Assembly: GCA_963818295.1 (NCBI GenBank) | Contig: CAWFRW010000009.1 | Span: 98,342 to 162,341 of the forward strand | Source: an uncultured Bacteroidales bacterium | Lineage (GTDB): Bacteria; Bacteroidota; Bacteroidia; Bacteroidales; VadinHA17 | Length of the DNA: 64,000 nucleotides | Direction of reading: 5' to 3' | Shown here: in pieces, positions 1 to 64,000 of the stretch | Numbering within the stretch: position 1 is the stretch's first letter | Layout of the letters: each line of letters opens with the position of its first letter | Notes under the pieces: generated by a model | Told to the model about the DNA's origin: nothing | The model's database searches: none | Seen by the model: the letters and a program-made list of their open reading frames with translations, nothing else | Program-made: the position numbers and the translations under genes

Positions 1-628
1 TAAGCTCATTAACTTTAAAAAATTCGCTATATCGTATCTCTATTCCATTATCATTAAAATCAGGTTCCGGAATTGCTTACAATACTTTTACCATTTTCAC
101 AATTAATCAGATATTTAATCCTAAGACTCTTTACGAGAGCATCTGTCACAAGTATACCATCGGTACATTTCAGATTGCTGCTGTCGAGTTTTAAATCATT
201 TACATAATCTCCTAATATAACAGGCAAAACAGCAGTTGTAAATTCCATATTTGCTTTTCAGATATGAAGCAGACCCATAATATAACTTTTTATCAAAACG
301 GTCATTTATCATATATTGAATCACCTGTAAGAAAAATTCTGGCAACTTCTATTCCCGCATGACTTTTAAGTGTTATAAGAAACTTGTCAGGCATCAGAAA
401 CTTAACGGTACCAAGCCCGTTTTTCTCTTCCTCTCCTGATTTTATGCTGAATTCTGCCCGCTCAATAAAAAAGCTTCTGGCTGTAAGATTCTGATTTAAA
501 ATATTATCATATAAACTAATTGTCCTGGTGGAATTTATGTTTTCCTTACCTCCTCTTTTCTGTTTCCGGGAAACTGAGCAGCTCCCTGACAAGAAAAGAA
601 TAACCAATATGTAAATTATTTTCCGCAA
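1..628 (-). pseudogene. DUF4292/LolB-like lipoprotein; frame broken, 3' end runs off the window
   Basis: ORF 302..628 opens with a lipoprotein signal, MRKIIYILVILFLSGSCS. The reading continues in other frames through ORF 60..248 and on to base 1 (..NGIEIRYSEFFKVNEL). The start abuts the TPR gene stop at 629-631. Family name is from memory. Confidence 0.5.
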
Positions 629-2351
629 TTATCTATCGCTTCCTGTAAATTTGATTTCTGTACTGTCGAGCTTCATTGCATAATTCCAGCTTTCAACAGC
701 TTTATCACATTTATGCTGTCTTGAAAGGATAAATCCGTAATGCTCATACCATTCAGCATCAGGACCTTCACCGGAATTTATTATTTGCTTCCATAATCTT
801 TGCCGCCTCCTTTAACTTACCTCTTTTATAGAGAACCCATGCATAGGTATCCAGATATGTATTATTTCCTTTTTCCTTCTCAATGACCCTCTTCGCCATC
901 TCCTCTGCCTCTTTGAGATTCTTGATCCTGTTCTGCCAGGTAATATGCATAATTATTAATTACAGTAAGATCATCACCATTTACTTTTATGGCTGCTTCA
1001 AAAGTTTCAAAAGCCTTTATATAATCTTTCATCCTGTAATAAACATCCGCCCTCATTGTAAGAACCTGAGTCATAAATTCCTTATTATCACCTGCAAGAA
1101 TTTCAGCTTTTCTGAGCTCTTCCAGAGCAATATCAAACTTCTTATTTTCCAAGAGCACCATTGGCATACAATATCTTTGCCAGGAAGGACCTGTTGAATC
1201 GTGTAGCGCATTCTTCACCGCTTTTCATCAGATTTATATAGTCCTTTTTCTGATTATAAACGAGCAGAAGCTTTTCCCATGCATAATAATTATCCGGATT
1301 TACTTTTACAATTTCTTCCAGTCTCTCTGCAGCATCATCAAGCTTACCCACTTTAACAAGAAATTCAGGTCTTAAAAGAGGTACTATATCATCATTTTTA
1401 TAATTTGCTTCAAAAACCATAAGTGCAATCAGCAATTCATTGCTATTTTTGCTTATAAGATCCGGCAACTCAATTAATCTCGCAAACAATGATAATTTTA
1501 TCTTCTCTTTTAACGTTATTGTTAAGAATAACATTGTTCATCAGCAGAAACAATTCTGAATAGTTCTTTGCATTTATAAGAAAATCACAAATAGCCAGCT
1601 GAATCTGCGGGTTATCCGGATTTCGTTCAAGCAGTTTGTCATATACTTCCTTTGCTTTTTCCATTTCGCCTTTACTGGCATATATTTCAGCCAGCAAGAC
1701 CATTATACAGCACCTCATCCGGAAATTCTTTAATAAGCAATTCAGCTTTTACAAGAGCTTCATCATACTTTTCCTCGCTTACAAGAGTCCTGATCGCTGA
1801 AACCGTAGAATTTTCATTTACACCATATTTTCTGTCAAACGAATCAAAAATTGAAATTGCCTTATCATAATTCTTATTTTCAGAATAAAGATTTCCAAGA
1901 GTCAGCTGCAGATTTTCAACATCAGGGTAATATTTAACGGCTTGTTCATAGTAATAAATTGCACTGTCCACTATTTCTTTCCTGATAATAAAAACCACCC
2001 ATCATCATCAGATACCATATGTTCTGATTATCTATTTCAATTGCCTTTTTCTAACAATCTTTTTCCATTACCAAGGTCTCCGTTTGCACTGACAATCTGT
2101 GCCATCTGGTAATAGGCAGCATCACTTTCCGGATTCAGTTTTACTGCATCCTCAAGCAATTTGAGAGCATCACCTCCATTGCCCATAAGCTTCTGCTTAA
2201 CAGCTTCAACATACAGATAATTAAATTTTGCATTATCATAGCTCTTGTCCTCTGCTCCGATAATCTCAGAAGGAACAACCTTTTTACTGCATGAAACTGA
2301 TGCAATTAATGCAACAACAATCAAAAATATCAGATATTTACTTTTCTTCAT
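629..2351 (-). pseudogene. Large TPR-repeat lipoprotein, split into at least 6 ORF fragments by frameshifts
   Basis: The six minus-strand ORFs 768..950, 880..1218, 1142..1534, 1470..1718, 1687..1998 and 2037..2351 all read as TPR repeats (..AYYQMAQIV.., ..AIYYYEQAVKYYPD.., ..YAWEKLLLVY..). The N-terminus MKKSKYLIFLIVVALIASVSCS is a lipobox. The last piece reads ..AMKLDSTEIKFTGSDR, with the stop at 629-631. Confidence 0.8.
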
Positions 2352-2355
2352 AATC

Positions 2356-2604
2356 CTATTTTTCCAGTTTCTTTGAACCCTCCTTACTTTGATCTTCTAC
2401 AATGGGACTTTTAACGCTGATAAATTCAGCTTTCTTGTTGATAGCAACAACCTTCCGGCAAATCATATACTGCTCCCTTATAACAAAATTCTCATAATAT
2501 AAATTAACAGGAATAATGCCAATTTCGCCATCTTATTCCGAATAAATTGCCATTGAATATCGAGGGATAGAATGCTCCGATTTATTTAATATCCTTATAT
2601 TCAT
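2356..2604 (-). pseudogene. Small hypothetical ORF (83 codons) with an in-frame TAA at 2533-2535
   Basis: ATG at 2604; it reads MNIRILNKSEHSIPRYSMAIYSE*DGEIGIIPVNLYYENFVIREQYMICRKVVAINKKAEFISVKSPIVEDQSKEGSKKLEK in a single frame. The stop is 5 nt before the TPR gene start. No family recognised. Confidence 0.25.
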
Positions 2605-3183
2605 AAAAACATTTAAAAAAAAATAAGAAATTAATCAGCCCAATACTCTGATTTATGGTCCTAAAAACTATAACGGAAAATTTCTATAAAACTCTCCAGA
2701 CCCCATCAGAATTATCTTCGCATTAAAAATTAAGTCCGAAAATTACCATAAAAAGAGCGATTAAAAAATAAGGGAACAGTTTTATCATATAATAATCAGT
2801 CGTATAATGCTGAATCCCGGCAATAAAAAGCCTAATAATTTTATTTTCCTATAATACTCCAAGAACTGTCTATCAAACCATATATTACATATTGATATAT
2901 ACGGAATTCCTCACTACCCAGATAATAAAATAGCTGGTCGTAACTCATTGAAATATCCTGTTTAATCCTTATATACGCCTCATTCACTGAAATTAACATA
3001 AATTGAAAGTAATATTTACGAGTATAGCTCAAAGTTAAATATCTTTGCACATTGCTTTGTGGCACGTTATTAACCAAATCATTAAATTCATGAACAACCT
3101 TTTCATAAAGTTGCTTATAATACCTGTACTCCTTTTAATACATTCATGTAACGCTCCGCGGAGGAAATGAAAATACTTCAATA

Positions 3184-3908
3184 TTGATTAAAACTACATC
3201 AGGTGACATTAAAATAAAACTATATGATGTTACACCTGTCCATCGTGATAATTTCATTAAACTTGTAAACAGCAATTTCTATGATAATGTTTCCTTTCAC
3301 AGGGTTATAAAAGATTTTATGATACAGACAGGGGATCCTCTGACACGTCCGGAAAAATCAAAAACTATTCCTGATTCATTAAATACCTATACACTTCCTG
3401 CAGAATTCAATCCAGCATGTTTTCACAAGAAAGGAGCTCTTGCAGCTGCCAGGAAAGGAAATGAAGAGAATCCTGAAATGAGATCTTCAGGAACACAATT
3501 TTATATTGTTCAGGGAATAAAATACAATGATGCTGAATTGGATCAGGCAGAATTCCGAATCAACAGCAATATCAAACAGGCAATATTCAATAAAATTATC
3601 AAAGCAGACTTCAGACAGTCTGCGCACTAGCAGGAAAAACAGTCTCAGATTCAGAAGATACAGGAAATTGCCTCTGTAAGGATGTTTGAATATCTTTCCG
3701 GAAATAATAATTATAAAATACCTGAAGATCAACGTAATATTTATAAAACATTGGTGGTGTTCCCCGTCTTGACGGAACCTATACTGTTTTCGGAGAGGTT
3801 ACAGAAGGACTTGATGTTGTTGACAGGATAGCTGCTTCAGCCACAGACAGCAACGACAAACCTTTGACCGATATAAGAATACTTAAAATAAAAATTATCA
3901 AGAAATAA
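3184..3908 (+). pseudogene. Cyclophilin-type peptidyl-prolyl cis-trans isomerase, frameshifted
   Basis: ORF 3184..3630 carries the cyclophilin core FHRVIKDFMIQTGDP. The C-terminus GGVPRLDGTYTVFGEVTEGLDVVDRIAASATDSNDKPLTDIRILKIKIIKK is read in another frame and ends at 3906-3908. Confidence 0.8.
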
Positions 3909-3931
3909 TTCAGTATTAAAATAATTTTACA

Positions 3932-4973
3932 ATGCTTCAAAAGATTAAAGAACTGCTGGATGAGATAACAAATCTCACAATAAAAGATTGCGGATGAACT
4001 CGAAAAATTCCGACTCAGGTATCTAAGCAAAAAAGGTATTATTTCAGACCTTTTTGAGGATTTCAGGAATGTTGCTGCCGCAGAGAAAAAAGAGGTTGGC
4101 CAGAAGCTTAATCAATTAAAATCAAGCGCACTTGAAAAGTTCAATACAGTTAAATCTCAGCTTGACGATCATCAGGAAGCCTCTTCAGGTCTTGATCTCA
4201 CCCGTCCTTCATTTCCCTTTAATTCAGGTTCGAGACATCCTATATCAATTGTAAGGAATGAAATAATCGATATATTCATGCGTATCGGATTTACGGTTTC
4301 CGAAGGTCCTGAAATAGAGGATGATGATCATGTATTTACAAAACTGAATTTTGCACCCGAACATCCTGCCCGTGATATGCAGGATACCTTTTACATTTCA
4401 AGAATATCTCCTGAAGATTCAAGTCCGGGAGATATACTTCTGCGCACACATACCTCGTCAGTCCAGGTAAGGGTCATGCAGGGTGAAAAACCTCCGATAA
4501 GAACCATTTCTCCGGGCAGGGTATTCCGTAATGAAGCAATTTCCGCACGTGCCCATTGCATATTTCACCAGGTGGAAGGTCTTTACATTGATGAAAATGT
4601 ATCCTTTGCTGATTTGAAACAGACATTGCTGTTTTTCGCCCGTGAAATGTTTGGAAAAGATACTGAGATCAGACTTCGGCCTTCCTATTTTCCATTCACA
4701 GAACCTTCTGCAGAGATGGATGTAAGTTGCAGAATATGCGGCGGAAAAGGCTGTAATGTATGCAAATATACCGGCTGGCTTGAAATTCTTGGCTGCGGCA
4801 TGGTTCATCCGAATGTGCTTGAATCCTGCAATATTGATAGCCGTAAATATACCGGCTTTGCATTTGGTATGGGTATTGAAAGACTTGCCATGCTGAAATA
4901 TCAGGTCAATGATCTTCGTTTATACTTTGAAAACGATATAAGGTTTCTCGATCAGTTTAAAACAGCATTCTGA
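3932..4973 (+). pseudogene. pheS: Phenylalanine--tRNA ligase alpha subunit, one frameshift near codon 20
   Basis: The N-terminus is [19 protein letters not shown]. After a 1-nt shift near 3989 it continues [24 protein letters not shown] 4278..4973 holds the class II catalytic core ([35 protein letters not shown]). Confidence 0.9.
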
Positions 4974-5032
4974 CATAGATTATTAATTATAAATTCTATA
5001 TTTCAATATTGAATATAACTTAAAAAAGATAT

Positions 5033-5743
5033 ATGAAGCACCAGGATATTCAGGTACCTTTATGTGACAAATGTTCCCTTGAATCATCTTCAATTTTCAA
5101 ATTTCTCAAAGCTGATGAAGTTACTACAATAAATTTTGAGAAGGATTTTCGTCAGTACAAACGCGGTGACATTTTGTATCAGGAGGGCAACCGTATAAGC
5201 GGATTTTACTGCATCAACAGTGGAATTATCAAAGTATTCAAAACAGGATTTGATGGTAAGGAACAAATAATCCGTTTTGCCAAGAAGGGAGACATTATAG
5301 CCTACCGCAGTGTTCTCAGCAATGAACTTGCCTGTACATCTGCAAAGGTTATTGAAGATTGTAATGTTTGCTTTATTCCTTCTGAAATTCTTATTTCCTT
5401 TATAAAGACAAATCCGAATTTTGCTCTCGAACTTGTAAAACTGGCCTGTCATGAACTTGGAGAAGCCAATTCATTTATAACCGACATAGCTCAGAAGACT
5501 GTGAGGGAACGTCTTGCTGAAGTACTTCTTTTCCTTGTAAACGATTTCGGTCTCGATAATCAGCAATTTCTAAATATTTCACTTACCCGTGAAGAGCTTG
5601 CAAATATTGTCGGTACTGCAACCGAATCGGTAATAAGGCTTTTATCTGAATTCAAATCTGATAAACTTGTAGAATTAAATGGACGGAGAATAAAGATTAT
5701 CAATACAAAGGGTCTTGAAAAGATAAGTAATGTCTTCAGTTAA
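5033..5743 (+). CDS. Crp/Fnr family transcriptional regulator
   Basis: Intact 236 aa ORF. It has a cNMP-binding-like beta-roll (GDILYQEGNRISGFYCINSGIIKVF) and a C-terminal HTH (TREELANIVGTATESVIRLLSEF). Confidence 0.85.
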   Translation: MKHQDIQVPLCDKCSLESSSIFKFLKADEVTTINFEKDFRQYKRGDILYQEGNRISGFYCINSGIIKVFKTGFDGKEQIIRFAKKGDIIAYRSVLSNELACTSAKVIEDCNVCFIPSEILISFIKTNPNFALELVKLACHELGEANSFITDIAQKTVRERLAEVLLFLVNDFGLDNQQFLNISLTREELANIVGTATESVIRLLSEFKSDKLVELNGRRIKIINTKGLEKISNVFS

Positions 5744-5872
5744 AGTCTCCCCACTTCTCTGCTTTTATAATGTGTGATTCCCCTTGTGTCTTTCGTATAA
5801 TACCCTTACGATAACACCCTGCAGCACAAAATATTCTTTTCTCATCTTTTTTAAAAAAGCGTTCCAGGCATA

Positions 5873-6877
5873 TTATATCCGAACTGTCTGCCCAAGATGC
5901 CTGTATGCATGTTCGGTAGCTTCCCTTCCTCTGGGTGTTCTTTTAAGATATCCTTCCTTTATCAGGAAAGGTTCATAAACCTCTTCAATAGTACCGCTTT
6001 CTTCTCCAACAGCAGTTGAAATTGTATTTAAGCCTACCGGTCCTCCGTTGAATTTATCAATGATAACAAGAAGGATCCTGTTATCCATTTCATCAAGTCC
6101 GTGCTGATCTATGTTAAGCGCTTTAAGTCCGTATCTTGTTATGTCCAGATCAATTATCCCCGAGCCTTTTACCTGTGCGAAATCACGTATTCTCCTTAGA
6201 AGCGCATTTGCTATTCTCGGTGTTCCCCTGCTTCGTCTCGCAATTTCTACAGCAGCTTCATCATGAATTTTAACATTCAGTATTCCGGCCGATCTTGTAA
6301 TGATTCCTGTAAGTATCTCCTGGTCATAATATTCAAGGTGAAATTTGATTCCGAATCTTGCTCTGAGCGGACTTGTCAGCAAACCCGACCTTGTTGTGGC
6401 GCCAATAAGTGTAAAATTATTCAGTGAAAGCTGAACAGATCTTGCGCTGGGACCCTTATCGATCATTATATCGATCTGGAAATCTTCCATTGCTGAATAG
6501 AGGTATTCCTCAACAACCGGACTCAGCCTGTGTATTTCGTCAATAAAAAGCACATCACCTTCCTGAAGATTGGTAAGCAAACCAGCCAGGTCTCCCGGCT
6601 TATCGAGAACAGGACCTGAAGTTACCCGAAGATTTACATTAAGTTCATTTGCAATTATTGAGGCAAGAGTTGTTTTACCAAGTCCCGGAGGCCCATGAAG
6701 CAGAACATGATCGAGCGATTCTCCTCTCTGTTTTGCTGCCGTAACAAATACTTCAAGGTTATCAATTACCTGTTTTTGTCCTTTGAAATCATTAAAGCTC
6801 AGAGGCCTTAATTGTTTTTCAAATTCCTTATCGGTAAATGAGACTATATCCTTTCTGACATCAAGATTCTCTTCCAT
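5873..6877 (-). CDS. ruvB: Holliday junction branch migration helicase RuvB
   Basis: Intact 334 aa ORF. Walker A is [11 protein letters not shown], Walker B/sensor is LFIDEIHRL, and the RuvB C-terminal winged helix is present. Confidence 0.97.
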
Positions 6878-6889
6878 TGTAACAATACT

Positions 6890-8444
6890 TTATTTAATCA
6901 GTTTTGTATCGGTCTCCGGAAGCTTTATTTTAACTCCGTTGATACTTACCTCGATATCATTCTTATATGCAATAGTCAATAAAGTATTTCCTTCCTCATC
7001 AAATTTCTTCCATGTCTTTTCTCTTATACCCATCTGATAATACTGTTCTTCCCTTACTCTCCCGTCAACATAAAAATATGTTTGGGAACCATCAGGATTA
7101 CCCTGAACATAACTTCCTTTTGATTTAATTTTTCCTTCAGGATAATAAGTTTTCCAGAGTCCGTCCTTTAATCCGAGTATATACTTTCCTTCTTCCGTAT
7201 TATCACCTGATTTATATTTCCATTCTCCATTTTTCTCCCCATCAGAATATTGTCCCTGTGTTATAATATCTCCTGTAATTGAATATTCAGTAAATGAACC
7301 GTCACGTTTTCCCTGGAAATATTCCTCTTCCCTCAGTATAGCATTGTTTTCGTAATACCATGTCCAGAGACCATCGGGCCTGTCCATTATTATAAGATCC
7401 TGTCTGTTCCACTTTACCGGCAGGGCTATAGAATTTCCAGATCCCTGTTCTTCTGTTATCGGTAAATTGTCCTTCAGCCATAACTTTTCCGTCCGGATAC
7501 AGATCCTTCCATTTACCATTTCTGTTTCCTGCTTCATCAACAATACCTTCAGAAATAAGAAGCCCGTTATCGTTATAGACATAAGCATTTGTAACCTTTC
7601 CATCCTTTCCATAGTCTCTGTGAATTCCTACAGGAATCTTATTTCTGTACGGACCGCTATAGATCAGCTTTCCGTCTGAATCATGCTTATTAACAATTTC
7701 AATATCAGGTTCATCTTCAACCTTATTTTTTACAATTGAACCGTTATCGTACAGCATTGTAAGCACAAGTTTTCCCCTGTTGTCATATTCCTTATAATAT
7801 CCATTGAGAAGGTCATCCTTAAAGCTTTTCTCTGACTTTATTGATCCGTTCGGATAAAAATCTTTCCAGCTTCCCTGTTTAAGTCCTTTGTTGTCGGTCC
7901 TGTTTATCTTTTCCCTGCTTATAAGAAAATCATTATTGTATTCAAGGAGGGTTATAATATTTCCATCTTTATCATACTCTTTTGACAGTCCTTCCTTCTT
8001 ACCATCATTGTAAGCTATTGTCTGTTGAATTTTTCCATCGGGATAATAGATATAAGAAATACCTTCCTTTCTGTCACCTGCAAAAAGCTCTTTTGACCAG
8101 ATATAGACTCCTGCAGATGGATCTTTTTTATATTTATAATACCATCCATTTTTCTTGCCGTACAGATAATTTATCTTTTCTGTCGTATCACCGGCCTGAT
8201 CATAAAATATCCATATACTGTCGAGCATGAAATTTGTACGTTTGCCTTCAGACTTCTTCACGCCTGTGACATAGAAGCTCTTCCAGAATCCTTCAGGTCT
8301 TCCGTTCTTTATTAATCCCTGACTTGAGATAGTTCCGTTAGGGTATTTAAATACCTGAAAACCATCCTGCAATGGAGTACTATCCTGGCCATTTACAAGA
8401 TTAATCAACAAAAAAAAGTAAAGTAATAACCCAATCTTTTTCAT
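6890..8444 (-). pseudogene. MORN-repeat (YwqK-type) secreted repeat protein, one frameshift
   Basis: ORFs 7302..8444 and 6890..7612 overlap in different frames. Both carry the repeated G.W..YYPNGK....G.Y..GK..G.W motif. N-terminal signal is MKKIGLLLYFFLLINLVNG. Confidence 0.75.
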
Positions 8445-8447
8445 AAT

Positions 8448-9405
8448 TTAAAGACCCAGTTTTTCAGATATTTCCATCATTCTTACTATAGGTTTCCTTG
8501 CCATGAGAAGTATATTACTATCAAGAGTAATTTCAGGTTTTTCATTTCTCAGACAATTTACAATTTTTTCCAATGTAATCATCTTCATAAATGCTGCATT
8601 CATTGCAACCACATGTTGAATCCCTTGGAGGAGCAGGAATATACAGTCTTGTCAGGATTTTCTTTTATCATCTGGTGAATTATACCAGGTTCAGTACCGA
8701 CAATATATGTTTTTCCACTGTCCTTCTTTGTATACTGCAGGAGAGCTGATGTGGATCCTATAAAATCGGCAACCAATCTTACCGGCAATTCACATTCAGG
8801 ATGAACAATTATTTTTGCATCAGGATTTTCATCTTTAAGTCTTAAGAATGGCTTCAAGAGAAAACTCTTCGTGCACATGGCATGTTCCGTTCCAAACCAG
8901 GATATCTCTTCCGGTTTTGTTCAGTACATAATTTCCAAGATTTCTGTCAGGTGCAAATATTATCTTTTCATCAGGCGGCAATGATTCTACAATTTGCACT
9001 GCATTTGATGAAGTGCAGATTATGTCTGAAAGCGCTTTCACTTCTGCGCTTGTATTTACATATGTAACAACAGTCCTTCCGGGATTATCATTGATGAATT
9101 TTTCAAAATCAACTGCCTTGCATGAATCTGAAAGGCTGCATCCTGCATTCATATCAGGAAGAAGGACTTTCTTTTCAGGTGCCAGAATCTTTGCTGTTTC
9201 AGCCATAAATTTAACACCGGCAAATAAAATTATATCAGCATTGTTTGAAGCAGCTTTCTGAGAAAGTGCCAGGCTATCTCCTACAAAATCAGCTATATCC
9301 TGAATATCTCCCGTCTGATAATAGTGAGCCAGAATTATAGCATTTTTTTCCTTCTTTCAAATTCCTGATCTCCGCTATTATATTTTCCGATCCCTTCGTT
9401 TCCAT
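8448..9405 (-). pseudogene. nadA: Quinolinate synthase NadA, at least 4 frameshifts
   Basis: Fragments, in gene order: [18 protein letters not shown].., [30 protein letters not shown] 8835..9206 ([19 protein letters not shown]), ORF 8600..8878 (IIVHPECELPV), then IPAPPRDSTCGCNECS..MKMITLEKIVNCLRNEKPEITLDS..MMEISEKLGL, with the stop at 8448-8450. Confidence 0.9.
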
Positions 9406-10050
9406 AATCCATTCAATATTTCATTCTGTAAACTTACTAATTATACTTATATCGTTATTTTTAATAATCCTGCTTTTCTGATTCTTATTAACATCATATT
9501 TCTTTAATTCTTAATTATAAATTTTTTTCTAATGATGATGATGATATGCTGTTAATAGTGTTAAAAGAAAATTCAGATTTTTATTGTTTTTTACGACATT
9601 GAAACTATATCAACATCTTTTCAACAGATCAAAAAATATACCATTTTTGAAAATCAGCCAGTTAGTGGACTAATTAACAATTGTTATGAAAAGGTTACTG
9701 ATATAGTCATAAGAGCAAAATTATAGTTTTTAAGGTTGATTTCAGGTTCATATTTAGACATTCTTTTTTTAAAACTTTCTCCCGGCATGTTCAAAAGAGC
9801 TTAAAATTCAAAAAATGGTCAGAAAGCCGGTATTTATAAAAAGTAATATTTTCTTTTTTACATTTTATTAACATGAATTGTTAATTGGCGGCATGTTTTA
9901 CCTATTGCATTACAAACAATATTATTCCAGTTTTGTTATTCATACACATTTCAAAGTATTATATAAGATATGACTTTAGTTTTTTCTTATAATTAAGCAA
10001 TTATATTAATTTGCGACATTATTTCAGAAATCAAAATAAACACTAATACC

Positions 10051-10498
10051 TTGGAAAAGAAAAAGCTAGCGATTGGATCTGATCATGCCGGTTATTTCCT
10101 GAAAGAAAAGCTGTTGAAATATCTTGCGAAGGAGCAGTATGAGGTCAGGGATTTTGGTACTTACACTGACGAGAGTGTTGATTATCCTGATTATGCACAT
10201 CCGCTTGCGAAGGCAGTTTCATCGGGGGAATTTGAACTTGGGCATTTCAATTTGCGGGAGCGGCAATGGTATTAATATGGTTGTAAACAAACATCCGGGG
10301 ATAAGAAGTGCGTTATGTTGGAACGAAGAAATAAGTCGTCTGGCAAGAGCGCATAATGATGCCAATATATGTGCTTTGCCAGGGAGGTTTATTTCTGAAT
10401 CTGAAGCATATCTTATAGTAAAAACATTTCTTAATACCGGTTTTGAGGGCGGACGACATAAGAGAAGAATAGATAAGATTTCATTAAAAATGTATTGA
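10051..10498 (+). pseudogene. rpiB: Ribose-5-phosphate isomerase B, one frameshift (extra C at about 10243)
   Basis: MEKKKLAIGSDHAGYFLKEKL..GEFELG joins ISICGSGNGINMVVNKHPGIRSALCWN..ARAHNDANICALPGRF once a single base is removed. Confidence 0.88.
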
Positions 10499-10500
10499 TT

Positions 10501-10941
10501 ATGCTTTCAAACTCATGCAGGTATGGAATAAGGGCTGTAATTTATCTGGCCAGTCAGGCATCAGGAGATTCAAAAACAGGCATCCGGCAAATATCCAAGG
10601 ATCTTGATCTGCCGACTCCATTTCTGGCAAAAATACTTCAGCAGCTTGCAAAACAGAAGATACTGAGCTCCTCTAAAGGACCTCATGGTGGTTTTTCTCT
10701 TTTGAAGGATCCAAGGAATATTACCTTGCTTGATATAGTAAACACAATTGACGGGTATGATACTTTTACAAATTGTGTTATGCACAAAGGTACATGCGAA
10801 GGGGTGAACTCTGAAAAGAAAATCTGTCCTCTTCATGAAGACTATGAAAAAACAAGATCTGATCTGATAAGGCTTTTCAGCAATAAAACAATCGATGAAC
10901 TTGTAAAGAAGGCGGGCAGTTCAGAGTTTATTACTATCTGA
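10501..10941 (+). CDS. Rrf2 family transcriptional regulator
   Basis: MLSNSCRYGIRAVIYLA.. is a winged-helix N-terminus typical of Rrf2/IscR-like proteins. The ATG at 10501 is preferred over the TTG at 10495. Confidence 0.85.
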   Translation: MLSNSCRYGIRAVIYLASQASGDSKTGIRQISKDLDLPTPFLAKILQQLAKQKILSSSKGPHGGFSLLKDPRNITLLDIVNTIDGYDTFTNCVMHKGTCEGVNSEKKICPLHEDYEKTRSDLIRLFSNKTIDELVKKAGSSEFITI

Positions 10942-10962
10942 CATTTTCCTTCTGCCGCGGGT

Positions 10963-11314
10963 TTAAAAATCAGCCATAAAAGTGCAGCAGCGAAATACTC
11001 CCGCAGCATCGGCAAGGGCATCATAAAAATCTCCCGAACGTGTGGAGGTAAGCGATAAACTGCAAAATTTCCATCAGTATTCCATATGCAAGGGGAATGA
11101 GAGCCAGCAAAAAAAGGTTCCAGGGATTTTTCAAAATCTTCCTGTGCTCAAGTATAATTACGGACATCAGGATAAAGTACATTGCGAAATGGACTATCTT
11201 ATCGATATGGGGAATATTAGCCAGTTGTATCTTTTCAAATTGTCCTGATTTTGCCAGGCTCAGATAGAGCAATAAAAGAGACACCAGTATTGAGAATAGA
11301 TTCTTCCTTATCAT
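10963..11314 (-). pseudogene. VanZ-like membrane protein, frameshift near the C-terminus
   Basis: ORF 11021..11314 is a small multi-TM protein (..DKIVHFAMYFILM..). The tail SGDFYDALADAAGVF.. is read in another frame. The exact 3' end is uncertain. Confidence 0.5.
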
Positions 11315-11389
11315 TATTAGATGTTTGTCGCAAAAATAATTATAATTATGGTATTTTATTCATACATTTCCGATTTGGTTTTATAAAGG

Positions 11390-12527
11390 ATGGCAGGCAT
11401 CTATCTTCATATACCGTTATGTAAAAAGCTCTGTTTTTACTGTGATTTCTATCACATTATTTCAACCGGGGACAATACAGCATTTGTCGATGCACTCATC
11501 AGGGAAACTGCGCTGAGAAAGGATTATCTCGGCAATGAAACTGTATCAACAATCTATTTTGGAGGCGGCACACCCTCTGTTTTGTCGATTAGCAGAACTT
11601 GGTTTAATTATTGAGCAGATCAGAAAAAGCTACAGTGTAGGGGAGATTTGTGAAATAACTGCAGAATTGAATCCTGATGATGTTAATCCGGAATACCTGG
11701 CAGGTCTGAAACAGCTTAATATCAACAGGGTCAGTTTAGGGGTGCAGTCGTGGCGCGACCCGGTGCTTAAGATGCTGAACCGCAGGCATGATTCTGCGCA
11801 GGCGGAGAAGGCTCTTAAGGATATCATGGCAGCCGGATTTGAAAATATATCAATGGATCTGATCTATGGAATTCCGGGTATGAGCCTTGAGGAGTGGGCC
11901 GCAATTCTTGATTTTACATTTTCATTCGACATAAAGCATCTTTCAGCTTATCATCTTACTTTCGAAACAGGGACTGTCTTCGGCAAGATGCTTGAAAAAG
12001 GTCTTATTTGCAGAGGTGGATGAGGAGGATAGTGTGGCGCTCTTCAATTTGCTTATAGAAAAAGCTGAATCTGCCGGTTTTATCCATTATGAGATCTCAA
12101 ATTTCGGCAAGCCAGGATATTTTTCAAAGCATAATTCAAATTACTGGAAACAGGTTAACTATGTTGGTCTTGGCCCTTCAGCCCACTCGTTCAACGGTTA
12201 TTCACGTCAGTGGAATATAAGGGATTTTAAAGGTTATATAAAATCTGTCAATTCAGGGAAAGTTTTTTATGAGCAGGAGGAACTTGATCTTAAAGCACGG
12301 TTCAATGAGTATGTTATGACATCTCTGCAGAACCATGTGGGGTATTGATCTTGATTATGTTGAGAAGACTTTTGAGAAGGAGGGTTATGATTATATTGTC
12401 AATTTAGCAGGGAAATTCAAGAATTACGGTCTTATCAGAGCAGGACAAAAAAAACCTGGTCCTTACGAACCAGGGGAAGATAATATCCGATAATATTATT
12501 TCAGAATTTATGCTGCCGGCTGACTGA
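11390..12527 (+). pseudogene. hemW: Radical SAM heme chaperone HemW (HemN-like), at least 4 frameshifts
   Basis: The CxxxCxxC motif is in HIPLCKKLCFYCDFY, followed by TIYFGGGTPS. ORFs 11535..12023 and 11992..12348 follow. The tail ..WGIDLDYVEKTFEKEGYDYIVNLAGKFKNYGLI..NLVLTNQGKIISDNIISEFMLPAD ends at 12525-12527. Confidence 0.85.
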
Positions 12528-12541
12528 CAGTTATGAAACAG

Positions 12542-13409
12542 CTATTTCTTTGAAAGCATAAAATTAGTCCTGCCGATAATATTGCCTTCCAGATAGAGTT
12601 CTGCACTGTAATTTCCTACTATAAAATCACCTGTATTATCAAGGTAAATACACATGTCAATATCCTGATTCATATACTCCACCTCACGGTTCGCAGAGTA
12701 GATTATTTTGTTTTTCTTAAATTCGAAAAGATTATCCGGACTTGTGGCAATTACAAGTGAATCAGGTCTAATTACTCTGAGGTAAACTACTTTTCGGACC
12801 GGCTTTTGCAATAGGGTTTTCACGCAGAATAAAGCAGATCCTCAGCTTATCGAGGAGACTGATCCGGTTTGTCTCTTTTCTTTTCTTGTTCAGGGGAACA
12901 GCAGCTATATCCTTGGCCTGGATAACTGATGCTACCTCGACTTTGGAACTCAGTTCATCCTTTGCCTTTGAAAGTTCTGTATTTGTGGTCTTTACCTGTT
13001 TAATCTCCTGGCGGATCTCAGAGTTTTCGGCAACAAGAATTTTATTCCTTGTGTTGAGGGAATCGATCTGAACAATGTAGCTTTTCATTATTTCCCTCAT
13101 TGTTTTAATTTCTTTCTTATACTGTCTTATCAACCGCACATTCGATTCATTAACAGCCAGGAGCTGAACAATTTTATCCTTATCCCTTTCAAGATTTGCA
13201 TTCAGGGTGTCATTATTTGTTTTCAGCGTGTCGAAGGCAAATGATATCCGCCTTAACTCATTGGCAAGCGAGTCTTTTTCCTCGGTGAGAACAGTTTCCA
13301 TTTCATTCATATTGTGCCTTTGCACAAAATACATTATTACAAGAAAAGCAAGTATTACCCCAAGAATAATAGTTGCGGCTAACATCTTTACAGGTGTCTC
13401 TTTTTTCAC
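12542..13409 (-). pseudogene. Membrane-anchored coiled-coil protein of unknown function, one frameshift
   Basis: ORF 12768..13409 has one N-terminal TM helix (MLAATIILGVILAFLVIMYF) and a long heptad-like Lys/Glu/Asn-rich region. ORF 12542..12823 supplies a beta-rich C-terminal domain in another frame. Confidence 0.5.
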
Positions 13410-13481
13410 ACCCTGTCCTTCCTGGATTGATATTGCTTGTTGTTGTCATTTATCCTATAGTATTTACTTGATTTGGATTTC

Positions 13482-13489
13482 AAAATTAA
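13482..13489 (-). promoter_or_regulatory. Candidate Bacteroidota -7 box (TAnnTTTG on the minus strand)
   Basis: The plus strand reads CAAAATTA, which is TAATTTTG on the minus strand, 73 nt upstream of the start at 13409. Confidence 0.3.
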
Positions 13490-13577
13490 TAATTTCCGCA
13501 TAATTATAATAGTTTCCGATTCAATGATTAAATTTACAAAGAGAGTGTTGATTGTTAGATAATTAATATTTAGAAAT

Positions 13578-14981
13578 ATGAGCGGCTTTTTTGGTGTGGT
13601 GTCAAAGACAGATTGTGTAGAAGATGTTTTTTATGGAACTGATTATCACTCGCATCTTGGTACCAAAAGGGCCGGACTTGTATTTATTGAACCCGGGAAA
13701 GGCTTCAGACGCTCAATTCACAGTCTTGAGAATGCCTATTTCAGAACGAAATTTGAAGATGAACTGGGTGGTTTCAGTGGTAATTCCGGACTGGGCGTAA
13801 TAAGTGACACTGATCCTCAGCCTATATTGTTCAATTCTCATCTTGGACGTTTTGCAATCGTAACGGTTAGCAGAATTGTAAATATTTCAGATCTGGAGAA
13901 GAAATTTCTGGCGGAAAAGAAACATTTTACAGAGAATTTCGAAGGGAATATAAATCCAACGGAAGTTGTTGCCAATCTCATTTGTGAGAAAAACAGCTTT
14001 GTCACTGGTATTGAGAATGTCTTTGAAAATATCAAGGGTTCATGTTCGATACTTATTCTCACCGATGAAGGGATAATTGCAGCCAGGGATAAGCTGGGAC
14101 GAACTCCGGTAGTTATTGGCAGGAAGGATAATGCCACAGCGGTTGCATCGGAATCATGCTCTTTTCCAAATACAGGTTTTGAGCTCGATTATTTTCTTGG
14201 TCCGGGTGAGGTTGTTCAGATTTCGGCTTCAGGCTTCAGCCGTCTTAAGGAACCGGGTAAAAAGATGCAGGTCTGTTCTTTTCTCTGGGTATACTATGGC
14301 TATCCACCCTCCTTTTATGAGGGTATTAATGTTGATGAATGCCGCTACAAATGCGGGGCTGCTCTGGCTAAAAGAGACACTGTGGAGATTGATTTCGTGT
14401 GTGGTATTCCCGACTCAGGAATTGGCCACGCAGTTGGTTATCAGAATGAAAAAAGGATTCCATATAAAAGAGCCTATTCGAAATACACCCCATCATGGCC
14501 CAGAAGCTTTATGCCGCAGAATCAGAATCAGCGTGATCTTGTAGCCAAAATGAAACTTATTCCAAACAAAGCTGTTATAGAAGGAAAGAAAATGGTTTTT
14601 CTTGATGACAGTATAGTGAGGGGGACACAGTTAAAGGATAATACAATTGATCTGCGGAAATCCGGAGCTTCAGAGGTCCACATGAGGATTGCATGCCCTC
14701 CTCTGTTATTTGCCTGTGACTTTCTGAATTTCTCGGAGTCAAGGTCAATACTTGAACTGGCAGGCAGGAAAGCTGTCAAACAGCTGGGAGGTGATGAGAA
14801 AGACCTCAGGGAATATGCTGATCCTGATTCAGTGAAATACTCGGAGATGGTTGAGCAGATCGCAAAAAATCTTGATCTTGATTCACTGATATATCAGAGA
14901 CTCGATGATCTTGTAGAGGCTATAGGACTGCCGAAGGAAAAATTGTGTACTCATTGCTGGGATGGATCAAGTTATTTTTAA
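13578..14981 (+). CDS. Amidophosphoribosyltransferase-like protein (PurF family paralog lacking the Cys1 nucleophile)
   Basis: Intact 467 aa ORF. The C-terminal PRTase domain has the PRPP loop VFLDDSIVRGTQ and the PurF-like block CSFLWVYYGYPPS..GIPDSG. The N-terminus is MSGFFGV rather than MCG. Confidence 0.8.
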   Translation: MSGFFGVVSKTDCVEDVFYGTDYHSHLGTKRAGLVFIEPGKGFRRSIHSLENAYFRTKFEDELGGFSGNSGLGVISDTDPQPILFNSHLGRFAIVTVSRIVNISDLEKKFLAEKKHFTENFEGNINPTEVVANLICEKNSFVTGIENVFENIKGSCSILILTDEGIIAARDKLGRTPVVIGRKDNATAVASESCSFPNTGFELDYFLGPGEVVQISASGFSRLKEPGKKMQVCSFLWVYYGYPPSFYEGINVDECRYKCGAALAKRDTVEIDFVCGIPDSGIGHAVGYQNEKRIPYKRAYSKYTPSWPRSFMPQNQNQRDLVAKMKLIPNKAVIEGKKMVFLDDSIVRGTQLKDNTIDLRKSGASEVHMRIACPPLLFACDFLNFSESRSILELAGRKAVKQLGGDEKDLREYADPDSVKYSEMVEQIAKNLDLDSLIYQRLDDLVEAIGLPKEKLCTHCWDGSSYF

Positions 14982-15020
14982 TAAGAAAGACAAAAGTCAC
15001 ACGACGAAGACTTAAGTTTC

Positions 15021-15049
15021 CCCGCCCGGATAGGTTATGGGTGGTTTAT
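15021..15049 (+). terminator. Candidate rho-independent terminator after the PurF-like gene
   Basis: CCCGCCC (15021-27) pairs with GGGTGG (15039-44), including one G-U pair, across an 11-nt loop. TTTAT follows. Confidence 0.35.
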
Positions 15050-15119
15050 CAGAGAGAAAGACAGGGAATACCAAAAGGAGATACTTTTTAAGGAGTTTTG
15101 TTATTTAATTGATATTGTT

Positions 15120-15967
15120 ATGAAATACGTTGGTGCTCATGTAAGTGCGTCGGGTGGAGTGGATAATGCCCCGATAAATGCAAATGCAATAGGTGCCAGG
15201 GCGTTTGCCCTGTTTACAAAGAACCAGAGGCAATGGATCTCGAATCCGCTGACAAGGGCAAGCATTAAAATCTTTCCGGGATAATTGTGAACAACATGAT
15301 TACAAGCCATTCCAGATCCTCCCGCATGACAGCTATCTTATAAATCTTGGACATCCTGAAGCAGATGCCCTGCAGAAATCAAGAACAGCCTTTCTTGATG
15401 AGATGCAGAGATGCGAACTACTTGGCCTCGACAGGCTTAATTTTCATCCGGGCAGCCATCTGAACGGAATCGGCATCGAGGAGTGCCTGAAAAGAATTGC
15501 CGAATCGATAAATTTTGTGCTTGACAAAACAAAAGGGGTTAGTGCAGTTATTGAAAACACTGCCGGTCAGGGGACAAACCTCGGTCACACCTTTGAACAG
15601 CTAAAGATGATTATAGATCATGTTGAGGACAAATCCAGGGTAGGAGTGTGCATCGATACATGTCATGCCTTTACTGCAGGTTATGATGTAAAAACAGACA
15701 GATGGTTTTAAGGAGACTTTTGTGAAATTCAGCGATATTATAGGGTTTGAATACCTTAAGGGAATGCATCTGAATGATTCAAAGAAGGAACTGGCTTCGC
15801 GCGTTGACAGGCATGACAATTTAGGTAAAGGATTAATGGGAGAGGATGTTTTCAGGATGGTTATGAATGATGAGAGGTTCGATAATATGCCGCTTATACT
15901 CGAGACGCCCGACGAATCTCTCTGGGCAGAAGAGATTAAAAGACTTTACTCATTGGTTCTCAAATAG
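15120..15967 (+). pseudogene. nfo: Endonuclease IV (deoxyribonuclease IV), two frameshifts
   Basis: It reads colinear with E. coli Nfo as I recall it: [24 protein letters not shown], then [26 protein letters not shown], then ORF 15403..15711 ([25 protein letters not shown]), then ORF 15722..15967 (MHLNDSK..RVDRH..LILETP). Confidence 0.9.
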
Positions 15968-15974
15968 AAATCCA

Positions 15975-16058
15975 TTAACCGCAAAGTACGCAAAGGTCTC
16001 TTATCTTTTAACCCGCTTTGCGTCCTTGGCGTAGATTTTTTGTGATCTTAGCGGTTAA
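15975..16058. repeat. Post-gene dyad array of CGCAAAG-type motifs (locus A)
   Basis: The left arm is TTAACCGCAAAG-TA-CGCAAAGG (15975-15996). The inverted copies are CTTTGCG (16016-22), CTTGGCG (16025-31) and CTTAGCGGTTAA (16047-58). The array begins 8 nt after the nfo stop, between convergent genes. Confidence 0.6.
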
Positions 16059-16109
16059 GAAGTCTTTTAAGAAAAGATCAGAATCCTGTTAATATACTTT
16101 AAAACAGCG

Positions 16110-16893
16110 TTACAATTCCATAATTGTTTTTACGACCTCAAGGTTAAGCTTTTCTTTTGTTGCCCTGTATCCAAGTTCAAAGAGATCCTCAGCTTTTTCC
16201 GGATCGAGTATCTTGAAGTTCCTCAGTTCGGGCGGAGCGACAAAGAGGTCAAATTTTTTTGCTTTCTCGTTAATCTCCTTTGACATGCTCAGCATGAAAG
16301 TTCTTTCGGCAATGTTTATCAATCCGCTGCACTTTTCCATGTAGCCAACAGGATTTACAAAGGATCCGATAAGATACCGGCATTTGTTTTCAATAGGTTT
16401 TAACGGGAAGGTTATCGAGAACCCCGCCGTCAACGTAATAAATATCATTAATCATCACCGGCTGAAAAAGTACAGGTATGCTTGCTGATGCAATTACAGG
16501 ATCGAGCAGGATTCCGCTTGAAAAATATTCTGCTCTGCCATTATTAAGATCTGTTGCAGTGACATAAAGAGGGATTTTCAGCTCTTCAAATGTTTTTGCT
16601 CTCAGACATGATTTCAGTATTTTAATTATACCACCTATCTGGAGCAATCCCTCCCGGGGCAATGCAGGTCTCATAAAATCGAGCCTGCTGCCGGTATTCA
16701 TCAGGTGAAGTATCTCTCTTGGGGTATAGCCATCTGCGTATAAAACGCCGGCCAGGGCTCCTGCACTTGTGCCTGAAATTACATCAGGGAAAATTCCGGC
16801 TTCGTTCAGAGCCTGCATAAGTCCAAGGTGCGCAAACCCTCTTGCACCTCCACCGCTCAGTACCAATCCGATATTGTATTTTTCTTCCGTCAT
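16110..16893 (-). pseudogene. Patatin-like phospholipase, one frameshift
   Basis: The oxyanion motif is LVLSGGGARGFAHLG, the nucleophile motif is GTSAGA (GxSxG), and the DGG dyad Asp is in YYVDGGVLDN. The C-terminal part is in ORF 16110..16448. Confidence 0.85.
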
Positions 16894-16914
16894 GCCTGTA
16901 TGAATGATGAGTCG

Positions 16915-18207
16915 TCAGCCTGTTAGAAAATCAACAAGCAATTTAATATTAAAAAAGGTCACAATCGCTGCAATGAGTGATAAAACTGTAATCAGGAAAA
17001 CGCTGTTCGCGTATTTTCCCATTACCTTTTTTGAGGAGGTCAGGTAGATCTGAATAGCCACTGTAAAGGGAAGCTGGATGCTCAGGAAAACCTGCGAGAA
17101 AATTAGTCCCTTAAACGGATTCCCGATAAAGAAGATCCCTATAAGGGCTCCAAAAAGAGAGATAATAATTCCTATCCTTGAATGGTTGTCCTTTACATCA
17201 TAAGGTTCCTTAAACATTCCTGAGACAATAGAACCGCCTGCCATTCCGGAAGTTATCGAAGAAGCTACCCCTGCAAACAGTAGAGCAACGGCAAATATTG
17301 TTGAGGCATTGGACCCGAGCAATGGTACAAGCAGCTTTTCTGACTGTTGCAGCTCATCAACCTGTATGTTGTTTTTGAAAAATGTTGCTGCTGCCAGGAT
17401 AATCATTGCACTGTTTATAGCCCATCCTATAATCATTGAGAACAGGGTATCTGCAAATTCAAACTTCAGCTGCTTTTTAATAATAACTTCATCCTGAAGA
17501 TTCCATTGCCGGCTTTGAATCACCTCAGAATGGAGAAAGAGGTTATGCGGCATTACAACTGCGCCCAGGATACTCATGAGAAGGAGCATTGAGCCTTCAG
17601 GAATAGAGGGCTTTACCCAGGAAATCCCGGCCTCAAGCCAGTTGACATCGACAAGAAACAATTCATAAAGAAATGACAGCCCGATTATTGAAACGAAACC
17701 GATAATCCACTTTTCAATTTTCTGATATGAGTTTGTGAACAGCATTATACAAACAAAGAGAGTTACAAGTACAGCTCCAGCTTTTATTGGAATATCAAAG
17801 AGCATATTCAGGGCAATTGATCCTCCGAGTATCTCTGCCAGTGACGTAGATACAGAGGCAAGCACGGCAAAGGAAAGAATGGCTTTTGATATTTTAGGAT
17901 GGATGTAGATTGTTGCAGCTTCTGAAAGGCAAAGACCTGTAGCAATACCGAGGTGGGCTACGTTATGTTGCAGAACGATAAGCATTATAGTCGACAGTGT
18001 AACGATCCACAGAAGTGTATAACCGTAACCTGAGCCGGCTGCAATATTGGCTGCCCAGTTTCCAGGATCAATGAACCCTACAGTAACAAGAAGTCCGGGT
18101 CCGATATATTTGAAAATGTCAAGCGCACCATATGAAGGTTTATGATCATGCCTTGTCAGATCCCTGAAAAAACTGAAAAAATTGAATATCTTTTTAATAT
18201 TCCGCAT
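16915..18207 (-). CDS. mntH: Nramp-family divalent metal (Mn2+/Fe2+) transporter
   Basis: Intact 430 aa polytopic ORF with the Nramp signature GPGLLVTVGFIDPGNWAANI and MPHNLFLHS. Confidence 0.9.
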   Translation of the reverse strand: MRNIKKIFNFFSFFRDLTRHDHKPSYGALDIFKYIGPGLLVTVGFIDPGNWAANIAAGSGYGYTLLWIVTLSTIMLIVLQHNVAHLGIATGLCLSEAATIYIHPKISKAILSFAVLASVSTSLAEILGGSIALNMLFDIPIKAGAVLVTLFVCIMLFTNSYQKIEKWIIGFVSIIGLSFLYELFLVDVNWLEAGISWVKPSIPEGSMLLLMSILGAVVMPHNLFLHSEVIQSRQWNLQDEVIIKKQLKFEFADTLFSMIIGWAINSAMIILAAATFFKNNIQVDELQQSEKLLVPLLGSNASTIFAVALLFAGVASSITSGMAGGSIVSGMFKEPYDVKDNHSRIGIIISLFGALIGIFFIGNPFKGLIFSQVFLSIQLPFTVAIQIYLTSSKKVMGKYANSVFLITVLSLIAAIVTFFNIKLLVDFLTG

Positions 18208-18263
18208 ACATAAAATTTGTCAACTGCTTTTTATCCCGGCAATAATAATCATAAAAGCATAAA

Positions 18264-18271
18264 CAAATATA
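18264..18271 (-). promoter_or_regulatory. Candidate -7 box for mntH
   Basis: The plus strand reads CAAATATA, which is TATATTTG on the minus strand, 57 nt upstream of the start at 18207. Confidence 0.3.
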
Positions 18272-18331
18272 GTCAATGATTATGGAAATTTTTAGCCCCG
18301 GGCCTTTGCCGGAAATATTCTCCAATTGTTA

Positions 18332-18339
18332 TACATTTG
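18332..18339 (+). promoter_or_regulatory. Candidate -7 box (TACATTTG)
   Basis: It matches TAnnTTTG and lies 37 nt upstream of the ATG at 18376. Confidence 0.35.
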
Positions 18340-18375
18340 AAAAATAAAGCATCTATTCATATAAATTTAAGGATT

Positions 18376-18676
18376 ATGGAATTTTTATTGGTAGCCTTTG
18401 ATGGTACGGATTCCGGAGCTCTGGAACGCCGAATGAAAGTCAGGGAAGATCATCTGAACAAGATAGGCCTGCTTAAGAAAAGCGGTAATTACAAATGCGG
18501 AGGGGCTATTCTTGATGATGCAGGTAAAATGATAGGCTCGATGATTGTATATGATTTTACTGATCGTCAATCTCTTGATGCAGAGTCTGCAGAATGAACC
18601 CTATTTTACGGAGGGGATCTGGAAAAAGGTTGAGATCCGTCCCTTCCGCATTGCCCAACTTGAGGGAAGAGTATGA
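18376..18676 (+). pseudogene. YciI-like family protein, one frameshift
   Basis: MEFLLVAFDGTDSGALERRMKVREDHL..GGAILDDAGKMIGSMIVYDF continues after a shift as EPYFTEGIWKKVEIRPFRIAQLEGRV. The stop overlaps the next ATG (ATGA at 18673-76). Confidence 0.65.
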
Positions 18677-19125
18677 ATATCAGAAAATTCACCCCTTCAG
18701 CCGATAAGAGGGTTCTTGTCCTGCTGGCGGGACTGATGTGGTGCGGTGTAGGCATAATGCTTGTCAGGTTTGCCGTTACATGGTTATCTCCGTTGGGTAT
18801 AAGAAGTGCAGGTATATACTATGCAACAGGTTTTCTTGCTGCAATGCCAATTCATCATTTTGGTTTTCTTAGAATTGCCGACAAGAACCTGAACAGGTTA
18901 ATGCCATTGAACGAAAAAAGGTGCGTTTTTTCATTTATGACATGGAAAAGCTATTTAATAGTCCTGGTTATGGTATCAATGGGAATTGCACTTCGTCATT
19001 CAGCTTTGCCAAAACGTTATCTCTCGGTTCTTTATAATGGAATAGGGCTGGGATTGTTTCTATCGGGAATAAGATACCTGCGATTCTTTGTATTGCTTTT
19101 ATCCAAAAACAGATCTGAAGGATAA
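18673..19125 (+). CDS. Hypothetical membrane protein (4 predicted TM helices)
   Basis: Intact 150 aa hydrophobic ORF, translationally coupled to the YciI-like gene. No family recognised. Confidence 0.55.
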   Translation: MNIRKFTPSADKRVLVLLAGLMWCGVGIMLVRFAVTWLSPLGIRSAGIYYATGFLAAMPIHHFGFLRIADKNLNRLMPLNEKRCVFSFMTWKSYLIVLVMVSMGIALRHSALPKRYLSVLYNGIGLGLFLSGIRYLRFFVLLLSKNRSEG

Positions 19126-19198
19126 ACATTTACTGTCAGTCAGTTGTTTTTTGAAAATGATTTTTGGAATAAAGAGGTATAATTAAAAAAATACTTAT

Positions 19199-19781
19199 AT
19201 GGCATTTACATTACAGCCCGGACAAAAGGCAATAGATTTCAGGCTTCCTTCTACGGATGGAAAGGATTATACATTATCTGATTTTGATAAGTTCAAATAT
19301 CTGGTAATATTCTTTACCTGTAATCATTGCCCATATGTAATTGGTTCAGATGAAGCTTACAAGGAGCTACTGCGGAAAAGTACAGAGCAGGGGAGTAGGA
19401 TTTGCAGGAATAAATTCGAACAGTGAGAATACTTATCCTGAAGACAGTTTTCCGAACATGGTACAAAGGATGGAAAAGCATAAATTCCCATGGGTCTATC
19501 TTTATGATCAAAGCCAGGACGTGGCAAGGGCATATGGCGCTCTGAGGACACCACATTTTTATGTTTTTGATGAGAAGAGGACTCTTGTTTACACTGGTCG
19601 GGGTGTTGACAATCCGAGAGATACTTCAAGAATGACAATAAATAATCTTGATAATGTTCTTGATGAGCTTACAGGCGGTAAAAGAATCTCCGTAGAGCTG
19701 ACAAATCCAATAGGCTGCAATATCAAGTGGGAGGGAAAAGATGCACACTGGATGCCTCCCGATGCATGTGATCTTGTATAG
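19199..19781 (+). pseudogene. Thioredoxin-fold (redoxin/AhpC-TSA-like) thiol-disulfide oxidoreductase, two closely spaced frameshifts
   Basis: The CxxC motif is in FFTCNHCPYV. The reading passes through all three frames at 19365-19395 (..AYKEL / TAEKYRAG / [10 protein letters not shown]). One break lies in a G4 run at 19390-93. Confidence 0.75.
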
Positions 19782-19790
19782 TGAAAGGCG

Positions 19791-20401
19791 TTATGGTGCA
19801 AGCCGGCTTATTACCCAGCTATTCTTTACCATTGTGTATGCTATACGGTCGTGAAGCCTGAATTCGCCATCTCTCCAGAATTCAAAAAAATCGGGTATTA
19901 ATCTGAATCCTCCCCAGTCAGGAGGCTTTTCAACAAGCTTATTTTCGAACCTGGCTTTATAATATTCATGTCTGTCCTCAAGATATTGACGGTCAGGAAT
20001 AACAGAGCTCTGTTCACTTGCCCAGGCAGAGATCTGACTTTCACGAGGCCTGGTGCTGAAGTAGGCGGCAGACTCTTCTTCCGATACTTTTTCAGTGATT
20101 CCTTCAATCCTGATCTGACGGCCTGATTCCGGCCAGTAAAAAAGCATTGCTGAATTTTTATTATCAGAGAGTTGTAGCTCCTTTTTTGCTCTTAAAGTTT
20201 GTAAAAAATACAAAACCCTTTTCATCATAGCCTTTCAGCAGAACGGTCCTGACTGATACTCTTCCGGATAGATGATGCGGTGCCCAGGCTGACTGTATCC
20301 GGTATGGCGATGCCTGCCTCAAGATGTTCATTATACCAGTTGGCGAACTGAACAAAGGGATCCGGATCAACACTCTTTTCTGTAAGCACTTTATTACTCA
20401 T
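19791..20401 (-). pseudogene. pdxH: Pyridoxamine 5'-phosphate oxidase, at least 2 frameshifts
   Basis: [26 protein letters not shown].., then [29 protein letters not shown], then ..IRIEG..SEEESAAYFSTRPRESQI..PPDWGGFRLIPDFFEFWRDGEFRLHDRIAY. Confidence 0.88.
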
Positions 20402-20512
20402 CTTCTCTTATTGTAAGATTTTCAGTATGGTTTAACAATAATAGAGCATCAATGGTTTATTATGGCTAAAATAAAAAATAAAATATATATTTTCACGCAA
20501 AAATTTTAAGCA

Positions 20513-22095
20513 ATGAATAAGAAACAGAACAAATCAGCCATCGTATTAATGATTATTGCAATGTTTGTGATGAACATATCGTGCAATTCAAATGGACCCT
20601 CAGATCTTTCGAAAGAGAGTTTAATCCCAATGCCTGTTTCGATCACATCAACGGGAGGCTATTTTGTTCTGAAAGCCAGTGCTGCTATTTATATCCAGGG
20701 TGAATCAGGGGAACTTAATAAGATTGGCAATTACCTTGCAGAAAGGCTAAGGCCTTCAACAGGTTTTGAAATAGATGTAAAATCGACTGATAAAGTTCCC
20801 GGATCCGGAAATATATATCTTACATTATCAGGAATGGAGTCAAAGCCCGGAGATGAAGGGTATGAGCTGACAATTACCAAAAATCTTGTAACTCTTTCTG
20901 CCGCCACTCCTGCAGGATTATTCAGGGGAGTCCAGACCATCAGGCAGCTTTTACCGGCAAATATTGAACTGAGCACAAGGCAGGAAGAAGTTTGGAAAAT
21001 TGCTACAGGAACAATAAGCGATTATCCTGAGTATGGCTACCGCGGGGCTATGCTCGATGTGGCAAGGCATTTTTTCTCAGTAGCTGACGTAAAGCAGTTT
21101 ATTGATATGATTGCTTATTATAAGATGAATGCGCTTCACCTGCACCTTTCTGATGACCAGGGATGGAGGATCGAGATCAAATCGTGGCCGAACCTTGCAA
21201 TTCATGGAGGCAGCATGGAAGTGGGTGGTGGTGAAGGCGGATATTATACACAGGAACAATATTCTGATATTGTGAAATATGCAAATGAACAGATATATAA
21301 CAATTGTACCTGAGATCGATATGCCGGGCCATACAAATGCGGCTCTTTCATCCTATGCCGAACTGAATTGCAACGGAAAAGCAACTGAGCTGTATACAGG
21401 CATTGAAGTTGGCTTCAGTACACTTTGCACTACAAAAGAGATTGCATACAAATTTGTTGATGATGTTGTAAGGGAGCTTGCGGCGCTTACCACCGGTCCT
21501 TATATTCATATCGGTGGAGATGAATCACATGTTACAAAGAAGGAAGATTATATCCCATTTGTTAAAAAGGGTGCATGACATTGTGCTGTCGCATGGTAAA
21601 CAGGTAATGGGATGGGATGAGATTTCGCTTTCAGAACTCAGTTCAGGCACTGTTGCCCAGTATTGGGCGAACAAGGAAAATGCAGCTCAGGGCTGTGAAT
21701 CAGGGTGCAAAAATTCTGATGTCGCCTGCTGCCAGAACATATATTGACATGAAATATGATTCAACAACAGTTCTCGGACAGCACTGGGCCGGCTTATATT
21801 GAGGTTGACAGTTCATATATCTGGGATCCGGCAACTATGGTTCCCGGGTATCACCAAAGAGAATATTATGGGTGTTGAGGCTCCTTTATGGACAGAGACG
21901 ATAACTAATATGGAAGAACTTGAATACATGGTATTTCCAAGACTTCCGGGAATTGCCGAAATAGCATGGAGCCCTGCATCAGTCAGAAACTGGGATGATT
22001 ATAAGATCAGGCTTGGAAAACATTCGGAACGTTTTAAAGCCATGAATATTAATTATTATGCTTCGAAACTGGTACCCTGGGCTGAGGTTAAGTAG
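20513..22095 (+). pseudogene. GH20 beta-N-acetylhexosaminidase (copy 1), at least 4 frameshifts
   Basis: Signal peptide plus a GH20b-like N-domain. The catalytic block is HLHLSDDQGWRIEIKSWP, then EIDMPGHTNAA, then HIGGDESH. The pieces are in ORFs 20513.., 21279.., 21478.., 21617.. and 21799.. Confidence 0.88.
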
Positions 22096-23452
22096 CTAAA
22101 ATATCAGCTCGCTGTCTCCCTTTCCGAGATCGAAGCAAAGAATGGCACCTTTCTTATCTGAGAACCAGGTGCCATTTTTTATTTCCTTTTGATCTTTAAC
22201 CCTTGCGAGTATTTTTGGTTCACTGCCCTTAATTTTAAGCCTTAGGATTGCTTACCGGAGCATTCAGCTGCAGTGTAAAGCCCGGGAGTTGAAAATGGAG
22301 CTTTCAATGTCAATTTATCTGCCTCCGGGATAATTGTTGTTAATTCCTTTGCAGCCCAGTAACGTGCAATTTCACTTAATTTCATCCATATCAGATGATC
22401 GTACTTCTGGTCGAGTCTTTTCTTGACCTCCTTAAGTATATTAAAACCAACATGTTCACCATTAAAATATATTCCGGGCCAGTGGCATACCATTATTGCA
22501 GGCTCTCCGCTGTCAATTACATCTACCATTCTGCCTGAGAGAAGATCAGGTGTAATGAACTTATCCGGACTTCCCGGATTAAGCCCGTCCCAGTCTCCGA
22601 ACCAGTCACCTGTACAGCCTATTACCGATACAACACATTTTGGATCAGGGCCGTTGAGGCCTGAAGGATGACAGGACCCGTGGAGCGACACTCTTTTCCT
22701 TTTCAGTAAAGAGGTCTCTGAAATAATGTGGGATTTCAGCACCAAAAACATCTCTTACAGCATCCATAGTACCAAGTGCCAGGTTATTCTGATTTTTACC
22801 GCCATAACCGCCCGGAGTTGTTAATCCCTCGCAGTTCAGACCAGCTTCTTTGAGGATTGTCAGAGCATATGCCTGATATGCAGCAAGTTCATCAGCGCTT
22901 TTTGTCTGACTCCATTCCCAGTTTTCCATATATTCGGGAGTAGGATAAGGATAAGGCTTCCCTGTTTTGATATCAATTACACGTGTATGGCTGACCATTT
23001 CGGGATGAATATCCCAGTTGGGGGTGATTACTTCCCTGACGAGTTTCAGACTATCTTCGAGTTCTTTTTTGGTCCAGCCCGGAATGAACCGGTTTACCCA
23101 TCCTGTGCAAGCAGGATATGGGACTATGCTGTATTTGCCCTTTACTCCGTTTTCATGAGACCATTCACCGAATTCCCTCACAAAGCTGTCGGGAATTTCC
23201 CTTGGAAGTTTACGCCAGTCCTGTTTATACTGATCGGGAAATACCTCTGCAAACTGCGGTATGCCAAAATGAGCCAGGTTTACAAGGCAGGTTGAATCGT
23301 CAATTATCAGGCTTACCGGTGAACGGTTGAACGGATTCAGCACTTTTACAGCTCACTGTTTTTCCTGGCAGTAGGTTGATGTCCGGGTAAGCCGACATGG
23401 CAATGCTACCTATTCCGGCTGTCTTCACGAATAAACGTCTTGAATATTTCAT
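22096..23452 (-). pseudogene. TAT-exported hypothetical protein, possibly a carbohydrate esterase/deacetylase-like enzyme; about 3 frameshifts
   Basis: The N-terminus MKYSRRLFVKTAGIGSIAMSA is a twin-arginine signal. It is followed by ORF 22645..23343 (SLIIDDSTCLVN.., DIHPEMVSH) and ORF 22242..22751. The tail LKIKGSEPKILARVKDQKEIKNGTWFSDKKGAILCFDLGKGDSELIF ends at 22096-98. The functional call is weak. Confidence 0.5.
22141..22180 (+). terminator. Perfect 10-bp hairpin plus T6, embedded in the 3' end of the convergent gene
   Basis: AATGGCACCT (22141-50) pairs with AGGTGCCATT (22167-76), followed by TTTTTT. It lies 46 nt after the GH20 stop but inside the minus-strand coding sequence (..KNGTWFSDKKGAI..). 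Confidence 0.4.
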
Positions 23453-23453
23453 C

Positions 23454-24538
23454 TTATTTAGTTAAATCGTTATACGCTGCCTCCATAAGCAGGAAACAAG
23501 CCTGTCCTTCGGTGGCTGTTCCTGAATGGTCAAAGTTTGGTGCTCCGCAGACGCCCTGTACAATGCCGAAGGCGATCAACTTTTTTATGAGCGGCTTTTC
23601 TCATCCTCTCTGCATATTTCAGATAAGATTTGTCAAGCCATCCCCCTTTTACACCCCTGAAAATTGCATAGGCAAACATCTGAGCTGAGTTGGTATCAAC
23701 AAAGGTTGAGGGATCGTCGAGGATATCGTTAAAAAGACCATCAGCACGCTGATATTTGAGGACGGCATCAAGTAGTTCCCTTATGTATCCGGTGATCTGA
23801 TTTTTCTCTTCTGTCATTGTTTCAGGAAGAGCATCGGACTACCCGTGTCATTCCTGCAGCTGCCCATCCATTGCCTACACCCCAGAATAACTTGCGTTCG
23901 AATCTGAGACGATCCTGATCCCAGATATGATAGTATAGTTTTTTTTCAGGATCGAGCAAAATTTTCCTGTAGCCCTTTAGTTGTTTAACAGCCTCTTCAC
24001 TATGTCCGGCAACAGCCAGAAATGGAGGCAGCATATAAAATGCGTCCACCCAGATCATATTCTCGATGTAGTTATGATAAATTATTCCCTCTGAGGTTCC
24101 GGGTGCTTTATAGAGAATAAAATCAAGCATCTTCATGGCTGCTTTTTGAAGTGCAGGGTCGCCTGTAAGTTTTGCAGCAAGCAGAACAGCTTCTCCGTTA
24201 GAGGCAGGATCTGCAACCGGCTTGTCTCCTTCATTCAATCCCAGCCGCCCATCTTTTTTCTGATTCACAACCGCATCTTTTGCAAGCAGGATCATCAGGT
24301 CCGTCTCCCCCAGCTCCAGAAGCGACTGAGCCGCTACCCCCTGTTCCCATGCTCTTCTCTGCATTGAAAGCATTGCATTTATAACCTTTTTAATCGTATC
24401 ACCTTTTGTGTTAATACTGACACCCTGCTTTGAAATATTTGTATCAGAACCTCTCAGTTCATACTGGCTGATAAAAGGCAGCATACTAAGGCTGGCAATT
24501 ATGAAGAGAGATTTTATAAACCTTGTATTTTGTGTCAT
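23454..24538 (-). pseudogene. GH88/GH105-like unsaturated glycuronyl hydrolase, 2 frameshifts
   Basis: Signal peptide and (alpha/alpha)6-type sequence with the family-typical FWGVGNGWAAAGMTRV. It continues in ORF 23530..23817. The tail is ..FGIVQGVCGAPNFDHSGTATEGQACFLLMEAAYNDLTK. The stop is 1 nt before the next gene's start. Confidence 0.72.
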
Positions 24539-24781
24539 TTGATAAATTTTTCAGGTAACAGATTGAAATATAAATATAATCTTTTTCGCAATATAAGTTA
24601 GCAGGCTCTTTCACAGTCTTGGTTAGAGATCGAAGCATTAAAACAGCAATGCTTTAATACTTAAATGACTACAATCATATTACAATGGTGAATTTTTATT
24701 GGAGTTGACCTGATACACCAATCAGATATTATTATATATATTTAAAACCTCGTTGGAGAATGTTATGTTAATAAAATATAT

Positions 24782-26507
24782 ATGAATAAATTAAAGGTTA
24801 TAATACCGGTTATTATTCTTTCTTTAATAGGTGCGATTATAGTATTCGTCTTTGTAAGAAAAAAGGAAGGCACAGCAGAATTTTCAATAAGGTATCCCTT
24901 TAACAATGCGCTTTTCCCTCCTGAATTTCCTTCACCGACATTTGAATGGAATAGTAAAATAAAGGATTCCGCACCATGGGAAATATCCCTTGTTACCCGA
25001 AATAAAAAATATTCGATTCAGACAACAACCACAGCGATGCGCTGGACCCCTGAGGAATCAAAGTGGGATAGTCTGAAGAGGCTTTCAGATTTTGGAGGAA
25101 TATATTTCACCCTGAAAAAATCAGGAGTTGACGAGCAACAAAGGAAAATAACTTTCAGCATCAGTCATGATACTGTCGGAGCGCCGATTTTATACAGGCA
25201 GATGCCTATACCCTTCCTTATTGCCGAAAGAACTCTTGATTCGATGAACTATATGCTTATCAATTTAGGCAGCACTAAAAAACCTCATGTTGCAATGAGC
25301 GGATTCACTGTTTGCGGCAACTGTCACTCATTCAGTGCAGACGGCGATGCTATTGGTCTCGACCTTGATGCGGGCCTTCGTGATAAGGGAGGGTATTTCA
25401 TCTCACCAATAAAGGATACAATATTGTTTGATCAGGCCAACTATATGTCGTGGTCGAAAATCGAGAAAAGAAGAACTTTTGGTTTGTTTTCGAAAATGTC
25501 GCCTGACGGACGTTATATAGTTACGACGGTTAAGGACCGGGTGGTTATGAAGAATTTCCCGATCAACCCGGTCGAAAACATTATTTTTTCGCAGCTTTTC
25601 TTCCCGGTAAATGGTCATCTGGCAGTTTATGACCGGCAGACAAATATTCTTAAGGAGCTGCCAGGGGCTAACTCTGAGGAATATGTTCAGAGCAATGCTA
25701 TCTGGACGCCGGACGGGAAAAGCATTATTTTCTCGAGGGCCGAAGCATTACCGAGAGACTCCAATATTTATGAGATAAATGTTCAGGATGAAGATCTTAT
25801 AAATAAATATGTTAAAAGGGAAAAGACTCTGAAATATAATCTATGCATTATCCCTTTTAATGATGGAAACGGGGGAGTGGCTGTTCCTATAAAAGGGGCA
25901 TCGGACAACGGCAAAAGCAATTACTTTCCGGCAGTATCACCTGATGGCAAATGGCTTGTATTTTGTCAGGCAGAGAATTTTATGCTCCTGATGCCCGACA
26001 GCAGACTGTATATTGTACCGGTAAGTGGAGGCAAGGCGAGGATGTTACACAGCAATTTATATTCAATGAATTCCTGGCATGCATGGTCTCCGAACAGCAA
26101 ATGGCTTGTTTTTGCCTCTAAAGGGATGAGTCTCTATACAGATATGTTTCTCACGCATATCGACGAAAATGGGAATGATGGAATTCCCGTACTTGTTGAA
26201 AAAGCAAGGGTGCCCTACAGGGTTATAAACTATCCTGAATTCCTTAACAGGAAGCCGGGAGACACATTTATTATGGAGTACGATTATGTGGAACTTGCTC
26301 ATATTAAGAGAGCGATCAAAAGTAAGGATATTGAAAAGGCAAAAACACTTTTCCATAAGCTCGAGGCACAGCAGCCATTCTTCTTTGCAGAGGATTGTAC
26401 TGGAACTGAGCGATATGCTTAAAACAATGGGCATGAATGAAGAATCAGAGAAATATGCTGAACAGGCAAAACATACTATCAATTCAAATCTCTTCAACAA
26501 ACAGTAA
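24782..26507 (+). pseudogene. Membrane-anchored TolB/PD40-like beta-propeller protein with a single CXXCH motif, one frameshift near the C-terminus
   Basis: N-terminal TM helix (VIIPVIILSLIGAIIVFVFV). CGNCHS lies in SGFTVCGNCHSFSADG. PD40-like repeats are present (SPDGRYIV, WTPDGKSIIF, VSPDGKWLVF, WSPNSKWLVF). The tail switches frame near 26395 and ends at 26507. Confidence 0.6.
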
Positions 26508-26556
26508 ATATTTTAAAGATAATAATAAATTATTTAATTTTCCTGTTTAAAAAGCC

Positions 26557-27442
26557 CATGCCGGATAAGGAAAGGATATTGAGCCTTGATCTTATGTACA
26601 ATGATATACCTATGCCATTTGTCATTAAAAGGATTGATGGTCATTGACAGTATAACATCTGGGTATCGAAGCCAGATCCTCACAGGCATAATTATTATTC
26701 AATAATTTGGCCTTTCAGCGGTGCGGGCAAACATATAATTGACTTCAGGGAATACTCGCTGAGGCAGATCATATTTTTTTTGTCAGCCCTTATCAGGTTC
26801 ATCAGGTAATAGATCGCTTCTCCCTTTCCGGTTATGTTATACTCTTTACATCTGAATTCCTTGACCGGAACAGTATCAGGAATGATTTTATATCTAATCT
26901 TAAATTATTCAGGAGCAGCGATGAGACGCCACCTCTTCCTGTTGACGGTGAAACAGCTGAAAAATTGAGATTATTTGCTGATAGTATGATGAATGCTTTC
27001 AAGGGTCAGAAAGATTTGTTTCTTGAAACTATCGGGGCATACCTGAAACTCTTTCTGATTGAATGCAACGGACAATGTTCGTTATCTCCGGGTTCCAATC
27101 TCCAGGACATTGAAGTAAGCAAAACGCTTGTTAAGAATTTCAAGGACCTTGTTGAAAGGCAATATTCCAAGAAGCCACCAGGTCAAGGATTATGCAGAAA
27201 TCCTTAATGTGACTCCAAACTATCTGAATGAAGTTATAAGGACCTCGATCAATATTCCGGCAAAGGAATTCATTCAGAACCGGCTGATTCTTGAAGCGAA
27301 AAGGATGGTGGTCTTTACAGATAAAAGTTCGAAGGAGATAGGGTTTGAACTTGGTTTTGATGACCCTTCGCATTTCAGCAAGTTTTTCAAAAGCAATGCC
27401 GGACAATCTCTTCAGGAATTCAGGGAAAGTCTTGATTTATAG
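26557..27442 (+). pseudogene. AraC family transcriptional regulator, at least 3 frameshifts
   Basis: ORF 27128..27442 is an AraC-type HTH (YAEILNVTPNYLNEVIRTS..GFDDPSHFSKFFK). The N-terminal cupin-like part (..PHRHNYYSIIW..) is spread over several frames starting from the ATG at 26557. Confidence 0.72.
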
Positions 27443-27545
27443 TCGATAGTTTTCTGTTCACTGACACATGCTGTTTTTGACAACTTCCCTTGATTTTTAC
27501 CATTGATTCCGTGATTTTTCCATTTTCTGCCATTTCCGGCTGCTT

Positions 27546-27553
27546 TATCTTTG
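27546..27553 (+). promoter_or_regulatory. Candidate -7 box (TATCTTTG)
   Basis: It matches TAnnTTTG and lies 32 nt upstream of the YceI-like ATG at 27585. Confidence 0.35.
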
Positions 27554-27584
27554 TAGCCATAAAATAAACTTAAAATTTAGAACA

Positions 27585-28127
27585 ATGAACAGTTCAGAAA
27601 AAACAAAATGGGCAATTGACCCGTCACACAGTGAAGTATCATTTAAGGTAAAACACCTTATGATTACAAATGTAAAAGGTGTCTTCAAGGATTTTAGCGC
27701 AAGCGTTACTACTACAAGTGGAAATTTCACAACTTCAGATATTGAATTCTCATTAAACCCGGCATCGGTTGACACAGGGGCACCGGATCGTGATACACAT
27801 TTGAAGAGTGCAGATTTCTTTGATGTTGAAAATTTCAGCAGGCTAAGCTTTTCCGGGAAAGAAGCTGAAAAAGCCACTGATGGAAATTATGTATTGGTTG
27901 GCGACCTCACTATAAAAGACGTTACCAAACCTGTAAAACTTAATGTGGAATTTGCCGGTGTGATGAAAGATCCCTGGGGAAATGAGAAAGCAGGTTATAC
28001 ACTCACCGGGAAAATAAACAGGAAGGATTGGGGATTGCACTGGAATGCTGCCCTTGAAGCCGGAGGTGTACTGGTAAGTGATGATGTATCGATAACATGT
28101 GATATACAATTAGTAAAACAAGCATGA
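27585..28127 (+). CDS. YceI family polyisoprenoid-binding protein
   Basis: Intact 180 aa ORF. WAIDPSHSEVSFKVKHLMITNVKGVFK and RDTHLKSADFFD are typical of YceI. Confidence 0.9.
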   Translation: MNSSEKTKWAIDPSHSEVSFKVKHLMITNVKGVFKDFSASVTTTSGNFTTSDIEFSLNPASVDTGAPDRDTHLKSADFFDVENFSRLSFSGKEAEKATDGNYVLVGDLTIKDVTKPVKLNVEFAGVMKDPWGNEKAGYTLTGKINRKDWGLHWNAALEAGGVLVSDDVSITCDIQLVKQA

Positions 28128-28178
28128 TCCTAATAAGCGGTATGCTGCTTATTCAGGAGAATGCATAAAATAGAAATC

Positions 28179-28897
28179 ATGGCAAACACAGTTCTACACA
28201 AGGCAGATAGCCGTGGTTATGCCGAACCACGGCTGGCTGCTTAGCAGACATACTTTCAGCTTTGCAAATTATTATAATCCCGACAGGATGCATTTTGGTG
28301 CCCTGAGGGTGCTGAATGACGATATTGTTGAGGCAGGTAAGGGCTTTGGAACACATCCGCATGATAATATGGAGATCATTTCCATTCCGCTTGAAGGTGA
28401 CCTTGAACACAAGGACAGCATGGGAAATGTTTCGGTTATCAGGCATGGAGATATACAGGTTATGAGTGCCGGAACAGGCATATTTCACAGTGAATTCAAT
28501 AAAAACCAGGATCAGGAGGTTAAATTTCTGCAGATCTGGGTTTTTCCGAATAAAAAGAATGTTACTCCCCGCTATGGTCAGATCAGCTTAAATATCAGCG
28601 ACCGTCATAATAAACTTCAGCAGATACTTTCTCCTGATGCAGGTGATGAAGGACGTCTGGATCTATCAGAATGCCTGGTTCAATATCGGCAGGTTTGACA
28701 AAGGCTTTAATACCGTATACCCTCTCAGGGCAAAAGGGAACGGGGTTTATGCATTTATTTTAAATGGTGATGTAACAATTAACGGTCAGGCACTTAAAAC
28801 CCGTGATGGATTTGGGATCTGGGATACTGAAAAGCTTTCAATCGGTGCAGATACCGATTCCGAATTCCTTTTGATGGAAGTGCCAATGGTATTTTAA
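28179..28897 (+). pseudogene. Pirin family protein (YhhW-like), 2 frameshifts
   Basis: MANTVLHKADSRGYAE.. runs into HGWLLSRHTFSFANYYNPDRMHFGALRVLNDD and HPHDNMEIISIPLEGDLEHKDSMGN. The C-terminal cupin is in ORF 28637..28897. Confidence 0.88.
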
Positions 28898-28914
28898 ATA
28901 AATTCTGTTTTAAA

Positions 28915-28971
28915 CACGAAGGACACAAAGGATCGCACAAAGGTACCCAAAGGACTTTTACCTGACAAAGG
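28915..28971. repeat. Post-gene direct array of five CAC(G/A)AAGG-type octamers (locus B)
   Basis: The copies are CACGAAGG at 28915, CACAAAGG at 28924, CACAAAGG at 28936, CCCAAAGG at 28946 and GACAAAGG at 28964. The array begins 18 nt after the pirin stop. Confidence 0.5.
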
Positions 28972-29037
28972 GGATTATAACTATGGTATAATATTTGAGG
29001 TTCTGATCTGAATCCTGATCTTTTAACTTTTAATACA

Positions 29038-29460
29038 ATGAGGTATCTTACTTTCTTTCTCGCCCTCCTTTTCTTTTCATGTACAAAATCAGGAGAGAAT
29101 GCCGATCTTTCAGCAAATCTTTCCAAATGGAATAAGCAGAATATAAGCAACTACGAGTTTACGCTCACAGTGAATTGTTTCTGTTCCGAGGCGGTCGCAG
29201 GACCTCATCTGATAAAGGTAGTTGATGATACAATAGCATCGGTGAATGATCAGCCATACAATCCTTCGACAATGAGCCTGTTAATGACAATTGATGAACT
29301 TTTCACCTATGTCAGAAAAGGAATTGAGAGAGATCCGTATCAGAAGAGCATAACCTATAATTATCTGTATGGTTACCCTGAATCTGTCTATTTCGATTTT
29401 GAAAAGACAATGGCTGATGAAGAGATAGGATACCAGATCAGCGGTTTTAAAAAGAATTAA
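29038..29460 (+). CDS. Small hypothetical lipoprotein
   Basis: 140 aa, with the lipobox MRYLTFFLALLFFSCTKS. It may belong to a DUF6174-like family (recalled, not verified). Confidence 0.55.
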   Translation: MRYLTFFLALLFFSCTKSGENADLSANLSKWNKQNISNYEFTLTVNCFCSEAVAGPHLIKVVDDTIASVNDQPYNPSTMSLLMTIDELFTYVRKGIERDPYQKSITYNYLYGYPESVYFDFEKTMADEEIGYQISGFKKN

Positions 29461-29504
29461 TTTCAGCAGATCAAAAGGTGGCGATTACTTCAAGGTTTAA
29501 GCAC

Positions 29505-30330
29505 TCATAATGTTGTAATTTCCACCCTTTTTATAAAGAGTTCAGCACCCTCTGACTGGATCTGAATTTTCCCTTTCCTGGGTTGTGAATCAATGGCATG
29601 GTTCACGAGAGTTCCATTCAGAAAGATCTGTATATTTCCGTCCTTTACAATGCATTCGATCGTATTCCATTCTCCTACAGGTTTTTCTGCATCCTTTGCT
29701 CCGCGGAACCCTTTGGTATCTTTCCATTCAGGATCACGGCCAAACCAGTTGATCCTGCCTTCGTTGATTGTTGCCGGATTCCCTTCAGGTTTATAAATAA
29801 AAGAATCACCCTGTTTCTCCGTGGCAACCGGACAGGTCAGAGAGAAATTTTTGCTGCCGTCGCCAACAACTATGAAATCACCTGTACCTCCTTCAATCAT
29901 TTGACATTCAAGAGAATTCATCCAGGTTCCTCCAACAGCTCCATCTTCGCCTATTGACTGCAGCAGGATACCGCTGTCCCTGTGCTTTATCGATCCTTGG
30001 TGCCCATGTAAGCTCGCCCCACTTGAATTCGACTGTCAGTTTATAGTTCTGAAATTCATCATTTGTAGTTATGCATCCGAACTCCTGTCCCGAGATGCGG
30101 ATCAGGCGATTCTGAACTGTAAATACTTTATCCGGGTCACTGTTTTTTCCTTTATCCTTAATGTAAGTGTACCAGCCGTCAAGATTTTTACCGTTGAATA
30201 ACTCCATTTTTTTCTTCCTGCTATTGTTTTTTTCAGAAGCTGAGGATCCTGCGAACCGTGTGAATCCTGTTCCCGTAATTACAGAAATTGAAATTACAAG
30301 TATAAGGGCAGTAAGATTCTTTTTTCTCAT
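29505..30330 (-). pseudogene. DUF1080 (3-keto-disaccharide hydrolase-like) secreted protein, one frameshift
   Basis: ..LFNGKNLDGWYTY..FTVQNRLIRISG..EFQNYKLTVEFKW.. is in ORF 29908..30330. ..IEGGTGDFIVVG..GKIQIQSEGAELFIKRVEI is in ORF 29505..29921. Confidence 0.8.
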
Positions 30331-30416
30331 ATGTGGATGTTTTTTGTGCTTTGAATAAGTTGTGCCGGGCGATAAAGTTATGATTTTACAAGGATTATAT
30401 GCAGAAATATATTTTT

Positions 30417-31946
30417 CTATTCCAGGGATGGATCATTATATATGTTTACCTGTTTGCTTCTCAGGTAATCTGACATTTTTACAGCTGCTTCCCTGAAGCT
30501 TTCCCAGTCACGATTTTCCGGCAGGGTCCATGCAGTTTCTGCAAGACCAAAAATGCGTGGGAAGAGTTGTTTGTCAATATTGTTTTCACTTCTGTCGATA
30601 TGCGACCAGAAATTAGCCTGAATACCGATATAATTTTTTGCGGCTTCAGGTGAGGCATCCGCAGGCACCGGCTCATATCCGAACACTTTCCTTGTATCAA
30701 TCTTTTCATAATCATAGTCGAAGTAACAATGGGTGGTGGGGCTTGCAACGATCTTAAAGCCTTTTGATGCTGCCTTACTGATACTGTCCGATTTCCAACC
30801 TCTCCAGAACATAAGAACTTCATCCCCTTTTAATTTACCGCCGTCATATATTTCATCCCACCCGATCAGGACCCTGTTTTTGCTTCTGAGGTGTTCACCG
30901 ATCTTTTTCACAAAATAGCTCTGCAGCTCCTCTTCATTAGCGAGGTTATTATCCTTCATTGTTTTCTGACAGATGCTGCACTTCTTCCATTCCTCCTTCG
31001 GAGCTTCATCACCTCCGATATGAATATATTCTGACGGGAAAAGTGAAATCAGTTCATCAAGCACATTGAATATAAATTGGTAGACTTCCGGCTTTCCGGC
31101 GCAAAAGATTTCATTGTGTACGCTGGGCCCTTCGAAAAATGTATGGATCTCAGGTCTTATACCGGAACAGGAGAGCCATGGATAAGCAGCCAGTGCTGCG
31201 CAGGCATGTCCGGGCAATTCGATTTCAGGCACCAGCGTCACATTCCTGACCCGGGCATATCTGACCAGATCACGGATCTCATCCTGTGAATAATAACCGC
31301 CCATTGTATTGTACTTTGCGTCAAACTTCGATCCTACAGCTGTCAGAAGGGGATAACGCTTGATCTCTATACGCCAGCCCTGGTCATCTGTCAGATGCAG
31401 GTGAACGACATTAAGCTTGTACTCCGAAAAAAGATCTATATAACGCTTAACCAGGTTCACAGGCATGAAAGTCCGGCTCACATCGAGCATAACTCCTCGC
31501 CATGTAAAACGGGGTGAATCTTTTATTGACTGTGCCTGTATGGCCCCTTTAACTGATAATCCCACTAACTGGCGGAGTGTCTGAAGGCCATAGAATATAC
31601 CGGCTTCAGCTGAAGCCTTAACTTCAATTTTCGTGGAAGAAATATTCAGCTCATATCCCTCCTTATCCGGAATGCTCTTATCAATCGAAAGCAAAATATT
31701 GCCTGTGGATTCACCTTTCACATTGACGGAAAGCTTCTTATCCAGAATATCTGCGGTGCTGGCGGCAAATAATTCCGCAGCGGTTCTGAGAGGCTCGGGA
31801 GCAACAATAATTGTTGTGGGTTTTATTTCAAACTGACCCGAAAATTGCTGAACACTTTGCGGTGACGGGATAATACCAGAACTCTGCGACTCGGAGGTGT
31901 AAGGGATAAGACTTAAAATTAATGTTAAGAAAAACAATCTTTTCAT
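30417..31946 (-). CDS. GH20 beta-N-acetylhexosaminidase (copy 2)
   Basis: Intact 509 aa ORF with a signal peptide. Motifs: HLHLTDDQGWRIEIKRYP, EIELPGHACAA, HIGGDEAP. Confidence 0.92.
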   Translation of the reverse strand: MKRLFFLTLILSLIPYTSESQSSGIIPSPQSVQQFSGQFEIKPTTIIVAPEPLRTAAELFAASTADILDKKLSVNVKGESTGNILLSIDKSIPDKEGYELNISSTKIEVKASAEAGIFYGLQTLRQLVGLSVKGAIQAQSIKDSPRFTWRGVMLDVSRTFMPVNLVKRYIDLFSEYKLNVVHLHLTDDQGWRIEIKRYPLLTAVGSKFDAKYNTMGGYYSQDEIRDLVRYARVRNVTLVPEIELPGHACAALAAYPWLSCSGIRPEIHTFFEGPSVHNEIFCAGKPEVYQFIFNVLDELISLFPSEYIHIGGDEAPKEEWKKCSICQKTMKDNNLANEEELQSYFVKKIGEHLRSKNRVLIGWDEIYDGGKLKGDEVLMFWRGWKSDSISKAASKGFKIVASPTTHCYFDYDYEKIDTRKVFGYEPVPADASPEAAKNYIGIQANFWSHIDRSENNIDKQLFPRIFGLAETAWTLPENRDWESFREAAVKMSDYLRSKQVNIYNDPSLE

Positions 31947-31974
31947 ATGAGTTGTATAATAGTCCTGATTTTAG

Positions 31975-31991
31975 AGATCCTGTTTGGATCT
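31975..31991. promoter_or_regulatory. Inverted repeat AGATCC-n5-GGATCT in the divergent GH20/GH97 intergenic region
   Basis: It is seen in the 108-bp region between the starts at 31946 (-) and 32055 (+). A possible operator, but the arms are short. Confidence 0.2.
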
Positions 31992-32054
31992 GACTGAGTA
32001 ATTATCTGTCATTATAAATAGTAAATTGCATGAATATAATAATTATTTCTTATT

Positions 32055-34010
32055 ATGAAAAAACCTCTCCTTCTAACGATTGGGATATTCTCAGCCCTGC
32101 TGATGCATGGCCAGAAATTTGAGCTAAGCTCGCCGGACGGTAAACTCAAAACGGCAATTGTCATTAATAAGGGTATTGATGTAACTCTGGATAAAGGAGG
32201 TAAAACCCTTATTAAATTCGGGAATATCTCCCTTGAAACTGACAATAAAGTTCTTGAGGGAAAGGAATTCAAAGTTCAAAAAGCAATCCGCAGCTCGGAA
32301 GACGAAGTCATCAAACCACAGATAAGGGAGAGGGCTGAAGAATATTTAAATGCTTACAATGGACTTGAAATAAAGTTTAAATCCGGTCTTTCAATAACCT
32401 TCAGGCTGTTCAACGAAGGCCTGGCCTACAGGTTATCCACATCATTTAAAGACAGTCTGACGATATACCGTGAGAATCTGAATATAAGTTTTGAAGCTGA
32501 TGATTCTGCAAGGTTTCAGTCCTCTGCGTCATTTAATTCCTCATGGGAAACGCCGTATGAACATATGGCAGCAGCAGGAATTGAAAACGGGAAGCTTTGC
32601 AACATGCCCTTCCTGGTGGAGAAGAGCGATGGTCATTTTGTTATGATTACTGAAGCCGACCTGTATAACTATCCGGGGTTATGGTTAAAGGGTACCGGTC
32701 ATGACCTGATCACCGGCACTAATCCGTCCTGGCCGGACAAGCTCAGTCATACAGGAAGTATCTTTGATCAGTGTCAGGTTGTCTCAACCCGCAATTACAT
32801 AGCAAGGGTTAAGGGCGCCCGTACCTATCCATGGCGCATCTTTGCCGTTGCAGATAACGAAAAAGAGCTGATTGCTAACAACATGGTCTATCTTCTTGCC
32901 TCGCCTTCTGTTCTTAGTGATGTATCCTGGATAAAGCCAGGTGTTGTAATGTTCGACTGGTGGGCTAAAAGCAATATTTACGGAGTTGATTTCAAAGCCG
33001 GGATAAATACTGAAACTGCAAAATACTTTATCGATTTCTGTGCTGAACATGGCTTCAGATATTTCCTCTTTGATGACGGGTGGTGCCCCGAGGAAGACCT
33101 TCTGCATCCGAAGCCGGGTTTGAATATGGCTGAGGTTACGGCGTATGCTGAATCCAAAGGGGTGGATGTCATGCTCTGGATACTGTGGCACTCTCTTCAG
33201 AAGCAATGGGATCCGGCATTTGAGCAGTTCAGGAAATGGGGGATCAAAGGGATAAAAATAGATTTTATGAATCGTGATGATCAGCCAATGGTTGAATTTT
33301 ATGAAGCTGCAGCAAGGAAGGCGGCAGAAGATAAGATGATAGTTGATTTTCATGGTGCATACAAGCCCTGCGGTCTGAGCAGGAAATACCCAAATGTGCT
33401 TACCCGTGAAGCACTTATAGAATTTGAATATAACGGCTGGACTCAGTTTGACACACCGGTTCACCATAATCTACTGCCATATATCCGGATGTTCAGCGGT
33501 GCTATGGATTATATCCCGGCTACAATGAGGAATTCAACGAAGGACAATTTCAGGCCTGTCGGCGATTATCCCATGGGTCAGGGCACAAGAGCGCATGCCA
33601 TTGCATTGTGGGTTGTCCTTAGCAGTCCGCTTACAATGCTACCTGATTCACCATCAGATTATTACCGTGAAAAGGAATGCACAGAATTTCTGAAGAAAAT
33701 ACCTGTCGTATGGGATGAGACAAAACTGCTGGAAGGCAGGATTGCCCGATATACCGTTATGGCACGAAGATCGGGAAGTGAGTGGTATATCGGGGCGATC
33801 ACTGACTGGGACAAGCGGACAATAGATCTTGAAACAGGTTTCCTGTCACCCGGCAAATACAGGCTTGAGGCTATTGAGGACGGGATAAATGCAAATGCAA
33901 GGGCTGAGGATTACAAAAAGGTTGAGATCTCATTTCAGGCGGGTGATGTTCTGAAGCTCAGCCTGGCTTCAGGAGGCGGATGGGTTGCACATATTTATCC
34001 TGTGAGATAA
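32055..34010 (+). CDS. GH97 family glycoside hydrolase (alpha-glucosidase/alpha-galactosidase type)
   Basis: Intact 651 aa ORF with a signal peptide. The central block WGIKGIKIDFMNRDDQPMVEFYE..MIVDFHGAYKP..YPNVLTREA is as I recall for SusB-like GH97. Confidence 0.88.
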   Translation: MKKPLLLTIGIFSALLMHGQKFELSSPDGKLKTAIVINKGIDVTLDKGGKTLIKFGNISLETDNKVLEGKEFKVQKAIRSSEDEVIKPQIRERAEEYLNAYNGLEIKFKSGLSITFRLFNEGLAYRLSTSFKDSLTIYRENLNISFEADDSARFQSSASFNSSWETPYEHMAAAGIENGKLCNMPFLVEKSDGHFVMITEADLYNYPGLWLKGTGHDLITGTNPSWPDKLSHTGSIFDQCQVVSTRNYIARVKGARTYPWRIFAVADNEKELIANNMVYLLASPSVLSDVSWIKPGVVMFDWWAKSNIYGVDFKAGINTETAKYFIDFCAEHGFRYFLFDDGWCPEEDLLHPKPGLNMAEVTAYAESKGVDVMLWILWHSLQKQWDPAFEQFRKWGIKGIKIDFMNRDDQPMVEFYEAAARKAAEDKMIVDFHGAYKPCGLSRKYPNVLTREALIEFEYNGWTQFDTPVHHNLLPYIRMFSGAMDYIPATMRNSTKDNFRPVGDYPMGQGTRAHAIALWVVLSSPLTMLPDSPSDYYREKECTEFLKKIPVVWDETKLLEGRIARYTVMARRSGSEWYIGAITDWDKRTIDLETGFLSPGKYRLEAIEDGINANARAEDYKKVEISFQAGDVLKLSLASGGGWVAHIYPVR

Positions 34011-34075
34011 ATCATAATCTGAGAAAATATTTTATATTAATTTTCTCCACCATACTCGTATAAAGTATTATCATA

Positions 34076-35002
34076 ATGATAGCCGAGGTTATAAGAACAG
34101 AGAAAATTTCGAAACACTACAAGGATGTCAGGGCTGTTTCGGAAGTATCTCTTTCAGTCAGAAAAGGTGAAATATATGGTTTCCTTGGTTTAAACGGAGC
34201 TGGGAAGACAACTACGATAAGGATGCTTCTTGGTATGATCAGGCCAACATCAGGCAATGCTTATATCAATGATATCAAGATCTCAGCCGGAAATACCGGG
34301 TTCTGGAACCAGGTTGGTTCCCTGGTTGAAGTTCCGTATTCTTATCCCGAACTTACGGTCAGGGAAAACCTTGAAATTTTCAGACGTTTGCGTTTTCTGA
34401 AGGAGAAAAAGACGGTTGATCTGGTTATCGAAAAGCTCCGGCTCGGGCAATATGCTGACAGGAAGGCAAAAGATCTTTCGCTTGGAAATAATCAGAGACT
34501 AGGTCTTGCAAAGGCTTTAATACATAATCCTGAAATATTAATTCTTGATGAGCCTGCAAACGGGCTCGATCCTGCAGGAATTTATGAAATCCGGGAGATG
34601 TTATGCGATCTGGCCGGGAACAATGGGGTGACTATTTTTATTTCAAGTCATATACTCGGAGAGATATCTCGTTTTGCCGACAGGATAGGTATTATCCATG
34701 AGGGCAGATTATTCCAGGAAATGGATTCCGCACAGCTTGAAACATTAAGCCGCAAACATCTGCTGGTAAGTGCGAATGATCTGAATAAGGCCAGTGCTGT
34801 TTTGTCAGAAAAAGGATATGTTCCGGGATTCAGAAATGGGAATATTCTTGAGATAAATGACGAAAAAGCGATATCAGAACCGGATGTCATTTCTTCACTT
34901 CTTGTAAATTCAGGTTGTCCTCCGACAATGCTGATGGTGGAAGAGGAAGATCTTGAAACATATTTTTTAAGGGCTATCGGGCTAAAGGGAGGGTTAAAAT
35001 GA
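34076..35002 (+). CDS. ABC transporter ATP-binding protein (BcrA / ABC-2 type)
   Basis: Walker A is GLNGAGKTT, the signature is LSLGNNQRL, Walker B is ILILDEP, and there is a C-terminal accessory domain. It overlaps the permease start by 4 nt. Confidence 0.92.
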   Translation: MIAEVIRTEKISKHYKDVRAVSEVSLSVRKGEIYGFLGLNGAGKTTTIRMLLGMIRPTSGNAYINDIKISAGNTGFWNQVGSLVEVPYSYPELTVRENLEIFRRLRFLKEKKTVDLVIEKLRLGQYADRKAKDLSLGNNQRLGLAKALIHNPEILILDEPANGLDPAGIYEIREMLCDLAGNNGVTIFISSHILGEISRFADRIGIIHEGRLFQEMDSAQLETLSRKHLLVSANDLNKASAVLSEKGYVPGFRNGNILEINDEKAISEPDVISSLLVNSGCPPTMLMVEEEDLETYFLRAIGLKGGLK

Positions 35003-35787
35003 AAAACATTATCTCAGCTTTTTGGGTGGAAATTCTGAAGATCCGACGATCCAGGATGTTCGGGGCATCACTTATCTTTTTTATTCTGGTATCCTCTATG
35101 ATGAGCTTTGTGATGTTCGTACAAAAATACCCTGAAATCTCAGCTAAAGTTGGCATGATCGGAGACAAAGCATCATTGCTCAGATTCGGTGAACCAAACT
35201 GGCAAAACTATTTCAGGCTGCTTATTCAGGGCATAGCAGGAGTTGGTCTTGTCGGGACCGGATTTGTCACAAGCTGGATCTTTGGTCGTGAATTTTCAGA
35301 TCATACTGTAAAAGATATACTTGCTCTGCCAATACCGCGGGTTTATATAGTTTTGGCAAAAATTATTATTGTTGTGCTCTGGTCTTTTATACTCTGTTTC
35401 ATCTATTTTGTTTCGGGGCTGGCTTTCGGCTTTCTGATTGACCTTCCCGGTTTTTCTGCAGCGATTCTGTCTGAGGCTTCCGGAATTTATTGGGTAACAA
35501 CTTTTCTTCTGATATTGCTGTGTACACCGGTGGCATTTCTTGCCAGTTACACCCGGGGATATATTTTCCCTATAGGATTTGTTATCCTCACGATGATCCT
35601 GGCTAATTTTTCAGGGCTGGTTGGTCTGGGACCCTATTTCCCATGGGCGGTTCCGGGTTTATATGGCATCCCTTCAGGTGCGGAAAATATGCATTTGAAT
35701 ACGGGAAGCTACATTATTCTTATTTGTACATGCATGACCGGATTAATTGGAACAATTGCTTTCTGGCGGTACGCTGATCAGAAGTAA
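34999..35787 (+). CDS. ABC-2 family permease (BcrB / lantibiotic-immunity-like)
   Basis: Intact 262 aa ORF with 6 predicted TM helices, translationally coupled to the ATPase. Confidence 0.8.
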   Translation: MKNIISAFWVEILKIRRSRMFGASLIFFILVSSMMSFVMFVQKYPEISAKVGMIGDKASLLRFGEPNWQNYFRLLIQGIAGVGLVGTGFVTSWIFGREFSDHTVKDILALPIPRVYIVLAKIIIVVLWSFILCFIYFVSGLAFGFLIDLPGFSAAILSEASGIYWVTTFLLILLCTPVAFLASYTRGYIFPIGFVILTMILANFSGLVGLGPYFPWAVPGLYGIPSGAENMHLNTGSYIILICTCMTGLIGTIAFWRYADQK

Positions 35788-35814
35788 AAAGTTTCTGTTT
35801 AATTGATAATCAAT

Positions 35815-37797
35815 ATGAATAAAATCTTTTCGTTCGCATTATTAATCCTGACCTGTTTAAAAGGTTTTTCTCAGGAAGGAGCAGATACCTCTGCAATTTT
35901 ACAGAAAATTTACACTCTGGGCGAAGTAAAAGTAAGCGCTACGGTTGACAAGGCGACTGTCGGCACTGCAGAGATGCAAAAATATAACGCAAAGGATGTG
36001 AGCGCCGCTCTGAGGACTATGCCTTCGTTGGTAATCAGTGAGAATGGTTCGAGAAATGAAAGTACAATTTATCTGAGGGGGTTTGACATCCGCAGTGTAC
36101 CGGTATTCATGGACGGGATACCTGTATATGTTCCGTATGACGGCTATGTAGACCTGGCACGTTTCACCACTTTCGATATATCAAAGATAGATGTGTCCAA
36201 AGGCTTTTCATCAATGACTTATGGCGCCAATACGATTGGCGGAGCAATAAATCTCGTTGGGATGAAGCCCACTCAGAAGCTTGAATTGAGCGCTAAAGCA
36301 GGAGTGATGAGCGGGCAGGGTTACGAAACGAAAATCAATCTTGGCAGCAACCTGGGGAAAATCTATATCCAAACGGGTTTTTCAATTCTTCAGAAACAGT
36401 TTGTGCCTCTTTCTGCAAATTTCGATACGCTGAAGCTGGAGACAGATCACCACAGAGATAATTCATATACAAAGGATATTAAAGGGAGTCTAAAAATAGG
36501 TTACACACCAAATGCCACAGATGAATACAGTATCAATTATCAGTACTCTCATGGAAGCAAGGGAAATCCTGTATACCTGGGCAGCGATAAAAATACAAAA
36601 GTACGCTACTGGCAATGGCCTTACTGGGATAAGCAGAGCATTTATTACATTTCAAGGACTGCAATCGGAACAAAATCAGAGCTTAAAGCCAGGGCTTACT
36701 ATGATCAGTTTAAAAACAAAATCAGCAGCTTTGATGACAATAGCTATTCCACACAGAATAAAGGATCCTCATTCAACAGTTTATATGATGATTATACTGT
36801 TGGTGGTAATCTTGAATTCGCAAGCGATCTTAACAATCAAAACCATCTGAGAGCTTCCCTTCATGCAAAAAATGATAATCACAGCGAACATAATGAAGGC
36901 GAGCCTGTGAGGCATTTTGCGGACAATACTTTTTCTCTTGGAGTTGAAAATGTTTATAAACCGGTGAATAAGCTGAGTTTTATTCCCGGATTGAGCTATA
37001 ATCTCCGGAAAAGTCTGCGTGCAGAGGATTACAATTCAACAAATGATTCAATATCAAATTATCCTGCCAACAGAAACGATGCACTCAATGCCCAGTTAGC
37101 TACTTATTACAAGCTCTCGAATACTGTAAATCTCAGTTTCAATATTGCCTATAAAAGCCGGTTCGCCACAATGAAAGACCGTTATTCATACCGTAATGGT
37201 ACTGCTTTGCCTAATCCGGACCTTAAATCTGAAACTGCGCTTAATCTGGAGCTGGGTTCAGCGATTGAAATTGCTGACAAACTGAATTTCAGTCCGGAAA
37301 TGTTTTATAGCCGCCTGAACAACACTATCCAGATGGTAAGCAATGTTCAGGGGGATCTTTCCCAGATGCAGAATACAGGAGAAGCTGTCTTTAAAGGGAT
37401 TGATCTGAGTATTGTTTATCAGCCTGTTTCTTCCTTTAATATATATGCAGCCTATTCGTACATAAAGCGGAAAAACATGAGCAATCCTGATATTCTCTTC
37501 ACGGATGTTCCGGATAACAAGCTGTTTGCCTCTGTTGAATACACTATCAAAAAATTAGGGCTCAGCCTTTTCGGAGAATATGATTCCGAACGCAATAATG
37601 CAAGTGATGGTACACGGGTTTCTGCGGGATATTTTGTGATGAATTGTCAGGTGTCATATCATTTTGCTCACTGCCTGACAGCAGAAATCGGGACCAATAA
37701 TATTTTTGACAAAAATTATACTATACAGGAAGGTTATCCGGAGGCGGGACGGAATTTCTATGCAGCATTATATTTCAATCTGCCGGGAAGGGAGTAA
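35815..37797 (+). CDS. TonB-dependent receptor (plug plus 22-strand barrel; siderophore/vitamin type)
   Basis: Signal MNKIFSFALLILTCLKGFSQ, plug motifs (IYLRGFDIRSVPVFMDGIPV, ANTIGGAINLV), and a C-terminal aromatic-rich barrel. The ATG at 35815 is preferred over the TTG at 35803. Confidence 0.9.
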   Translation: MNKIFSFALLILTCLKGFSQEGADTSAILQKIYTLGEVKVSATVDKATVGTAEMQKYNAKDVSAALRTMPSLVISENGSRNESTIYLRGFDIRSVPVFMDGIPVYVPYDGYVDLARFTTFDISKIDVSKGFSSMTYGANTIGGAINLVGMKPTQKLELSAKAGVMSGQGYETKINLGSNLGKIYIQTGFSILQKQFVPLSANFDTLKLETDHHRDNSYTKDIKGSLKIGYTPNATDEYSINYQYSHGSKGNPVYLGSDKNTKVRYWQWPYWDKQSIYYISRTAIGTKSELKARAYYDQFKNKISSFDDNSYSTQNKGSSFNSLYDDYTVGGNLEFASDLNNQNHLRASLHAKNDNHSEHNEGEPVRHFADNTFSLGVENVYKPVNKLSFIPGLSYNLRKSLRAEDYNSTNDSISNYPANRNDALNAQLATYYKLSNTVNLSFNIAYKSRFATMKDRYSYRNGTALPNPDLKSETALNLELGSAIEIADKLNFSPEMFYSRLNNTIQMVSNVQGDLSQMQNTGEAVFKGIDLSIVYQPVSSFNIYAAYSYIKRKNMSNPDILFTDVPDNKLFASVEYTIKKLGLSLFGEYDSERNNASDGTRVSAGYFVMNCQVSYHFAHCLTAEIGTNNIFDKNYTIQEGYPEAGRNFYAALYFNLPGRE

Positions 37798-37812
37798 CCC
37801 GGGATGAATTAT

Positions 37813-37908
37813 CTCTGTGTAACTCTGTGCATTCTCTGTGTATCTCTGTGACAGTTCTTTATAAAAGTTGCACAGAGTGGCACAGAGGATTGACAGAGGG
37901 TCACAGAG
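37813..37908. repeat. Dyad array: 4x CTCTGTG, a 20-nt spacer, then 4x CACAGAG (locus C)
   Basis: Left-arm heptamers start at 37813, 37823, 37834 and 37844. The reverse complements start at 37871, 37881, 37892 (GACAGAG) and 37902. Spacing is 10/11/10 on both arms. The array begins 16 nt after the TonB receptor stop. Confidence 0.85.
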
Positions 37909-37939
37909 GAGAAAATGGTTTAAATTAAAATATTTTATA

Positions 37940-38737
37940 ATGAAACAGAAGATATACCAGGTAGATGCATTTACCGATAAGCTGTTCCAGGGAAACCCTG
38001 CAGCAGTTTGCCCGCTTGAAAAATGGCTGAGCGATGAGATCATGCAGAAAATTGCGATGGAAAACAATCTCTCTGAGACAGCATTTTATGTTAAGGAGGG
38101 TAATCAGTATCGCATAAGATGGTTTACCCCGACTGTTGAGGTGGATCTTTGTGGTCATGCAACACTTGCCTCAGCATTTGTATTATTCAATTATGAATCG
38201 CATCCGGGCAAATCATTGTCCTTTATCTCGAACAAGAGCGGGGTACTTAATGTAAGAAAAGATGGCGATCTGCTTACACTTGATTTTCCGGCTGATAAAA
38301 TTGAAAAAGCTGAGGTGAGTGATGAAATAAAAGCAGGATTTAATATTCATCCCAAACTTGTTTTCAGGGGAAAGACCGACTATCTGTTTGTATATGAAAA
38401 AGAGAGTGATATAGTGAATCTCCTTCCGGATTACGATAAAATATCTGTGATGGATTGCAGGGGGGTAATAGTCACATCCAGGGGAAAAGATGTTGATTTT
38501 GTCTCCAGGTTTTTCGGACCGCAGTCGGGAGTAAATGAAGATCCGGTAACCGGATCCGCACATACGACATTGACGCCATATTGGGCAGGACAGCTTGGTA
38601 AAAGAGATCTTACAGCTTTACAGCTATCGGCGCGAAAGGGTTCTCTGCAGTGCAGTCTTCAGGGCGAAAGAGTTGAGATCAGCGGGCAGTGCAGATTGTA
38701 CATGACCGGTTATCTGTCAGATTCTGAATTGACTTGA
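37940..38737 (+). CDS. PhzF family phenazine-biosynthesis-like isomerase
   Basis: MKQKIYQVDAFTDKLFQGNPAAV.., VDLCGHATLA, DPVTGSAHT. The ORF-track start at 37868 reads through the repeat array and is rejected. Confidence 0.88.
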   Translation: MKQKIYQVDAFTDKLFQGNPAAVCPLEKWLSDEIMQKIAMENNLSETAFYVKEGNQYRIRWFTPTVEVDLCGHATLASAFVLFNYESHPGKSLSFISNKSGVLNVRKDGDLLTLDFPADKIEKAEVSDEIKAGFNIHPKLVFRGKTDYLFVYEKESDIVNLLPDYDKISVMDCRGVIVTSRGKDVDFVSRFFGPQSGVNEDPVTGSAHTTLTPYWAGQLGKRDLTALQLSARKGSLQCSLQGERVEISGQCRLYMTGYLSDSELT

Positions 38738-38863
38738 GCTTGCTATAAAATTACTCAGACTTTATATGATTAATTTAAACAAAAATCCCGATTTTATGTT
38801 TATAGGCTGATAATGGTGTAAAATTCTTCAATATGTTTCAAATTTAAACTAAAAATTAAAGCT

Positions 38864-39226
38864 ATGAAAACATTGAGAATCGGGATGTCGTTGTTTCTGT
38901 TGTCGTTATGTTTTGTGGCTTTTGGTCAATCCACCAAAACTGACAATAAGAAAAGTGTATATTTTGTACAGACCACTCACACTCCGGACCAATGTCTAAA
39001 CACGCTTTCAGGCATGAAAGACAAAGGTGATGCATTTCTATCGAAGTTTGAATTCGGATGCATGTCTGGTAAACATATTGGCTATGCATTTCTTGAAGGG
39101 ACATCAGAAGATAATGTTAAGATGATGCTGCCAAAGGATTTACAGGCAACAGCCACTGTTCAGAAAGTAGATAAGTTTACAGCTCAGCAGATAGAAGATC
39201 TGCATAAGCAACATGCAAACAAATAA
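38864..39226 (+). CDS. Small secreted hypothetical protein
   Basis: 120 aa with the signal peptide MKTLRIGMSLFLLSLCFVAFGQ. No family recognised. Confidence 0.5.
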   Translation: MKTLRIGMSLFLLSLCFVAFGQSTKTDNKKSVYFVQTTHTPDQCLNTLSGMKDKGDAFLSKFEFGCMSGKHIGYAFLEGTSEDNVKMMLPKDLQATATVQKVDKFTAQQIEDLHKQHANK

Positions 39227-39267
39227 GTGACTTTTTAAAAACAGATCATTTCTCCAACTACATTAAA

Positions 39268-39306
39268 AAAGAGTTGTTCCTGAATGCAGAAACAACTCTT
39301 TTAATT
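39268..39306. terminator. Bidirectional rho-independent terminator between convergent genes
   Basis: AAAGAGTTGTT (39268-78) pairs with AACAACTCTTT (39291-301) across a 12-nt loop. An A-run lies on the 5' side and a T-run on the 3' side. Confidence 0.6.
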
Positions 39307-39379
39307 TTATAACTATTTTTCTGACTCTTTAATTCAGAAGATTAACCGTTTTCGATTCTGATTCCTGCCGGCATGATGG

Positions 39380-40912
39380 TTAAAACATTGATATTACCTC
39401 ACCATAGAACTGGTATTTGAAATATTCATGGAGCACTTTGAGCCTGTCTGCAAAATCGGGATAGTTTTTCATCGCTGCAGGTGTCCAGCATTTTTCCGCA
39501 TGTGCTTCCAGCCTGTCCTTTATCTGAGGGTAGATCTTATCTATAGTGATTGATTCAGTCCATAAAGGGCATTCACTTCCGAGAACCATTTTTTCTTCCT
39601 CTTTTGTAAGTCCTTTTGGAACCGGATTGAAGCTGTATACTTTTTCAACTGAAAGTACTGCCATCCAGCTTGGCTTGCGTTTGGCATCCTCAGCATTTTC
39701 AGGATAGTCGAGATATGTCTCCCCGTTATCTGAATTTATAACATTGTGACCTTTTTTGATTGCTTTGTATGCCTCATCCCTCAGTCGCCATGATTGTATG
39801 ATCTGACCCTCAGCCACCCCTCCTTCAATATTTTCAGCCCATGAAATTGTTTTAACCCCTTTGGAGTGTATGAAATCAGATATTTCAATGAGCATTTTAC
39901 TCTGAAGGTCATTTTCATTCGTTACACCCTCCTCTTTCATTTTAGCCAGGCACAGGTCGCATTTATTCCAGAGGTTTTTCTCGCGTTCGTCGCCGCCGAT
40001 ATGGATATACCTGGGTTTAAACACATCAATTAATTCTCCGAATATATCCCTGATTATTTCATAGGTCATCGGATTTCCTGCGCAAAAGGCATTGGACTGA
40101 GGCTTGTAAGGGCACTTCAGTTGAGGAAATGCACTCAGAACCGCAAGTGAATGGCCGGGAATGTCAAACTCGGGTATAATTTCAATATTGCGTCTGGCAG
40201 CATATCCTATAATGTCGTGTATCTCTTCCAATGTGTAAAAGCCATTTGTTTGCACCTTATCAGTATCAATCATAAATGAACCTCTGCTGTTCAGCTCCGG
40301 ATGCTTTAAGCTTTGCACTCTCCAGCCCTGGTCATCAGACAGGTGCCAGTGAAAGATATTCAGTTTCATGCTCAGCATATAATCGAGAACATGTTTCACA
40401 GTTGCTACCGGCTGAAAATGACGGCTTGCATCAAGCATGAATCCCCTGAAAGCGAAAGCAGGCTGATCCTGAATTACCATGCATGGAATATCGAATGATT
40501 TTCCGTTCCAGGTCTGTACAAGTATTTGTTTAAACGTCTCGATGCCATAAAGCACACCGGCATTGTCGGAAGCACTGATCTCAATTCCCTTTGGAGTGAC
40601 CCTCAAAGTATAACTCTCCTTAATACCCGCTCCGTCAGATTTTCGGATTATTATTTCACTCCTTTCATCGGCGCCATTTATCGATTTATAATCAATCCCG
40701 GCCAGACAAACGCTGTTGATGAATTGAGCATAATCGTTCCCTGACAGGGAGGTGTCAAATATCCTGAAAACCCTGTTCAGGCTATATATGGATTTTTCGA
40801 TATGTATTGATCCGGGTTTTGGTATCACAGCAATCCGTGCCGGACTTTCGGCTTTAGCAGTGATCATTATAAGGACAAACAGAGTACAGAATGTCAGGAA
40901 ATTTCTTTTCAT
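39380..40912 (-). CDS. GH20 beta-N-acetylhexosaminidase (copy 3)
   Basis: Intact 510 aa ORF with a signal peptide. Motifs: FHWHLSDDQGWRVQSLKHP, EFDIPGHSLA, HIGGDERE. Confidence 0.92.
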   Translation of the reverse strand: MKRNFLTFCTLFVLIMITAKAESPARIAVIPKPGSIHIEKSIYSLNRVFRIFDTSLSGNDYAQFINSVCLAGIDYKSINGADERSEIIIRKSDGAGIKESYTLRVTPKGIEISASDNAGVLYGIETFKQILVQTWNGKSFDIPCMVIQDQPAFAFRGFMLDASRHFQPVATVKHVLDYMLSMKLNIFHWHLSDDQGWRVQSLKHPELNSRGSFMIDTDKVQTNGFYTLEEIHDIIGYAARRNIEIIPEFDIPGHSLAVLSAFPQLKCPYKPQSNAFCAGNPMTYEIIRDIFGELIDVFKPRYIHIGGDEREKNLWNKCDLCLAKMKEEGVTNENDLQSKMLIEISDFIHSKGVKTISWAENIEGGVAEGQIIQSWRLRDEAYKAIKKGHNVINSDNGETYLDYPENAEDAKRKPSWMAVLSVEKVYSFNPVPKGLTKEEEKMVLGSECPLWTESITIDKIYPQIKDRLEAHAEKCWTPAAMKNYPDFADRLKVLHEYFKYQFYGEVISMF

Positions 40913-41159
40913 AATTTTGATTTTAATCTTAAGAGTTGTAAGGGATTAAAAGTAGCAAGTATTCTTAAAATAATGAACGGCAGCTGTGTTTAATACGAAA
41001 TTCATTTTTTTTTTGATGTTCATTCCTCCACCGTGATCCATTTAGTGCTGTAAACCCCGATTATATGCCTTTAAGAAACAAAATGCCTTAATCACAGAAA
41101 AAATTTATAATGTTTTTGATAATTACTATAAAGAGGAGCCATTTTATAAAACTTATTTA

Positions 41160-41167
41160 TATATTTG
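41160..41167 (+). promoter_or_regulatory. Candidate -7 box (TATATTTG)
   Basis: It matches TAnnTTTG and lies 40 nt upstream of the ATG at 41207. Confidence 0.35.
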
Positions 41168-41206
41168 GCAATATACCTTACAATCATTAACCTAATCTTT
41201 GAATTC

Positions 41207-43867
41207 ATGAAAAAAGCTTTATTTCTCCTTTTACTTGTATTATATGCCAGTATCGTAACAGCACAGAATGTTCTTAAGGGGAAGGTTACGGATGAACAGA
41301 ATCAGCCTCTGCTGGGTGTAAGCATTATCGAGAAAGGAACCACAAATGGTGTCTACAGTGATGCAGCAGGGAACTATCACGCTGAAGTATAAAGATGAAA
41401 ACTCAATTATTGTTTTCAGCTTTGTTGGAATGGCGAGCCAGGAGATCACTGCTGGAAAGCAGACGGAAGTGACGGTAGTTCTGGTCAACAATAATGTTCT
41501 TGAAACGGTTGAAATTGTAGGTTCGCGGCGTCCGAACAGGACTGCTGTTGAAAGTGTTGTTCCGGTTGATATAATTGAAGTTTCCCAGTTGGTTAAAACA
41601 CTCGGTCAGCCGGATGTGAACCAGCTGCTTCAATATGTTGCGCCTTCATTCAATTCAAATAAACAATCGGGAGCCGATGGTGCCGATCATATTGATCCTG
41701 CTACACTCAGGGGCCTTGGACCCGATCAGACTCTTGTTCTTGTCAACGGAAAGCGCAGGCATCAGTCTTCGCTTATAAATATTTTTGGATCGCGCGGAAG
41801 GGGAAATACCGGTACGGATCTGAATGCAATTCCGGTTTCAGCTATTGATCATATAGAAATTTTACGTGACGGAGCTGCTGCCCAATATGGTTCAGATGCA
41901 ATTGCCGGAGTTATAAATGTTGTATTGAAATCTGACGTGGATGTTTTTACCGGAAGCTATTCAACCGGTTTCAGAAATGCCTCTCCTCCTGATAGTACAA
42001 TACTCTTCCGGAAGATAAGAAAACAGATGGCATGCTTACACAGGTAAATGGAAACTATGGAACAAAAATAGGTGAGAAAGGATTTGTCAATGTGACTCTT
42101 GACTATGCTAAGCTTGACCATACTTACAGAAGGGCGGATCCTTCGAAATTTGAGAATGGAGTTTACAGGAATAAATTCGGAGATGCAGCGTCAGAAAATT
42201 TTGGTACCTATTTCAACTCATCATTTTATGCCGGGGCAAAAACTGAACTTTATATGTTTGGCGGATTTAATTACCGTTATACCGATGCATTTGCATTCAG
42301 CCGTGCTGCCGATGAGGAACGTAATGTTGTGGAGATCTATCCGAACGGTTTTGATCCGCAGATTCAATCAGTAATTACTGATAAATCACTCTCGATTGGT
42401 ATGAAAACCCTTGTCAGCGGGTGGAAGGTAGATGTTAACAACACCTTTGGAGCCAATAATTTCCATTATATGGTTGACAATACACTCAACTCATCATTGA
42501 TGACAAAATCGCCCACCCGTTTCGATGCCGGAGGATTTTCACTTGCCCAGAATACGACAGTAATGGATATCTCGAGGCTCTTTCCACAGATCGCCAAAGG
42601 ATTGAATGTGGCATTCGGTGCTGAACACCGGATTGAGAGCTATCAGATTGCAGCCGGTGAAGAGGCATCATATAAAACCTACGGCCACCCGATTTTTGCC
42701 ATTGACACTGTGTTAGGCGACGGAGGGGAGATAGTAAGCATTGATACAACTTTCAGACCCGGTGGCTCACAGGGCTTCCCGGGCTTCCAGCCGGGGAATG
42801 AATTGAGGGAGTCGCGCAGCAACTTCGGAGCCTATGTTGATCTTGAACTGGATGTAACAAAGAAATTTGTAGTTGATGCTGCAGCCCGTTATGAACAATA
42901 CAGCGATTTTGGCAATACATTAAATGGCAAACTGGCCGCACGGTATAAAATTTCAGATAACTTTTCGCTGACGCGGGTCAGTTAGCTCCGGCTTCAGGGC
43001 TCCTTCACTTGCACAGTTATATTTCAACACAACCTTTACAGATATTGTAGCAGGTCAGGCTATTGATAAGATTATTGCAAAAAACAACAGTCCGATCACC
43101 CGCGAACTTGGGTATTCCAAAATTGAAACAGGAAGTATCGACAAATGCCGGTCTGGGGTTTACGCTAAAGTGAATGCTTTTACTTTAACTGTTGACGGTT
43201 ACTATGTACAGGTCAAGGATCGTATTGTGCTTACAGGTGCATTTTACAGCGATGATGATCTGATAGGAGATGATCTTACAAATCTTAATATAGGCGCCGC
43301 CCAGTTTTTCACAAATGCAGTAAATACAACTTCGAAAGGGGTTGATGCAATTCTTGCCTATTCGATCAGTCTGTCCGGTCAGAATAACCTCAGATTTTCA
43401 CTTGCTGCCAATTTCAATAATATGGTAATTGACAAAATCTATACAAACGACAAATTACAGGGAAAAGAAGATACTTATTTCGGACTCAGGGAACAATATT
43501 TCTTGCTTGGCATCAGCACCAAAAAGCAAGATTAATTTCGGGATTGATTATACAAAAGGGAACTTCATGGCAAATATGAAGCTTACCCAGTTTTGGGAAG
43601 GTGGAACTTATTAACTGGAATGACAATGGAGATAACGTTGTTGATCCGGGTGAAATAGATACATATGAATCCAAGATTACTATGGATCTCTCTGCCGGGT
43701 ATAATCTGAGGAATTTCAGCTTTCACTATTCGGAGGAGTAAATATTCTGAATGCCTATCCGGAAAAACAGGACCCGGGCTTAACTGAATCGGGAGGTATA
43801 TGGGATTCTGTACAGATGGGTTTTAGCGGAGCTTTGTATTTTGCGAAAGGTAGGCTTCAAATTTTAA
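41207..43867 (+). pseudogene. TonB-dependent receptor with carboxypeptidase-regulatory-like N-domain, at least 6 frameshifts
   Basis: MKKALFLLLLVLYASIVTAQNVLKGKVTDEQNQPLLGVSIIEKGT.., then the plug (TLVLVNGKRRHQS.., IEILRDGAAAQYGSDAIAGVINVV), then barrel pieces in ORFs 42032.., 43170.. and 43429... The terminal ..KVGFKF is read in a shifted frame and ends at 43865-67. Confidence 0.85.
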
Positions 43868-43908
43868 TGTATTTGCAGCCTAGATGGTTTGAAACCAAAA
43901 TCAGAAAA

Positions 43909-44563
43909 ATGGAAAATCTGTCTTTGCGGAATCTGTTTAAAAAAAACTCCATTCTGACAATGGCTGTAATTTTTATACCAGGGATATTATTCATTGCAAT
44001 AATGTTCTGGCTGACAAAGTATAAAAACGATATTGCAATTTGAAGTATTTTCAAGGGATCCGATACAGACACTGAACGGAAAATCATATGTGGGAATATT
44101 GTCCAATCTTGGGGTAATATTCTGGTGTGCAACAGCAGCAGTTCTTTTTTTTGCTTCAAAGATTTCAGCTTTGCAGAAGAGGCCTGCCAGGGAGACCTGA
44201 TTCCTCTTTTCTGGTGGTCTTATAACACTCCTCATGCTTGCTGATGATCTCTTCCTGATACACGATGTTGTCTTTCCTGAATATCTGAATATCGATGAGA
44301 AGGTATTCTTTGTATTCTACGGACTTTCAGCTATAGCTCTTGTAGTATATTTTCGGGAAATAGTACTGACGACGGATTATATTCTTTTGATACTTGCATT
44401 TTGTTCATTCGGACATCTGTGCTTACTGATATCATTGATGCTCTGGGGAATCGATATTACTCAGCTTTATGTATTTGAGGATGGCTTTAAATTTCTGGGG
44501 ATAATAGCCTGGTTTGCATATTTTACAAGGACAAGTTATAAGATTATCAGACCACCAGCATGA
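43909..44563 (+). pseudogene. Hypothetical multi-TM membrane protein, 2 frameshifts
   Basis: MENLSLRNLFKKNSILTMAVIFIPGILFIAIMFW.., then ..YVGILSNLGVIFWCATAAVLFFA.., then ORF 44234..44563. All pieces are hydrophobic. No family recognised. Confidence 0.4.
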
Positions 44564-44604
44564 GCTGGCCCCTGAGCCCCTGCATTTTTAGAAGAAGAGG
44601 TCTG

Positions 44605-44627
44605 AGGAATAATAAATTCCTGTTTTT
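44605..44627 (+). terminator. Candidate rho-independent terminator
   Basis: AGGAAT (44605-10) pairs with ATTCCT (44616-21) across a 5-nt loop, followed by GTTTTT. Confidence 0.4.
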
Positions 44628-44660
44628 CTAAAATATTGTGTATAACTAAATAATTAGTTA

Positions 44661-44668
44661 TATCTTTG
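44661..44668 (+). promoter_or_regulatory. Candidate -7 box (TATCTTTG)
   Basis: It matches TAnnTTTG and lies about 70 nt upstream of the ATG at 44739. Confidence 0.3.
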
Positions 44669-44738
44669 TATTGAATTGCAAAAATCATAAGGGAGTCTGA
44701 AAGTACTTAATTATGGTTAATTTTAATACATATAGTCT

Positions 44739-46014
44739 ATGAAATCGAAATTACTTGTCTTCTGCTGATTGTTCTGTACTCACTCCCCTGGCAGCCCAGA
44801 ATAAATCAGCTACTTCAGGAATTGATTTGATGCTTATGCAGGGAGATTATTATAAGGCAATTGATACCTGTAAGCAGATTCTTGTAAATGACAGTCTTAA
44901 TCCTGAGATTCATTATAGGCTGGGAATAGCATATCAGAACACGCTGGATGATGACCTGTCGCTAAAATATTTTTATAATGCTGCAGACTAAGCCCCGGGA
45001 ACAGAATATATGATTTCACTCTTGCAAAAGCATACTATGGGCGGGATATAATTCAGCCAGGCTGAACCTGTATTTAAGAGGCTTTATGAAGCAGACTCCA
45101 CGAATTGGCTATACGCGTATTATCTGACCGGTATATACATGCAGTCAAACAGATATGATGAAGCTATAGATATCTACGGGAAAGGTTTCTGATCAGGGAT
45201 TCATTAAATACGCTGTATATCGATAAAATTGCATTCGCACATTTAAAAAAAGAAAACTTCAGTTATGCTACTGAGTTGTATAACAAATCTTTATCAATAA
45301 ATGAGAAGAATCTGACAGCGCTAAAGAATTTAGCTTATCTCTATTCTCTGGCCGTGAGATCTGATACATCCATCCAGCTTCTTGACCAGAGCAATCGCGA
45401 TTGATTCTACGGATATAGATCTTTATATCAGGAGGGCTGCATTGTACTATTCAAAACATTATACAAAAAGAGCGCTTGATGATTATCTGGTAGTCCTGGC
45501 TTCGGGTGATTCTTCAAAATTATATCTCAAAAGAATCGGCATAGGTTATTGCAATAATCTTCAGCCTGAGGAGGGAATCAGGTATCTTTTAAAGGCATAC
45601 AGGAAGGATTCATCTGACTATGAGACCTGCAGTTATCTAGGTCAGTCCTATTATAATCTGAAGGATATGAAAAAGAGCATTTATTATTATGACAAGGTTA
45701 TAAGCATTCTTACACCGGTAAGTAAACAACTTGGATTGACTTACATTTTATATGCAGAATCACAGAAAGGCGGTGGGATGTACAAAGAAGCAGTTAAGAG
45801 TTATCTGAAGTCGCTGGATCTCAAGCCCGATCCCAATATTTATATGATAGTAGGCAATATCTGTGATGAAAAATTAAACGACAGGGGGAATGCAATTTAT
45901 TATTATCAGAAATTTCTCGATAATTTAAATGATTCGAGGATGACCTTCACCCGTGAATATCTGGATACTGTCAGGGAACGTCTTGAATACCTCAAAGCTA
46001 ATCCAGGTTATTAG
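44739..46014 (+). pseudogene. TPR-repeat secreted protein, at least 4 frameshifts
   Basis: The signal peptide is spread over three frames within 50 nt (MKSKLLV / LLLIVLYSL / PLAAQNK). TPR units are in ORF 44755..44991, the middle pieces and ORF 45382..46014 (..YYDKVISIL.., ..AIYYYQKFLDNL..). Confidence 0.7.
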
Positions 46015-46063
46015 TTAGACACCGGTCTGTCATGGAAAGCACTCCTATTTATAAGTTCAACAA

Positions 46064-47122
46064 TTATTTAGACCGGAGGTACTGAACAGGCCAGGTTATA
46101 TCTGCACCGAGTTCACGTGCTGCGGTTAACGGGAAATAGGGGTTTCTCAGTAACTCCCTTGCCAGAAATACAAGATCGGCCATTTCTTCATGAAGTATTG
46201 ACTCTGCCTGTCCGGCAGCAGTGATATAACCTACAGCTCCTGTAAGAATTCCAGTTTTTCGGACTGCTCCGGCGAAGGGAACCTGATACCCGGGACTGAC
46301 TGGTATTTTAGCATTGAATACATTGCCGCCGGAAGAACAATCAATCAGGTCAACACCCATCTCTTTCAGGAGTGATGCAAGTTTTATGCTGTCTTCCAGT
46401 GTCCATCCTCCATCAGTCCAGTCAGTTGCTGAGATCCTTACAAAAACAGGATTTTCAGCCGGCCAGACTGACATTACAGCCTCTGTAACTTCCCTTAACA
46501 GGCGTATACGGTTCTCAAATGAGCCTCCATACTCATCAGAACGTTTATTGCTGAGGGGAGACAGAAATTCATTCAGGAGGTATCCATGTGCGCTATGAAT
46601 TTCAACAATGTCGAAACCTGCATCCACAGCTCGTCTCGCAGCAGCTTTAAAATCGGAAACCACCTTTCTGATGCCATTCCTGTCAAGGACTGAAGGAGCC
46701 CTGTCTCCAGAGAGAAATGGTATTTCTGACGGTCCAACAGTTTGCCATCCGCCTTGCTTTTCATCCAGCTGTTTTCCTCCGTTCCAGGGCACGGCACACG
46801 AAGCTTTTCTTCCTGCATGGGCGAGTTGTATTCCGGCAACCGCTCCCTGCTGATGAATAAAGCTTACAATCTGTCTTAAACCGTTTATATGTTCATCTTT
46901 CCAGATTCCAAGGTCGCTCGGAGAGATCCTTCCCTCTGGAGAAACAGATGTTGCTTCTGTAATTATTAGTCCCGTACCTCCTGCAGCCCTGCTGCCAAGA
47001 TGTACATGGTGCCATTCATTTGTGAACCCGTCAGTTGCAGAATACTGGCACATGGGTGACATTACTATCCTGTTTTTCAGGGTGATATCCTTTATTGTAA
47101 GAGGTGTGAACAGCTTTGCCAT
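46064..47122 (-). CDS. NADPH-dependent FMN oxidoreductase, Old Yellow Enzyme family (YqjM/NamA type)
   Basis: Intact 352 aa ORF. Motifs: NRIVMSPMCQY, VEIHSAHGYLLNEFLSPLSNKRSDEYGGSFENR. Confidence 0.92.
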   Translation of the reverse strand: MAKLFTPLTIKDITLKNRIVMSPMCQYSATDGFTNEWHHVHLGSRAAGGTGLIITEATSVSPEGRISPSDLGIWKDEHINGLRQIVSFIHQQGAVAGIQLAHAGRKASCAVPWNGGKQLDEKQGGWQTVGPSEIPFLSGDRAPSVLDRNGIRKVVSDFKAAARRAVDAGFDIVEIHSAHGYLLNEFLSPLSNKRSDEYGGSFENRIRLLREVTEAVMSVWPAENPVFVRISATDWTDGGWTLEDSIKLASLLKEMGVDLIDCSSGGNVFNAKIPVSPGYQVPFAGAVRKTGILTGAVGYITAAGQAESILHEEMADLVFLARELLRNPYFPLTAARELGADITWPVQYLRSK

Positions 47123-47155
47123 AATTAGAAATTTTTATATTATGATAAAAGTTCC

Positions 47156-47163
47156 CAAAGTTA
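47156..47163 (-). promoter_or_regulatory. Candidate -7 box for the OYE gene
   Basis: The plus strand reads CAAAGTTA, which is TAACTTTG on the minus strand, 34 nt upstream of the start at 47122. Confidence 0.35.
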
Positions 47164-47345
47164 AGGTTTAAAACGGTTTAATATCTTTTAAGTATAGTAC
47201 TCCCTGAATCGGCCTAAAGAAGATAATTGATTAACAAAAGATTAATCTATTGGTTATCTCTTTATAAGCAGGGATATTGAAAATTATTTTATTGAGATGT
47301 CCATAACAGGACAATTTTTTTAACATTTGCAGAAATTTTAATATA

Positions 47346-49853
47346 ATGAAACAGACATTTTTCGTTTTGCTTTTCTTTTTGTTAACAGCAGCTTCACAGG
47401 TTCAGGGACAGACAAATACCCTGCATGGTAAAATACTCGATAAAGCTAATAATATACTACCGGGAGCAAGCGTAATAATTGTTGACACAAAATACGGGGT
47501 TAATTCAAACGAAGCTGGAGAGTATCTTTTTGACAAGCTTCCTGAAGGTAATCTGAAAGTACAGGTTTCCTTTGTTGGTTATAAGACACAAACTACTGAA
47601 TATGAGGTTAAATCAGGCCAGAATTTGCTTGATGTGACCCTTGAAAACAGTGATATTTACCTGGAAGGCATTACAGTAACCTCACAAAAAAGGGAACAGC
47701 AGATTGCAGATGTTCCGATTACAATGAGTGTAATAGATGCGGGATTTATTGAAGACAACAACATTGACGAACTCGATAAACTGGCAGTCTTTGTTCCCGG
47801 TCTGCAGATCAGGATGCAGGGCACTGACCGTCCGAGTTTTGTAATCCGTGGATTAACAAGTGATGAGGTGAGCCCTGCTGCACAACCAAGGATTTCAGTA
47901 TTCTATAATAATGTTCCGATAAGCCGTGCGAACGGAGCAGCCGTTGAACTTTTTGATATGCAGCAGGTTGATGTCCTGAAAGGTCCTCAGGGAACCCTTT
48001 TTGGAAGAGGCGCCGAGATTGGGGCGATCAATTATGTCAGCAGGAAGCCCTCAGAGGATTTCAGCGGATATGTTACAGCAGGATTAGGAAATTATAATCA
48101 GAAAGAGTTAACAGGTGCCATGAATATCCCGTTAATAAAGGACAAATTATTGATTCGGGCAGCTGCGATTTACGATTACAGGGATGGCTATATAGAGAAC
48201 ACTTTTGGAGGTAAATTAAACGGAAGGAACACTGTAGCTGGCAGACTTTCAGCGAGCTATCTCCCAGCCCTGCACAACAAAATCGACCTTGTGCTTAACT
48301 ATCAGAAAGATGATAATCCAGGCCTTGGATTTATGAGCATGAATTATCCAAACACAAATAGCAGCACTGATCCTTTTGGCTATACCTCATCACTTGAACA
48401 GGGAAAAAACCTTGCAAACCAGAGGGATATTTTTGATGCGACATTAACGATGAAACATTCATTTAATTCAAATAACTACCTCACATCGATAAGCTCTTTC
48501 AGGAAAATTGACAGTTATACCCGCTGGGATGGAGACGGAACAGCGGCAGCAGCAATTGATATGAGCGAAGATGATGGCGCCAGCCAGTTTTTTCAGGAGC
48601 TGAGATATAACTATACAATAGAAAATAAGCTGAATGGCAGCATAGGTGTGAGTTACTGGACAGAAAAAGCAAGCCAGAATTACTGGTTCTCTCCAAATGA
48701 ACAGGATATGTTCCATTTGTTCTTCAATACCGGTGGTCTGGTCACTCCTGATGGCCAGCCAAATCCTGTAACAAACCTTCCAAACGACCCTCTGCTGGGC
48801 TCTCTGGCAGGGCTTCCTCTTGTAACCGATCATCAGGAAGAGAACAATAATGATGCTGCAAATCAGGCTCTTGAAGGCTATGCTGATGCCAATTATCAAA
48901 TAACCAATAAATTAAGTATTACAGCAGGAGTGCGGATTATTAATGACTGGATAAGCCTGACTAATAGTGCAAAAATGACGGGTGGTGAACCCTCAACACT
49001 CGGCTTTCTGACGGGTAACTACCCCAACCTGTTTTTTAAACCTGTTGAGGAGCAGGAGATCAGCACATCGACTCTTGCATTTACATATCGTGCCGGTCTG
49101 AAATATTCCCCCTATGAGAATGCCACACTTTTTGCCAATTATTCTAATGGCAGACGTCCGAAAGTTCTTCAGTTTACCTCAGCAGGAGAGGAACAGATAC
49201 TCGATGCCGAAATCGTCAACAGCTTCGACCTTGGATTCAAAACAGCCATACATCAGAATTTCTGGTTTGATCTTGGCCTTTTTTACCATGATTATCTGAA
49301 TTTTCAAACCTCCGCCTGGGTAGCTGATCCAGGTTCCGGGGAATTCAATTATATTATTAAAGACGGTGGAAAGGCATCGGCTTACGGCGCTGAGGCGAGT
49401 GTGAAATATTCAATTTTGAAGGGCCTGCAGATTTTTGGAAATTATGCATATATCCATGCCAGGTTTGCTGAAAATGATGTTGACGGAAACGATCAGAATT
49501 ATGCCAACAATATGTTCAGGCTCACTCCGGAGAATAGTTTTGCCATTGGAATTAACGGGAGGGTTGGAGTCGGCCGGCAGATATCTCTGTTTGCAACGCC
49601 CTCATATTCATACCAGACAAAAATATTTTTTGAGGATGCCAATACTCCCGGACTGGAACAGGCTGCATACGGACTGTTAAATCTGAGAACAGGGGTTGAA
49701 TATAAAAAAGTTACACTTGCTTTTTTTGTGAACAACCTGCTTGAAGAAAAATATATTGTAAGTGCCGGAAATACAGGCAGCTTATTCGGCGATCCCACTC
49801 AGATTCCAGGCATTCCAAGGATGTTCGGCACACAGCTTAGCTGGAAATTTTAA
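47346..49853 (+). CDS. TonB-dependent receptor with carboxypeptidase-regulatory-like N-domain
   Basis: Intact 835 aa ORF. It has a signal peptide, HGKILDKANNILPGASVII.. (CarbopepD_reg-like), a plug (SFVIRGLTS.., VDVLKGPQGTLFGRGA) and a barrel ending ..FGTQLSWKF. Confidence 0.92.
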   Translation: MKQTFFVLLFFLLTAASQVQGQTNTLHGKILDKANNILPGASVIIVDTKYGVNSNEAGEYLFDKLPEGNLKVQVSFVGYKTQTTEYEVKSGQNLLDVTLENSDIYLEGITVTSQKREQQIADVPITMSVIDAGFIEDNNIDELDKLAVFVPGLQIRMQGTDRPSFVIRGLTSDEVSPAAQPRISVFYNNVPISRANGAAVELFDMQQVDVLKGPQGTLFGRGAEIGAINYVSRKPSEDFSGYVTAGLGNYNQKELTGAMNIPLIKDKLLIRAAAIYDYRDGYIENTFGGKLNGRNTVAGRLSASYLPALHNKIDLVLNYQKDDNPGLGFMSMNYPNTNSSTDPFGYTSSLEQGKNLANQRDIFDATLTMKHSFNSNNYLTSISSFRKIDSYTRWDGDGTAAAAIDMSEDDGASQFFQELRYNYTIENKLNGSIGVSYWTEKASQNYWFSPNEQDMFHLFFNTGGLVTPDGQPNPVTNLPNDPLLGSLAGLPLVTDHQEENNNDAANQALEGYADANYQITNKLSITAGVRIINDWISLTNSAKMTGGEPSTLGFLTGNYPNLFFKPVEEQEISTSTLAFTYRAGLKYSPYENATLFANYSNGRRPKVLQFTSAGEEQILDAEIVNSFDLGFKTAIHQNFWFDLGLFYHDYLNFQTSAWVADPGSGEFNYIIKDGGKASAYGAEASVKYSILKGLQIFGNYAYIHARFAENDVDGNDQNYANNMFRLTPENSFAIGINGRVGVGRQISLFATPSYSYQTKIFFEDANTPGLEQAAYGLLNLRTGVEYKKVTLAFFVNNLLEEKYIVSAGNTGSLFGDPTQIPGIPRMFGTQLSWKF

Positions 49854-50006
49854 AATGCCTCAGGGAAAAGTCATTTTTTTTAAGTCAGGTCCTGATTTCT
49901 TTCAAACATTAATATGGATTATTCAGAAATTTGTAACTTGATTGATGAATAGTGATTAATTTCTCATCAACGGTATTTCGTATAATTTCTAAAAAAAATT
50001 AAAGTC

Positions 50007-50345
50007 ATGGAAAAGCTCATTTCCTGTTGCGGATTAAATTGTGCCACGTGTGATGCAAGGATTGCCACCATCAGTAATGATGATGAACTCCGGAAAGCCA
50101 CCGCTGAAAAATGGAGTGCTGCCTTTAATGCTCCAAACCTCTCATATGAAATGATAAACTGTACAGGATGCAGGGAAGAGGGTGTCAAGTTTAGCCATTG
50201 CGCCGAGTGTGAAATAAGAAATTGTGTAAAGACAAAAGGATTTAAGACATGCGGGGATTGCGGGGATATGGATTCGTGTTCCATTGTGGCAGGGGTGCAT
50301 AAATATGTACCCGAAGCAATTACAAATTTACGGAGCCTGAATTAG
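50007..50345 (+). CDS. Cys-rich DUF3795-like protein
   Basis: 112 aa with the clusters CCGLNCATCDARI, CTGCREEG, HCAECEIRNC and CGDCGDMDSC. Family name is from memory. Confidence 0.65.
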   Translation: MEKLISCCGLNCATCDARIATISNDDELRKATAEKWSAAFNAPNLSYEMINCTGCREEGVKFSHCAECEIRNCVKTKGFKTCGDCGDMDSCSIVAGVHKYVPEAITNLRSLN

Positions 50346-50469
50346 TCTGGCATTGCAGGTACATTTATCAATTCAATTTCGTCTTTGATCAAAAATAGCT
50401 TTTGTCTTAAAAATGAATTAGGTAGATTTAAGGTAATAATCTGAATTTGTTTTCAAATCTGTTATTACC

Positions 50470-51330
50470 ATGAAAAAATCACTCCTGCCTTTCATTTTCA
50501 TTGCTTGTACTCTGACTGCTGTAAAGGCTCAGGATGTCCCGGCTCCGTCTCCCGCTGATAGCATAAAGACTCAGGATGTATTGCCTGTGGTGCCTGCTGA
50601 TACTTTAATAGCGCAGGAGGCCGGATTGTCTGCTTCCTCTGATGCCTCAGGGATCCGGAAGAATTTAATTAAGTTCAATATTACTTCTGCTTTGATAAAA
50701 AACTTCTCTCTACAGTATGAAAGGATCCTTAACAGAACTGTGTCAGCCGCTTTAGCAATAAGGATAATGCCGGAAACAGGCATTCCCTATGCCGACGATA
50801 TCATAAGATGGTACGATATAACTGATCCTGACGCACAAAATATTATTAATAATACTCTCATAGCGAACTACGCTATCACACCCGAGATCAGATTTTATAC
50901 AGGGAAAAAGAGATATGGGAATGGCTTTTATTTCGCACTGTTTTACAGGTACGGACATTACACTTTCGATAACGCTCTGATACCTTATGATACAGATGCC
51001 GGAGATCAGGTCATTCTGAGTTCCTCAGGCAATGTGTCATCACATACGGGCGGATTCATGCTGGGAGCGCAATGGACACTGGGTAAGCGGATATGTTTGG
51101 ATTGGTGGATACTCGGGCCGCACTTCGGTGTAAGTTCAGGTGTCTACAACAGTTTGCCCTCTGCTCCTCTGTCCGAAACAGACCAGCAAAATATAGCGGA
51201 TGATCTGAATAATATCGATATTCCAATGTTTAAACAGACTGTAAATGTTACAGCTGATAAGGTAAATATGATCTTTGACGGACCATGGGGAGGTATAAGA
51301 GCCGGATTGTCGCTGGGAGTAAAATTCTGA
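50470..51330 (+). CDS. Putative outer-membrane beta-barrel protein
   Basis: 286 aa with the signal MKKSLLPFIFIACTLTAVKAQ, alternating amphipathic strands and a C-terminal ..GLSLGVKF. Confidence 0.5.
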   Translation: MKKSLLPFIFIACTLTAVKAQDVPAPSPADSIKTQDVLPVVPADTLIAQEAGLSASSDASGIRKNLIKFNITSALIKNFSLQYERILNRTVSAALAIRIMPETGIPYADDIIRWYDITDPDAQNIINNTLIANYAITPEIRFYTGKKRYGNGFYFALFYRYGHYTFDNALIPYDTDAGDQVILSSSGNVSSHTGGFMLGAQWTLGKRICLDWWILGPHFGVSSGVYNSLPSAPLSETDQQNIADDLNNIDIPMFKQTVNVTADKVNMIFDGPWGGIRAGLSLGVKF

Positions 51331-51750
51331 TCATTATCTTCCCGGGAGCTGGTTTTTCCTGTTTAAAGTTTATGTTGTCGGATCAGTGTTTCATTAAAGG
51401 TTTTCTGAACAAGGTCTTTCGCATCGTCTTTTTCAGAAGTCAGACTAAAAGCGAATCTCATGAGACATTCTTTCAGCTTCCGGTCTGATTTTGTCTGGTG
51501 TCCATGAAATGTCCTTCAAAATTTTATTCCGTTGTAAATTAACTTCCTAATATTGAACCAGTGTTTGATAACCTTTCCTTTCCTTTTTTTGATCCCTGTA
51601 GAGCAGCAAATTGTACAATGCTGGCCATAATTCTGAAATTATTGGCGATCTGATCAGAGTACTAATATCAGACATGAAAGTGGAAGCCGAATCCACTAAA
51701 AAAAACGGGGATCTCAAAATTCTTTTATTATAAAATCTAATACTAACCAC

Positions 51751-53070
51751 ATGGAAAAGTTATTGATCATTTTAAAGTCATTTATTTTGGTGATGTTTTT
51801 AAGTCTCTTCATTTCGTGTAATAAATCGGATCCGGATCCTGTTATAAATCCTTTCTCCGATGGCACTTCTGAAAGAACAATGATTGTTGTAATGAGTGAC
51901 ATGCATCTTGGTGCCGACCTCGAGTATGCCGAATGTAAAGATAATCGGGCACCTCTCGAGAATCTGCTCAATCAGATAAGGGTGAGTCAGAATGTCAAGG
52001 AGCTTGTTATTGCGGGTGACCTGATAGATGAATGGTATGTTCCGGCGAATATTGATACTTATGCCGGTCTGGCTCAGAGCGATTTTGTACAGCGTCTTGC
52101 CCTGACAAACAAAGGTGTGTTTGATGCCTTCAACCATATAATCCAGGATGGTCTCATTAAAGTTACCTATCTGCCGGGGAATCATGATCTGGCTATCACC
52201 TCACAGAACGTAGACCTCATTCTTCCTGGCATTAACCAGGCGCGTGACCTGCAGCAGGGTTTGGGTACATACACTCCTGATGATTTATCCATTCTTGCCA
52301 TTGAACATGGTCACAGGTACAATTTTGCATGTGCTCCGGACCCTATTTCAAATGTAAATATTGCTACGGGTTCAATAATGCCTCCGGGATATTTTTTCAC
52401 AAGAATAGCTGCACTTTCTGTAAAACAGGGTTGCAAAAAAGCCGGAGGCGCTATGCCGGTAGTAACACCCAATGTCCCGGGTAATGAAAGCCAGACTTTG
52501 GCATTCGAGTACTATCAGGGCTGGGTAAGTTTAATGTCTCTTTTTCCAATTGAAAGCAAATTTGATGAAAAAGTCATTGTTACAAATATCAACGGATTCA
52601 CTGAGAACTATTCAATTGATGATGTAATGCCATATCAGATGACACCAGGAGGATTCATAGATATGAATCTTTTTAAAGGAATACAGGATAGTTGGGATCA
52701 GCGTGAAGATGCGAATAATGTTGCAGTCAAATTTCCTGCAGCTCAGGCGATTGCAGATCAGGATGACAATAACAAGACAGATGATCAGGCAAAGACACAG
52801 TACTTTTTGAATCCTGAATCTGAGAAGAGGATTGTTGTTTTCGGGCATACTCACGTTCCGACAATTATCGTCTCAGAGAATTATCAGGGACTAAAATCAA
52901 TTTATGCAAACTCAGGTACATGGGTTGACCATAATAATAAGCTTACAACAATGAATTTTGTAGTCATTAAGCCTCAGAATGCTGATCCAAATTCTCAGAC
53001 ACATGTTAATCTTTATTACTATAAGAATTATGCAGTAAAGCAAATGGATGCCGACTCACTCCGTTACTAA
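51751..53070 (+). CDS. Calcineurin-like metallophosphoesterase lipoprotein
   Basis: Lipobox LSLFISCNK. Phosphoesterase motifs are in order: VVMSDMHLG, IAGDLIDEW, LPGNHD, EHGHRY, VFGHTHVP. Confidence 0.85.
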   Translation: MEKLLIILKSFILVMFLSLFISCNKSDPDPVINPFSDGTSERTMIVVMSDMHLGADLEYAECKDNRAPLENLLNQIRVSQNVKELVIAGDLIDEWYVPANIDTYAGLAQSDFVQRLALTNKGVFDAFNHIIQDGLIKVTYLPGNHDLAITSQNVDLILPGINQARDLQQGLGTYTPDDLSILAIEHGHRYNFACAPDPISNVNIATGSIMPPGYFFTRIAALSVKQGCKKAGGAMPVVTPNVPGNESQTLAFEYYQGWVSLMSLFPIESKFDEKVIVTNINGFTENYSIDDVMPYQMTPGGFIDMNLFKGIQDSWDQREDANNVAVKFPAAQAIADQDDNNKTDDQAKTQYFLNPESEKRIVVFGHTHVPTIIVSENYQGLKSIYANSGTWVDHNNKLTTMNFVVIKPQNADPNSQTHVNLYYYKNYAVKQMDADSLRY

Positions 53071-53117
53071 GAGAATGGGCTGAAATTTACTACTGTATTA
53101 GTTAATGTGAATGCAGG

Positions 53118-53196
53118 AAGGGATGTTACAGATTGATATGTCATGCAGGCCGGGAGAAGTATCGGCATGATATCTGTAGCATCCTTTCTTTTTTAT
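53118..53196 (+). terminator. Unusually long two-tier hairpin plus T-tract after the phosphoesterase gene
   Basis: The outer stem AAGGGATGTTACAGAT (53118-33) pairs with ATCTGTAGCATCCTTT (53172-87): 16 bp with 2 G-U pairs. The inner stem is GATATGTCATGC with GCATGATATC. The tract CTTTTTTATT follows. Confidence 0.55.
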
Positions 53197-53404
53197 TCCC
53201 CTTATCGGCGATTCGTAAAATGTTTTTACGATAATTTGTAAAATATATTTACACCTCTTAGCTGTCAGAATATTCAGTCAGCTGAAGGTCACCTATATAC
53301 ATTTATGGCATAATTATGGCATGAAAATTATTACCAGGGTGTCCTGATTGTATTTTCAGACTATTCCTGGATTTATAAACCATGAATTATCCATAAAATA
53401 GTAA

Positions 53405-55798
53405 ATGATATTCAATTATTTTAAAACTTCCCTGAGGAGCATGCTCCGGAATAAAATAGTTACAGTAATCAATATTACGGGTCTCAGCATTGGATTGACA
53501 GTTTGCATGTTAATCTTATTATTTACAAAAGACGAACTGAGTTTCGACCGGTTTCATGCTAAAAAAGATCTGATATATCGTGTAACAGCAAGGATGACCA
53601 ATGAAGAATCTACCCGTCTTATTGGTCTTACAAACCAGATAGTAGGACCTTCATTCAAGGAGGAAATACCTGATGTTGAAGCCTTCATACGGTTGCAATC
53701 AAATCCATTCATAATACGTCATGAAGGGGAGGTAACTGAGCTTGAAGCCACGTTTGCAGATGAAAATTTTTTCTCAGTATTCTCTTTTCCGCTCATCTCC
53801 GGCAATCCGGAAAAAGTGTTGTCTGATATCCATTCTATGGTTTTATCAGAAAAAACTGCATTAAAATATTTTGGTACTACCGATATAGTTGGAAAGACGC
53901 TTGAAATGAAGATAAATGAAACATTCGAGCCCTTCGTGATAACAGGAGTTGCCAAAAATCCTCCACAGAATTCAACAATTCAGTTCAATATACTCCTTCC
54001 TTTCAAATATAATCTGAAGCTGTATACAGATAATGCCTGGATAGGTTTTTATATGGCTACATTTATTGTGTTGAATCCCAATTCCGATTTCAATTCGGTA
54101 GAACAGAAGCTTGACAATGTATTTTTAAGCAAAGCTGCTGTTGAATTGGCAGAGATGAAGGCAAAATATAATTTCAGGGATAAGATCCATTTTGGTCTTG
54201 AGCCTCTGCTGAAAATTCATCTTGATTCAATAGATTCTGAAGGTCATAATAGCGTTGCAGGAAGCAGTGATCCGATTTACTCCTATATTCTGAGCGCAAT
54301 TGCCCTGTTTATACTTACCATAGCCTGTATTAATTTTATCAATCTGATGGTAAGCCATTCATTAAAAAGAGGCAAGGAGATTGGCTTGAGGAAAGCCAGT
54401 GGCGGAAACCGTTCACAAATTATGTGGCAGTTCTTTGGTGAATCTCTTATTCTGTGCTTTATAGCATTCGCTGTTGCGATTATGATAGTTCCAACTGTAT
54501 TGCCATTCTTTAACGAGATGGCGAATAAGAATTTAAGCTTTTCGTATTTATTCGATTTCAAATTAATTGCAGTCTATTTAATACTCTTTCTAATAACAGG
54601 ATTAACTGCCGGCATTTATCCGGCAATAATTTTGTCAGGCTTCAATCCAATAGACACATTGTATAACCGTCATCGCAAAACAGGGAAAAAGTGGCTGGCA
54701 AAATCTCTGGTTATTATCCAGTTTACCCTGGCTACCATATTAATAATCAGTATTGTGGGTATTTTTGCCCAGTTCAGGTTCCTGACGAATGTAGACCTGG
54801 GTTACAATGATGATGATGTGATCATTGTGCATTTAGGGAGAGGAGATCATACAGCTGTAACTGATCTGATGAAACTGGAGTTATCAAAAGAGCCTTCAAT
54901 TGAGTCAACAGCCGTAAAGGATTTCGGTAAGAATTCTACAATAGTAAAGGTAAATAACAACGAAAGGGAGATTGACATTGCAATGAACTGGATGGACGAA
55001 AACTTTCTGCCTGCCCTTCAGATACCAATTATCAGGGGCAGGAACTTTTCAAAGGATTATTCAGGCGATGCGGCTCAGGCTGTAATTATAAATGAAACGT
55101 TTGCAAGGGAAGCAGGATGGAATGAGTCATCCGGCATAGATCCGATCGGCCAGATTATTGACTATTATGACGGTGTGAAATTCAGAGTTGTCGGCATGGT
55201 TAAGGATTATCATTATGCTTCGCTGAAAGAAAAAATAGGCCCTCTGGTGATTAGAAAAGGATCGGGTGATCTTTGGGTAAAAACAAAGGCCGGGCAGACT
55301 GCAAAGGCATTGAAAACTATCCGGGAAACATTCCTCAGGGTAATGCCGGAACGTCCTTTCGAATATGATCTTATGAATTCTGTCAACATCAGGAATTATG
55401 AATCTGAGCTTAAGTGGAAAAAGATCATCCTTACAGGAGCACTCCTATCAATAATAATTTCATGTCTGGGGTTGTTTGGACTGGCAATATTTACTACCGG
55501 ACTGCGAACCAAGGAAATAGGTATCCGGAAGATATATAGTGCTACAATATCTGAGGTTGTAATAATGCTTAACAGAACTTTTATAAAATGGGTTGTTATT
55601 GCTTATATAATCGGCGCTCCTGCCGGCTGGTACGTAATGCACAATTGGCTCCGGAATTTTGCCTATAAAACAGAATTGGGATGGTGGATATTCGTACTGG
55701 CAGGTTTTCTGACAATTGGCATTGCGCTTGTTACCGTGAGCTGGCAGAGCCTCAGGGCAGCGACAAGGAATCCGGTAGAGGCATTACGATACGAGTAA
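53405..55798 (+). CDS. FtsX/MacB-type ABC transporter permease (fused double FtsX domains)
   Basis: Intact 797 aa ORF. It has an N-terminal TM helix plus a MacB-like periplasmic domain, then two FtsX 4-TM modules (..INFINLMVSHSLKRGKEIGLRKASGG.. and ..RTKEIGIRKIYSAT..). Confidence 0.9.
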   Translation: MIFNYFKTSLRSMLRNKIVTVINITGLSIGLTVCMLILLFTKDELSFDRFHAKKDLIYRVTARMTNEESTRLIGLTNQIVGPSFKEEIPDVEAFIRLQSNPFIIRHEGEVTELEATFADENFFSVFSFPLISGNPEKVLSDIHSMVLSEKTALKYFGTTDIVGKTLEMKINETFEPFVITGVAKNPPQNSTIQFNILLPFKYNLKLYTDNAWIGFYMATFIVLNPNSDFNSVEQKLDNVFLSKAAVELAEMKAKYNFRDKIHFGLEPLLKIHLDSIDSEGHNSVAGSSDPIYSYILSAIALFILTIACINFINLMVSHSLKRGKEIGLRKASGGNRSQIMWQFFGESLILCFIAFAVAIMIVPTVLPFFNEMANKNLSFSYLFDFKLIAVYLILFLITGLTAGIYPAIILSGFNPIDTLYNRHRKTGKKWLAKSLVIIQFTLATILIISIVGIFAQFRFLTNVDLGYNDDDVIIVHLGRGDHTAVTDLMKLELSKEPSIESTAVKDFGKNSTIVKVNNNEREIDIAMNWMDENFLPALQIPIIRGRNFSKDYSGDAAQAVIINETFAREAGWNESSGIDPIGQIIDYYDGVKFRVVGMVKDYHYASLKEKIGPLVIRKGSGDLWVKTKAGQTAKALKTIRETFLRVMPERPFEYDLMNSVNIRNYESELKWKKIILTGALLSIIISCLGLFGLAIFTTGLRTKEIGIRKIYSATISEVVIMLNRTFIKWVVIAYIIGAPAGWYVMHNWLRNFAYKTELGWWIFVLAGFLTIGIALVTVSWQSLRAATRNPVEALRYE

Positions 55799-55867
55799 TT
55801 ATTGAGTTTGAACATTAGAACAAACTTATTGTTTACATTCTTCGGGCTTAAATGGAATTAATTTATC

Positions 55868-56551
55868 GTGCATACAGAAAAGAAAGATTCAGATCCTGCT
55901 GTTTCAACAGACTTTCATAAAATCATTCAACTCCGTTTTTTAACTGAGAGAACATTTGTCCTCAGGCTTGAGCGTGGAGATATTAAGTTCAGGGCAGGCC
56001 AGCATATTATTGTTGGCTTGAAGGGAGAATTAGATCAACGTGAATATTCAGTTTATAGTGGTGAACAGGATGATTACCTCGAAATTCTTGTGAGGGAAGT
56101 CATTGATGGCAAGGTATCATTGCAACTGAAACAGAGTGCCCCGGGTCAGTTGCTGCAGGTTAACGGACCCTTTGGATCATTTGGAATTGAGTCCTTCGAT
56201 TTGTTCTCCAGGAGACTTGTATTTATTGCATCGGGAACAGGTATTTCTCCCTTTCACAGTTTTGTCAGATCATATCCCGGAATTAATTATACTCTTATTC
56301 ATGGAGTCCGTTATATTAATGAAGCATACGAAAGGAAAGATTATGATCCTTCCCGCTATATTCTTTGTACGTCAAAAGAGAGCTACGAGGGCAGAAAAGG
56401 AAGAGTTACAAGGTTTCTGACTGGTTACAGGGTTAACCCTGATATGTTATTCTATGTGTGCGGGAACAATAATATGATTTATGAGGTTTATCATATTTTA
56501 AGGGACAAGGGCGTCCCGGACGAAAATATATTGACAGAGATCTATTTCTGA
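55868..56551 (+). CDS. Ferredoxin-NADP reductase-like FAD/NAD(P)-binding oxidoreductase
   Basis: 227 aa. The FAD-binding RxYS motif is in DQREYSVYS, the NAD(P) motif is ASGTGISPF, and the C-terminus has YVCGNNNM. It has a GTG start. Confidence 0.78.
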   Translation: MHTEKKDSDPAVSTDFHKIIQLRFLTERTFVLRLERGDIKFRAGQHIIVGLKGELDQREYSVYSGEQDDYLEILVREVIDGKVSLQLKQSAPGQLLQVNGPFGSFGIESFDLFSRRLVFIASGTGISPFHSFVRSYPGINYTLIHGVRYINEAYERKDYDPSRYILCTSKESYEGRKGRVTRFLTGYRVNPDMLFYVCGNNNMIYEVYHILRDKGVPDENILTEIYF

Positions 56552-56641
56552 ATAAATGTCTGTATCGTCGCGGATTGATTTTTAAATTCACACAATAGGA
56601 GGCCCATATTTCCGAAATATGAATATTGGAGTATTTTCAAG

Positions 56642-56649
56642 TATATTTG
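56642..56649 (+). promoter_or_regulatory. Candidate -7 box (TATATTTG)
   Basis: It matches TAnnTTTG and lies 49 nt upstream of the ATG at 56698. Confidence 0.35.
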
Positions 56650-56697
56650 AAAGCATAAAATTTCAGGCACGTATAAAAAATAATAAATCAATAGAAT

Positions 56698-57339
56698 ATG
56701 AAAAGGTATCAGAAATTGCTTTTGGTTTTAAGTTTGACAGGTATAATGTTTGGCTGTGCGACTTCAACACAGTTACGGAAAAGCTGGTCAGACCCGTCAT
56801 TGGCAAACACACAGATCAAACCCTTTAGCAAGGTCTTTGTTATTGTAAAGGCGAGAAATGAGATGTACAAAAAGCCTGCAGAGGACCAGCTTGTTGAGCA
56901 GCTTAAGAATTTAAATCCTGTTCCGTCGTATTCTTATCTTACCCCTGCTGATACAGCACAAAAGGAGCTTGTGGAGAAACTTATAAAAGATGGTTTTGAC
57001 GGAATTATTATGATGCGTGTAAAAGCTGTCGTCCAGACCGAAACTAAAAATCCGGGTACATCTTACTCCACATTTTATGGTTATAGTTCACCATACGGAT
57101 ATACTTCTGGTGTATCATATGAAATTGGCAGTTATCAAAGAAATGCAACTTCCAATGTAGATGTAAATAGTCCGAAGGATTATATAATTGAAACAAACAT
57201 ATATTCGCTCGAGTCAAAAAAGCTCTTATGGTCAGGAGTTACTGCATCGATGAGTGCAAAAAAGATAGACTCTGCAATGAAAGGGATTGTCAGTACGGTA
57301 AGAAAGGAGCTGAAAAAAAAGGGATTTATTAAGGGTTGA
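56698..57339 (+). CDS. Hypothetical lipoprotein
   Basis: 213 aa with the lipobox LSLTGIMFGCATS. No confident family. Confidence 0.55.
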   Translation: MKRYQKLLLVLSLTGIMFGCATSTQLRKSWSDPSLANTQIKPFSKVFVIVKARNEMYKKPAEDQLVEQLKNLNPVPSYSYLTPADTAQKELVEKLIKDGFDGIIMMRVKAVVQTETKNPGTSYSTFYGYSSPYGYTSGVSYEIGSYQRNATSNVDVNSPKDYIIETNIYSLESKKLLWSGVTASMSAKKIDSAMKGIVSTVRKELKKKGFIKG

Positions 57340-57662
57340 TAATCATTTATTTTCTGAATAAGGATTTGGCCTTATCCAATTTTAAATAGTTCAAAACCCT
57401 CCCCAACCAGGGGTCAATATTCACATAGCAAAGGATTTGGCCAAAGTGTAGATTTGAAAATAAAGAAGGCGGCACTTACCTGAATTTGATGTGTTGGTCA
57501 AAATCTGCAATACAATCCAGAAGGAAGTAAATGGCAGTTGCCGCCTGTGATTATTGAGTATATTATTGGTGTAACACTTTCACTTTTATAAATCAAATTT
57601 AATTTATTGGACTTATAATTCATAATTTTAGTTCAACAATAATATAAATATGTAACTATAAA

Positions 57663-59933
57663 ATGACCGGTAAATCAGGTATAAGCCAGATGAAGGCTCC
57701 GACACTAAGGCTCCTTTCTGTATTGGCTATCGTTTTGCTGATGTTCGATTCCTGTAAGCAGGGGACACATGATTCAATCAATCTGGGTCTTATACGAATT
57801 GTACCGGAGAATATCTCCGTCAGGGATTCAGCAAATACCTTAATTAATCCAGGCGTATCCGGGATCAGGATAGATTATACAATTGATACAATAAGTCCGG
57901 GAATATTTAAATTAAAGATCTCAGTTACAACTGATGGATCACATCGTTTGCGTGATCTTGAGATTCCTCTGGAATTTATTCCTGGTAACGATGACCTTGA
58001 TGAAGTAAGGAGTTCTTTTCACTGGGTTCCCAATCTGAAGAAAAAATCTGAAGATATCATTGCGCAGCATGTTTTCAGGTCTCCTGCCATTATCCTTTCC
58101 GGTAAAGAATCCAGGGTAGCTGTAATACCTGACCTTGAGGCTATTAAATCGCATCCTCAAACACCTTATTATCTTGATCTGAAATTCAGTAATGACAAAA
58201 CTGTCATTTCATATGGTCTTTCCAACTATGAAACTGTTCAGCATGTTTACTACGAGCGTAAGGATTCCACCTTTCTCCTGCCTGAAAAAACGGAGCTTGG
58301 TCTCTACATTATAAATTCTGATCATTCATCAGCCCTTGAAATTCTGAAAAAAACAAATTCCTTTATGTGGAATACCTTTGCTGCTGCCTATCTCGATTCT
58401 CTGCTGCCCCAGGCTGTTCCATTCAATCATTATGCTGAAGCCGGTTATGGAATGGCACTCAGTAAATACTGGGTCAATGGTCCGAAGCCGCGAACAGGAG
58501 GAATAGCGCTTTCAACTTTTTTAGATAAGAATTCGGGAATCTATCGTGGCAGGGACTTTAAAGATGATCTTTGGTTTCATTCATGGTTCAATAATGCAAG
58601 GACTGCTTATGGGCTTTACATGTGGGGAGATGAATCAGGCAATACTCTATGGAAAAGCAAGGCTCTTGCCACGATGAACCTCCTTTTATGCAGTCCTCAG
58701 AGAAAAGGCTTTTTTCCAACAATATGGGTACCTGAAAAAAACGGTTGGGTCTCTTCAGGCCAGGGCGGCGGCCCGGATCTTTATCATGTCCCTGATAACT
58801 GCTGGACAGCCTTATGGCTTCTCCGCTTCGATGATGAGTTAACAAAACTACCTGGGACGAATAAATTCCTTATTGATTTTGCAAGGGGTTTACTTTCGAC
58901 GCAGCTTGAAAACGGAAGCTTCCCGGCCAGACTGCATATATCTGATTTGTCGCCTGATCCGGTGATGGAAAACAGCGCATCAGGTGCTATGGCTACATGG
59001 TTTCTGGAAGAAATGATACTCCGGAAAAAGCTCGATTCGGATCTTGAGGAGAAAGCACGAACAGCAGTGAAAAAATCATTATCTTTTCTTGAAAAGGAGA
59101 TTTTACCTGATCGTCTTTTCCAGGATTACGAGGTGTTTTTTTCGTGTGCCCCAAATTCAATTAGCGATTTCGACTCCCTGACGTGGCTTTATCCTCACAA
59201 CACACTCTCAATGCAATGGAGTGCAGAGGCATTTCTGAAAGGCTATGCCCTTTTTAATGAAAAGCATGATCTTGAACAGGGTGAATATTGTCTCAATCTG
59301 CTCTCATTATATCAGCAGGTATGGAGTCCACCATTTCTGGACTTTTATGCCTTTGGAGGCTTCGGGGTTCAGAACACTGATGCAGAATGGTCCGACGCAC
59401 GGCAGGCGCAGTTTGCCGAGACATATCTGAACTTCTACCTCGTAACAGGTAACAGCGAATATCTTCAGCGAAGTGTTTCAGCATGTCGTGCTTCATTTGC
59501 TTTGATGGCTATCCCGGAAAACCGGAAAATCAGTCCCCGTAATTATCAGGGGAGCACATTCAATGGTGAATTTATCGGAGCAATGGCGGAAAATTACGGG
59601 CACTCGGGTTACAATGAGCGTTCCGGGCAGTCGGGTTTTCACTGGGGAACAGGAAGCGCTCTCACCACCGCAGCGATATTCAGATACAGGCTTGGAGACA
59701 TATATCTGGATAAAGATTCTCATCTGGCAACAGGAGTTGACGGTGTGGTTGTCAGAAAAACAGAATGGGGTGATACAATAAAACTTGCTACAAGCAGGCT
59801 TCCAAATGTCAGACCCCTGAGGATTTATTGCGATCAGGATGATATTACCGGCAAGAAAGTTATGATTGACAATGACAGCATTCCTGTTATTGTTTCATCC
59901 TTCAGAAAGCCGGGGGAAAATACATTACAGTAA
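57663..59933 (+). CDS. Large hypothetical lipoprotein, possibly an (alpha/alpha)-toroid glycoside-hydrolase-like enzyme
   Basis: Intact 756 aa ORF with the lipobox LLMFDSCKQG. The C-terminal half is rich in Trp/aromatic helix-pair signatures (WFHSWFNNARTAYGLYMWG, NCWTALWLLRF, SGAMATWFLEE, GFHWGTGSALTTAAIF). The fold call is inference only. Confidence 0.5.
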   Translation: MTGKSGISQMKAPTLRLLSVLAIVLLMFDSCKQGTHDSINLGLIRIVPENISVRDSANTLINPGVSGIRIDYTIDTISPGIFKLKISVTTDGSHRLRDLEIPLEFIPGNDDLDEVRSSFHWVPNLKKKSEDIIAQHVFRSPAIILSGKESRVAVIPDLEAIKSHPQTPYYLDLKFSNDKTVISYGLSNYETVQHVYYERKDSTFLLPEKTELGLYIINSDHSSALEILKKTNSFMWNTFAAAYLDSLLPQAVPFNHYAEAGYGMALSKYWVNGPKPRTGGIALSTFLDKNSGIYRGRDFKDDLWFHSWFNNARTAYGLYMWGDESGNTLWKSKALATMNLLLCSPQRKGFFPTIWVPEKNGWVSSGQGGGPDLYHVPDNCWTALWLLRFDDELTKLPGTNKFLIDFARGLLSTQLENGSFPARLHISDLSPDPVMENSASGAMATWFLEEMILRKKLDSDLEEKARTAVKKSLSFLEKEILPDRLFQDYEVFFSCAPNSISDFDSLTWLYPHNTLSMQWSAEAFLKGYALFNEKHDLEQGEYCLNLLSLYQQVWSPPFLDFYAFGGFGVQNTDAEWSDARQAQFAETYLNFYLVTGNSEYLQRSVSACRASFALMAIPENRKISPRNYQGSTFNGEFIGAMAENYGHSGYNERSGQSGFHWGTGSALTTAAIFRYRLGDIYLDKDSHLATGVDGVVVRKTEWGDTIKLATSRLPNVRPLRIYCDQDDITGKKVMIDNDSIPVIVSSFRKPGENTLQ

Positions 59934-59941
59934 CCCCGGGA

Positions 59942-60553
59942 ATGGAAAATATTGTCAATCCAAAAGATATTCAACAACTGGCGGAAGGCCATAAAGTCTT
60001 TGCTTTCATAAGGGAAAAATACGGTGATCCGCCAGCCTGGACAAGACCGCCGGGTTTTATATCCTTATCAAAGATCATTTTGGAACAGCAAATCAGCTTA
60101 TCATCGGCAAATGCTCATTTTCTCAAACTAAACGGGTATCTGGGTGCATTTACTCCTTCAGGTATTCTAAGACTTACTGATGAGGAGATGAGGATCTGCC
60201 AGATAAGCCGTCAAAAATCGCAATATCTTCGTGCGTTATCAACTGCTATTCTGGATGGTGAATTGAATCTGGAGGACTTGTCAAACAAAGAAGAACCTGA
60301 GATACGAAAACAATTAACACGGATCAAAGGCATCGGGATCTGGACAAGCGATATATATCTAATGTTTTGCCTTCAATCAAAAGATATATTTCCAGCCGGA
60401 GATATTGCAATAATCAATACAGTGAGGGAATTGAGCCCTGCAGGTACGAAGGAAGAAATTGTGCTGCTTTCTGAAAAGTGGAAACCATTTCGTTCACTGG
60501 CAGCTTACTTCTTCTGGCATTATTATCTGAAAAAGCGCAACAGAACAGCATAA
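59942..60553 (+). CDS. HhH-GPD DNA glycosylase (3-methyladenine DNA glycosylase II / AlkA-like)
   Basis: 203 aa. The helix-hairpin-helix is LTRIKGIGIWTSDIYLMF, followed by the catalytic-Asp region FPAGDIAI. Confidence 0.8.
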   Translation: MENIVNPKDIQQLAEGHKVFAFIREKYGDPPAWTRPPGFISLSKIILEQQISLSSANAHFLKLNGYLGAFTPSGILRLTDEEMRICQISRQKSQYLRALSTAILDGELNLEDLSNKEEPEIRKQLTRIKGIGIWTSDIYLMFCLQSKDIFPAGDIAIINTVRELSPAGTKEEIVLLSEKWKPFRSLAAYFFWHYYLKKRNRTA

Positions 60554-60575
60554 TATCACTCTAAATAACCAGCTA

Positions 60576-61775
60576 ATGAATACTTTTCTGATAAAAACCA
60601 ACCTTTATAAAGGCGTTGCAATTCTTATGACATTTTTGTTTTCAGGTATCAGCGGAATCAATTCGCAATCCATTACGCCGGATCAGAATAGTGCATTACT
60701 GAAAGCCAGTCAGGGTGCTTGTGTAAATCTCGCCGGATTTCTTGGTGAAAAGCTTCCATTTATTGATTACAGGAAGATTGTCTTACCAGGACCTCAGTAC
60801 ATAATTTCAGATGATCCGGAATATATACGTGTTCCGGAAGCTGTTGCGGTGCGGGAATCAGTCAGGCCAGGTGCCGTCCGCCTGTATTTATATAATGTAA
60901 ATGGCATAAAGGAGCCCTCTGGCATTGAACGGAAAATATCTGCAGTAATAAAGAATACGGGTACTGAGGATATGCATCTGCTGATGCTCAGATATTCTTC
61001 CCAGAAACCTTCCGCAAATTATTACCAGATTGCCAAGTCGGGCCTTACTGACTATTTTAACTCGCGGCCTCAGTCAGATCCCATGGTTATAAAGCCGGGG
61101 AGAATAGTTGCGATAGATGAGCAGCTTGAAAAGAATATTGTGAAATATGATGAACTCGCTCATGGTATTTATGAATTTGTTATTGATCAGCCCGGAGAGG
61201 TGAGTGTTGTTCAGACCGATCCTGCTACATCAGGTTCTTCTGCGGCATCGCGAATCACAGGTGTGCACCCTTCAAGCAATGTCAATGCCGGCCGGGGCAT
61301 GTTTGGGATAAGCAATTACAAGGTTGTTGCAAATGATACAATCCGAACCTCGGGGCCCGCTGCATCACTTATAGTTGCAGATGGGAAAGCGGATCCATGG
61401 ATAAATGGTATTGACGGGAGCAATGGAAGGATCATTGATCTGGAGGGAAATTATGGCGTGATGTACGACATTGAATTAAAATGGGAAAGTACTGATGGAA
61501 AAGGGTTGGCCATGATTACATGGAACGCTTTGTCAGGAGGTCAGTGGTGTGGCGGCATGGCAAATGTGATGAAGGTCGGCAAAGGGAAATTTAATGAAGG
61601 GATCGTTCAAATACCCTCTGATAGGCTGATAACAACTGGATATCCGGAGGCTGTATTAATCCAGATATTTCTTCCGGATCCAAAAAACAGGATTCAGACA
61701 ATCAGGTTTACTTATACTCCTCCGGGGGCTTCCTGTCTTCCTGTGCCATTTATTTTTATCCCGGTGCAGCTGTAA
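60576..61775 (+). CDS. Secreted hypothetical protein
   Basis: Intact 399 aa ORF with a signal-anchor (VAILMTFLFSGISGINSQ) and a beta-rich sequence. No family recognised. Confidence 0.5.
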   Translation: MNTFLIKTNLYKGVAILMTFLFSGISGINSQSITPDQNSALLKASQGACVNLAGFLGEKLPFIDYRKIVLPGPQYIISDDPEYIRVPEAVAVRESVRPGAVRLYLYNVNGIKEPSGIERKISAVIKNTGTEDMHLLMLRYSSQKPSANYYQIAKSGLTDYFNSRPQSDPMVIKPGRIVAIDEQLEKNIVKYDELAHGIYEFVIDQPGEVSVVQTDPATSGSSAASRITGVHPSSNVNAGRGMFGISNYKVVANDTIRTSGPAASLIVADGKADPWINGIDGSNGRIIDLEGNYGVMYDIELKWESTDGKGLAMITWNALSGGQWCGGMANVMKVGKGKFNEGIVQIPSDRLITTGYPEAVLIQIFLPDPKNRIQTIRFTYTPPGASCLPVPFIFIPVQL

Positions 61776-63048
61776 GCTTTGCCACCTCTATCCTGTTGGT
61801 TCCTGATCTGCCAAAAGGACGCGGCATCGGTTGAGCTATCCCGTTGGCATCAATTGTACGGCATTTAATCTCGAATTCTCCAGGTGTATTGACTGTTATC
61901 AGGGCAGCCCAGTGTACAATTGTGTACGTAATGGGCCAGGTGAAGGGCTGACGGTTTTTGGGATCAATCTGCATTACATCCGGCAGTTTTCCATCCGGAA
62001 GATCGCTTCCCCATTTCGCTGGTGGCGGAAGGATGATCGCATCGTGCCATTCTTCCCTGTTGAGTTGGATCCTCTTCCGATCCAGGATTACTATTCTCCG
62101 GATGAATAAGATACTGGACTTTATTCAGGCCGCTGATACCTACCTGAGCCAGACCGGTTATTGCAAAAGGTTGACCGGTTTTTACTTTATCAGGTGTATT
62201 GAATAAATTTAGCACAGGTTTTGATTGGACTTTCGACGTCATTGTTGCCTTCGGCGTAGGTGTCATTAGCATGGTAGCTATTGGTTACTGTTATTCCCTG
62301 CACCCATTTAATTGAACGATTGGCATATAATCCGGGTACGATCAGTCGTACCGGTCCGCCATTGGCTTGTGAAAGATATTTTCCGTTCAGTTTGTAGCAT
62401 AGAATTACAGGCAGTTCGCCCGGAGCCTCCTCCAGAACCCTGCTGATGGGCAGGGAACCGTTAAAAACCTGTTTCGGGTCGCCGTTGTGGTAGCCATAGC
62501 AGAAAATCCGGCGGATGTTTTGCTTCGGTTCCGCCATCCAGAATAAATCGCGTAGAGGCACCCCTTCCCATAATCCCATGCCATATGGTCTCGGAGCATT
62601 TGTACATGAAAGCACATGCAGAAAGCGAACCGGATTTTTCTCCGCCGCCTTCATCAGTTCTTTCCCAGTCAATTGCAGTGCCTCTTTCTTTGGTCAAAGG
62701 GTTGCCCAACTCGGAATTACTTTCCGGATCCGGAATGATTTCCATTTTCCATGTTTCACGGGTGAGTCCTATGGCAGGCAGTTTTTCAGCGGGGATCTCT
62801 GTGAGTACAGGTGTACCGCGCCGCTGGACAATAAATTTGTCGGCCGGAGTCAGGTATTCCAGTTCATTTATGGCTCTGGCCAGAACCGGGTCATTGAGTC
62901 TCCTGTCCTGATCTGACCAGATTCCCGGCATACTGAGGTCGTCAATAGCCCTTTTTATAAAGGGAACACCTGCGGCCATGGCACCTATAGCCTGCAATGC
63001 TTTGCCTCTTGACATCTGACCTTTTGATACATTTTTATTTTCATCCAT
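61756..63048 (-). pseudogene. Molybdopterin-dependent oxidoreductase (sulfite-oxidase family), 3 frameshifts
   Basis: ORF 62190..62672 holds the Mo-domain core (..RFLHVLSCTNAPRPYG.., GGPVRLIVPGLYANRSIKWV). The N-terminal export-like region is in ORF 62461..63048. The Ig-like C-domain pieces are in ORFs 61964..62272 and 61756..61974. Confidence 0.8.
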
Positions 63049-63061
63049 CAGTTTTCAGTTT

Positions 63062-63829
63062 TTACAGCTTAAGTAAAATTCCTACCGGACAATGATCAGA
63101 TCCGGTTATCTCCTCATGAATAAAAGCATTTTGAACTGATGGCAGAAAAGACTCGCTTACAAGAAAATAGTCTATTCTCCATCCTATGTTCTTTGATCTT
63201 GCACCGGCCCGGTAACTCCACCAGGAGTATCTGTCAGTTTCGCCGGGATGCAAACTGCGAAATGTATCTGCCAGGCCGCCTGCTGTGAACCTGTCCATGC
63301 CATCGATCTCCTCCTGCATATAACCGGCTGTTTTATTGTAGTTGGCTTTTGGTCGTGCCAGATCAATTGCTTTATGAGCAACATTAAAGTCACCGCAAAC
63401 AATTACAGGCTTTATTCGTTCAAGATCTTTCAGATAGTCAAAAAAAGCATTATCCCATTCCTGTCTGTATATCAATCTCTTGAGTTCGCTACCTGAATTC
63501 GGCACATATACATTCACAAGATAAAAGGCTTCCAGCTCAAGGCACAATACCCTGCCTTCAGTATCATGCTGCTGTATATTAATTCCTGTTGTCACATTCA
63601 GAGGCTTTATTCTTGAGATAACAACTGTTCCTGAATAGCCTGGTCTTTCCGCAGGATTTGAATAGATATGATAGCCTGTCAGGGGTTCAAGGGTTTCAGC
63701 AATCTGATGGCTCAGGGCTTTGGTTTCCTGCAGGCACAGGATATCAGGCCCCAGAAGCTCAAGGTCAGTAAAAAAGGTTTTTTTTGCAATGGCGCGGATT
63801 CCATTTACATTCCATGATACAATTTTCAT
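63062..63829 (-). CDS. xth: Exodeoxyribonuclease III
   Basis: MKIVSWNVNGIRA, ILCLQETK, VCGDFNVAH, RIDYFLVS, GSDHCPV. The start is at the ATG at 63829; the ORF-track extension to 63979 has no ExoIII similarity. Confidence 0.92.
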   Translation of the reverse strand: MKIVSWNVNGIRAIAKKTFFTDLELLGPDILCLQETKALSHQIAETLEPLTGYHIYSNPAERPGYSGTVVISRIKPLNVTTGINIQQHDTEGRVLCLELEAFYLVNVYVPNSGSELKRLIYRQEWDNAFFDYLKDLERIKPVIVCGDFNVAHKAIDLARPKANYNKTAGYMQEEIDGMDRFTAGGLADTFRSLHPGETDRYSWWSYRAGARSKNIGWRIDYFLVSESFLPSVQNAFIHEEITGSDHCPVGILLKL

Positions 63830-64000
63830 AGCTTCAATCTTGATAGGCTGTAAAAATAATCCAAAATCCGATCTGCTGGGCATCAAATCCAAACCTGTAA
63901 GCCGTAAATCATAAGACCGAACCAAAACCAACAAGGTGGCTTTTATAATAACCTGCTGTAAGCGAATCAATTGAAACACTTCTGCCTCTGCCCGGGGAAT

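Follow-up and report, generated by a model that had tools for sequence, protein, structure and literature searches.

Among the closest described systems are the REP, BIME and REPIN sequences with their RAYT genes, known from Enterobacteria and Pseudomonas, which are short, high-copy intergenic repeats found solo, as inverted hairpin-capable doublets and in clusters of alternating orientation (PMC3116915, PMC3733652). The REP unit is an imperfect palindrome of 20-40 nt with a terminal GTAG or CGTC tag (PMC3733652). The cyanobacterial STRR/TAACTGA repeats, also present in Beggiatoaceae and some Bacteroidetes, are intergenic heptamers of unknown function that lie head to tail without spacers, in 2 to 43 copies and almost only in direct orientation, with a patchy cross-phylum distribution suggesting horizontal spread (PMC4679880). 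The protein family PF13366 is listed as of unknown function, with multiple transfers between divisions (PMC3424549). The window analyzed here, a 64-kb stretch of DNA, carries arrays of phased heptamers that belong to a dispersed intergenic repeat family found in many phyla, usually as inverted pairs. Such pairs tightly bracket genes of the GxxExxY family (PF13366), a PD-(D/E)XK, Cas4/RecB-like family. A full-text literature search returned no description of heptad arrays or of the link to GxxExxY and, besides the PF13366 listing, the literature searched held only passing mentions of GxxExxY.

The 96-nt array and its orthologues

The array occupies positions 37813-37908 of the window, between a TonB-dependent receptor gene on the plus strand (35803-37797, product with Plug and beta-barrel domains) and phzF, and begins 16 nt downstream of the receptor stop codon (37795-37797). 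Direct reading of the window placed CTCTGTG heptamers at 37813, 37823, 37834 and 37844, and CACAGAG heptamers at 37871, 37881 and 37902, with GACAGAG at 37892. Spacers are 3-4-3 nt and the spacing is 10/11/10 in both arms; every coordinate, as well as the spacing, had been given correctly in an earlier sequence-only reading of this DNA. The left module (37813-37850, minus strand, on which its heptamers read CACAGAG) has the spacers TAA, CATT and TAT, and its head faces the loop. The right module (37871-37908, plus strand) has the spacers TGG, GATT and GGT. The two arms are separated by a 20-nt AT-rich spacer, ACAGTTCTTTATAAAAGTTG (37851-37870), that includes the module heads: ACAGTTCTT, the reverse complement of AAGAACTGT, beside the left module and AAAAGTTG beside the right, where the head reads GTTG. 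Heads of the AAGAACTTA/TTA type recur beside modules of the wider family. Exact CTCTGTG/CACAGAG sites number 10 in the 64-kb window, 7 of them within the array, and chains of at least three C-R-C-N-R-A-G heptamers at 8-13 nt spacing were found twice in the window and not once in 100 shuffles.

The right module ends 31 nt upstream of the phzF ATG and creates an N-terminal extension of the phzF ORF (37868-37939, plus strand). The extended ORF, 37868-38737, starts with TTG. It was attributed to the array and judged not to be genuine, since the most similar PhzF homologue in the database is 265 aa and is covered in full (100%) from ATG 37940. From this ATG, PhzF is likewise 265 aa with a PF02567 match over residues 8-257, in agreement with the earlier suspicion that the extension was spurious.

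Two further arrays in the window have different core motifs, as had been proposed for a family of such elements. The second member (15975-16058) is a gene-less pair with heads outward, TTAAC-CGCAAAG-TA-CGCAAAG ... CTTTGCG-TC-CTTGGCG ... CTTAGCG-GTTAA, and lies directly 3' of a stop codon. The third (28914-28975, plus strand) is a solo direct array of CACGAAG, CACAAAG, CACAAAG, CCCAAAG and GACAAAG, with a CACRAAG core, that begins 16 nt after a stop codon and has no inverted partner nearby. Both variants flank GxxExxY genes elsewhere: the TTAACCGCAAAG type of the second member in L182, L197 and L171, and the CACGAAG/CACAAAG types of the third in L183, L191, L142 and L140.

When folded as RNA, the intergenic region with the 96-nt array gave -52.9 kcal/mol (z = -6.3), and no shuffle folded equally well, which bore out the hairpin potential noted earlier. 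The absence of a terminator-type U-tract was also confirmed, as no T/U run was found 3' of the stem (the next nucleotides are GAGAAAATGG) and a terminator scan made no call at the array. An intrinsic (Rho-independent) terminator, in which a G+C-rich stem is directly followed by a U-tract, was rejected on this ground. A conventional terminator-like stem, GAGTTGTT...AACAACTC then TTTTAATTTT, was read directly at ~39268-39310, about 1.4 kb downstream of the array and 3' of a conserved 120-aa ORF (38864-39226) without a Pfam match; the scan missed this stem because its loop is 12 nt. Rfam 15 gave no match in the window at gathering score. At an E-value threshold, the array region gave sub-threshold matches only, mostly to miRNA-precursor (generic hairpin) models, and nothing covered the arrays of 20 related loci, so that the anticipated comparison with named RNA families yielded none.

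The stability of this fold, together with the start of the element 16 nt past a stop codon, would fit an RNA-level hairpin, in which the 96-nt stem, transcribed by read-through from the TonB-receptor gene, terminates or attenuates transcription without a U-tract, or serves as a barrier to 3' exonucleases or as an RNase III site. Where arrays enclose an ORF, they would then pair across it, in the manner of the stems formed by 23S rRNA intervening sequences, and a small mRNA would be freed from host transcripts. In those intervening sequences, a small ORF is tightly bracketed by inverted repeats with the potential for a long stem; they lie in rRNA helices and are excised by RNase III. Against a role as terminator stand the missing U-tract and the conventional stem with a T-run that is found downstream instead.

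Orthologous phzF loci speak further against the hairpin. The locus with a 98% identical PhzF (L255) has the same 4+4 element with four substitutions, of which three are in the spacers or head (the window's GTTG reads GTTA there) and the fourth restores the third heptamer to CACAGAG. The first CTCTGTG of the array is precisely where the contig of L255 starts, and the repeat may have broken the assembly. At 85% PhzF identity (L257), one CTCTGTG, the loop and a complete four-heptamer right module are found and, at 86% (L256), three right-module heptamers and no left-arm copy. The left-arm heptamer count is thus 4, 4, 1 or 0 across the window and these relatives, and the fold z goes from -6.3 (the window) and -6.8 to -3.4 with one left-arm heptamer and -0.4 with none. 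In the aligned right modules, the heptamers are almost invariant, with a single substitution (the third heptamer of the window), whereas the spacers differ at most positions. These results revealed that heptamer sequence and spacing are maintained, and not stem complementarity or the hairpin; the 96-nt hairpin, earlier taken to be the unit, is not kept as one. The window loop (37851-37870) is the reverse complement of the L257 loop and has, therefore, flipped between the arms.

More distant loci (L258, L259 and L260; PhzF 71-75% identical) have no array; in them, the TonB-receptor gene and phzF are separated by two additional genes, of the DUF4213/DUF364 and NTPase_1 families (L258 7210-10001; L259 and L260 7410-10001). 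Both genes are missing from the window lineage, where the array occupies that junction (37797-37940). In L256 (2815-2960), the first ~37 codons of the TonB-receptor gene are left and the deletion runs precisely up to the head AAGAACTGT of the module; A/G-rich microhomology is present at the junction. The recent ancestors of this clade acquired the element, which coincides with end points of rearrangement. We infer mobility solely from presence and absence across the relatives.

In four related genomes, the right module precedes the phzF ATG by 19-32 nt and has conserved heptamers and free spacers, as would also be expected of a local operator, in which phased transcription-factor sites control phzF and the left arm adds an inverted set; the 10-11-10 phasing would place such sites on one face of the helix. 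No regulator gene adjoins the array, however, its neighbours being the TonB-receptor gene and phzF. Nor is there room for a promoter between module and ATG, and the array is absent from the phzF loci at 71-75% identity. The same module, moreover, lies at hundreds of unrelated loci in many phyla and in any orientation to genes (see below), a dispersal that also runs counter to the iteron- or operator-like geometry first proposed. We thus consider a local operator improbable.

A dispersed family of intergenic heptad arrays

Genomes (one per species) were scanned with the pattern CTCTGTG-N3-4-CTCTGTG-N3-4-CTCTGTG. The triple heptamer was found at a minimum of 120 loci, in at least as many genomes, compared to ~1 expected by chance according to our own estimate (596 Gb x 2 strands x 4 gap combinations / 4^21); further copies, the absence of which would have made the array a local curiosity, are therefore plentiful. 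Among the matches listed, ~65 loci (roughly half) are from Bacteroidota by record title, including Bacteroidales and Rikenellaceae. The other listed matches are from Chloroflexota, Acidobacteriota, Ignavibacteria, Kiritimatiellota, Gemmatimonadota, Planctomycetota, Desulfobacterota, Beta- and Gammaproteobacteria, and two archaeal bins. Cultured isolates are also among those listed (Citrifermentans bremense R1, two Undibacterium, Iodobacter and Flavobacterium), and the spread of the arrays is therefore not merely a binning artefact.

Oriented modules were extracted from the listed loci (n = 177), and 130 of them have exactly four heptamers; the 10-11-10 spacing is found in 68. Their consensus is TTA-CACAGAG-nTA-CACAGAG-(A/G)AGA-CACAGAG-nTn-CACAGAG, with a conserved TTA head and often AAGAAC upstream; the fourth heptamer, the fixed count of four and the head were not imposed by the scan pattern. 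The Bacteroidota module reads (AAGAAC)TTA-CACAGAG-N3-CACAGAG-RAGN-CACAGAG-N3-CACAGAG, an oriented unit of ~40-47 nt, and in the general module a TTA, TTAAC or TTCAC head is followed by 3-4 C-R-C-N-R-A-G copies, spaced 8-11 nt apart. Both arms of the window element hold at least three C-R-C-N-R-A-G heptamers at 8-11 nt and share the four heptamers, 10-11-10 spacing and AAGAAC..TTA head of the Bacteroidota type; in the left module (37813-37850), the agreement with the family consensus extends to heptamer number and spacing.

The array clusters are intergenic in 139 of 147 cases (~95%) and lie between co-directional (71), convergent (23) or divergent (17) genes. A rule that module tails face genes was rejected, as the head and tail sides are equally near to gene starts and ends. 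The arrays thus follow no orientation rule and are not specifically post-gene elements, as had been suggested. An inverted partner lies no more than 160 nt away from 101 of 127 four-heptamer modules (80%), as it does in the window, where the arms are 20 nt apart; 20 modules (16%) have none and are truly solo. Adjacent pairs are arranged heads-outward (28) or, like the window element, in the minority heads-inward layout (16); spacers of 10-28 nt, a range that brackets the 20 nt of the window, are found in 13 of the 16 heads-inward pairs. Several 8-kb loci contain two or three elements, and the per-genome copy number must therefore be high.

These distributions bear on the RNA-level hairpin in both directions. 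The 80% of modules with an inverted partner are what it would lead one to expect, and the 16% that are solo, the lack of strand preference and the presence of elements between divergent genes are not. Spacers, furthermore, are not kept complementary: in 12 module pairs with the same spacing, the likeness between arms was 97% for heptamers and 40% for spacers, compared to 39% for the spacers of unrelated modules.

Chance or replication slippage, by which the arrays would be microsatellite-like duplications without recognition or function, could account for the difference in left-arm heptamer number between close relatives (4 vs 1). By contrast, it does not account for a copy number fixed at four in 130 of 177 modules, for spacers so unlike within a module that the units are not simple tandem copies, or for the recurrence of the same heptamer, head and spacing across phyla, and no comparable arrays were seen in shuffles. 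With next to no probability left to it, we regard this reading as already refuted in practice.

No target-site duplication or clean pair of filled and empty sites was found. No direct repeat is evident outside the arms, and copies within one genome differ in every spacer. Viral contigs, when scanned, yielded 54 matches, of which most were either ordinary tandem repeats or a coding repeat shared by a single family of phage genes. No GxxExxY gene accompanied any of them, and phages are therefore not evident carriers. The coding repeat, CACAGAG-CCAA-CACAGAG-CCA-CACAGAG, lies inside an ORF in L202, L205, L206, L211 and ~25 other viral loci and is unrelated to the intergenic family.

Two further kinds of structure were also observed. 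In two Bacteroidales genomes (L003 ~7290-7330 and L079 ~700-760), a small G+C-rich hairpin splits the head-proximal heptamer, as CACA-acttgccccgatttatcggg-AGAG and CACA-acttgtcccgcagagcggg-AGAG. Contiguous tandem repeats of 7-8 nt, including GGATTTC, GACTGCC, GTCTTGC, GGGACTA, GGAATGGA and others, lie near the arrays in many loci (L023, L029, L032, L078, L018, L046, L080 and L040) and recall the STRR/TAACTGA type.

GxxExxY nuclease genes between inverted modules

All-against-all clustering of 821 neighbouring ORFs, with a Pfam scan of 79 small neighbours, revealed no transposase; the families that recur are housekeeping families and GxxExxY. PF13366 (PDDEXK_3; 'GxxExxY protein' in NCBIfam TIGR04256) is the sole recurrent accessory family beside the arrays. 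In the loci selected by their arrays, all eight GxxExxY genes or fragments lie between an upstream CACAGAG module and a downstream CTCTGTG module. One of these, in L031, is a truncated remnant inside its cassette, and it is the only gene remnant found in the loops of gene-less pairs.

To avoid selection by the arrays themselves, a sample was obtained from metagenome genes chosen by protein similarity alone (the best 80 of 597 relatives), of which 73 had both flanks, and the 130 nt upstream were compared with the 130 nt downstream for inverted repeats above the 99th percentile of shuffles. By this approach, a significant inverted repeat was found at 63 of the 73 GxxExxY genes (86%) compared to 3 of 134 control ORFs in the same loci; since the 80 loci are the closest relatives of the array-linked queries, the 86% may apply to one subfamily alone. 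The repeat abuts the GxxExxY ORF, mostly within ~30 nt of the start and stop codons. Cassette arms have 3-4 heptamers of the variants CACAGAG (the commonest), CGCAGAG, CGCAAAG, CACGGAG, CACGAAG, CGCCGAG and CACAAAG, all of which fit C-R-C-N-R-A-G, and the variant follows local G+C content. Heads face outward in 53 cassettes and inward in 6. The commonest period is 9 nt (range 8-11), and it is 8-9 nt outside Bacteroidota. Thus, the spacing of one heptamer per helical turn, which had been put forward as part of the design, is a feature of Bacteroidota and not a rule of the family.

GxxExxY proteins are 63-67% identical between Bacteroidia, Ignavibacteria and Anaerolineales. Their alignment has an invariant D...E-x-K and a QxxxY motif, with weak similarity to the Cas4 nuclease core. 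A sequence search of the PDB with a GxxExxY protein returned no relative, and an AlphaFold2 model from a shallow alignment reached a pLDDT of 48. GxxExxY genes were also observed in L144, L184, L186 and L190 at one shared site, flanked by two methylmalonyl-CoA mutase subunit genes, in the rarer heads-inward layout, and just downstream of a methylmalonyl-CoA mutase subunit gene in L121.

The close bracketing of GxxExxY ORFs by arrays and the location of cassettes within apparent operons, such as between the methylmalonyl-CoA mutase subunit genes of L186 and L190, lend themselves to an RNA-level hairpin, and GxxExxY genes presumably occur in 23S intervening sequences as well. Pairing in RNA would favour G·U over A·C mismatches between the arms on the sense strand, and no such excess was found (G·U 80 vs A·C 116). 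Since the right module rather than the hairpin is conserved in orthologues, we consider an RNA-level explanation of the family unlikely; an RNA role for the paired copies is possible and disfavoured.

A different enzyme could also be responsible for the spread of the arrays. By this account, they would be REP/REPIN-like elements that owe their mobility to an IS200-type (HUH, Y1) transposase with single-stranded hairpins as its substrate, and the GxxExxY association would be secondary, through shared intergenic niches. In L057 (582-1332, an Abditibacterium MAG), a 161-aa IS200/IS605-family transposase gene was observed with a five-heptamer CACAGAG module on one side and a four-heptamer CTCTGTG module on the other. 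This enclosed gene agrees with such an account, as do the high copy number of intergenic inverted pairs, both head-to-head and tail-to-tail as in BIME clusters, and the presence within the module head of TTAC, a known IS608 target. The L057 protein, however, scored 21.8 bits compared to a cut-off of 80 for the REP-associated tyrosine transposase, and no HUH or IS200-type gene recurs near the arrays, whereas GxxExxY genes are flanked in 86% of cases. Single modules, in addition, are not palindromes and lack the GTAG or CGTC tag that defines REPs (PMC3733652). Mobilisation of this kind is, in our judgement, a poor prospect.

Proposed origin of the arrays and comparison with known systems

On balance, we lean towards reading the window feature as a gene-less head-to-head pair of end modules of the GxxExxY cassette family, which would be read at the DNA level, selfish and without a dedicated host function. 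According to this model, the modules would be recognition-site arrays bound as DNA by an oligomeric sequence-specific factor, for which the GxxExxY nuclease would be the most economical candidate. They would form the terminal repeats of a small selfish cassette, which may be spread or homogenised when nuclease-induced breaks are repaired from repeat templates. Pairs without a gene and solo modules would be left behind, as with REP sequences or MITEs, and cassettes and gene-less pairs may thus represent autonomous and non-autonomous copies of one selfish element. The window copy would have been gained recently in its clade, at a site without the two genes that relatives carry; it would have no dedicated host role, and any effect of its hairpin on the TonB-receptor/phzF transcript would be a by-product.

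Besides the missing target-site duplication and clean filled/empty site pair, three observations count against this cassette model or its simplest forms. No GxxExxY gene lies in the 20-nt spacer between the window arms and none was detected by tblastn anywhere in the 64-kb window. A simple terminal-inverted-repeat model does not explain the heads-inward layout of the window element, which is shared by 16 adjacent pairs (vs 28 heads-outward) and 6 cassettes (vs 53). The 8-9 nt period outside Bacteroidota, finally, argues against a single binding geometry on one face of the helix.

It is a realistic possibility that the arrays represent a new class of mobile element. In its full form the proposal is more tentative, and we would sooner expect it to fail than to hold: arrays and GxxExxY would be a new minimal class, a ~0.5-kb cassette with a lone 120-aa PD-(D/E)XK nuclease that recognises phased heptamers at its own ends and at gene-less copies and spreads by break-induced copying within genomes and across phyla. 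In an even bolder version, drawn by analogy with archaeal bulge-helix-bulge introns, the nuclease might cut the internal loops of the RNA stem and the cassette would excise itself from host transcripts.

GxxExxY is a large family without a function, with at least 8,000 sequence clusters in a single search and an NCBI name that records only its motif. The rule that its genes lie between inverted arrays of one degenerate heptamer, and that the same arrays occur gene-less in intergenic DNA of many phyla, makes the protein and the repeat family testable together, for binding or cutting of heptads by the nuclease and for movement of the cassette. For annotation, the arrays create false ORF extensions (as with PhzF) and possibly break assemblies (as in L255), and they mark sites of gene loss. 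If mobile, the cassette would add a nuclease type not now counted among bacterial transposases or homing systems.

Several known systems were compared with the heptad arrays. Heptad operators of ribbon-helix-helix proteins (omega of pSM19035) and parC or iteron arrays consist of several short direct and inverted sites that are read cooperatively, similarly to the Bacteroidota arrays with their one-helical-turn spacing. They are, however, locus-specific and lie beside their own regulator, partition or replication genes, with contiguous heptads in the case of omega, and are not known to be dispersed through chromosomes. Iteron or operator membership was rejected, since the array's neighbours are a TonB-receptor gene and phzF and the module itself recurs, dispersed, in at least 120 genomes. 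Unlike the intervening sequences of 23S rRNA, heptad arrays are found in intergenic DNA, have no G·U signature of RNA pairing and, in the window copy, enclose no ORF. MITEs and their parent transposons provide a closer parallel, in that gene-less inverted-repeat pairs exist beside longer gene-carrying copies and L031 holds a truncated gene remnant. By contrast to MITEs, no target-site duplication was seen at heptad arrays, the copies are not near-identical (conservation is confined to the heptamers), the gene between the repeats encodes no known transposase, and heads-inward pairs such as that of the window do not fit a terminal-repeat layout.

STRR/TAACTGA repeats share with heptad arrays their intergenic heptamers and patchy distribution, and Parabeggiatoa and Bacteroidota are common to both lists (PMC4679880). 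The heptad arrays differ in having spacers of 1-4 nt, 3-4 heptamers and inverted pairing; membership was rejected on the spacers of 3-4 nt between the window heptamers and a copy number fixed at four. REP/REPIN-RAYT systems are alike in the forms in which their repeats occur, in a small nuclease gene flanked by repeats and in long persistence at orthologous sites. The heptad unit is, however, not a tagged palindrome: it consists of four phased heptamers behind a TTA or TTCAC head and has no palindromic symmetry. The associated gene is a multi-copy PD-(D/E)XK (GxxExxY) gene compared to the single-copy HUH/Y1 RAYT. REPIN-RAYT systems are, in addition, described as mainly vertically inherited, whereas the heptad family shares one heptamer across many phyla. 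Membership among REP/REPIN sequences was rejected both on the unit, as single modules have no self-complementarity and their heads are TTA, TTAAC or TTCAC, and on the flanked gene, as no HUH gene recurs near the arrays and the L057 protein is far below the cut-off of the RAYT model. Taken together, the heptad family belongs with the inverted repeats that are scattered through intergenic DNA and associated with a small nuclease gene, and its nearest published relatives are REP/REPIN-RAYT and TAACTGA/STRR, both of different architecture.
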